Source: Escherichia coli
GTDB taxonomy: Bacteria > Pseudomonadota > Gammaproteobacteria > Enterobacterales > Enterobacteriaceae
DNA: 64,000 bases
Strand: one strand, 5' to 3'
NCBI RefSeq assembly: GCF_041886205.1
Contig: NZ_CP169029.1
Part shown: one piece after another, positions 1 through 64,000 of the stretch
Numbering within the stretch: the stretch's first letter is position 1
Layout: each line of letters opens with the position of its first letter
The notes under the pieces: model-generated
Told to the model about the DNA's origin: nothing
The model's database searches: none
What the model saw: the letters and a program-made list of their open reading frames with translations, nothing else
Translations under genes and position numbers: made by a program

Positions 1-215
1 ATCAGGCGTTCTACGGGGGCAGATTCGGCGAAACCTGGAATAATGTGTTCCAGACTGTGGGCATAGAGACGCCCGCCGGTGACGTTCTTGGCACCAGCAG
101 AATTGCCACGCTCGATAACTAACACTTGCGCACCTTCGCGGGCGAGCACCAGTGCGGCAACCGAACCGGCAAGCCCTGCACCGACGATGATGGCGTCAAA
201 GATATCTTCGGACAT
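1..215 (-). CDS. fixC: FixC, electron-transfer flavoprotein-quinone oxidoreductase; N-terminal part only, gene continues past the window start
   Basis: Reverse complement of 166-215 reads ATGTCCGAAGATATCTTTGACGCCATCATCGTCGGTGCAGGG (MSEDIFDAIIVGAG, FAD-binding GxGxxG N-terminus); sits downstream of fixB as in the fixABC operon. Confidence 0.85.
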   Translation of the reverse strand, partial: MSEDIFDAIIVGAGLAGSVAALVLAREGAQVLVIERGNSAGAKNVTGGRLYAHSLEHIIPGFAESAPVERL

Positions 216-265
216 AAGAGCTCCCTGTCAGCGGCAGGACCAAAATGCAGCCCTGCCAGAGTGGA

Positions 266-1207
266 TCAACGCGCTAAAGCTGCGGTCAGCGCCGGAAGGA
301 TCTTCACGGCGTCGCCAACAATGCCGTAATCCGCGTACTGGAAGATCGGCGCATTTTTATCTTTATTGATGGCGAAAATGGTTTGCGACGCGTTAGCGCC
401 AACCATGTGCTGGATCTGCCCGGAGATCCCCACAGCCAGGTACAGTTCAGGTTTCAGCATCAGGTTGGAGATACCGACATAGCGTTCGTGCTCCATCCAT
501 TTTTCGTTTTCTGCCACCGGACGAGAACAGGCCAACTCCGCACCTATCGCCTTGCAAAGCTGTTCTGCCAGCGCAATGTTCTCTTTGCTGCCAATACCGC
601 GACCGACGCTGACCACCAGACGGGCTTTGTCGAGATCGACGCTGTTGCTCTGGCGCGCCTGGGTTGCCGTGCGGGTAATCGCCACAGCCGGAGCCTGCCA
701 CTCCACGGTGTGCGTTTCGCCAGTGCGTGACGCGTCTGGCTGAGCCGCATCGAACGTGCCGCTGCTGATGGTCAGTACCGCATACGGCGTGGCAATGCGT
801 TCTTCGCCAATCGCCAGACCACCGTAAACCATGTGTTTCACTGTCGCTTTACCGTCCTGTACGCTGACGGTGCTGGCATCGTTAGACACCGCCGCTTTAA
901 GGCGATAACCCAGTTTTGCCGCCAGTAATTTGCCGCGACGGGTGTTTGGCAGCAGCACCAGGCCGTCTGCGCCGTGCTGGCGAATAGTGTCAGCCATGAC
1001 ACCGGCGTAATCTTCGATCATCCGATCGTCCGGTTTGCCGTTTAATTTCCAGACATGATTAGCGCCGAGCTGGATTGCCTGTGCGCCGTCGGCATCATTG
1101 AGGACAAAGGTGTTGATTTGATTAGCTAAAGCCTGCGCACCGTTCATCAGTTCCGGCAGACGAGAAGGGGTATCGCTGAATACCCAGACTTGAGAAAACG
1201 TGTTCAT
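266..1207 (-). CDS. fixB: FixB, electron transfer flavoprotein alpha subunit (carnitine metabolism)
   Basis: 313-aa ORF; length and sequence match remembered E. coli FixB; position between fixC and fixA. Confidence 0.92.
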
Positions 1208-1221
1208 AGCATCCCCTGTAA

Positions 1222-1992
1222 TTAAATGACTTTGCGAAGATTTTCAGCAAATGCGGCGATCTGTTCTTCGCCGTCGCCTTCAATCACGATGCGCTGACGT
1301 TCGCGCTGTTTCGGCGCGGCAACCTGTTGTTCTGACCAGGCTGCCTCTGCGTTAAAACCAATATCCGCCGCCGACCATACCTGGACGGGCTTTTTCGCCG
1401 CGCCGAGAATGGCTTTCATCGAAGGAATTTGTGGGGAATTGATATCAGTGGAAACAGCAACAACCGCAGGCAGCGGAATGCTTAAGGTTTCGGTTTCATC
1501 TTCCAGTTCGCGCTCAACGGTGAGGGTATCTGCCGTCAGGGAGATAATTTTGCTGACGCCGTTAACTGCCGGAATATTGAGGATTTCGCCCACCAGCAGA
1601 CCAACCTGCTGGGCATAAAGGTCGGAAGAACCATCGCCACAGAGGATCAAATCAAAGCCTGCTTTCTGGGCGGCTGCAGCCAGTGCGCTCGCCGTTTGTT
1701 GCGGCAGTGCCTGCTCGAACTGGTCATCAATCACCACAATCAGTTCATCCGGGCCGCGCGATAGCACATCTTTACGCCCTTTGGCGTTGGTCAGGGCTTT
1801 ACCGCCCACACTTAAGGCCGTCACCTGCGCCTCTGCTGCCTGTTGCTTTAGCTGGCAAGCCGCTTCAATAGCGTTCAGATCGTATTGGCTTATTTTGGCA
1901 TCGGCTTTGCTGAAGTCTAATGAACCATCAGCATTATTGACCGCAATATCCTGTTCATCAGGCACGCACTTATAGCAAGTAATAATCTTCAT
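1222..1992 (-). CDS. fixA: FixA, electron transfer flavoprotein beta subunit
   Basis: Track ORF 1222-2055 carries an N-terminal extension; the real start is taken at [14 protein letters not shown] (ATG at 1990-1992), giving 256 aa. Confidence 0.9.
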
Positions 1993-2055
1993 TGCATCTC
2001 CAGAAATCATGAAGGAAACGTCGTTCATATCGGTGGTGTTAATTACAGATATCAC

Positions 2056-3975
<1,920 letters not shown>

Positions 3976-4005
3976 TTAACCCCCAAAATATCAAGAGGTT
4001 GAAAG

Positions 4006-5148
4006 ATGGATTTTAATTTAAATGATGAGCAGGAACTGTTTGTCGCCGGTATCCGCGAACTGATGGCCAGCGAAAACTGGGAGGCCTATTTTGCCGAGTG
4101 CGACCGTGACAGCGTCTACCCGGAACGTTTTGTCAAAGCACTGGCGGATATGGGTATCGACAGTCTGCTGATCCCTGAAGAGCACGGTGGTCTGGACGCG
4201 GGGTTTGTTACTCTCGCCGCCGTGTGGATGGAGCTGGGACGTCTGGGGGCACCAACCTATGTGCTGTACCAGTTGCCGGGCGGGTTCAACACCTTCCTGC
4301 GCGAAGGCACACAAGAGCAGATCGACAAAATTATGGCTTTCCGCGGCACCGGTAAGCAGATGTGGAACTCAGCGATTACCGAACCGGGCGCGGGCTCCGA
4401 CGTGGGTAGCCTGAAAACGACTTATACCCGTAGAAATGGTAAGATTTATCTTAATGGTAGTAAGTGTTTTATTACCAGCAGCGCCTACACCCCGTACATC
4501 GTGGTGATGGCGCGCGACGGGGCTTCTCCGGACAAACCTGTCTACACCGAATGGTTTGTTGATATGAGCAAACCGGGCATCAAAGTGACCAAACTTGAAA
4601 AGCTCGGTCTGCGTATGGATAGCTGCTGTGAAATCACCTTTGACGACGTGGAACTGGACGAGAAAGACATGTTCGGTCGGGAAGGTAACGGCTTTAACCG
4701 CGTCAAAGAAGAGTTCGACCATGAACGTTTCCTGGTAGCCCTCACCAACTACGGTACGGCGATGTGCGCCTTTGAAGATGCGGCGCGCTACGCCAATCAG
4801 CGCGTGCAGTTTGGCGAGGCTATTGGTCGTTTCCAGTTGATTCAGGAAAAATTCGCCCACATGGCGATCAAATTAAACTCCATGAAAAACATGCTGTATG
4901 AAGCAGCGTGGAAAGCAGACAACGGCACCATCACCTCTGGCGATGCAGCGATGTGCAAATACTTCTGCGCCAATGCGGCATTTGAAGTTGTGGATAGCGC
5001 AATGCAGGTGCTGGGCGGTGTCGGGATTGCGGGCAACCACCGCATCAGCCGCTTCTGGCGTGATCTGCGTGTAGACCGCGTCTCCGGGGGATCTGACGAA
5101 ATGCAGATCCTGACGCTGGGTCGTGCGGTGCTGAAGCAATACCGCTAA
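4006..5148 (+). CDS. caiA: Crotonobetainyl-CoA reductase CaiA (acyl-CoA dehydrogenase family)
   Basis: 380-aa ORF with acyl-CoA dehydrogenase features; operon position. Confidence 0.95.
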
Positions 5149-5159
5149 GTCCGTGCGCT

Positions 5160-5250
5160 GCCTGATGCGACGCTGATGCGTCTTATCAGGCCTACGGGAG
5201 CACGAATGTAGGCCGGATAAAGCGTTTACGCCGCATCCGGCAGTCATGCG
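5160..5250. repeat. REP/BIME repetitive extragenic palindromic element
   Basis: GCCTGATGCGACGCTG...GCGTCTTATCAGGCCTAC...GTAGGCCGGATAAG...CGCCGCATCCGGCA palindromic units in the caiA-caiB spacer. Confidence 0.7.
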
Positions 5251-5258
5251 CTACATAA

Positions 5259-6494
<1,236 letters not shown>

Positions 6495-6567
6495 ACGCGT
6501 GGCGTCAGTCGGCTTGCCTGACTAGCGCCCGCCCAATAACAAACGAACAAAAATGGATAGAGATGCA

Positions 6568-8121
6568 ATGGATATCATTGGCGGACAACATCTACGTCAA
6601 ATGTGGGACGATCTTGCGGACGTTTACGGTCATAAAACGGCGCTGATTTGTGAATCCAGCGGCGGAGTCGTTAACCGGTATAGTTATCTTGAGTTAAATC
6701 AGGAGATTAACCGCACGGCAAACCTGTTTTATACGCTGGGGATTCGCAAAGGCGACAAGGTTGCACTACATCTCGACAACTGCCCGGAATTTATCTTTTG
6801 CTGGTTCGGGCTGGCAAAAATTGGCGCGATTATGGTGCCGATTAACGCCCGCCTGTTGTGCGAGGAAAGCGCGTGGATCCTGCAAAATAGCCAGGCGTGC
6901 CTGCTGGTGACCAGTGCGCAATTCTATCCTATGTATCAACAGATTCAGCAGGAAGATGCCACTCAATTGCGGCACATTTGCCTGACAGATGTGGCACTTC
7001 CCGCTGATGATGGCGTGAGTTCGTTTACTCAACTGAAAAATCAACAACCTGCCACCTTGTGCTATGCACCGCCGCTATCGACTGACGATACGGCGGAAAT
7101 TCTCTTCACCTCCGGCACCACCTCCCGACCGAAAGGTGTGGTGATTACCCATTACAACCTGCGCTTCGCTGGATATTACTCCGCCTGGCAGTGTGCACTG
7201 CGTGACGATGACGTCTACCTGACGGTAATGCCTGCGTTTCATATCGATTGCCAGTGTACTGCGGCGATGGCGGCGTTTTCTGCCGGGGCCACCTTTGTGC
7301 TGGTCGAGAAATACAGCGCCCGCGCCTTCTGGGGACAGGTACAGAAGTACCGCGCCACCGTTACCGAATGTATTCCGATGATGATCCGTACGTTGATGGT
7401 ACAGCCGCCTTCAGCGAACGATCAGCAACACCGCCTGCGGGAAGTGATGTTTTATCTCAACTTGTCGGAGCAGGAAAAAGATGCGTTTTGTGAACGCTTC
7501 GGCGTTCGCTTGCTGACGTCTTATGGGATGACGGAAACCATTGTGGGCATTATCGGCGATCGTCCTGGCGATAAACGACGCTGGCCGTCGATTGGTCGGG
7601 TGGGGTTTTGCTACGAAGCGGAGATCCGCGACGATCACAATCGCCCGCTCCCGGCTGGTGAGATCGGTGAAATCTGCATTAAAGGCATACCTGGGAAAAC
7701 CATCTTCAAAGAGTACTTTCTCAACCCACAAGCCACTGCGAAAGTGCTGGAAGCCGATGGCTGGCTGCATACCGGCGATACCGGATACCGCGACGAAGAG
7801 GGCTTTTTTTATTTCGTCGATCGCCGCTGCAATATGATTAAACGTGGCGGCGAGAATGTCTCCTGCGTGGAGCTGGAAAATATTATCGCCGCGCACCCGA
7901 AAATTCAGGACATCGTGGTTGTGGGTATTAAAGATTCGATTCGCGATGAAGCCATCAAAGCATTTGTGGTGCTGAATGAAGGTGAAACATTGAGCGAAGA
8001 GGAATTTTTCCGCTTCTGCGAACAAAATATGGCGAAATTTAAAGTGCCCTCTTATCTGGAGATCAGAAAAGATCTGCCACGTAATTGCTCGGGGAAAATA
8101 ATTAGAAAGAATCTGAAATAA
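6568..8121 (+). CDS. caiC: Carnitine/crotonobetaine-CoA ligase CaiC (AMP-binding family)
   Basis: AMP-binding motif [10 protein letters not shown] present; start chosen at MDIIGG (517 aa) rather than the ORF-track upstream ATG. Confidence 0.93.
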
Positions 8122-8229
8122 ATGAAACAGCAGGGAACTACCCTGCCAGCTAATAATCACACTCTAAAACAATATGCATTTTTTGCAGGGATGTTGTCGT
8201 CCCTGAAAAAGCAAAAATGGAGAAAAGGA

Positions 8230-9015
8230 ATGAGTGAATCATTACATCTGACCCGCAATGGATCAATTCTGGAAATTACCCTTGATCGTCCAAAAGCGAA
8301 TGCTATTGATGCAAAAACCAGCTTTGAAATGGGCGAAGTATTTCTAAATTTCCGTGACGATCCGCAATTACGTGTCGCCATTATTACCGGTGCCGGAGAG
8401 AAGTTCTTTTCCGCGGGCTGGGATTTAAAAGCGGCAGCAGAAGGCGAAGCACCGGATGCTGACTTTGGTCCGGGTGGTTTTGCGGGATTAACCGAAATTT
8501 TCAATCTCGACAAACCGGTTATCGCAGCTGTGAACGGCTATGCCTTTGGCGGCGGCTTTGAACTGGCGCTGGCGGCAGATTTTATTGTTTGTGCCGATAA
8601 CGCCAGCTTCGCCCTGCCGGAAGCCAAACTGGGCATCGTTCCTGACAGCGGCGGTGTGCCGCGTCTGCCGAAGATCCTGCCGCCTGCCATCGTCAATGAA
8701 ATGGTGATGACCGGCAGACGAATGGGCGCAGAAGAGGCGCTGCGTTGGGGGATAGTCAACCGCGTGGTTAGCCAGGCGGAACTGATGGATAACGCCCGCG
8801 AACTGGCTCAGCAGCTGGTTAACAGCGCCCCGCTGGCGATTGCGGCGCTGAAAGAGATCTACCGCACCACCAGCGAAATGCCGGTAGAAGAAGCGTATCG
8901 CTATATTCGCAGCGGCGTGTTGAAACACTATCCATCGGTTCTGCATTCGGAAGATGCCATTGAAGGGCCGCTGGCGTTTGCCGAGAAGCGCGATCCGGTG
9001 TGGAAAGGACGTTAA
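8230..9015 (+). CDS. caiD: Carnitinyl-CoA dehydratase CaiD (enoyl-CoA hydratase/crotonase family)
   Basis: Crotonase fold; start taken at [11 protein letters not shown] (261 aa); the track ORF from 8122 is an upstream in-frame extension. Confidence 0.92.
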
Positions 9016-9020
9016 CAACC

Positions 9021-9611
9021 GTGAGCTATTACGCCTTTGAGGGGTTAATTCCGGTGGTTCACCCGACGGCGTTTGTCCATCCCAGTGCCGTCTTGATTGG
9101 CGATGTGATTGTGGGAGCCGGTGTCTACATCGGCCCACTCGCCTCACTGCGTGGTGACTACGGGCGGTTGATCGTGCAAGCGGGAGCCAATATTCAGGAT
9201 GGCTGCATTATGCATGGCTACTGCGACACTGACACTATCGTTGGGGAAAACGGCCATATCGGGCACGGAGCGATCCTGCATGGTTGTTTGATTGGTCGCG
9301 ATGCATTGGTCGGGATGAACAGCGTGATTATGGATGGCGCGGTCATTGGCGAAGAGAGCATTGTTGCCGCCATGAGCTTTGTCAAAGCGGGCTTTCGCGG
9401 CGAGAAACGCCAGTTGTTGATGGGTACGCCAGCCCGCGCTGTACGCAATGTTAGTGACGACGAGTTACACTGGAAACGGTTGAATACCAAAGAGTATCAG
9501 GATCTTGTCGGGCGCTGTCATGTATCGTTACATGAAACGCAGCCACTGAGGCAAATGGAGGAAAATCGCCCCCGTTTGCAGGGGACGACGGATGTGACGC
9601 CTAAACGGTGA
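9021..9611 (+). CDS. caiE: CaiE, carnitine operon protein (hexapeptide-repeat family)
   Basis: Hexapeptide-repeat protein; likely GTG start at 9021 giving 196 aa beginning (M)SYYAFEGL. Confidence 0.9.
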
Positions 9612-9696
9612 TCTTGCCGGATGCGACCTGGTTGCTGGATAAGATGCTACAACATCGCATCTGGCAAGCAGGACGCCCGGTATCAACGAGATAAAA

Positions 9697-10092
9697 TTAA
9701 CGACGCATACTCTTTGACAACATCATCTGCCACTTCTGCTCGCGGTTAAGTTCCGTGAGCGGAACGGCAGGAATACGCGGCGTCTTTCTTACACCGACTA
9801 ATTTTTCCCGACTGTTATTGCGCAGGCGCGCGTAAATTTGCTCATCGATATCGACCACTTTAACCAGTCGCTGACACTGGCATCCCCGCCCTTCCAGCTT
9901 ATTAGGGATCATCTTAACTTCGCAGCTTATTTCTGTGACTTCCGACAGAATATAAGTCAGGGTATTAACCGCCTTGCTGTGTTCAATATCGAAATGAATA
10001 GAGATCTCTCTTGCTATCACCCACCGATTTTCAGCCATCATCCATTCGGCGATTAACAAGTAGAGTGGTTTTTCAACATATCCTTCACACAT
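9697..10092 (-). CDS. caiF: CaiF, transcriptional activator of the cai/fix operons
   Basis: 131-aa protein beginning MCEGYVEKPLYLLIAEW; the track ORF is extended at the N-terminus; divergent from the cai operon. Confidence 0.9.
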   Translation of the reverse strand: MCEGYVEKPLYLLIAEWMMAENRWVIAREISIHFDIEHSKAVNTLTYILSEVTEISCEVKMIPNKLEGRGCQCQRLVKVVDIDEQIYARLRNNSREKLVGVRKTPRIPAVPLTELNREQKWQMMLSKSMRR

Positions 10093-10271
10093 ACGAACTC
10101 CAGTTTCACAAATTAAAAGTCTGGCTATGACTCGTTTTGAAGCAATTAAACAAGGCCATATTAAAATTGTGGATATATCGATAGTATGCAACTTCACCGT
10201 CGATAAGTGTGAGCTAAATCCTGCTTATGTCATCAAAAATATCGATTCCCCAAAAGATTTACTTAATGGGC

Positions 10272-10300
10272 AAAAAAAAACGGTCCTCATCAGAGAACCG
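10272..10300 (-). terminator. Rho-independent terminator downstream of carB
   Basis: Minus-strand hairpin ACGGTTCTCTGATGAGGACCG followed by a T9 run, about 55 bp after the carB stop. Confidence 0.6.
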
Positions 10301-10353
10301 TATTAGTTATTCGATCAAATTAGCGGATGAAAAATATCTGCCATGACACGCTA

Positions 10354-13575
<3,222 letters not shown>

Positions 13576-13592
13576 GGCTCTTTTACTCCTGA

Positions 13593-14741
13593 TTACTTAG
13601 CGGTTTTACGGTACTGCTCAATTAACTCGATAAAGTGGTCGAACAACGGCGCGGCGTCGTGTGGACCAGGGCTGGCTTCAGGGTGACCCTGGAAGCTGAA
13701 CGCCGGTTTATCGGTGCGATGAATGCCCTGTAACGTACCGTCGAACAGGGATTTATGCGTGACACGCAGGTTTGCAGGTAATGTTGCTTCATCCACCGCA
13801 AAACCGTGGTTCTGGGCGGTGATCATCACCACGTTTTTCTCAACATCTTTAACCGGATGGTTGCCGCCGTGGTGACCAAATTTCATTTTGACAGTCTTCG
13901 CACCGCTCGCCAGCGCCAGCAGCTGATGACCGAGACAGATGCCGAATACCGGAATATCGGTTTCGAGGAATTTCTGGATGGCGGTAATGGCGTAATCGCA
14001 CGGGGCCGGGTCGCCAGGACCGTTGGAGAGGAAGATGCCGTCTGGATTCATTTTCAGCACATCTTCCGCAGAAGTTTGCGCCGGAACGATGGTCAGACGA
14101 CAGCCTCTGTCCACCAGCATCCGCAGGATGTTGCGCTTGGCACCAAAGTCATAAGCCACAACATGGAACGGCAGCTCGTCTTCTTTTTTCGCTTCTGGCA
14201 GGCCGCCGGTCAACGTCCAGCTCCCTTGTGTCCAGCTATAGGCTTCTGCGGTGGTCACTTCTTTTGCCAGATCCATGCCATTCAGACCTGGGAACGCGCG
14301 GGCTTTTTCTAACGCCAGCGCCGCATCCGGGTTATCGCCTGCGATAATGCAGCCATTCTGTGCGCCTTTCTCGCGCAGTAAACGCGTCAGCTTACGGGTA
14401 TCGATATCGGCAATCGCCACGATGTTATGGCGTTTCAAGTATGAAGAGAGATCTTCGGTATTACGGAAGTTGCTGGCAATCAGCGGTAGGTCGCGAATCA
14501 CCAGACCTTGTGCATGTACCTGAGAAGATTCTTCATCGGCGTCATTAGTGCCGACATTGCCAATATGGGGGTAAGTAAGAGTAACGATTTGACGAGAATA
14601 GGAAGGATCAGTGAGGATTTCTTGATAACCGGTCATTGAAGTATTGAAAACGACTTCCCCAACCGCCGAACCTGTTGCCCCTATGGCCCGACCGTGAAAC
14701 TGGGTTCCGTCTTCCAGAACCAATAGCGCTGACTTAATCAA
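13593..14741 (-). CDS. carA: Carbamoyl-phosphate synthase small (glutaminase) subunit CarA
   Basis: 382 aa; start assigned to the TTG at 14739-14741 (reverse complement of CAA), consistent with the remembered unusual UUG start; the track ORF begins at an upstream GTG. Confidence 0.93.
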
Positions 14742-14768
14742 AACACCCTCCAGAGAATATTCACTCAC

Positions 14769-14900
14769 TTTATTTGCATATTAATTCACAATGATGACGT
14801 AAATCAATGCAAATCTGCTTACCGACGAATTTCTGGCAAACGGCGGCATTCTGGAGATATGGGCGCTAAAAGTCAACTTAATGGCAGGATTTTTTATATT
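14769..14900 (-). promoter_or_regulatory. carAB tandem promoter/operator region with ARG boxes (ArgR operator at P2)
   Basis: Minus-strand reading TTGCATTGATTTACGTCATCATTGTGAATTAATATGCAAATAAAGTGAG just upstream of carA, matching the ARG-box palindrome pattern; AT-rich upstream region. Confidence 0.55.
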
Positions 14901-15110
14901 ATTTTGTGGCTCATGCATGTTTTACAGGCATTAAGCGACAAAAAGATCATATAACCTGTTCTGGAAAACGCTTGCGCAGCAAGAAGATTGCATGAAATAA
15001 AAACGAGCAGGGAAAAGTGGACCAAATGGTCAAAATTTACATTAAAACAACAAAAACAGAAGACAAAACATGTAATTTTTAGCACTTTCATAAAATTTAA
15101 AAGCATAATA

Positions 15111-15145
15111 CCAAAAATAAAAGGGCTAGAAATTAAAGCCCTTTA
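15111..15145 (-). terminator. Rho-independent terminator downstream of dapB
   Basis: Hairpin AAAGGGCTTTAATTTCTAGCCCTTT followed by a T-rich run on the minus strand. Confidence 0.55.
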
Positions 15146-15196
15146 TAATTAATAAATTAAATATGTTATTTTTACATCATCATAAACATGATGTGG

Positions 15197-16033
<837 letters not shown>

Positions 16034-16184
16034 TTAATTTGCATAGACCGTTTTCAGAGTAACCAGCGCATCGCTACGCCGCCAGCCAAAAACGCTGATA
16101 ATTAGAAATTAATGATAAACAGGGAGGGATATCAGTGAAAGGCATGAGTCGATGAATGACTGCATGCCGATAACATGTGACAGG

Positions 16185-17105
16185 TTATGGCACCAGAGCC
16201 AGCACCTCAGCTACCCACTGCTGGAAGCCTTTTACATTCAGATCCAATGCCACCTGTACATTGGCTGGTTTGCCCAGGCAACCGTCGATATCAACCATCG
16301 TCGTGCCTGAGGTAAATTCGCCTTGAGTTTCTACCGCGACAAAACACGGCTTGAGGGTGAATAAGTCCGGGCGCACCAGCCAGGCGATGGCGCAGAGATC
16401 GTGCATTCGCAGACCGCTTTGCATACTGCCGCTACGGTAGTGGCTAAACAGGGCGTGGAGCATTTTTCCGGTGCGATTCAACTCCGGCAAAGTAGCGAGA
16501 TAGTCAGGGGTTAATATTGCCTGATTGGTGACATCCAGACCGCACATGACAATTTCGATTCCGCTACGGAAGACACAGGCAGCCGCTTCTGGATCGGCAG
16601 CGATATTAAACTCGGCGTTTGGCGTACAGTTGCCGCGTCCGGCAGAACCGCCCATGATCACCAGACGGCGAATATGCGGTTTGCATTCCGGGCATTGTGA
16701 AAGTAACAGCGCAATATTGGTTAACGGGCCAATGGCCACCAGGGTAACAGGCTCTGGTGCACGCATCAGGGCATCCCGAATAGCCAGGAATGCTGGTATC
16801 TCCAGTGGCTTTCGGTTGTGCTCAACAAAGTCGTAGCCAGCCATTCCCGATTCGCCGTGCACAGATGCTGCATCACGCGGTGCGCGTACCAGCGGTACGG
16901 CTGCGCCCTGGGCGAGCGGAATCTCCGCATTCCAGAAATGCAGCAGTTGCAGGGCGTTGCGGGTGGTTTTCTCAACCGAGACATTACCCGCGACGGTGGT
17001 CATCAGTTGCAGGTCGAGTTCGGGGGCAAAAATCGCGGCGGCAATGGCGACGGCATCGTCAATGCCGGGGTCAGTATCGAGGAAGATAGGTATAAGTTTT
17101 GTCAT
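16185..17105 (-). CDS. rihC: Non-specific ribonucleoside hydrolase RihC
   Basis: 306-aa ORF with the inosine-uridine nucleoside hydrolase DTDPGIDD motif; N-terminus slightly differs from the K-12 sequence as remembered. Confidence 0.9.
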
Positions 17106-17124
17106 TACTGTCTCTCCTGGCTTG

Positions 17125-18333
17125 TTAATTGCTCATGGCTTTGAACTCATCGCTGCTGATACAGATATCCGAAATATCTTTATTCGTCACCAGACGCGGG
17201 CTGAGTTTATCGCCTTCAACAAACGGTACTAGCGGGCAAAATTCCCCTGGAGACGCTTTATCTTCCTGCCACTGAATTTCAATGGATTCCGGCTCCATGC
17301 CTGGTTTCTCTGACTGAATGACTGTGCGGATATCCGTGGTTAACTGAAATGGCTCACACCCCTCCACATCAGTAAAAGTCGGCGTCAGATGACCATTCTT
17401 ACGTTCCTGCAGATAAAAAATGCGGCCATCGTGATAGGAAGGAATTACGTAGCAGGTATACATTTTACCTTTACTTAGCACTGGCTGAAGATAACTTGAG
17501 CCGCTGTCGATCAATTCAACCTCTTTACCCTTCCAGCGATAAACGTCTATTCCGTGACTACAGCAACCGCCTCGCCAATGGCTGACGATCTGCTTATATT
17601 CTGCATCCGGCTCCGGCGAGGTGATTTCCTGATAAGACGCAGGCGCATCAACAAAACGTTGTGTTGAGGGATCGTAAAGCCAGGTTTGTTCGGGGATATT
17701 GGGTCCAGCGGGTAACTCTTGCGGAATGGAAAGATCCGGATAACCATCAAAATTAACATCCTCCCATTGAGGCGTAAAAATGCTACAAGTGCCGATAGAA
17801 GCAGTATATAAGGTCTGTATCGGTTTCCCATCACGATATAATTTTATTGCTGAAATGACCGGAACATTATTACAGTCGATCGCTTTGGTAGGGTCGTAAT
17901 CGTCATTCACTTCCGCCACCAGCACCAGATCAATGCCCGGATCGTTTTTGGGTTTGTTATAGTGAAGTGCTATGGGGAAATGGTGTTTTTTATCGGCTGA
18001 AGTCCATACACCTTTTATCTCAATCGGTGAAACTTCAGCATCCCATTGACCAGAAAGTGTCTGTGCGCGCTCCTCAAGAAGCAGCCGCTCAACCTGGAGA
18101 GATCCTCGCAGAATTAATCGCATTTTTCTCTGATTGCAGGGTTCATAGCAATAGCTACCATGAAGGTCGTTGTTAATCCGCGTAATATCGACACTTACCT
18201 GCTTACCCGCAATCGTCCCGGTATAATTTCGATCCCAGAACGAAAATTCAAGCTGCGAAGCGCCATTGGCCGCTCCCAAACAAAATACAAAAGCCAAAAA
18301 TCCCGCCAATCCATAAGCTATCTTGCTCATCAT
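17125..18333 (-). CDS. Hypothetical secreted protein (402 aa, signal peptide, Cys-containing); accessory insertion between ispH and rihC
   Basis: Intact ORF with GGAGG Shine-Dalgarno 7 bp upstream of a tandem ATG ATG start; N-terminal hydrophobic signal sequence [25 protein letters not shown]; no recognised family; as I remember K-12, ispH and rihC are separated by only a short spacer. Confidence 0.7.
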
Positions 18334-18359
18334 CCTTGCCTCCGCAGAAGAGTACAGCT

Positions 18360-18392
18360 AAAAAAAAACCAGCAACGAGTGTGCTGGTTTTT
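18360..18392 (-). terminator. Rho-independent terminator after ispH (potentially bidirectional)
   Basis: A9 - CCAGCAACGAGTGTGCTGG - T5 hairpin between the ispH stop and the start of the 402-aa gene. Confidence 0.6.
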
Positions 18393-18405
18393 GAATGATT
18401 AATCT

Positions 18406-40012: not shown

Positions 40013-41143
40013 TTAGCGGGTCAGGTCGTCAAAAAACTTCTTCACACCATCAAAGAAGCTCTTTGAGCGCGGGCTGTTGTGCTCACCGGTTGGGCCACCG
40101 AAGCTTTCTTGCAGCTCTTGCAGCAACTGTTTCTGCTTCTCGTTCAGGCCTACCGGTGTTTCGACGACAACGCGGCACAGCAAATCACCCTGTGCGCCAC
40201 CGCGGACAGACTTGACGCCTTTACCGCGCATACGGAAAAGCTTACCGGTCTGGGTTTCGCCAGGCACTTTCAGTTTGACGCGACCATCAAGGGTCGGTAC
40301 TTCGATTTCGCCACCCAGCGCCGCCATAGCGAAGTTGATCGGGACTTCGCAATAGAGGTTGTTGCCTTCACGCTCGAAAATCGGGTGCTGTTTAACCTGA
40401 ACCTGAACGTACAGATCGCCTGCCGGTGCGCCATGCTCGCCCGCTTCACCTTCGCCCGCAAGACGGATGCGGTCTCCAGTGTCCACCCCTGCCGGGATTT
40501 TAACGGACAGCGTTTTGCTGCGCTCAACACGACCATGACCATGACATTTGTTGCACGGATCTTTGATCAGCGTACCGCGGCCCTGACAGTGTGGACAGGT
40601 CTGCTGTACAGCGAAGAATCCCTGGCGCATCTGCACCTGACCAGAACCATGACAGGTCGGACAGGTCTGCGGCTGTGTACCTGGTTTTGCACCGCTACCG
40701 TGGCAAACGTCACACTCTTCCAGAGTCGGAATGCGGATCTCTTTGGTCACGCCACGTACAGCTTCTTCGAGGGTGAGCTCCATGTTATAGCGTAAATCAG
40801 CACCGCGCGCCGCACGTTGACGACCACGTCCGCCGCCAAAAATATCGCCGAAAACGTCACCAAAAATATCGCTGAAGTCTGCGCCGCCGCCAAAACCGCC
40901 GCCGCCCATGCCACCTTGCTCAAACGCAGCATGACCATACTGATCGTATGCCGCACGTTTTTGCGAGTCGGTCAGAACTTCATAAGCTTCCTTGATCTCT
41001 TTAAATTTCGCCTCGGCCTCTTTGTCACCCTGGTTACGGTCCGGGTGGTATTTCATGGCCAGGCGTTTGTAGGCCTTTTTGATTTCACGCTCTTCCGCTG
41101 TTTTGGAAACGCCTAAAATCTCGTAATAATCTTGCTTAGCCAT
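40013..41143 (-). CDS. dnaJ: Chaperone DnaJ (Hsp40)
   Basis: J domain [12 protein letters not shown] ... HPDRN, Gly/Phe-rich region, four CxxCxGxG zinc-finger repeats; 376 aa. Confidence 0.97.
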
Positions 41144-41231
41144 CTTTTTTAAATTGCCCCTAGATGAATGCACGGGCGGAGAGGAAATTCCCCTTCGCCC
41201 GTGTCAGTATAATTACCCGTTTATAGGGCGA

Positions 41232-43148
41232 TTATTTTTTGTCTTTGACTTCTTCAAATTCAGCGTCGACAACATCGTCATCTTTCGCGTTGTTTGCAGA
41301 AGCATCAGCACCGGCAGTCTGCTGCTGGGCATGTTGCTGCTGGGCGATTTCCATCAGTTTCTGGGAAACCTGTGCCAGTTCCTGCATTTTCGCTTCGATA
41401 GCGGCTTTGTCTTCACCTTTCAGAGCAGTTTCCAGTGCAGTCAGCGCAGACTCGATAGCAGTTTTGTCGTCAGCCGGCAGTTTGTCGCCTGCTTCTTCAA
41501 CCTGCTTACGGGTGCTGTGCAGCAGATGGTCGCCCTGGTTGCGAGTCTGTACCAGCTCTTCAAACTTACGGTCAGCTTCGGCGTTAGCTTCTGCGTCGCG
41601 TACCATTTTCTGGATTTCATCTTCGTTCAGACCAGAAGACGCCTTGATGGTGATCTTCTGCTCTTTACCGCTGTTTTTATCTTTCGCGGAAACGTGCAGG
41701 ATACCGTCAGCATCGATATCGAAGGTAACTTCGATCTGCGGCATGCCGCGCGGTGCCGGGTTGATACCATCCAGGTTGAACTGACCCAGAGATTTGTTAT
41801 CAGCCGCACGTTTACGTTCACCCTGCAGCACATGGATGGTTACCGCAGACTGGTTGTCTTCAGCGGTAGAGAACACCTGGCTGTGCTTGGTCGGGATAGT
41901 GGTGTTTTTCGCGATCAGCGTCGTCATCACACCGCCCATGGTTTCGATACCCAGAGACAGAGGGGTAACGTCCAGCAGCAGTACGTCTTTTACGTCACCA
42001 GTCAGAACACCACCCTGAACAGCAGCACCGATTGCTACAGCTTCGTCCGGGTTAACGTCTTTACGCGGCTCTTTACCAAAGAACTCAGCAACTTTCTTCT
42101 GAACCATTGGCATACGAGTCTGACCACCCACGAGGATAACGTCGTCGATATCAGATACGGACAGGCCAGCGTCCTGCAGTGCAACTTTCAGCGGCTCAAT
42201 GGAACGGTTTACCAGATCTTCAACCAGGCTTTCCAGTTTCGCACGAGTCACTTTGATGTTCATGTGTTTCGGACCGGTCGCGTCTGCAGTGATGTACGGC
42301 AGGTTAACGTCGGTCTGCTGAGCGGAAGACAGCTCGATTTTCGCTTTTTCTGCCGCTTCTTTCAGGCGCTGCATTGCCAGCGGATCGTTGCGCAGGTCAA
42401 TGCCCTGATCTTTCTTGAATTCTTCAACCAGGTAGTTGATCAGACGGCTGTCGAAGTCTTCACCACCCAGGTGGGTATCACCGTTGGTTGCCAGAACTTC
42501 GAAGGTTTTTTCGCCGTCAACTTCGTCGATTTCGATAATAGAAATATCGAAAGTACCACCACCCAGGTCATAAACCGCGATAGTACGGTTGCCAGTACCT
42601 TTGTCCAGACCGTAAGCCAGCGCAGCTGCGGTTGGTTCGTTAATGATACGTTTTACTTCCAGACCAGCGATACGGCCTGCGTCTTTCGTTGCCTGACGCT
42701 GAGCATCGTTAAAGTATGCCGGTACGGTGATAACAGCTTCAGTTACCGGTTCACCCAGGTAATCTTCAGCGGTTTTCTTCATTTTTTTCAGCACTTCAGC
42801 AGAGATCTGCGGCGGTGCCATTTTCTGGCCTTTAACTTCGACCCAAGCGTCGCCGTTATCAGCAGCAATAATTTTGAACGGCATGATGGAAACATCACGC
42901 TGTACTTCTTCGTCCTGGAAGCGGCGGCCAATCAGGCGTTTAATCGCAAACAGGGTGTTTTGCGGGTTCGTCACTGCCTGACGTTTAGCCGGCTGACCAA
43001 CCAGAGTTTCACCATCCTGGGTATAGGCAATGATAGAAGGCGTGGTGCGATCGCCTTCGGCGTTCTCCAGCACGCGAGGAGTGGTGCCATCCATAATCGC
43101 TACACAAGAGTTGGTAGTACCCAGGTCGATACCAATTATTTTACCCAT
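41232..43148 (-). CDS. dnaK: Chaperone DnaK (Hsp70)
   Basis: 638 aa, [18 protein letters not shown]. Confidence 0.98.
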
Positions 43149-43194
43149 CTAAACGTCTCCACTATATATTCGGTCATCATGTGGTTGTGAGTCT

Positions 43195-43303
43195 GTAATA
43201 GGGGCGAAACGTCTGGTTTCAACTGCCCAATTTCATTTTTTTGCAGACTCACTCACTGCGGTTGACTACTAAATGGGGTCGTAACCCACGTCATCAAGGG
43301 GGA
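43195..43303 (-). promoter_or_regulatory. dnaK heat-shock (sigma-32) promoters P1 and P2
   Basis: Minus-strand CCCCCTTGATGA -N13- CCCCATTT (P1; -35 about 43291-43302, -10 about 43271-43278) and TTGAAA -N12- CCCCTATTA (P2; -35 about 43217-43222, -10 about 43196-43204), matching the sigma-32 consensus. Confidence 0.75.
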
Positions 43304-43524
43304 GATGCAAAAATTTTTTGTGCTTTTGCGCAGAAATTTCGCGATATAGCAGGACAAGACGTGAAACTGACAGCAATTTTATTCATATAAAGAATGAATC
43401 GCAGCCAAGGCATTCATCAAAAAATTGTAATAAAAAGAAATCATTACGCACCTGAATCTTCTCTTTATCAGCAGTAAACTAGTGGGTATCCATCCCCCTA
43501 CCTCTCCCCACTAAGAGAAGCCTT

Positions 43525-43929
43525 ATGAAATCCGTTTTTACGATTTCCGCCAGCCTGGCGATTAGTCTGATGCTGTGCTGCACGGCGCAGGCAAACGACC
43601 ATAAAATCCTCGGCGTCATTGCAATGCCACGTAACGAAACCAACGATCTGGCGCTGAAACTTCCTGTTTGCCGAATTGTTAAACGCATACAACTCTCAGC
43701 CGACCATGGCGATTTGCAGTTAAGCGGTGCATCGGTTTATTTCAAAGCCGCCCGTAGCGCCAGTCAGAGCCTGAATATTCCTTCAGAAATAAAAGAAGGG
43801 CAAACCACTGACTGGATCAACATTAACAGCGATAACGACAATAAACGCTGCGTCTCAAAAATCACCTTTTCCGGTCATACGGTGAACTCATCGGATATGG
43901 CCACGCTGAAAATTATCGGCGACGACTAA
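43525..43929 (+). CDS. yaaI: YaaI (DUF2541 family periplasmic protein)
   Basis: 134 aa with signal peptide; matches K-12 yaaI position and length. Confidence 0.88.
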
Positions 43930-43954
43930 CGCCAGAATATAGAAGCCACAAAAA

Positions 43955-44668
43955 ATGAATGTTAATTACCTGAATGATTCAGATCTGGATTTTCTCCAGC
44001 ATTGCAGTGAGGAACAGTTGGCAAATTTCGCCCGGCTGCTCACCCATAATGAAAAAGGCAAAACTCGCCTCTCCAGCGTACTGATGCGCAACGAACTGTT
44101 TAAATCGATGGAAGGACATCCCGAGCAACATCGCCGCAATTGGCAGCTGATTGCCGGAGAATTACAACATTTTGGTGGCGATAGTATCGCCAACAAACTG
44201 CGCGGACACGGTAAATTGTATCGGGCCATTTTGCTCGATGTTTCAAAAAGATTAAAGCTGAAAGCCGACAAAGAGATGTCTACGTTTGAAATTGAGCAAC
44301 AGTTACTGGAGCAATTTCTGCGTAATACCTGGAAGAAAATGGACGAGGAACATAAGCAGGAGTTTCTGCACGCGGTCGATGCCAGGGTGAATGAGCTGGA
44401 AGAGCTGCTGCCGCTGCTGATGAAAGACAAATTATTGGCAAAAGGCGTGTCGCATTTGCTTTCCAGCCAACTGACCCGCATTTTACGCACCCACGCAGCA
44501 ATGAGCGTACTTGGGCATGGTTTGCTGCGCGGCGCGGGGCTGGGAGGCCCTGTAGGTGCGGCACTAAATGGGGTTAAAGCGGTCAGCGGCAGCGCCTATC
44601 GCGTGACGATTCCAGCCGTACTGCAAATCGCCTGCCTGCGTCGGATGGTTAGCGCCACTCAGGTCTGA
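43955..44668 (+). CDS. yaaW: YaaW (HtgA-associated; DUF3944 family protein)
   Basis: 237-aa ORF at the syntenic position with matching length. Confidence 0.85.
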   Translation: MNVNYLNDSDLDFLQHCSEEQLANFARLLTHNEKGKTRLSSVLMRNELFKSMEGHPEQHRRNWQLIAGELQHFGGDSIANKLRGHGKLYRAILLDVSKRLKLKADKEMSTFEIEQQLLEQFLRNTWKKMDEEHKQEFLHAVDARVNELEELLPLLMKDKLLAKGVSHLLSSQLTRILRTHAAMSVLGHGLLRGAGLGGPVGAALNGVKAVSGSAYRVTIPAVLQIACLRRMVSATQV

Positions 44669-44816
44669 TACCGGAAACCGGGGAAAATTTTCATTTTCCC
44701 CTCAAAAGATCGTAGACACTGCCCCACTGGCTGATTATTATGCCGCGCCCTGAAAACACTACAGTTATTCAGGGAAATTATTTCACCATTCATTCGATGA
44801 TGATTTTTGAGGAATT

Positions 44817-45383
44817 ATGGGCAACACTAAGTTGGCTAATCCGGCACCGCTGGGCCTGATGGGCTTCGGCATGACCACCATTCTGCTTAACCTGCACAAC
44901 GTGGGTTATTTCGCTCTGGACGGTATTATTCTTGCCATGGGCATTTTCTACGGCGGCATCGCGCAAATTTTTGCTGGTCTGCTGGAGTACAAAAAAGGCA
45001 ACACTTTCGGTTTAACCGCATTCACCTCTTACGGTTCTTTCTGGCTGACGCTGGTTGCGATTCTGCTGATGCCGAAACTGGGTCTGACCGATGCGCCAAA
45101 TGCACAGTTCCTTGGTGTCTACCTGGGTCTGTGGGGCGTATTTACGCTGTTTATGTTCTTCGGCACGCTGAAAGGCGCACGCGTTCTGCAATTCGTTTTC
45201 TTTAGCCTGACCGTGCTGTTTGCCCTGCTGGCGATCGGTAACATTGCCGGTAACGCCGCAATCATCCACTTTGCCGGCTGGATTGGTCTGATCTGCGGTG
45301 CCAGCGCAATCTATCTGGCGATGGGTGAAGTTCTGAACGAGCAGTTTGGTCGCACCGTTCTGCCGATTGGTGAATCCCACTAA
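44817..45383 (+). CDS. satP: Succinate-acetate/proton symporter SatP (YaaH)
   Basis: 188-aa six-TM protein with the NPAPLGL motif of the GPR1/FUN34/YaaH family. Confidence 0.93.
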   Translation: MGNTKLANPAPLGLMGFGMTTILLNLHNVGYFALDGIILAMGIFYGGIAQIFAGLLEYKKGNTFGLTAFTSYGSFWLTLVAILLMPKLGLTDAPNAQFLGVYLGLWGVFTLFMFFGTLKGARVLQFVFFSLTVLFALLAIGNIAGNAAIIHFAGWIGLICGASAIYLAMGEVLNEQFGRTVLPIGESH

Positions 45384-45393
45384 TTGTTTTGAG

Positions 45394-45420
45394 ATCCCCC
45401 CGCTCGGGGGGATTTTTTTA
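45394..45420. terminator. Bidirectional rho-independent terminator between satP and mog
   Basis: ATCCCCCCGCTCGGGGGGAT hairpin followed by a T8 run; overlaps the mog stop codon. Confidence 0.7.
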
Positions 45421-46005
45421 TTCGCTAACGTCGCGTCTTGCACTCTTTGGTCTGAATGCAGCAACCACTTCTGGTGCCGTTTCAACGTATGGCCCTTCCA
45501 GCAACTGAATGCAGTACGGTACGCTGGCAAAAATACCGTGTACCACAACGTTACCCTCAGCGTCCTTCACACCTTCCAGCGTCTCTTTAATAGACTTCGG
45601 CTGACCGGGTAAGTTAAGGATCAGCGCCTGTTTGCGAATCACGCCCACCTGACGCGAAAGGATCGCAGTTGGTACAAAATGCAGGCTGATCTGGCGCATC
45701 TGTTCACCAAAGCCAGGCATCTCGCGGTCCGCTACTGCCAGCGTAGCATCGGGCGTTACGTCACGACGCGCCGGGCCAGTTCCGCCCGTGGTGAGCACCA
45801 GATGGCAACTCATTTCATCCACCAGCTCACACAACGTTTGCTCGATGATCGCCTGCTCATCGGGGATTAAGCGGGTTTCCAGTTCAAACGGCGTGGTTAG
45901 CGCCGATGTCAGCCATTCTTCCAGTGCAGGGATACCTTTATCCTGATAAACGCCGCTGGATGCGCGATCAGAGATGGAAACTAAGCCAATACGTAAAGTA
46001 TTCAT
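45418..46005 (-). CDS. mog: Molybdopterin adenylyltransferase Mog
   Basis: 195 aa, MNTLRIGLVSISDRASSGVY. Confidence 0.95.
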   Translation of the reverse strand: MNTLRIGLVSISDRASSGVYQDKGIPALEEWLTSALTTPFELETRLIPDEQAIIEQTLCELVDEMSCHLVLTTGGTGPARRDVTPDATLAVADREMPGFGEQMRQISLHFVPTAILSRQVGVIRKQALILNLPGQPKSIKETLEGVKDAEGNVVVHGIFASVPYCIQLLEGPYVETAPEVVAAFRPKSARRDVSE

Positions 46006-46119
46006 CAAGATTTTTCCGTTTAAACAGTCTCGTTAAACAGAATGATACACTGCGAAGGGAGTGACAGACAGGCTTCAGAAGAGGTAGCGTGACCGACTTC
46101 CCGGTCACGCTAAGAATGA

Positions 46120-47073
46120 TTACAGCAGATCGCCGATCATTTTTTCCAGTTTTTCCTGGTCAATAGCAAACTTACGGATACCTTCCGCCAGTTTATCTAC
46201 TGCCATTGGATCCTGGTTGTGCTGCCACAGGAACTCGGACTCAGTGATACGCGCCGGACGCGCTTTCACTTCGCCGGTGTAAGACAGTTTACGTTCGATA
46301 GCCCCTTCGCTCTCCGCCAGCTCTTTCAGCAGTGCCGGTGCGATGGTCAGACGGTCGCAGCCTGCCAGTTCCAGAATTTCGCCGATGTTACGGAAGCTTG
46401 CGCCCATAACCACGGTTTCATAACCGTGCTCTTTGTAGTACTGGTAGATTTCAGATACAGAAACCACGCCCGGATCTTCTGCCGGCGCGTACTCTTTCTT
46501 ATCGGTATTCGCTTTATACCAGTCAAGAATACGGCCAACAAACGGCGAGATCAGGAACACGCCCGCTTCCGCACAAGCACGAGCCTGAGCGAAGGAGAAC
46601 AGCAGGGTCAGGTTACAGTTGATGCCTTCTTTTTCCAGCTGTTCTGCAGCACGGATACCCTGCCAGGTAGAAGCCAGTTTGATCAGAATACGATCGTTGC
46701 TAATACCAGCATCGTTGTAGAGTTTGATCAGGCGTTTTGCTTTCGCAATTGACGCTTCGGTGTCATAGGAAAGACGCGCATCAACTTCAGTTGAGATACG
46801 GCCCGGAACCAGTTTCAGGATTTCCAGACCAATATTTACTGCCAGTTTGTCGGTCGCGTCCACGATCTGCTGCGCGCGATCGTTGCTCTGCTGTTTCGCC
46901 CAGGCGACAGCATCATCAATCAACTTACGGTATTCCGGAATCTGCGCTGCGTTAAGAATGAGAGAAGGGTTGGTTGTGGCATCCTGCGGTTGATACAGCT
47001 TCATTGCCGCGATGTCCCCAGTGTCGGCCACTACGGTGGTGTACTGACGAAGGGAGGTCAATTTGTCCGTCAT
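46120..47073 (-). CDS. talB: Transaldolase B
   Basis: Start taken at [20 protein letters not shown] (317 aa); the track ORF is extended upstream. Confidence 0.96.
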
Positions 47074-47351
47074 GATAGTATTTCTCTTTAAACAGCTTGT
47101 TAGGGGGATGTAACCGGTCTGCCCTGATGATATCACGACGCAACGTCAGCGCAACCGCCGACAAGACGGTTATCGCCAGGCGAGACTGTTTCGGATTTCT
47201 GACACTGCGTTGATATCGCCCGCCATTTTTATACAAAACCTCATGTATGCTACGCAGAAGTTATCAAGTACCTCGTAGCGTATATACTTCTTAAACAATT
47301 GGTAACGTTTACACAGGAAAGTCATCGCGACCGGCAATAAGAGGGATATGC

Positions 47352-48782
47352 ATGCCAGATTTTTTCTCCTTTATTAACAGCGTCCTTTGGGGATCGGTAA
47401 TGATTTACCTGCTCTTCGGCGCAGGTTGTTGGTTCACTTTTCGCACCGGATTTGTGCAGTTTCGCTACATCCGCCAGTTTGGCAAAAGTCTTAAAAATAG
47501 CATTCATCCACAGCCAGGCGGTTTAACCTCATTTCAGTCATTGTGTACCAGTCTTGCGGCGCGCGTGGGTAGCGGCAACCTGGCCGGCGTTGCGCTGGCA
47601 ATTACCGCCGGTGGACCTGGAGCCGTCTTCTGGATGTGGGTTGCCGCGTTTATCGGCATGGCGACCTCGTTTGCCGAATGTTCCCTCGCACAGCTTTATA
47701 AAGAACGTGATGCCAATGGGCAGTTTCGTGGCGGACCGGCATGGTATATGGCGCGCGGGCTGGGGATGCGCTGGATGGGCGTTCTGTTCGCCGTCTTTTT
47801 GCTCATCGCCTACGGCATAATTTTCAGCGGAATTCAGGCGAACGCCGTTGCGCGAGCCCTGAGTTTTTCTTTTGATTTTCCCCCGCTGGTGACAGGTATT
47901 ATTCTCGCTGTCTTTGCTCTGCTGGCGATCACTCGCGGTCTTCATGGCGTCGCCCGGCTCATGCAGGGGTTTGTCCCGTTGATGGCGATAATCTGGGTAC
48001 TGACCAGCCTGGTGATTTGCGTAATGAATATCGGGCAACTTCCCCACGTCATTTGGTCTATTTTTGAGAGTGCTTTTGGCTGGCAGGAAGCGGCAGGCGG
48101 CGCGGCGGGATATACCTTAAGCCAGGCGATTACTAACGGTTTTCAGCGCAGTATGTTTTCCAATGAGGCGGGAATGGGGTCGACGCCAAACGCGGCAGCG
48201 GCAGCGGCGTCCTGGCCTCCGCATCCGGCAGCGCAAGGGATTGTCCAGATGATTGGCATTTTTATCGACACCCTGGTCATCTGTACGGCAAGCGCCATGC
48301 TGATATTACTGGCGGGTAACGGCACAACCTACATGCCGCTGGAAGGTATTCAGCTTATCCAGAAGGCGATGCGGGTGCTAATGGGTTCCTGGGGTGCTGA
48401 GTTTGTTACCCTCGTGGTTATTCTGTTTGCCTTCAGCTCCATCGTTGCCAACTACATTTACGCCGAAAACAATCTCTTCTTTTTACGCCTGAACAACCCT
48501 AAAGCGATCTGGTGTTTGCGGATCTGCACCTTCGCAACGGTCATCGGCGGCACCTTGCTAAGTCTTCCGCTGATGTGGCAACTGGCAGATATCATAATGG
48601 CCTGCATGGCTATTACCAATTTGACCGCCATTTTACTGCTCTCGCCTGTGGTTCATACCATTGCCAGTGATTATCTACGCCAGCGTAAACTCGGCGTGCG
48701 CCCGGTGTTTGATCCGTTGCGTTATCCGGATATCGGCCGCCAGCTTTCTCCGGACGCGTGGGATGATGTTTCGCAGGAGTAA
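47352..48782 (+). CDS. yaaJ: Alanine/sodium symporter family transporter YaaJ
   Basis: 476-aa polytopic membrane protein, syntenic position, length match. Confidence 0.92.
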   Translation: MPDFFSFINSVLWGSVMIYLLFGAGCWFTFRTGFVQFRYIRQFGKSLKNSIHPQPGGLTSFQSLCTSLAARVGSGNLAGVALAITAGGPGAVFWMWVAAFIGMATSFAECSLAQLYKERDANGQFRGGPAWYMARGLGMRWMGVLFAVFLLIAYGIIFSGIQANAVARALSFSFDFPPLVTGIILAVFALLAITRGLHGVARLMQGFVPLMAIIWVLTSLVICVMNIGQLPHVIWSIFESAFGWQEAAGGAAGYTLSQAITNGFQRSMFSNEAGMGSTPNAAAAAASWPPHPAAQGIVQMIGIFIDTLVICTASAMLILLAGNGTTYMPLEGIQLIQKAMRVLMGSWGAEFVTLVVILFAFSSIVANYIYAENNLFFLRLNNPKAIWCLRICTFATVIGGTLLSLPLMWQLADIIMACMAITNLTAILLLSPVVHTIASDYLRQRKLGVRPVFDPLRYPDIGRQLSPDAWDDVSQE

Positions 48783-48851
48783 TCACAACTATCGATCAAC
48801 TCATTCTCTTTTTTTGCTAAAGTCGGCATAAATTTCCTGCAAGGACTGGAT

Positions 48852-49628
48852 ATGCTGATTCTTATTTCACCTGCGAAAACGCTTGATTACCAAAGCCTGT
48901 TGACCACCACGCGCTATACGCTGCCGGAGCTGTTAGACAATTCCCAGCAGTTGATCCATGAAGCGCGGAAACTGACGCCTCCGCAGATTAGCACGCTGAT
49001 GCGCATCAGCGACAAACTGGCGGGTATCAACGCCGCTCGCTTTCATGACTGGCAGCCAGATTTCACGCCGGAGAATGCTCGCCAGGCGATTCTGGCGTTT
49101 AAAGGTGATGTCTACACCGGCTTGCAGGCCGAAACCTTCAGCGAAGACGATTTCGATTTTGCCCAACAGCATTTGCGAATGCTTTCCGGCTTGTATGGCG
49201 TACTGCGCCCGCTCGATTTAATGCAGCCTTATCGTCTGGAAATGGGGATCCGTCTTGAGAATGCCCGAGGGAAAGATCTGTATCAATTCTGGGGAGATAT
49301 CATCACCAACAAGCTGAACGAGGCGCTCGCAGCACAAGGCGATAATGTGGTGATTAATCTGGCGTCAGATGAGTATTTTAAATCGGTGAAGCCGAAGAAA
49401 TTGAATGCCGAGATTATCAAGCCGGTGTTCCTCGATGAGAAGAACGGCAAATTTAAGATAATCAGCTTCTACGCTAAGAAAGCACGCGGTCTGATGAGTC
49501 GTTTTATTATTGAAAATCGGCTGACCAAACCAGAGCAACTGACTGGTTTTAATAGCGAAGGTTACTTCTTTGATGAAGCTTCCTCCAGCAATGGCGAACT
49601 GGTGTTTAAACGCTACGAGCAGCGTTAA
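48852..49628 (+). CDS. yaaA: Peroxide stress resistance protein YaaA (UPF0246)
   Basis: 258 aa, [15 protein letters not shown]. Confidence 0.93.
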
Positions 49629-49639
49629 GTTTGCAGTCA

Positions 49640-49770
49640 ATGCCGGATGCGGCGTGAACGCCTTATCCGGCCTACAAAAGCATGCAGATTCAATATATTG
49701 CAGAATTCACGTAGGCCTGATAAGACGCGCCAGCGTCGCATCAGGCGCTGAATGCCGGATTGTTACCCGG
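49640..49770. repeat. REP/BIME element cluster in the yaaA-yaaX spacer
   Basis: TGCCGGATGCGGCGTGAACGCCTTATCCGGCCTAC ... GTAGGCCTGATAAGACGCGCCAGCGTCGCATCAGGCG. Confidence 0.7.
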
Positions 49771-49780
49771 CATTTGTCAT

Positions 49781-50077
49781 TTAGCGGTGATGTTTGCCTG
49801 GACCATGACCGCCGTGATGATCATGATGAGCTTTCTTATGGTGACGCGGCGGTGGCGGCGGTCCGTGTGGGTGCCAGCGATTGCCTCGCCATTCATAATG
49901 TTGTTTCCACCAGCCGTGGTCGCGCCAGTGACCGCCATCCCAGTAATAACCGCGATTATCACGATCGCCTATCTGTAATTTTACTGACGGGACTAACGTA
50001 ATTTCCGCAGCCTGCGCTGCCATGGGAGCGACCAGAACCAGGGAAAGTGCGAGTACGATAGATTGCATCTTTTTCAC
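49781..50077 (-). CDS. yaaX: YaaX (DUF2502), secreted His/Pro-rich small protein
   Basis: 98 aa with signal peptide and [26 protein letters not shown] tail; syntenic position. Confidence 0.85.
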
Positions 50078-50234
50078 AGGTTACTCCTTTTATCATTGCC
50101 CGTTATGGGTCGATATCCGGAGATTACGCGATGAGAACGGCGGTTGTTATTCTCCGCAATCCTAATCTCTAACTTACCGCATTTATTGAGAATTTCTCCT
50201 TTTTCCCTGTCGTTTCTCTCCATATTTTCTTCAC

Positions 50235-50268
50235 AAAAAAGCCGGGCTGCATAAAAGCAAACCCGGCC
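50235..50268 (-). terminator. Rho-independent terminator of the thr operon (after thrC)
   Basis: Minus-strand hairpin CCGGGTTTGCTTTTATGCAGCCCGG followed by a T6 run. Confidence 0.7.
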
Positions 50269-50290
50269 TGATTGAGATAATGAATAGATG

Positions 50291-51577
50291 TTACTGATGA
50301 TTCATCATCAATTTACGCAACGCAGCAAAATCGGCGGGCAGATTATGTGAAAGCAAGGGTAAATCAGCACGTTCTGCCAGCTCTTTTGGCAGATCCAACG
50401 TTTCACCGAGAATCGCTTCCACGCTCTCTTTAAATTTCGCCGGATGCGCGGTGCCGAGGAACAAGCCATATTCGCCTGGATTCAACTGGTCACGCAGCGC
50501 ACGATACGCTACGGCAGCGTGCGGCTCCGAGGTGTAGCCCAGTTCTTTTAACTCACGCATTGTCTGTTGCGTGGTTTCATCATCCACGGCTGCATAACCC
50601 AGCTCTTTCAGTTGCCAGATTTTGCGGCGGAACAACTCTTCCACACGCGGCCAGTTGTTCGGCTGACTCACGTCCATCGCGTTGGATAACGTCGCCTGAG
50701 TCGCTTTGGGGGACCACTGACCGTCGTGCAGGAAACGTGGCACGGTATCGTTCACGTTGGTCGCAGCAATAAAACGTTTCACCGGCAGACCGAGTGACTT
50801 CGCCAGCAGACCCGCCGTCAAATCGCCGAAGTTTCCGCTTGGTACCGAAACAACCAGCTGGTTGCGCGCCTCCTGCGGCAGCTGCGCAACAGCTTCAAAG
50901 TAGTAGCAAATCTGCGCCAGCAAACGGCTGATGTTAATCGAGTTAGCTGAGTTTAACCCCAGCGCCACTTTCAGTTCTTCATCATCAAACGCCTGCTTCA
51001 CCAGCGCCTGACAGGCATCGAAATCGCCGTCGATGGCAACAGTTTCGATATTGCCGCCCAATGTACAGAACAGTTTTTCTTGCAGTGGACTGATTTTGCC
51101 TCGTGGATAGAGGATAACCACTTTCACATTCGGCAAACCGTAGAAAGCATGAGCCACTGCCGCTCCGGTATCACCGGAGGTCGCGGTCAGAATGGTCACT
51201 GGCTTATCACCCGCAATATGGGTCAGCATTTGTGCCATAAAGCGACCGCCGAAATCTTTAAATGCCAGCGTTGGCCCGTGGAACAATTCCAGACAACCGA
51301 CATCGCTTTCAACATTGGCGACCGGAGCCGGGAAGGCAAACGCCGCGCGCACGCGCTCTTCCAGGATTTCCTGCGGGATTTCATCACCAATAAACGCCGA
51401 GAGGATCTTCGCACTGCGGGTGACAAAATCCAGCTTCAGCATCTCATCAATTTCAGTCAGGCTGAATTCCGGCAGGTCATGCGGAAAAAACAGCCCCTGA
51501 TTTTTGCCCAACCCCTGGGTTACGGCTTGCGCAAAGCTGACCTGCTCGTTGTGATCTTTCAGATTGTAGAGTTTCAT
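50291..51577 (-). CDS. thrC: Threonine synthase ThrC
   Basis: 428 aa, MKLYNLKDHNEQVSFAQAV. Confidence 0.97.
   Translation of the reverse strand: MKLYNLKDHNEQVSFAQAVTQGLGKNQGLFFPHDLPEFSLTEIDEMLKLDFVTRSAKILSAFIGDEIPQEILEERVRAAFAFPAPVANVESDVGCLELFHGPTLAFKDFGGRFMAQMLTHIAGDKPVTILTATSGDTGAAVAHAFYGLPNVKVVILYPRGKISPLQEKLFCTLGGNIETVAIDGDFDACQALVKQAFDDEELKVALGLNSANSINISRLLAQICYYFEAVAQLPQEARNQLVVSVPSGNFGDLTAGLLAKSLGLPVKRFIAATNVNDTVPRFLHDGQWSPKATQATLSNAMDVSQPNNWPRVEELFRRKIWQLKELGYAAVDDETTQQTMRELKELGYTSEPHAAVAYRALRDQLNPGEYGLFLGTAHPAKFKESVEAILGETLDLPKELAERADLPLLSHNLPADFAALRKLMMNHQ

Positions 51578-64000: not shown

Follow-up and report, generated by a model that had tools for sequence, protein, structure and literature searches.

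The 64-kb window analysed here, by which we mean the whole stretch of E. coli DNA under study, was compared with MG1655 by BLAST. It covers, in reverse complement, the E. coli chromosome from fixB/caiT past thrL and the coordinate origin as far as trpR. It is ∼98.8% identical to K-12, several segments are strain-specific, and the strain is an E. coli other than K-12.

Between rihC and ispH, the window carries a 1.3-kb insert (17093-18405) that MG1655 lacks. Its ORF (17125-18333, - strand) encodes a 402-aa product with no Pfam match that RefSeq calls 'XAC2610-related protein'. The full locus was found in 9/5,426 complete E. coli genomes, and is 100% identical in LHM10-1, CP52E, and ET201. In the nhaR-rpsT interval, where MG1655 has IS1A, the window carries a chaperone-usher fimbrial operon (25085-31589) comprising a fimbrial subunit, a PapD-like chaperone, an usher, a second fimbrial-like protein, and a 473-aa ORF belonging to no family. 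A 4-kb segment reaching from the nhaA side to the hokC/sokC locus (34137-38184), also absent from MG1655, carries genes for a sulfatase and a Tsx-like channel protein, along with a 426-aa ORF that matches no Pfam family. An IS186 copy (38568-39936) occupies the MG1655 IS186A locus in the opposite orientation, and its BLAST pieces overlap by 38 bp at each end. Rfam matches at the gathering score included the ES003 sRNA (14789-14841, - strand), the sok antitoxin RNA at the hokC/sokC locus (38258-38410, + strand), tpke11 in the dnaK-dnaJ region (41144-41221, - strand), and the threonine operon leader (55000-55119, - strand). These four are K-12-type features and are expected.

Four intergenic spacers are the subject of this analysis. 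They are bounded by the following genes.

4006-5148, + strand, caiA, stop codon at 5146-5148
5277-6494, + strand, caiB, ATG at 5277
19358-19807, - strand, fkpB
19933-20427, - strand, lspA, stop codon at 19933-19935
48852-49628, + strand, yaaA, stop codon at 49626-49628
49781-50077, - strand, yaaX
ending at 63738, + strand, yjjX, stop codon TAG at 63736-63738
stop codon at 63823-63825, - strand, trpR

ORF maps and the MG1655 annotation confirmed the flanking genes named by the earlier note at all four spacers. Its description of the spacers as operon-internal or convergent was also correct: caiA/caiB and lspA/fkpB are co-directional, while yaaA/yaaX and yjjX/trpR converge.

Descriptions of REP/BIME elements in E. 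coli go back about forty years. The earlier note had assigned palindromic REP units to these four spacers, and REP sequences are present in all of them, essentially where it had placed them. At the yjjX-trpR spacer the location stood, while the start lies at 63735 instead of 63739. The list of four sites proved accurate as far as it went and incomplete, since a fifth, decayed pair in the caiE-caiF spacer had been overlooked. The units, linkers, and associated hairpin are as follows, with bits denoting covariance-model scores.

5159-5195, + strand, site 1 z2 unit, 37 nt, 10 nt after the caiA stop codon, 60.0 bits
5196-5207, site 1 linker GGGAGCACGAAT, 12 nt, tail-to-tail, short-linker class
5208-5242, - strand, site 1 y unit, 35 nt, 34 nt upstream of the caiB ATG, 55.6 bits
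19838-19872, + strand, site 2 y unit in the lspA-fkpB spacer, which is transcribed on the - strand, 58.9 bits
19873-19888, site 2 linker GATTTCGCAGCAATCT, 16 nt, tail-to-tail
19889-19925, - strand, site 2 hybrid unit, 7 nt after the lspA stop codon on the transcribed strand, 59.5 bits
49641-49675, + strand, site 3 y unit, 12 nt after the yaaA stop codon, 58.5 bits
49676-49710, site 3 linker, 35 nt, long (L-class), tail-to-tail
49711-49747, - strand, site 3 z2 unit, 37 nt, 57.7 bits
49751-49774, 8-bp hairpin AATGCCGG-ATTGTTAC-CCGGCATT, 6 nt from the yaaX stop codon
63735-63769, - strand, site 4 y unit, 35 nt, tail variant GTAGGACGG, 55.6 bits
63770-63781, site 4 linker TTCGGTGCACGA, 12 nt, head-to-head, matching the Rfam naRNA4 linker
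63782-63818, + strand, site 4 z2 unit, ending 4 nt before the trpR stop codon, 60.1 bits
9615-9627, + strand, site 5 y-unit head fragment TGCCGGATGCGAC, 13 nt, 3 nt after the caiE stop codon
9631-9666, - strand, site 5 decayed y/z2-hybrid unit, point-mutated, 20.4 bits, E 6e-4

Eight full units are thus present as four inverted pairs: four 35-nt y units, three 37-nt z2 units, and one 37-nt y/z2 hybrid. Every REP unit is located in a spacer on the 3' side of one or more genes, and the only overlap with a gene is the 3-nt stop codon of yjjX. The distance from the upstream stop codon to the first REP is ≤12 nt at every site (caiA 10 nt, lspA 7 nt, yaaA 12 nt, trpR 4 nt, caiE 3 nt, and yjjX 0 nt, the overlap). 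The number of REPs published for K-12 is 584 (PMC3333891), equal to 8.05 per 64 kb, so the density here is the published K-12 average.

A REP is defined as an imperfect palindrome of 30–40 nt with a GTAG/CTAC foot and a stem mismatch, arranged in inverted pairs with linkers (PMC3333891). The types y, z1, and z2 used in that study follow the nomenclature of Gilson, Bachellier, and Hofnung. Pattern searches with the REP consensus, a check proposed in the earlier note, gave head and tail motifs far in excess of shuffle expectation. The head motif GCCKGATGCGRCG with ≤1 mismatch was observed 12 times in the window against 0.41 expected, the exact tail ATCMGGCCTAC 7 times against 0.04, and the tail TTATCMGGCCTAC with ≤2 mismatches 11 times against 2.1. 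None of the shuffles equalled the observed head or tail counts.

The palindromic REP consensus that the earlier note had called for was recovered on formal alignment of the eight units. Mean column identity was 87% and 23/37 columns were invariant. The CTAC foot (GTAG on the other strand; columns 34-37) and the stem mismatch, G9 C10 opposite T25 T26, were each invariant in 8/8 units. Both GTAG and the stem mismatch are required by TnpA-REP in vitro (PMC3333891). In the outer stem 98.6% of cells were paired, and the difference between y and z units there is a compensatory change from a G-C to a U-A pair. Each 35- or 37-nt unit is predicted to fold into an outer stem, an internal mismatch, an inner stem, a 4-nt loop, and an unpaired CTAC tail; the site 1 z2 unit, for example, has a predicted fold of -11.9 kcal/mol (z -5.95). 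The published REP/BIME definition was tested on these units and its elements were found, and the reading of the repeats as typical E. coli intergenic repeats holds.

A covariance model scored the eight full units at 55.6–60.1 bits. The next-best match was the decayed unit of site 5 (9631-9666) at 20.4 bits, leaving a gap of 35 bits, and the rest scored ≤11 bits except for opposite-strand self-matches. This separation is partly circular because the model was built from the same eight units that it scored; the shuffle-controlled motif counts and the Rfam models support their identity independently. Short queries containing the REP units of sites 2–4 returned medians of at least 30–39 matching places per genome in 5,425 genomes, with matching pieces capped at 40 per record. 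A generic inverted-repeat finder reported a single REP-related pair, the site 2 tails. REP stems are interrupted, and such a finder is therefore unusable as a REP detector.

These data bear on whether the palindromes could be products of chance or artefacts of a loose consensus. Isolated head matches with one mismatch do occur inside genes, at 14319, 19598, and 48217, and there are weak model matches such as 61040-61073. Yet eight units at 55–60 bits stand 35 bits clear of the next match, shuffles never reached the observed motif counts, and the units recur tens of times per genome in 5,425 genomes. The motif statistics, the alignment, and the model scores refute a chance origin, whose probability we consider negligible. 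The additional head and tail pattern matches at 14319, 19598, 48217, 25746, 61040, and 61402 lacked a partner half, scored ≤11 bits in the model, and were rejected; that at 61040 lies inside a 157-aa ORF and was dismissed as a REP. We conclude with high confidence that the eight units belong to the E. coli REP (palindromic unit) family and form inverted pairs (BIMEs) in untranslated spacers at gene 3' ends.

The window pairs share with the REP/BIMEs of K-12 a common consensus, the 35/37-nt lengths, the GTAG/CTAC foot, the stem mismatch, the inverted pairing, and tail-to-tail and head-to-head linkers. Sites 1 and 5 are 100% identical to their K-12 loci, and sites 2 and 3 have the K-12 architecture. 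In MG1655 coordinates, site 1 corresponds to 39116-39243, site 2 to 25702-25825, and site 3 to 5565-5669. At site 4, K-12 has three units, the last z1-like with a 6-nt gap, whereas two are present here.

BIME-1 consists of y and z1 with a long L linker, often containing an IHF site, in single copy, while BIME-2 consists of y and z2 with short linkers in tandem; atypical BIMEs are chimeras (PMC3333891). Site 1 (z2, 12 nt, y) and site 4 (y, 12 nt, z2) are single pairs of BIME-2 composition. The tandem arrangement of BIME-2 was not seen in the window, which has single pairs only; in other strains, site 4 can have three units and site 5 four. Site 2 (y, 16 nt, hybrid) contains a unit that has the G-C discriminating pair of y but is z2-like in its 37-nt length and 5-bp inner stem. 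The three-type K-12 scheme has no name for this y/z2 hybrid, which also occurs in intact site 5 alleles. The z unit of site 3 is a 37-nt z2 and not a z1, which by the published rules makes the pair an atypical (chimeric) BIME (PMC3333891).

Site 3 shares with BIME-1, or RIP, the conserved long linker and the single-copy pair, and differs in having z2 instead of z1. IHF-binding RIP/RIB elements, reportedly described in 1993 by Boccard and Prentki and by Oppenheim et al., are said to consist of y, a long linker with an IHF core, and z. Site 3 likewise occurs once, where two convergent genes end, with a conserved ∼35-nt linker and an IHF-like core. The K-12 counterpart of this locus presumably corresponds to the GenBank U00096 label 'RIP1'. 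The IHF-like sequence ATTCAATATATTG at 49688-49700 matches WATCAANNNNTTR with one mismatch, and the window holds 66 such matches versus 65 expected, so that as a pattern the match does not exceed chance. The site 3 linker passes the Rfam model ES036 (38.8 against a gathering score of 37.6). A sensitive search detected a median of 18 copies of the linker per E. coli genome, and it is therefore a family motif. The neighbouring hairpin (49751-49774) resembles a y unit without its inner stem-loop, aligns to the y half of naRNA4, and has a fold z of -6.0.

Rfam also recognised site 4. Positions 63738-63815 (+ strand) matched RF02564, naRNA4, over model positions 1-77 of 77 with 77.4 bits, the gathering score being 59.5. 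In composition, site 4 equals the REP325/naRNA4 unit, with y, a 12-nt linker, and z2 placed head-to-head. REP325, however, consists of six tandem repeats, while site 4 is one unit in a convergent spacer, varies between strains, and is known here from sequence. Sites 1–3 matched single-hairpin halves of naRNA4 at 31–47 bits, below threshold.

Transcription has been reported for many REPs, and naRNA4, the RNA made from REP325, is an HU-binding RNA that condenses DNA (Qian et al. 2015, PMC4550694). Could the window sites be dedicated small-RNA genes, naRNA4-like at site 4 and ES036 at site 3, acting mainly in HU-mediated nucleoid condensation or another trans role? The two gathering-score matches (77.4 bits for naRNA4; 38.8 versus 37.6 for ES036), the HU binding of naRNA4, and the frequent transcription of REPs (PMC4550694) speak for it. 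The Rfam families are, however, themselves built from REP/BIME sequence, and the matches therefore restate membership of the repeat family. Moreover, sites 1, 3, and 4 showed no promoter-like site, the matches at sites 1–3 are halves below threshold, site 4 is absent or reduced to a single unit in ∼30% of strains, and the published phenotype belongs to the six-repeat REP325 locus and not to site 4. We consider dedicated small-RNA genes improbable.

Site 4 also affects the adjacent gene. Its y unit begins at 63735, not 63739, and therefore overlaps the yjjX stop codon. In the window yjjX ends ...VYQAL-TAG, with TAG inside the GTAGG foot of the y unit, whereas in K-12 it ends ...VY-TAA and an extra z2 unit with its linker is present. 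Because the REP supplies the stop codon, yjjX is three codons longer here than in K-12; the extension (63727-63738) is made of REP-adjacent sequence and the GTAGG foot. RefSeq annotates this 173-aa form, against 170 aa in K-12, in a strain with identical sequence. In strains without a REP at site 4, yjjX and trpR overlap by 7 nt.

Variation was examined in a set of 5,426 complete E. coli genomes. That strains differ in BIME copy number is known from earlier work (PMC3333891), and the between-strain comparison suggested in the earlier note revealed differences in copy number and in presence at four of the five sites. REP pairs are gained, lost, shortened, multiplied, and struck by IS621 between strains. 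The percentages given for sites 2–4 are rough, being derived from evenly spaced samples of ranked match lists.

The site 1 locus is nearly fixed, with 5,331 genomes (98%) uninterrupted at ≥80% query coverage. All four alleles aligned had two units and varied only by 11-bp indels, namely a head duplication and a linker deletion that removes 11 bases of the linker in some strains.

At site 2, about one third of sampled alleles had both units at full length, about one quarter had an 18-nt internal deletion in the first unit (unit a), and in ∼40% internal deletions in both units had left a perfect 17-bp inverted repeat. The remnants in strain 042, TGCCGGATGCGGCCTAC and GTAGGCCGCATCCGGCA, are perfectly complementary after the loss of 18 and 20 nt. 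Strain MRY15-117 has the same two deletions (18 and 20 nt) and differs from the 042 remnants by one base; strain 98212 is an intermediate in which the first unit alone is deleted. The alleles form a series from full/full, through unit a minus 18 nt, to both units shortened with the 17-bp perfect inverted repeat. Similar 'mini-REP' hairpins occur at site 3 (49751-49774) and in phylogroup-divergent strains. It is conceivable, if unlikely, that the two arms of a BIME decay non-independently and are kept complementary by hairpin- or cruciform-templated repair. If so, collapsed REP doublets would be a stable and possibly selected end-state in which one long hairpin replaces two short ones. Parallel hairpin-skipping deletions at the same CG microhomology could explain the paired deletions equally well.

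Site 3 was uninterrupted in 3,366 genomes (62%). In ∼25% of the sampled matches the pair was absent through a precise 112-bp difference, gained or lost as a block and bounded by the 10-bp repeat AATGCCGGAT (49639-48 and 49751-60). In ∼12% of genomes the site was broken at GTAG|GCC, an estimate of ∼626 genomes obtained by subtracting the 3,366 uninterrupted from the 3,992 with the linker. Strain SSGNw1 has no BIME at the equivalent of 49639-49760 and carries imperfect tandem copies of AATGCCGGAT beside the mini-hairpin. These tandem boundary copies suggest slippage at the boundary.

The 112-bp doublet resembles the REPINs of Pseudomonas in that an inverted REP doublet is the apparent unit of presence and absence. 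Pseudomonas REPINs and RAYTs, a subject of Bertels and Rainey in 2011, reportedly differ from those of E. coli in consensus and RAYT clade. Unlike REPINs, the E. coli pairs also build tandem arrays and chimeras. No cognate RAYT gene (TnpA-REP; yafM in K-12) was found in the 64-kb window.

At site 4, sampled genomes had 0, 1, 2, or 3 units in roughly 15%, 15%, 40%, and 25% of cases, respectively, and a few per cent were interrupted in the z2 tail. The pair in the convergent caiE-caiF spacer (9615-9666) is a decayed fifth BIME. The allele found here and in K-12 has a 33-nt deletion that removed the rest of the y unit and the linker, together with several point mutations. The remaining unit (9631-9666) has lost its CTAC foot (GCAAC) and is predicted to fold poorly (-4.2 kcal/mol, z -1.3). 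An intact pair occupies site 5 in ∼62% of complete E. coli genomes, some with two tandem pairs.

The interruptions inspected at sites 3 and 4, in one genome each, involve an insertion sequence. The natural target of IS621 is the 11-nt sequence ATCAGGCCTAC with a CT core (Durrant et al. 2024, PMC11208160). Three exact copies are present in the window, one in each z2 unit (5185-5195, 49711-49721, and 63808-63818). Since the bridge RNA of IS621 reads the z-type tail ATCAGGCCTAC, three of these eight REPs would be ready landing sites. IS621, a member of the IS110 family, was reportedly described by Choi et al. in 2003. In the one interrupted site 3 genome inspected, IS621 lies at GTAG|GCC in the z2 tail, at the CT of GGCCTAC. 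In the one interrupted site 4 genome inspected, that of strain 22-250, an intact IS621 lies at GGCCT|AC, again in the z2 tail. In both genomes the CT core borders the insertion on either side. The suggestion in the earlier note that REPs serve as IS target sites is thus borne out at two units, both z2 and both in other strains. The y units differ from the natural target in carrying ATCCGGCCTAC, a position-4 variant, and no insertion in a y unit was observed here. The 64-kb window itself has no IS621 copy.

An 80-nt junction of a z2 REP tail with an IS621 end was found in at least 1,881/5,426 genomes, with up to 28 matching places per genome (partial matches included), and IS621 insertions in REPs are therefore common across the species. 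Because the REP and linker halves are repeats, the junction queries (1,257 and 1,881 genomes) are not locus-specific, and for sites 3 and 4 themselves these numbers are upper bounds or genome-wide figures; for site 3, the ∼626 genomes obtained by subtraction are the better estimate.

Such variability raises the question of whether the pairs are selfish or neutral passengers, that is, REP doublets maintained and moved by RAYT whose effects on neighbouring genes are incidental and unselected. Polymorphism in presence/absence, copy number, and decay at four of the five sites is compatible with this reading: internal deletions in ∼65% of site 2 alleles, absence of site 3 in ∼25%, 0–3 units at site 4, and decay of site 5 here and in K-12. 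BIMEs are also cleaved and recombined by RAYT in vitro (PMC3333891). Since sites 2–5 tolerate deletion, decay, or loss in many strains, any host function there is arguably dispensable. Against this, site 1 is near fixation, being uninterrupted in 98% of 5,426 genomes, the units lie ≤12 nt from a stop codon and never in promoter-only spacers, and effects of REPs on mRNA decay and translation have been published (PMC12306157). We regard passenger status as plausible, though short of an even chance; it overlaps with the main explanation, that of REP family members paired in inverse orientation at the 3' ends of genes, and does not replace it.

The placement of the pairs just past stop codons also calls to mind ordinary Rho-independent terminators of the upstream genes. 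The hairpins are GC-rich, and two of the sites are in convergent spacers. A terminator scan with a pattern requiring a T-run nevertheless gave no intrinsic terminator in the four spacers. Complete termination at the two operon-internal sites would shut off caiBCDE and fkpB-ispH, and the sequences belong to a dispersed repeat family and are not locus-specific. The terminator reading fails because of the missing T-runs and the two operon-internal sites, and we consider it very improbable.

For REP pairs acting at gene 3' ends, the following mechanism can be proposed. On the transcribed strands the pairs have predicted folds of -46 to -67 kcal/mol (z -3.4 to -8.2), and such stability is consistent with the classical role of REPs as exonuclease barriers. 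Once transcribed, the pairs would form very stable hairpins that block 3'-to-5' exonucleases and may thereby stabilise the upstream messages, namely caiTA, ileS-lspA, yaaA, yjjX, and trpR. The claim of the earlier note that these repeats can influence mRNA stability draws on published work on other REPs and may extend to the present ones. A REP ≤15 nt from a stop codon can reportedly make ribosomes stall and decrease translation (Liang et al. 2015, cited in PMC12306157); if this applies to the window genes, their translation may be reduced as well. As DNA, the REPs would be binding or cleavage substrates of TnpA-REP/RAYT, which is thought to spread and reshuffle the units. The z2/y pairs may bind gyrase or HU, and the long linker may bind IHF.

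The pairs described here are known elements at known K-12 loci, present at ordinary density and behaving as the literature describes. Mildly new are the REP-borne stop codon of yjjX, the recurrent y/z2 hybrid, and the collapse of doublets into short perfect hairpins at sites 2 and 3. Annotators should avoid taking these spacers for terminators, sRNA genes, or small ORFs, and the naRNA4 and ES036 matches that Rfam reports here are REP-derived. The natural target of the IS621 bridge RNA occurs three times within 64 kb. Taken across strains, the sites provide a compact illustration of how rapidly intergenic spacers change, through loss, multiplication, internal collapse, and capture by IS621.

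Follow-up and report, generated by a model that had tools for sequence, protein, structure and literature searches.

The question raised by carA in this stretch of DNA is where its translation begins. The mechanical list of open reading frames gives the gene only as 13593-14768, a frame of 391 aa opened by GTG. The first-pass annotation had pointed this out, correctly, and had placed the start nine codons further on, at a TTG codon at 14739-14741. It had also proposed GTG starts for caiE (9021), for a fimbrial chaperone gene (27609) and for insL (38632), and had stressed the importance of such starts for annotation pipelines that require ATG. We considered these starts in the window, by which we mean the whole analysed stretch of 64,000 nucleotides, together with annotations of related strains, protein structures and orthologous loci.

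According to BLAST against complete E. coli genomes, the window is a part of the E. coli chromosome, inverted relative to the K-12 numbering. Starting at fixC, it contains caiTABCDE, caiF, carB, carA, dapB, rihC, ispH, fkpB, lspA, ileS, ribF and rpsT; continues with espX1 and a fimbrial island, nhaR, nhaA, a sulfatase/OmpK cluster, mokC, IS186, dnaJ and dnaK; and passes through thrCBA, arcA, creDCBA and rob to end near trpR. The strain is not K-12. Here espX1 and a fimbrial operon occupy the place of IS1A, whereas K-12 has IS1A there and lacks the fimbrial operon; the sulfatase/OmpK cluster between mokC and nhaA is a non-K-12 island as well. The genes ispH and rihC, adjacent in K-12, are separated by a gene for a 401-aa "XAC2610-related protein" (approximately 17125-18330, minus strand), a small strain-variable insertion absent from K-12. 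When a 1.8-kb fragment covering carA and its upstream control region was used as a query, strain 6EVA was 99.9% identical and almost all other E. coli were 95-99% identical. The PGAP annotation of this near-identical strain was mapped onto the window coordinates for the comparison of start codons. The features discussed below are listed in Table 1.

Table 1. Positions of the considered genes, start codons and regulatory sites in the window, and the data on which each is based.
Feature	Position	Strand	Basis
caiE CDS (196 aa), GTG start 9021-9023	9021..9611	+	PGAP and K-12 annotation, three orthologues
In-frame GTG within the caiD 3' end, first codon of the 203-aa mechanical ORF but rejected as the start	9000..9002	+	ORF list, orthologues
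carA CDS (small subunit of carbamoyl-phosphate synthase, 382 aa), TTG start 14741-14739	13593..14741	-	PGAP 6EVA mapping, K-12 record, PDB chains, orthologues
Shine-Dalgarno box GGAGG, 5 nt 5' of the carA TTG	14747..14751	-	read from the sequence; same spacing in 78/79 orthologous loci
In-frame GTG opening the 391-aa mechanical ORF; not the start	14766..14768	-	ORF list, orthologue alignment
Putative carAB P2 promoter	14774..14807	-	sequence reading and literature spacing
carAB P1 promoter and GTTTGCC initially transcribed region	14835..14876	-	promoter scan
rpsT CDS, TTG start 24556	24556..24819	+	annotation; missed in the first pass
PapD-like fimbrial chaperone CDS (227 aa), GTG start 27609-27611	27609..28292	+	annotation in 6EVA and EC19, domain search
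nhaA CDS, GTG start 33896	32730..33896	-	annotation; missed in the first pass
IS186 element with terminal inverted repeats	38584..39920	+	repeat search
insL (IS186/IS421 transposase, 370 aa), annotated ATG 38638-38640	38638..39750	+	PGAP, K-12 insL1
yaaX CDS, GTG start 50077	49781..50077	-	annotation; missed in the first pass

The interval 13593-14741 comprises 1149 nt, that is, 382 codons and a stop. On the minus strand its beginning reads ...CTCTGGAGGGTGTT TTG ATT AAG TCA GCG CTA TTG GTT CTG GAA GAC..., where TTG occupies 14741-14739 and the next four codons, ATT AAG TCA GCG, encode IKSA. In the PGAP annotation of 6EVA the start of carA maps to position 14741, and the curated record of K-12 MG1655 has a TTG start in the same context and a product of 382 aa, TTG being the start in both sources. 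The K-12 gene (b0032) has the identical start context (gagtgaatattctctggagggtgtt TTG ATT AAG TCA...), the same length, the same P1 promoter hexamers and the same GTTTGCC region; there is no relevant difference between the two genes. PDB, whose SEQRES records reflect the gene model of the depositors, contains six E. coli sequences of the CPS small subunit; each has residue 10 or 11 of the long ORF as its first residue, and five of the six chains have 382 residues and begin with MIKSALL. The product of carA matches the 382-aa chain 1cs0_B over the full length (E = 2.5e-261; the two are visually identical in the alignment), and carB (10354-13575) lies immediately downstream. This match and the adjoining carB identify the product as the small subunit of glutamine-hydrolysing carbamoyl-phosphate synthase.

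The UUG start of carA has been in the literature ever since the carAB control region was sequenced; the primary papers are reportedly those of Piette et al. 1984 and Bouvier et al. 1984, and the experimental basis of the assignment is cited here through a review of 2018. That review gives TTG as the initiation codon (Charlier et al. 2018, PMC6245113). In protein-level data, the supplements of the TetRP paper contain no rows for carA, caiE, insL, rpsT or nhaA, and a 2026 N-terminomics supplement (PMC13245402) includes rpsT and has no row for carA, caiE, the chaperone or insL. In the case of CarA, the row may be missing because the N-terminal peptide left by trypsin, MIK, would be too short for detection.

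The orthologue test was based on a scan of one genome per species, which yielded 80 carA loci, 79 of them including the 5' end of the gene. On the enterobacterial side they range over Citrobacter, Enterobacter, Serratia, Yersinia, Erwinia, Pantoea, Proteus, Photorhabdus and Xenorhabdus, and on the Vibrionaceae side over Vibrio, Aliivibrio, Photobacterium, Grimontia and Enterovibrio. Because the scan used patterns internal to CarA, it did not bias the choice of the start codon. The codon aligned with the TTG of the window is TTG in all 79 loci from Enterobacterales and Vibrionaceae. The invariant leucines 7 and 9 of CarA are each encoded by four synonymous codons in the same loci, so the invariant TTG does not behave as an ordinary leucine codon. 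It is preceded by GGAGG at a distance of 5 nt in 78 of the 79 loci. Initiation at the following AUU was also considered; it is ruled out by the variability of codon 2, which may be ATT, ATA, AGT, AGC, AAT, AAA or ACT.

The upstream GTG at 14768, from which CarA would have 391 aa and the N-terminal extension MSEYSLEGV, is the most upstream of the start codons in the ORF, and GTG occupies the same position in 37 of the 79 orthologues. However, in 35 loci the codon at position -9 is not a start codon, and in seven of these it is a stop (six TGA, one TAA). Stops within nine codons upstream of TTG occur in 11 of the 79 loci, and in 21 loci no in-frame ATG, GTG or TTG lies between the upstream stop and the aligned TTG. 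No conservation of amino acids was observed for the "codons" upstream of TTG across the 79 loci, and thus the nine-residue extension is not conserved as a protein. The partial conservation of GTG is explained by conservation of the control-region DNA around the P2 promoter. Moreover, there is no Shine-Dalgarno box 5' of this codon, and the 382-aa protein is the one given in every annotation and PDB entry. The orthologue alignment, which the first-pass annotation itself had named as capable of overturning its proposal, favours the short start for carA, as it does for caiE (see below), and effectively refutes initiation at GTG 14768, whose chances we consider close to nil.

The structure of the carAB control region offers a further, inferential argument for the same start. 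The promoter scan identified P1 with the -35 box TTGACT and the -10 box CAGAAT separated by 17 nt (14876-14848). The P1 transcript is known to begin with GUUU and to be subject to reiterative transcription, and the start points of P1 and P2 are 67 nt apart (PMC6245113). By our own reading, the first transcribed nucleotide at P1 is likely the G at 14841; given the 67-nt spacing, the 5' end of the P2 transcript would therefore lie near 14774. The P2 promoter itself was not called by the promoter scanner (score 8/12), and the putative boxes, TTGATT at 14807-14802 and TAATAT at 14783-14778 with an 18-nt spacer, were read by eye. If the P2 transcript begins near 14774, GTG 14768 is approximately 6 nt from the end of the mRNA, so there would be no room for a Shine-Dalgarno box. 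Folding of the P2 leader RNA of carA yielded no significant structure (z = -0.9). Taken with the orthologue data, the probable position of GTG 14768 so close to the P2 transcript end gives the TTG start all the certainty that sequence analysis can provide. At this start, the strong GGAGG box would place the 30S subunit at UUG, and fMet-tRNA would read this codon to produce the 382-residue CarA beginning with MIKSALL.

The caiE gene, encoding a protein of the hexapeptide-repeat family, presents a similar problem. Its GTG at 9021 lies 5 nt beyond the stop codon of caiD (TAA, 9013-9015) and is the start in both the PGAP and the K-12 annotation; in the latter (b0035) the start context matches and the product likewise has 196 aa. 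The 5'-most start codon of the ORF is GTG 9000, and initiation there would produce a protein of 203 aa, the gene overlapping the 3' end of caiD by 16 nt; overlapping starts are common in operons. The orthologue test for caiE comprised three loci, namely those carA loci that reached far enough, from Citrobacter werkmanii, C. youngae and a Pseudocitrobacter MAG. In all three, ATG is aligned with GTG 9021 and opens a frame encoding MS[YI]YAFEGLIP. The upstream DNA is unrelated to that of E. coli and REP-like, in one locus with an in-frame stop six codons upstream, and the seven-codon extension has no counterpart in these three loci. The longer start is not supported, because the orthologues have the aligned ATG and unrelated upstream DNA and, in addition, the annotations give 196 aa; it thus seems very improbable. 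The start at GTG 9021 is supported by the same comparison, as had been proposed. The SD-like AGGA is 11 nt from this GTG, a distance longer than optimal. The short gap after caiD suggests that initiation at GUG 9021 is probably translationally coupled to caiD.

Two further observations were made at this site. In the three Citrobacter and Pseudocitrobacter loci (L005, L006, L014) the gap between caiD and caiE, 5 nt in E. coli, is occupied by a REP-like palindromic element (gtaggccggataaggcgtttacgccgccatccggca). Further, the longest ORF of caiD (8122-9015, plus strand) starts from ATG 8122 and has 297 aa, compared with 261 aa from the annotated ATG 8230. Thus caiD is another gene overextended by the longest-ORF track.

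The fimbrial chaperone gene lies between genes for a subunit (27026-27559) and an usher (28305-30755). Its product contains the domains PapD_N (PF00345, E = 3.9e-41) and PapD_C (PF02753, E = 1.6e-7), as do chaperones of the PapD family. PapD_N begins at residue 19, after MRIIIALLMSFFILPVHA, which is predicted to be a typical 18-residue signal peptide. Both domains, the signal peptide and the operon with a subunit and an usher identify the product as a PapD-like periplasmic fimbrial chaperone. An in-frame TAG lies 12 codons upstream of GTG 27609 with no start codon in between, and this GTG is the first possible start of the frame. It is preceded by GGAG (27598-27601) at a distance of 7 nt, and PGAP annotates it as the start in 6EVA and also in strain EC19, whose allele is 97% identical. 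Close to the 5' end there is a single in-frame ATG, codon 9 (27633). Were it the start, the leader would be reduced to the ten residues MSFFILPVHA, too short for a Sec signal peptide and having no basic n-region; in addition, the spacing of the GGAG box is correct for GTG but not for ATG, and PGAP uses GTG in two alleles. We therefore give the internal ATG hardly any chance. The upstream stop, the GGAG box, the signal peptide and the annotation all support GTG 27609, the start originally suggested; initiation at this GUG, 7 nt past GGAG, would yield the normal 18-residue signal peptide.

In the same operon, a perfect 9-bp GC-rich hairpin (CCGGTAGCtctGCTACCGG; 27569-27589, plus strand) was found between the genes for the major subunit and the chaperone. 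By analogy with other chaperone-usher operons, it is possibly an intercistronic attenuator or an mRNA-stabilising stem. The usher gene (28305-30755, plus strand) is an intact ORF of 816 aa in the window, and PGAP marks a frameshift in its 6EVA counterpart.

The situation is different for insL. The gene encodes a protein with the DDE_Tnp_1 domain and lies within an element bordered on both sides by the 12-bp target duplication GGGAGTGATCCC (38572-38583 and 39921-39932). The arms of the inverted repeat found by the repeat search have 38 nt, the flanking duplication included. The DDE transposase, the inverted repeats and the target-site duplication identify the element as IS186 of the IS4 family. 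The element is situated between mokC/hokC and dnaJ, the interval that holds IS186A in K-12; strain 6EVA has no IS there.

In the ORF of insL, GTG 38632-38634 is in frame with ATG 38638 and precedes it by 6 nt, or two codons. The first-pass annotation had chosen this GTG as the start, but it is merely the 5'-most start codon of the ORF, and all annotations use ATG 38638. In particular, insL1 of K-12 (b0016) has the identical acGTGccgATG and is annotated from ATG with 370 aa, matching the window in both start context and length. Initiation at GTG, with a product of 372 aa, or use of both codons would be consistent with the retention of the in-frame GTG in insL1 of K-12 and in a plasmid variant of 95% identity. 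Neither codon has a recognisable Shine-Dalgarno box, so the sequence does not discriminate between them. On the other hand, both PGAP and the curated K-12 annotation begin the 370-aa protein at ATG, and initiation in E. coli is several-fold more efficient at AUG than at GUG, the three canonical starts spanning 10-100% of the AUG level (bioRxiv 10.1101/063800). In the plasmid variant, the one diverged copy examined, the codon between GTG and ATG shows a non-synonymous change from CCG to CTG, which is at best weak evidence against the GTG start and does not discriminate between the two codons. Two tblastn searches of plasmids retrieved almost exclusively IS186 copies of at least 95% identity or very remote IS4 elements of Bacillus. 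A 14-nt inverted repeat found by the repeat search spans both codons; it does not occur in the predicted fold, nor is the RNA fold at the insL start significant (z = -1.7). Use of GTG, alone or together with ATG, is thus unlikely, though less so than the other alternative starts considered here. Most likely insL starts at AUG 38638 rather than at the GUG two codons upstream, and GTG 38632 should not be propagated as its start.

Mapping of the annotation placed 58 CDS in the window, of which 52 begin with ATG, four with GTG (caiE, the chaperone gene, nhaA, yaaX) and two with TTG (carA, rpsT). The initial list of non-ATG starts was thus right in three cases (carA, caiE and the chaperone), wrong or unsupported in that of insL, and incomplete as regards rpsT, nhaA and yaaX. 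For rpsT, the TTG start is supported by N-terminal peptides, including ANIKSAKKR, and by Ribo-RET (PMC13245402 supplement). The fraction of non-ATG starts, 6/58 (10%), may be compared with the E. coli baseline of about 83/14/3% for ATG/GTG/TTG, that is, approximately 17% non-ATG (bioRxiv 10.1101/063800). The probability of observing at least six such starts among 58 genes at p = 0.17 is 0.94, and the density of non-ATG starts in the window is ordinary, not above chance. For K-12, the number of UUG starts annotated earlier is given as 81 (PMC4909307).

Codon positions, agreement of annotations and conservation in orthologues very probably add up to ordinary initiation in well-known genes: at UUG 14741 in carA, GUG 9021 in caiE, GUG 27609 in the chaperone gene and AUG 38638 in insL. 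The three non-ATG starts among these are already known from the reference annotation and automated RefSeq annotation, and that of carA also from the literature. The concern about pipelines requiring ATG is moot, because NCBI PGAP already calls these starts correctly. The practical consequence is rather for longest-ORF tracks, which overextend carA by nine codons, caiE by seven and insL by two.

The single mildly interesting point is the deep conservation of the carA TTG, which might merit a start-codon swap. Beyond the 79 loci, the coding DNA was located for seven more remote CarA proteins (45-64% identity) from a 50%-identity representative library, which is too coarse for intermediate gammaproteobacterial lineages; six of them start with ATG and one with TTG. 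The latter comes from an AT-rich metagenome contig (L089) and encodes a CarA 50% identical to that of E. coli. There AGGAG is followed after 6 nt by TTG, and the genes are arranged as dapB-carA-carB, with dapB immediately 5' of carA as in E. coli. This AT-rich genome is probably that of an enterobacterial endosymbiont. TTG is found in all 79 loci and in this genome, and ATG in the six distant genes, so the TTG start is a clade-wide, long-kept feature of Enterobacterales and Vibrionaceae, but not a universal one.

One could go further and suppose that purifying selection, and not neutral chance, maintains the weak UUG start, because TTG is invariant in 79 species and persists in an AT-rich genome, while six distant carA genes use ATG. 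We regard this as rather unlikely. If it were true, AUG or GUG at the start of carA would be deleterious in the clade of Enterobacterales and Vibrionaceae. The combination of GGAGG and UUG might then set the CarA:CarB stoichiometry or, alternatively, UUG might make translation of carA sensitive to the status of IF3 or initiator tRNA. The known control of carAB is transcriptional and involves ArgR, PepA, IHF, PurR, RutR, reiterative transcription and ppGpp (PMC6245113). Selection for UUG would add a translational layer to this heavily studied control. Apart from this reading, carA, with TTG in 79 of 79 loci and the accompanying GGAGG, makes a clean textbook case of a weak start held over a long evolutionary distance.

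Classic weak starts of E. coli include UUG of rpsT, encoding S20, and AUU of infC, which are tied to translational autoregulation and to discrimination by IF3. The start of carA is similar to them in that a near-cognate codon is kept in a gene that is strongly expressed or closely controlled. However, in rpsT and infC the weak start is tied to regulation, whereas the regulation known for carAB acts on the level of transcription.

Follow-up and report, generated by a model that had tools for sequence, protein, structure and literature searches.

In a 64,000-nucleotide stretch of Escherichia coli DNA (the window), ispH and rihC are separated by an intact gene (gene X), while in K-12 X is absent and the spacing between the two genes is 65 bp, in agreement with the short spacer given in the initial annotation. 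The question raised by this locus is what X encodes, and whether X was inserted into the string of housekeeping genes or lost from it elsewhere. X occupies positions 17125..18333 on the (-) strand; ispH lies upstream (18406..19356, (-)) and rihC downstream on the same strand as X (16185..17105, (-)); the initial annotation had left the (-) orientation unmentioned. The open reading frame codes for 402 amino acids and starts with a tandem ATG-ATG (at 18333 and 18330), of which RefSeq chooses the second (401 aa; WP_000034172.1). A ribosome-binding site, GGAGG (18339..18343, (-)), can be read from the sequence 5 nt before the first ATG. The intrinsic terminator hairpin of ispH (18364..18392, (-)), formed by AAAAACCAGCA-7 nt-TGCTGGTTTTT plus a T-run, has an 11-bp stem and stands ~30 bp ahead of the X start codon, and 19 nt separate the X stop codon from the ATG of rihC. 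The sequence bears out the initial annotation in all these respects: the intact frame, the tandem ATG, the ribosome-binding site, the terminator, the spacing to rihC and the signal peptide described below. Since a terminator scan detected none between X and rihC, co-transcription of the two genes is plausible. Between the ispH terminator and the start codon no convincing X promoter was found, candidate counts being those expected from shuffled sequence, and an Rfam scan of positions 16000-19500 returned no RNA family.

The protein begins with a predicted Sec (SPase I-type) signal peptide (aa 1-24; 18262..18333, (-)), recognised from sequence features and from the alignment of homologs. It has a lysine at position 4, a hydrophobic core at residues 5-22 (mean Kyte-Doolittle 2.08) and a cleavage site A-N-G|A (ANG|AS), and a signal peptide is present in every homolog of the 49-sequence alignment. 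A lipobox is absent: the candidate FVF-C18 is a misfit, and C18 is not conserved among the homologs. The mature protein has 378 aa, 42.8 kDa and a pI of 4.85, and contains no further hydrophobic or transmembrane segment. Its 10 Cys and 37 aromatic residues agree with the richness in both noted initially; six of the ten Cys are invariant across the 49 homologs and two more are nearly so. X would therefore be expected, on these predicted features, to reach the periplasm via Sec as a soluble, acidic, disulfide-bonded protein of ~43 kDa.

AlphaFold2, run with the 49-sequence alignment, returned a confident all-beta model (pLDDT 90, pTM 0.82) with three parts. The N-terminal part (aa ~25-145; 17899..18261, (-)) is predicted to be an 8-stranded up-and-down beta-barrel of streptavidin-like fold, a closed meander superposable on avidins, which carries the invariant pair C62/C66. 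No other part of the protein varies as much: the barrel occurs in two deep allelic forms, with amino-acid identities of 63.9-68.6% compared with 75-84% for the XAC2610-like core. The domain that follows, which is XAC2610-like (aa ~146-330; 17344..17898, (-)), is the most conserved. It includes the core of NCBIfam NF047539 (XAC2610_fam; aa 189-276; 17506..17769, (-)), matched over profile positions 2-88 of 89 with E 7.5e-26 and 90.4 bits, the curated cutoff being 35 bits. Within this core, profile alignment to the corresponding loop of XAC2610 places a predicted Ca2+-binding loop, D192-V-N-F-D-G-Y-P-D200 (17734..17760, (-)), whose residues N194, F195, D196 and D200 are invariant in the 49 homologs. 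A near-invariant loop, L207-P-A-G-P-N-I-P214 (17692..17715, (-)), takes the position of the XAC2610 inhibitory loop (residues 165-173), and a vicinal C257-C258 pair (17560..17565, (-)) in the motif WRxxCCxHG is common to XAC2610 (GDGCCIHV). The alignment and the model also delimit a small C-terminal beta-rich domain (aa 331-402; 17128..17343, (-)) with invariant C366 and C391.

The NF047539 match and the PF27031 (DUF8339) domain of its relatives run counter to the initial view that the protein belongs to no family. The precomputed PF27031 annotation was found on 50/50 homologs, including cluster P0001 (96% identical to X) and the same-locus orthologs; judged through these close relatives, X itself would belong to PF27031. 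A direct Pfam-A scan of X gave no match even at E<=10, the copy searched presumably lacking the recent PF27031. A search of the PDB sequences with X as a single sequence gave only noise, while the family profile reached PDB 4QTQ (XAC2610) at E=0.05 with the Ca2+ loop and the CC motif aligned, and Foldseek with the X model ranked the same structure second (probability 1.0). An exhaustive profile search recovered the ~90-residue core in about 2,265 clusters (50% identity) of many architectures, most of them ~200 aa long, as classical immunity proteins are. Proteins with all three parts fall in the range E<=1e-30, which just 43 clusters attained; full-length members came from Enterobacteriaceae, Pseudomonas, Burkholderia, Massilia, Comamonas, Asticcacaulis and others. 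The family is thus already catalogued (DUF8339, NF047539) and no new mechanism is shown here; what the analysis contributes is the domain architecture, the corrected polarity of the locus, its mosaic inter-genus alleles and a concrete, testable function.

XAC2610 of Xanthomonas citri (X-Tfi(XAC2610), PDB 4QTQ) is a periplasmic lipoprotein and T4SS immunity protein that inhibits the GH19 peptidoglycan hydrolase XAC2609; inhibition depends on a Ca2+-stabilised fold and on an inserting loop whose Tyr170 contacts the catalytic Glu (PMC10933484). X resembles XAC2610 in its fold (predicted for X), in its DxNxDGxxD-type Ca2+ loop (DINGDGHED, residues 151-159, in XAC2610), in the CC-x-H motif conserved in both, and in export to the periplasm (by a predicted signal in the case of X). 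It differs in length (402 aa against 267 aa, the barrel and the C-terminal domain being extra in X) and in having a soluble SPase I signal where XAC2610 has a lipobox. The loop LPAGPNIP has no counterpart of Tyr170, nor any aromatic residue, the "GNY" of XAC2610 being an insertion relative to the X family. Unlike XAC2610, X stands in a housekeeping gene string with no adjacent GH19/XVIPCD effector or T4SS.

Because of the homology to XAC2610, the export signal and the disulfide content, we infer that X acts on its own in the periplasm to inhibit peptidoglycan glycoside hydrolases, a function advanced tentatively and with clearly less than even confidence. Like XAC2610, X would bind such a hydrolase and block its active site, the putative binding face being the near-invariant LPAGPNIP loop beside the Ca2+ site; the enzyme might be a lysozyme-like toxin from competitors, or a host or endogenous muramidase. 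X would then protect the cell wall as an "orphan", lacking a cognate toxin gene, and would be built of a variable avidin-like barrel, a Ca2+-stabilised XAC2610-homologous domain and a small C-terminal domain. The complete explanation, in which such an inhibitor is encoded by an ancestral gene that most E. coli have lost, is the one we prefer, and comes only slightly short of an even chance of being correct. Should X have this activity, part of the difference between Salmonella and E. coli in resisting the lysozyme-like toxins of competitors or hosts could be due to it.

A survey of the neighbours of X homologs at 41 non-E. coli loci found no adjoining effector, T4SS or T6SS; this survey used a crude ORF caller, and spurious long ORFs in GC-rich genomes were ignored. 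The recurrent neighbours were an MFS transporter, a GGDEF-EAL protein, a TonB receptor, an SDR, a hydrolase and an AI-2E transporter. For Salmonella Typhi, orphan immunity genes of the XAC2610-like kind have been put forward, among them t0732, which lies in a T6SS immunity islet and is proposed to protect from the peptidoglycan-degrading effectors of competitors (PMC7400221). Likened by description, X and t0732 are both XAC2610-related and have no cognate toxin gene; t0732, however, belongs to an array of orphan immunity genes and has homologs elsewhere beside T6SS effectors, whereas X is alone in a core-gene context. The closest functional analogy is offered by Ivy, MliC/PliC, PliI and PliG, which are lone chromosomal genes whose Sec-exported products plug the active site of a muramidase with a conserved loop and have no partner toxin gene. 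X has no sequence match or top-ranking structural match to any of them, and the likeness concerns a possible working mode, not membership. XAC2610 itself has been compared with PliI (PMC10933484).

Several observations speak against an inhibitor. For two of the three X domains there is no functional precedent, nearly all E. coli (99.8%) manage without the gene, and X has no Tyr170 counterpart, no lipid anchor and no partner toxin gene. A loop that is near-invariant across Proteobacteria is also unlike the fast-co-evolving interfaces of toxin-immunity pairs, and its partner could instead be a housekeeping one. The missing tyrosine, anchor and partner toxin, together with the invariant loop, therefore leave room for readings centred on endogenous hydrolases or on the barrel.

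According to the first of these, X would regulate the peptidoglycan hydrolases with which the cell remodels its own wall, for example lytic transglycosylases, and would have no part in defence against foreign toxins. There is a parallel in Ivy as a putative regulator of MltB in Pseudomonas. In many genera X is a lone gene among housekeeping genes; LPAGPNIP and nearby motifs hardly vary between Enterobacteriaceae and Burkholderia, which hints at a conserved target; and XAC2610 guards mainly against the cell's own enzyme, preventing cis-intoxication by its own toxin (PMC10933484). A regulator of this kind would nevertheless have to be dispensable in nearly all E. coli (99.8%), the hyper-polymorphism and the inter-genus allele exchange described below would be unusual for a housekeeping regulator, and X has no known partner. 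We consider this alternative unlikely.

Under the barrel-centred reading, the XAC2610-like core would be a mere Ca2+ scaffold and the activity would lie elsewhere, for example in ligand or peptide binding by the barrel, X being a periplasmic binding or scavenging protein or a beta-barrel protease inhibitor with no relation to peptidoglycan hydrolases. This would account for the absence from X of the key XAC2610 tyrosine, and the occurrence of the ~90-residue core in so many clusters of varied architecture points the same way. The barrel, however, is the least conserved part of X, the residues invariant across the family are concentrated in the XAC2610-like domain, and no avidin-type ligand-binding motif was found in the barrel. 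The scaffold reading is as improbable in our estimation as endogenous regulation, and the inhibitor remains the preferred function.

The distribution of X in E. coli was determined in complete genomes. Megablast of the region found the flanks in 5,425 of 5,426 genomes and the insert covered in nine only; a sensitive blastn search restricted to the insert returned the same nine (0.17%), each on the chromosome and flanked by ispH and rihC. The nine copies are all annotated as intact 401-aa CDSs, and they form two allele groups, one of five sequences at >=99.9% identity and one of four at ~97.5%. They came from pig, frog, goat, cattle and human sources on three continents. The window X sequence is identical to those of strains LHM10-1, CP52E and ET201, while the window rihC is identical only to those of ET201 and 6EVA; the rihC haplotype of the window is confined to the five carriers of the first group, the next best genome being 97.5% identical. 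In a wider protein collection each E. coli X allele was found on 195-361 contigs. X is rare in E. coli yet far from unique. The findings which the initial annotation named as refuting its view were not encountered: X is neither a gene of most E. coli nor a pseudogene in any copy, and its function is not well characterised. Literature searches for the locus tag STM0050, presumably the Salmonella LT2 ortholog, yielded nothing but KEGG pathway ids and an instrument code of no relevance, and those for DUF8339 no papers.

X is under purifying selection, with dN/dS values of 0.17-0.31 against 0.00-0.10 for its neighbours, and evolves several-fold faster than they do. Divergence along the locus is uneven. 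Compared with K-12, the window shows 0 mismatches over ~6 kb of carB, at some distance from X, while rihC differs at 13-22 positions per 250 bp. In a third E. coli allele (L048; cluster P0002, e.g. strain KTE146) the flanks are of E. coli grade but the protein is only 79% identical to that of the window, and dS is ~1.0 in the barrel-coding part against 0.16-0.25 in the rest of the gene. Within E. albertii, dS is 0.18 for X and 0.26 for rihC, against 0.02-0.07 for other neighbouring genes, and between the window and E. albertii X is less diverged (dS 0.16-0.19) than ispH (0.38-0.45) and rihC (0.33-0.38). Identity between Pseudocitrobacter and E. coli L048 is 85-96% over the spacer and the initial ~900 bp of X, but falls to 71-87% in ispH, in rihC and in the remaining 3' third of X. 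These patterns of divergence and identity indicate, therefore, that the locus carries old, mosaic alleles which have been moved by homologous recombination across species and genus borders. They offer a small, clean example of recombination-driven diversity within a core-gene string. The hyper-polymorphism of the locus in E. coli and E. albertii is as would be expected of a gene involved in antagonistic interactions. The few E. coli lineages that keep X would then owe the spread of its mosaic alleles to homologous recombination.

A bolder form of the inhibitor explanation can be drawn from these alleles. The alternation between ispH-X-rihC and its empty counterpart would be a long-lived cross-species polymorphism, and X a broad-spectrum periplasmic anti-muramidase "armour" whose conserved domain plugs the enzyme while a swappable barrel, with deeply divergent forms exchanged between Escherichia and Pseudocitrobacter, sets specificity or evades counter-measures; presence or absence would reflect a balance of costs and benefits under contact-dependent warfare. 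We hold this to be a long shot; if true, X would define a new class of immunity factor, one with several domains that stands alone and has no linked toxin.

How X came to lie between ispH and rihC was examined by aligning the window with K-12. A segment of 1,313 bp (17093..18405, (-)), holding the terminator, X and the X-rihC spacer, stands where K-12 has 72 unrelated bp (blastn and junction alignments). Homology to K-12 ends at the last ispH codon and resumes ~5 codons into rihC, so both junctions lie inside codons of these genes; the first ~5 codons of rihC (MTKLI...) belong to the X-bearing haplotype, which is found only in carriers. The K-12 terminator hairpin after ispH is unrelated to that of carriers, and the 72-bp spacer contains no recognisable remnant of X, its sole similarity being a generic ribosome-binding site. 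The segment contains a single ORF. No target-site duplications, terminal inverted repeats or mobility genes were found at it, the only repeats being those at chance level and the terminator hairpin, and the absence of transposon, integrase and repeat scars confirms what had been remarked on initially. A tblastn search of 72,556 plasmids gave one match, on a 3.2-Mb Burkholderia replicon; the XAC2610-like X family is essentially never plasmid-borne.

The same gene was found at this site outside E. coli. Salmonella enterica has the order ispH-X-rihC, with 69% amino-acid identity over the full length and the same position, strand, neighbours and architecture, which marks its gene (which we take to be STM0050 in LT2) as a true ortholog; it is very common there (a 90% cluster, P0005, holds 4,762 distinct sequences), in contrast to its rarity in complete E. 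coli genomes. E. albertii has the same order (89.5-91.5% identity), Pseudocitrobacter faecalis carries X directly downstream of ispH (77%), and one further enterobacterium has it at the same locus (69%). Citrobacter freundii and an Enterobacter sp. show the order ispH-X, and Entomohabitans the order ispH-rihC-X. A peptide-pattern scan of genome contigs missed the Salmonella and Escherichia representatives, and its absences carry no evidential weight. Between the window and Salmonella, dS was 1.22 for X, against 1.09 for fkpB, 0.96 for ispH and 2.08 for rihC; the dS of X matches that of its flanks, as it should for orthologs that speciation set apart. The hairpin terminator just ahead of X (AAAACCAGCACAnTnGTTGCTGGTTTTT) is kept with X in the Escherichia carriers, E. 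albertii, Pseudocitrobacter and Salmonella. The shared synteny, the flank-level dS and the conserved terminator therefore indicate, as the simplest reading of the sequences, that X is ancestral next to ispH, and that most E. coli now carry an allele in which it has been lost or replaced. X would have lain just downstream of ispH since before the Escherichia/Salmonella split, and most E. coli would have lost it when 1.3 kb were replaced by 72 bp. This corrects the polarity of the locus: on this reading the K-12 type of E. coli is the derived loss state, and the rare strains retain an old enterobacterial gene.

The initial annotation took the opposite course, making X a recently acquired, lineage-specific accessory gene inserted in a housekeeping string. 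Its presence in only 9/5,426 E. coli genomes, its GC content of 46.2% (below the ~55.5% of ispH and rihC) and its travelling with a divergent haplotype block within a K-12-like background would fit such an event, and the gene is indeed rare and accessory in E. coli, its product carrying an export signal. The insertion and the lineage specificity do not stand, given the same position of X in at least five other enterobacterial genera, a dS against Salmonella equal to that of the flanks, an upstream terminator conserved across genera, the lack of target-site duplications, inverted repeats and mobility genes, and the near absence of the family from plasmids. A recent insertion is accordingly very improbable, and the ancestral gene remains the preferred reading.

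The legacy name "nitrite reductase", given in GenBank to many orthologs from E. coli, Salmonella and Pseudomonas, has practically no chance of being right, the sole NCBIfam match being XAC2610_fam, with no Pfam-A match at E<=10, and the predicted fold being a barrel plus an XAC2610-like domain. As a candidate identity it was checked directly, and X has no CxxCH heme motif and no NirS, NirK or NirB domain match in Pfam or NCBIfam. RefSeq has since renamed the protein "XAC2610-related protein", and the misleading name gives way to a testable hypothesis, in which X is a periplasmic relative of a T4SS immunity protein that stands alone and is nearly universal in Salmonella yet almost absent from E. 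coli. In Salmonella, the spacer between ispH and X is ~120 bp longer than that of the E. coli carrier.

When the 402-aa DUF8339 protein gene lying between ispH and rihC (17125–18333 of the window, minus strand) was compared between genera, the spacer separating it from ispH was found to be almost identical in Pseudocitrobacter faecalis (locus L049, 2457–3400) and in an E. coli strain carrying a third allele of the gene (locus L048, 4928–5900). The 5′ two-thirds of the gene itself showed 85–96% identity between these two loci, while the genes flanking it were just 71–87% identical. This pattern is evidence of homologous exchange between genera within a core-gene string.

The adjacent gene, rihC (16185–17105), was unusually polymorphic. 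Its dS with respect to K-12 was 0.26, compared with 0.03–0.11 for the neighbouring genes, and the excess was also seen inside E. albertii (0.26 versus 0.02–0.07). Among 5425 E. coli genomes, identity to the rihC of the window was bimodal, with 2892 genomes at 95–99% and 2528 at 90–95%. This polymorphism of rihC may stem from ancient haplotypes that are linked to whether the DUF8339 gene is present or absent. In E. albertii, an extra gene encoding a DUF805 protein of 119–121 aa was found between rihC and dapB (10169–10534 in locus L053, and at the same place in loci L054 and L055); it is missing from both the E. coli window and K-12.

The DUF8339 gene was duplicated in tandem in Comamonas testosteroni SWCO2 (locus L034, 3682–5903), the copies encoding proteins of 430 and 433 aa according to the ORF calls made here. 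This was the sole tandem duplication of the gene in the 41 non-E. coli loci surveyed. Arrangement in tandem is a typical feature of immunity genes.

Comparison of the window with the corresponding K-12 stretch revealed two local divergence peaks, one at 15000–15250, in the dapB-carA intergenic region (22 mismatches per 250 bp), and another at 24750–25000 (33 mismatches per 250 bp), which adjoins the boundary of homology with K-12 (25084). At 25303–31727 lies an intact fimbrial operon of the chaperone-usher type. It comprises an unassigned ORF of 473 aa, a YehD-like major subunit, a StcB-like chaperone, an usher of 816 aa and a further unassigned ORF of 319 aa. The corresponding site in K-12 has just an IS1A element together with a truncated 'fimbrial family protein' pseudogene. 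Segment 34137–38184, for which no counterpart was found in the K-12 stretch compared, contains three ORFs: one of 509 aa belonging to the sulfatase family (arylsulfatase/choline-sulfatase models matched with scores below the cutoff), a PRK11528-like ORF of 253 aa, and one of 426 aa with a weak IS1/IS1595 zinc-finger match. An element with an IS4-family transposase (38568–39936; 372-aa ORF at 38632–39750) was 99.6% identical to the IS421 of K-12, and was inverted with respect to the synteny around it.

What the first reader, a model, noticed from the sequence alone, without database searches (positions are those of the whole stretch)
43195..43303. Tandem sigma-32 heat-shock promoters upstream of dnaK are readable directly
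Two promoter-like elements matching the sigma-32 consensus (CTTGA(A/T) at -35 and CCCCATnT at -10) are present upstream of dnaK. This gives an internal consistency check on orientation and gene identity.
Basis: partly seen in the sequence, partly recalled or inferred. Interest (0 to 1): 0.15.

Follow-up and report, generated by a model that had tools for sequence, protein, structure and literature searches.

The report
Known dnaK heat-shock promoters P1 and P2

Summary
The window is E. coli. dnaK lies on the MINUS strand (43148..41232), and 43195..43303 sits in the 376-bp yaaI-dnaK intergenic region. On the minus strand there are two sigma-32-type promoters.

- P1: TCTCCCCCTTGAT (43305..43293), 14-nt spacer, CCCCATTTA (43278..43270).
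- P2: GTTGAA (43223..43218), 14-nt spacer, CCCTAT (43203..43198).

The region aligns to K-12 MG1655 without indels, with one spacer substitution. Published K-12 data therefore transfer directly. Cappable-seq starts at K-12 12048 and 12123 map to window 43263 and 43188, each exactly 11 nt downstream of the -11 A. These are the two strongest starts in the interval.

P1 alone is statistically unusual: 1 strict match in the window against 0.03 expected. P2 is a degenerate match that chance would give; it does not literally fit "CTTGA(A/T)...CCCCATnT". P2 is supported by its mapped start, by ChIP-exo, and by conservation. Both -35 and -10 cores are invariant in 17 aligned Enterobacterales, while spacer sequences vary at fixed length. 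Both promoters are found in 19 of 21 Enterobacterales loci.

Verdict: observation confirmed, interpretation supported, already known (dnaKp1/dnaKp2), low interest.

The parts
43309..43319 (-). A6T5 tract (AAAAAATTTTT) at -56..-46 of P1; possible UP-element-like sequence (inferred)
   Evidence: Read from the sequence. The A/T-rich character is conserved in 17 Enterobacterales: T20 and T21 invariant, A13, A14 and T19 nearly invariant. Function was not tested.
43293..43305 (-). dnaK P1 extended -35 element TCTCCCCCTTGAT (core CTTGAT at 43298..43293)
   Evidence: CCCTTGATG is invariant in 17 Enterobacterales. It matches the published consensus TNtCNCcCTTGAA (quoted in PMC12077118) except for the last base.
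43279..43292 (-). P1 spacer, 14 nt. It contains the only difference from K-12 in the promoter block: G at 43285 where K-12 has T, position -22.
   Evidence: Spacer sequence varies freely but length is fixed across species. G is the majority E. coli allele: 33 of 40 evenly spaced genomes are 100% identical.
43270..43278 (-). dnaK P1 -10 element CCCCATTTA (-15..-7; the -11 A is at 43274)
   Evidence: CCCCA is invariant in 17 species. The cryo-EM paper reports -12 C paired and -11 A unwound on this promoter.
43263..43263 (-). P1 transcription start (+1, A), equal to K-12 12048; 115-nt leader
   Evidence: Cappable-seq TSS 12048, RRS 60.6. The dnaKp1 scaffold numbering -39..+15 and GTAGTCA(+1) agree. 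Coordinate transfer.
43236..43242 (-). A7 tract at -54..-48 of P2; possible UP-like sequence (inferred)
   Evidence: A90 is invariant, A89 and A91 are nearly invariant in the 17-species alignment. Function was not tested.
43218..43223 (-). dnaK P2 -35 element GTTGAA
   Evidence: TTGAA is invariant in 17 species.
43198..43203 (-). dnaK P2 -10 core CCCTAT after a 14-nt spacer (wider context GCCCCTATTA, 43205..43196); the -11 A is at 43199
   Evidence: The register was fixed by cross-species alignment: CC..AT is invariant, and orthologues read CCGCAT, CCACAT, CCTCAT, CCCCAT or CCTTAT.
43188..43188 (-). P2 transcription start (+1, A), equal to K-12 12123; 40-nt leader
   Evidence: Cappable-seq TSS 12123, RRS 112.2, the strongest in the interval. 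A compiled promoter list also gives dnaKP2 at 12123. Predicted independently by geometry from the -11 A.
43156..43160 (-). Shine-Dalgarno GGAGA of dnaK
   Evidence: Invariant in 17 species.
41232..43148 (-). dnaK coding sequence (638 aa)
40013..41143 (-). dnaJ coding sequence, second gene of the operon. The true ATG is at 41143 by transfer from K-12 14168; the 386-aa ORF listed from a GTG at 41173 is the mechanical maximum.

Best explanation
Window 43188..43305 (minus strand) carries the two tandem sigma-32 (RpoH)-dependent promoters of the E. coli dnaK-dnaJ operon, dnaKp1 and dnaKp2.

How it works:
- RNA polymerase carrying sigma-32 recognises each -35 element (CTTGAT for P1, GTTGAA for P2) through sigma region 4.
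- It recognises each C-rich extended -10 (CCCCATTTA for P1, CCCTAT for P2) through regions 2 and 3.
- It melts the DNA from the -11 A and initiates at A 43263 (P1, 115-nt leader) and A 43188 (P2, 40-nt leader).

Shown, in published K-12 data transferred here: the start sites, sigma-32 holoenzyme binding, and sigma-32-specific transcription from P1.

From established knowledge of the heat-shock regulon, not tested here: when sigma-32 rises (heat, unfolded protein, reduced FtsH/DnaK-mediated turnover), both promoters fire harder. The resulting DnaK/DnaJ feed back negatively on sigma-32.
For: 1. Identity: the region is 100% identical to E. coli genomes and annotated yaaI / dnaK. It aligns to MG1655 without indels.
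2. Statistics: P1 is the only strict consensus match in 128 kb of searched strand, against 0.03 expected.
3. Mapped starts: Cappable-seq TSSs at 12048 and 12123 equal window 43263 and 43188. They are the two strongest + strand starts between 11543 and the early dnaK coding region (last position read, about 12226), 7-50 times stronger than their neighbours. A rule of +1 lying 11 nt 3' of the -11 A predicts exactly these bases.
4. Sigma-32 specificity: a cryo-EM sigma-32 open complex was solved on dnaKp1. In a reconstituted system sigma-32 drives dnaKp1 better than sigma-70 does. An RpoH holoenzyme SELEX peak lies at 12044. ChIP-exo confirmed multiple RpoH promoters at dnaK.
5. Conservation: both -35 and -10 cores are invariant in 17 Enterobacterales, with variable spacer sequence and fixed spacer length. 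Both promoters are present in 19 of 21 Enterobacterales, with the P2 leader held at 38-42 nt.
6. Controls: a sigma-32-like match occurs in the sense upstream 200 nt of dnaK in 66 of 80 gammaproteobacterial loci. The controls gave 0/80 antisense, 0/80 and 0/80 in two coding-region stretches, and 1/80 in shuffles.
7. Population: the 116-bp block is at least 99% identical in 5411 of 5424 E. coli genomes, while the wider 461-bp stretch containing the whole intergenic region is mostly 95-99%.
8. Salmonella: PMC12077118 reports two putative RpoH sites in Salmonella 100% conserved with E. coli.
Against: - No experiment was done on this strain. All functional data come from K-12, which differs at one P1 spacer base (-22).
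- P2 is not distinguishable from chance by motif alone: 7 hits against about 9 expected at its stringency.
- One older genome-wide TSS set (Kim et al. 2012) lists only a 4-read start at 12157 for dnaK and neither P1 nor P2. The stored file was truncated and the data set is shallow.
- The primary mapping paper (Cowing et al. 1985) and Nonaka et al. 2006 could not be read. Heat inducibility and rpoH dependence are therefore taken from citing papers and general knowledge.
- The cryo-EM scaffold used a -35 changed to consensus (CTTGAA in place of CTTGAT).
Confidence: 0.96

Rival explanations
1. Only P1 is a genuine sigma-32 promoter. The P2 match is a chance resemblance, and the 43188 start comes from another sigma factor (for example sigma-70) or from RNA processing.
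For: P2 is degenerate: GTTGAA plus CCCTAT, 7 of 12 specified positions of the extended -35 and 5 of 8 of the -10. Matches of that quality occur at the chance rate in the window. TTGAA-N-CCCCW gave 2 hits against 1.23 expected.
Against: - The 12123 start is enriched for 5'-triphosphate (enrichment 3.99 log2), so it is a primary start, not processing, and it is the strongest in the interval.
- TTGAA and CC..AT are invariant at a fixed 14-nt spacing across 17 Enterobacterales, while the flanking spacer varies.
- ChIP-exo confirmed multiple RpoH sites at dnaK.
- No sigma-70-type promoter was found on the minus strand here.
Confidence: 0.03
2. The architecture is not simply two promoters. A third, minor promoter lies downstream of P2. 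From my own memory, unverified here, databases list a dnaKp3.
For: Weak Cappable-seq starts at K-12 12140 (RRS 5.6) and 12155 (RRS 2.2) map to window 43171 and 43156. Kim et al. list 12157 with 4 reads. A CCACAT hexamer lies at 43184..43179, just upstream of 43171.
Against: - Similar weak starts continue into the coding region (12169, 12181, 12203 and beyond). They look like the low-level background seen near strongly transcribed genes.
- No TTGAA-like -35 lies at 13-17 nt upstream of CCACAT.
- No paper in the held library mentions dnaK P3.
Confidence: 0.25
3. The motifs are chance occurrences with no promoter function, or they serve the divergent yaaI gene.
For: None beyond the weak statistics for P2 taken alone.
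Against: - The P1 pattern has 0.03 expected occurrences per window, yet lies in sense orientation 115 nt from the dnaK ATG.
- Mapped starts, binding data and deep conservation all support function.
- The motifs are on the dnaK strand and point away from yaaI (43525..43929, + strand).
Confidence: 0.01

Closest known systems
E. coli K-12 dnaKp1 and dnaKp2 (sigma-32 promoters of the dnaK-dnaJ operon; Cowing et al. 1985 as cited in PMC12077118; used as the model sigma-32 promoter in PMC10216364 and PMC2910072)
   Same: Same locus and same organism. All -35, -10, start-site and leader bases are identical, with the same 376-bp intergenic length and the same distances to the ATG (115 and 40 nt).
   Different: There is one substitution in the P1 spacer at -22: G in the window, T in K-12. 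G is the majority allele among E. coli genomes and is shared with E. albertii and a Citrobacter.
dnaK promoter regions of other Enterobacterales (Salmonella, per PMC12077118; Citrobacter, Klebsiella, Pantoea, Yersinia, Photorhabdus and others fetched here)
   Same: Tandem distal and proximal sigma-32-type promoters, with invariant CCCTTGATG / CCCCA and TTGAA / CC..AT cores, 14-nt spacers, and a proximal leader of 38-42 nt.
   Different: The distal leader length varies (112-181 nt). The P2 -10 varies at its two middle positions (CCTTAT, CCGCAT, CCACAT, CCTCAT, CCCCAT).
Single sigma-32 promoters upstream of dnaK in other Gammaproteobacteria (Vibrio, Shewanella, Pseudoalteromonas, Pseudomonas and others)
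   Same: A CTTGAA-14/15-CCCCAT type element lies in sense orientation, mostly 40-80 nt upstream of the dnaK ATG.
   Different: These usually have one proximal promoter, often closer to consensus than E. coli P2. With one fixed pattern, only 6 of 59 non-Enterobacterales loci show both a proximal and a distal match.

Membership tests
Sigma-32 (RpoH)-dependent heat-shock promoter, E. coli type | -35 element resembling TNtCNCcCTTGAA | tested here: met
   P1 is TCTCCCCCTTGAT, 11 of 12 specified positions of TCTCNCCCTTGAA. P2 is TTGGGCAGTTGAA, with the TTGAA core intact and 7 of 12 overall. Consensus as quoted.
Sigma-32 (RpoH)-dependent heat-shock promoter, E. coli type | C-rich -10 element resembling CCCCATtTa | tested here: met
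   P1 is CCCCATTTA, a full match. P2 is CCCTAT(TAC), 5 of 6 in the core hexamer and 5 of 8 over the nonamer. The register was fixed by alignment A2. P2 on its own is a weak match.
Sigma-32 (RpoH)-dependent heat-shock promoter, E. coli type | Spacing of about 13-15 nt between the CTTGAA and CCCCAT hexamers | tested here: met
   The spacer is 14 nt in both promoters. It is 14 nt (rarely 15) in all 21 Enterobacterales loci.
Sigma-32 (RpoH)-dependent heat-shock promoter, E. coli type | Primary transcript start a few bases downstream of the -10 element | tested here: met
   Published Cappable-seq TSSs 12048 and 12123 transfer to 43263 and 43188, each 11 nt 3' of the -11 A. The data are from K-12, not this strain.
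Sigma-32 (RpoH)-dependent heat-shock promoter, E. coli type | Bound and transcribed by sigma-32 holoenzyme | not testable with these tools
   Literature on the K-12 sequence: cryo-EM open complex and in vitro transcription on dnaKp1; sigma-32 outperforms sigma-70 on dnaKp1; SELEX peak at 12044; ChIP-exo shows multiple RpoH sites at dnaK.
Sigma-32 (RpoH)-dependent heat-shock promoter, E. coli type | Heat-inducible and rpoH-dependent in vivo | not testable with these tools
   Stated in PMC12077118 with reference to Cowing et al. 1985. The primary papers were not readable.

The most novel reading that the evidence does not exclude
The conserved A/T tracts at -56..-46 of P1 (AAAAAATTTTT, 43319..43309) and -54..-48 of P2 (AAAAAAA, 43242..43236) may be functional UP-like elements contacted by the RNA polymerase alpha C-terminal domains at these sigma-32 promoters. 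The tightly fixed 38-42-nt P2 leader across Enterobacterales may reflect a constrained post-transcriptional role.
Probability: 0.3. Interest if true: 0.12.

Novelty: already known. Interest (0 to 1): 0.04.

Why it matters
The finding serves only as an internal control. It confirms that the window is E. coli, that dnaK-dnaJ is on the minus strand, and that a tool-free reader can recognise a strong sigma-32 promoter. It adds nothing new to biology, because dnaKp1/p2 are the model sigma-32 promoters. One modest methodological lesson is that P2 would not be callable from the motif alone. It needs position, conservation or start-site data.

Tried and rejected
- Primary papers not held: Cowing et al. 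1985 (PMC397628), Nonaka et al. 2006 (PMC1522074) and Thomason et al. 2015 (PMC4288677).
- ChIP-exo supplementary table with RpoH site coordinates: not held.
- Kim et al. 2012 TSS table: it lists only a 4-read start at 12157 for dnaK and neither P1 nor P2. I judged it too shallow to count against the promoters.
- Sigma-70 consensus scan of 42900..43700: no hit on the dnaK strand. The only hit is on the + strand at 43367..43395, possibly for yaaI.
- Rfam scan of 39500..44500: nothing in the promoter or leader region. The only match above a family gathering score is tpke11, between dnaK and dnaJ.
- RNA fold of the P1 leader: z = -1.3, not unusual, so there is no case for a structured leader.
- Searches for a documented dnaK P3 in the held literature: nothing found.
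That register is the one conserved across species, and it places the -11 A exactly 11 nt from the mapped start.

Full report
**1. What is in the sequence**

The 638-codon ORF on the minus strand at 43148..41232 translates to a canonical DnaK.

P1 on the minus strand:
- Extended -35 TCTCCCCCTTGAT at 43305..43293, with core CTTGAT at 43298..43293.
- A 14-nt spacer.
- -10 element CCCCATTTA at 43278..43270.

P2 on the minus strand:
- -35 element GTTGAA at 43223..43218.
- Downstream of it, the sequence GCCCCTATTA at 43205..43196.

The span therefore encloses both promoter-like elements, clipping only two bases of the extended P1 -35.

**2. Is it more than chance?**

That hit is P1, against 0.03 expected from dinucleotide-preserving shuffles.
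- P2 does not match that pattern. It has G before TTGAA, and its -10 is CCCCTATT or CCCTAT.
- Allowing up to two mismatches over the two hexamers with a 13-15 nt spacer gives 7 hits in the window. Markov-1 random sequences give about 9.
- The loose pattern TTGAA-N12-16-CCCCW gives 2 hits against 1.23 expected.

P1 is thus statistically striking on its own. P2 is not, and needs other evidence.

**3. Identity of the locus**

- The 461 bases around the site are 100% identical to several E. coli chromosomes and match 5424 of 5426 complete E. coli genomes. The features under the match are annotated yaaI and dnaK.
- In one identical strain the neighbourhood reads yaaA, yaaJ, tal, mog, satP, msyB, yaaI, then dnaK, dnaJ, an IS421-family transposase and mokC.
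- Against K-12 MG1655 (NC_000913.3; dnaK 12163..14079) the alignment has no indels. Within the promoter-proximal 250 bp there is one substitution: window 43285 is G where K-12 has T, in the P1 spacer.
- Coordinates therefore transfer as K-12 position = 55311 minus window position.

**4.

Cappable-seq of MG1655 used M9-glucose at 37 C. It scores 5'-triphosphate ends by relative read score (RRS) and by enrichment over a control library. On the dnaK strand it lists the following:
- Nothing between 11543 and 12048.
- 12048, RRS 60.6.
- 12123, RRS 112.2.
- Only weak positions afterwards: 12140 (5.6), 12155 (2.2), 12169 (4.3), 12181 (8.2), and more running into the coding region.

The two strong starts map to window 43263 and 43188, both A.

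Independent sources agree:
- The cryo-EM sigma-32 open-complex paper numbers its dnaKp1 scaffold -39..+15. This puts +1 on the same A and reports -12 C paired and -11 A unwound.
- A reconstitution study writes the promoter as ...CATTTA(-10)GTAGTCA(+1).
- A compiled promoter list gives dnaKP1 at 12047 and dnaKP2 at 12123.

A simple rule, +1 lying 11 nt 3' of the A in CCnnAT, predicts exactly 43263 and 43188.

**5. Sigma-32 specificity (literature, K-12 sequence)**

- dnaKp1 is the template on which the sigma-32 open complex was solved and assayed.
- In a reconstituted system, sigma-32 drives dnaKp1 more strongly than the tac promoter, and sigma-70 does the reverse.
- Genomic SELEX with RpoH holoenzyme gives a peak at 12044 in the yaaI/dnaK spacer, which is window 43267.
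- ChIP-exo after heat shock confirmed dnaK as a unit with multiple RpoH promoters.
- A Salmonella study reports two putative RpoH sites 100% conserved with E. coli, and quotes the consensus TNtCNCcCTTGAA / CCCCATtTa.

**6. Conservation**

I fetched 80 gammaproteobacterial dnaK loci with upstream flanks.

Motif scan with controls: a sigma-32-like match (up to 1 mismatch per hexamer, 13-15 nt spacer) occurs as follows.

| Region scanned | Loci with a match |
|---|---|
| Sense strand, 200 nt upstream of dnaK | 66 of 80 |
| Antisense strand of the same region | 0 of 80 |
| Coding-region control 1 | 0 of 80 |
| Coding-region control 2 | 0 of 80 |
| Shuffled upstream sequence | 1 of 80 |

Alignment of 17 Enterobacterales upstream regions:
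- The invariant columns are CCCTTGATG and CCCCA (P1), TTGAA and CC..AT (P2), and the GGAGA ribosome-binding site.
- The spacers differ freely in sequence but keep their length.
- This fixes the P2 register as GTTGAA, 14 nt, CCCTAT (43203..43198). Orthologues read CCTTAT, CCGCAT, CCACAT, CCTCAT or CCCCAT.

Distribution of the tandem arrangement:
- Both promoters are present in 19 of 21 Enterobacterales loci.
- The predicted P2 leader is 38-42 nt and the P1 leader 112-181 nt.
- Outside the order a single proximal promoter is the usual arrangement.

Within E. coli:
- The 116-bp promoter block is at least 99% identical in 5411 of 5424 genomes.
- The wider 461-bp stretch is 95-99% identical in most genomes.
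- The window's G at 43285 is the majority allele, since 33 of 40 evenly spaced rows are 100% identical. The K-12 T is the minority allele.

**7. Mechanism**

Shown, by transfer from K-12:
- Two primary transcript starts at the predicted distance from two sigma-32-type -10 elements.
- Sigma-32 holoenzyme binding.
- Sigma-32-selective transcription from P1.

Inferred from established knowledge of the RpoH regulon:
- Both promoters rise with sigma-32 concentration on heat shock or protein unfolding.
- The DnaK/DnaJ they produce promote sigma-32 inactivation and FtsH-dependent degradation, which closes a negative feedback loop.

Not shown here:
- Behaviour in this particular strain.
- The relative heat-shock contribution of P1 and P2.
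- Any role for the conserved A/T tracts upstream of each -35 (43319..43309 and 43242..43236).

**8. Things that led nowhere**

- The primary papers were not available, and neither was the ChIP-exo table.
- An older, shallow TSS set lists only a 4-read start at 12157.
- No sigma-70 consensus promoter was found on the dnaK strand.
- Rfam finds nothing in the promoter or leader.
- The leader fold is unremarkable, z = -1.3.
- No held paper documents a dnaK P3. The weak starts at 43171 and 43156 resemble the background that continues into the coding region.

**9. Verdict**

The object is the already known dnaKp1/dnaKp2 pair. There are three corrections:
- The elements are on the minus strand.
- P2 is a degenerate match (GTTGAA / CCCTAT, 14-nt spacer), not a literal CTTGA(A/T)/CCCCATnT.
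- P2 is credible because of start-site mapping and conservation, not because of the motif.

Novelty: already known. Interest: very low.

Noticed in passing
window 41154..43190 (+): A 678-aa open reading frame runs antisense across the whole of dnaK and ends inside the P2 region. It hits Pfam PF10712 'NAD-GH, NAD-specific glutamate dehydrogenase' at E = 7e-249. From my own knowledge, long antisense ORFs in hsp70 genes are a recognised by-product of codon bias, and this family was built on them. The hit should not be read as a gene.
   Followed up: partly
window 41144..41221 (-): The Rfam family tpke11 (RF02031) matches at 69.6 bits (gathering 43), E = 2e-14. It fills the dnaK-dnaJ intergenic spacer up to the base before the dnaJ ATG.
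   Followed up: no
window 43285: This is the only difference from K-12 in the promoter block: G instead of T at -22 in the P1 spacer. G is the majority allele in E. coli and is shared with E. albertii and a Citrobacter, so the K-12 T appears to be the derived, minority form. The functional effect is untested. The column is not conserved across species.
   Followed up: partly
window 43156 and 43171 (-): Weak Cappable-seq starts in K-12 at 12155 and 12140 (RRS 2.2 and 5.6) fall between P2 and the dnaK ATG. Kim et al. list 12157. Similar weak starts continue into the coding region, so these may be background rather than a third promoter.
   Followed up: partly
window 43309..43319 and 43236..43242 (-): A/T tracts (AAAAAATTTTT and AAAAAAA) lie about 46-56 nt upstream of each start. 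Their A/T character is conserved in Enterobacterales, and they sit where UP elements would lie.
   Followed up: no
window 38632..39750 (+): A 372-aa ORF lies just downstream of dnaJ. By position it corresponds to the IS421/IS186-family transposase annotated there in strain LHM10-1 and to IS186A in K-12. This was not checked by family search.
   Followed up: no
window 43367..43395 (+): This is the only sigma-70-like consensus match in the intergenic region (CTGACA, 17 nt, AAGAAT). It points towards yaaI (43525..43929, DUF2541) and is a possible yaaI promoter. The count is no more than chance gives.
   Followed up: no
window about 55311 onward: By coordinate transfer from K-12, the window should run across the conventional start of the E. 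coli chromosome map (thrL side) into the end of the genome record. This was not checked against the sequence.
   Followed up: no
L018, L022-L081 upstream of dnaK: Outside Enterobacterales most dnaK genes have a single proximal sigma-32-type promoter, often nearer to consensus than E. coli P2. About a dozen loci (for example several Marinobacter, L070-L072, L074, L075) show no match within 400 nt, perhaps because dnaK there is transcribed from an upstream grpE or hrcA promoter.
   Followed up: no
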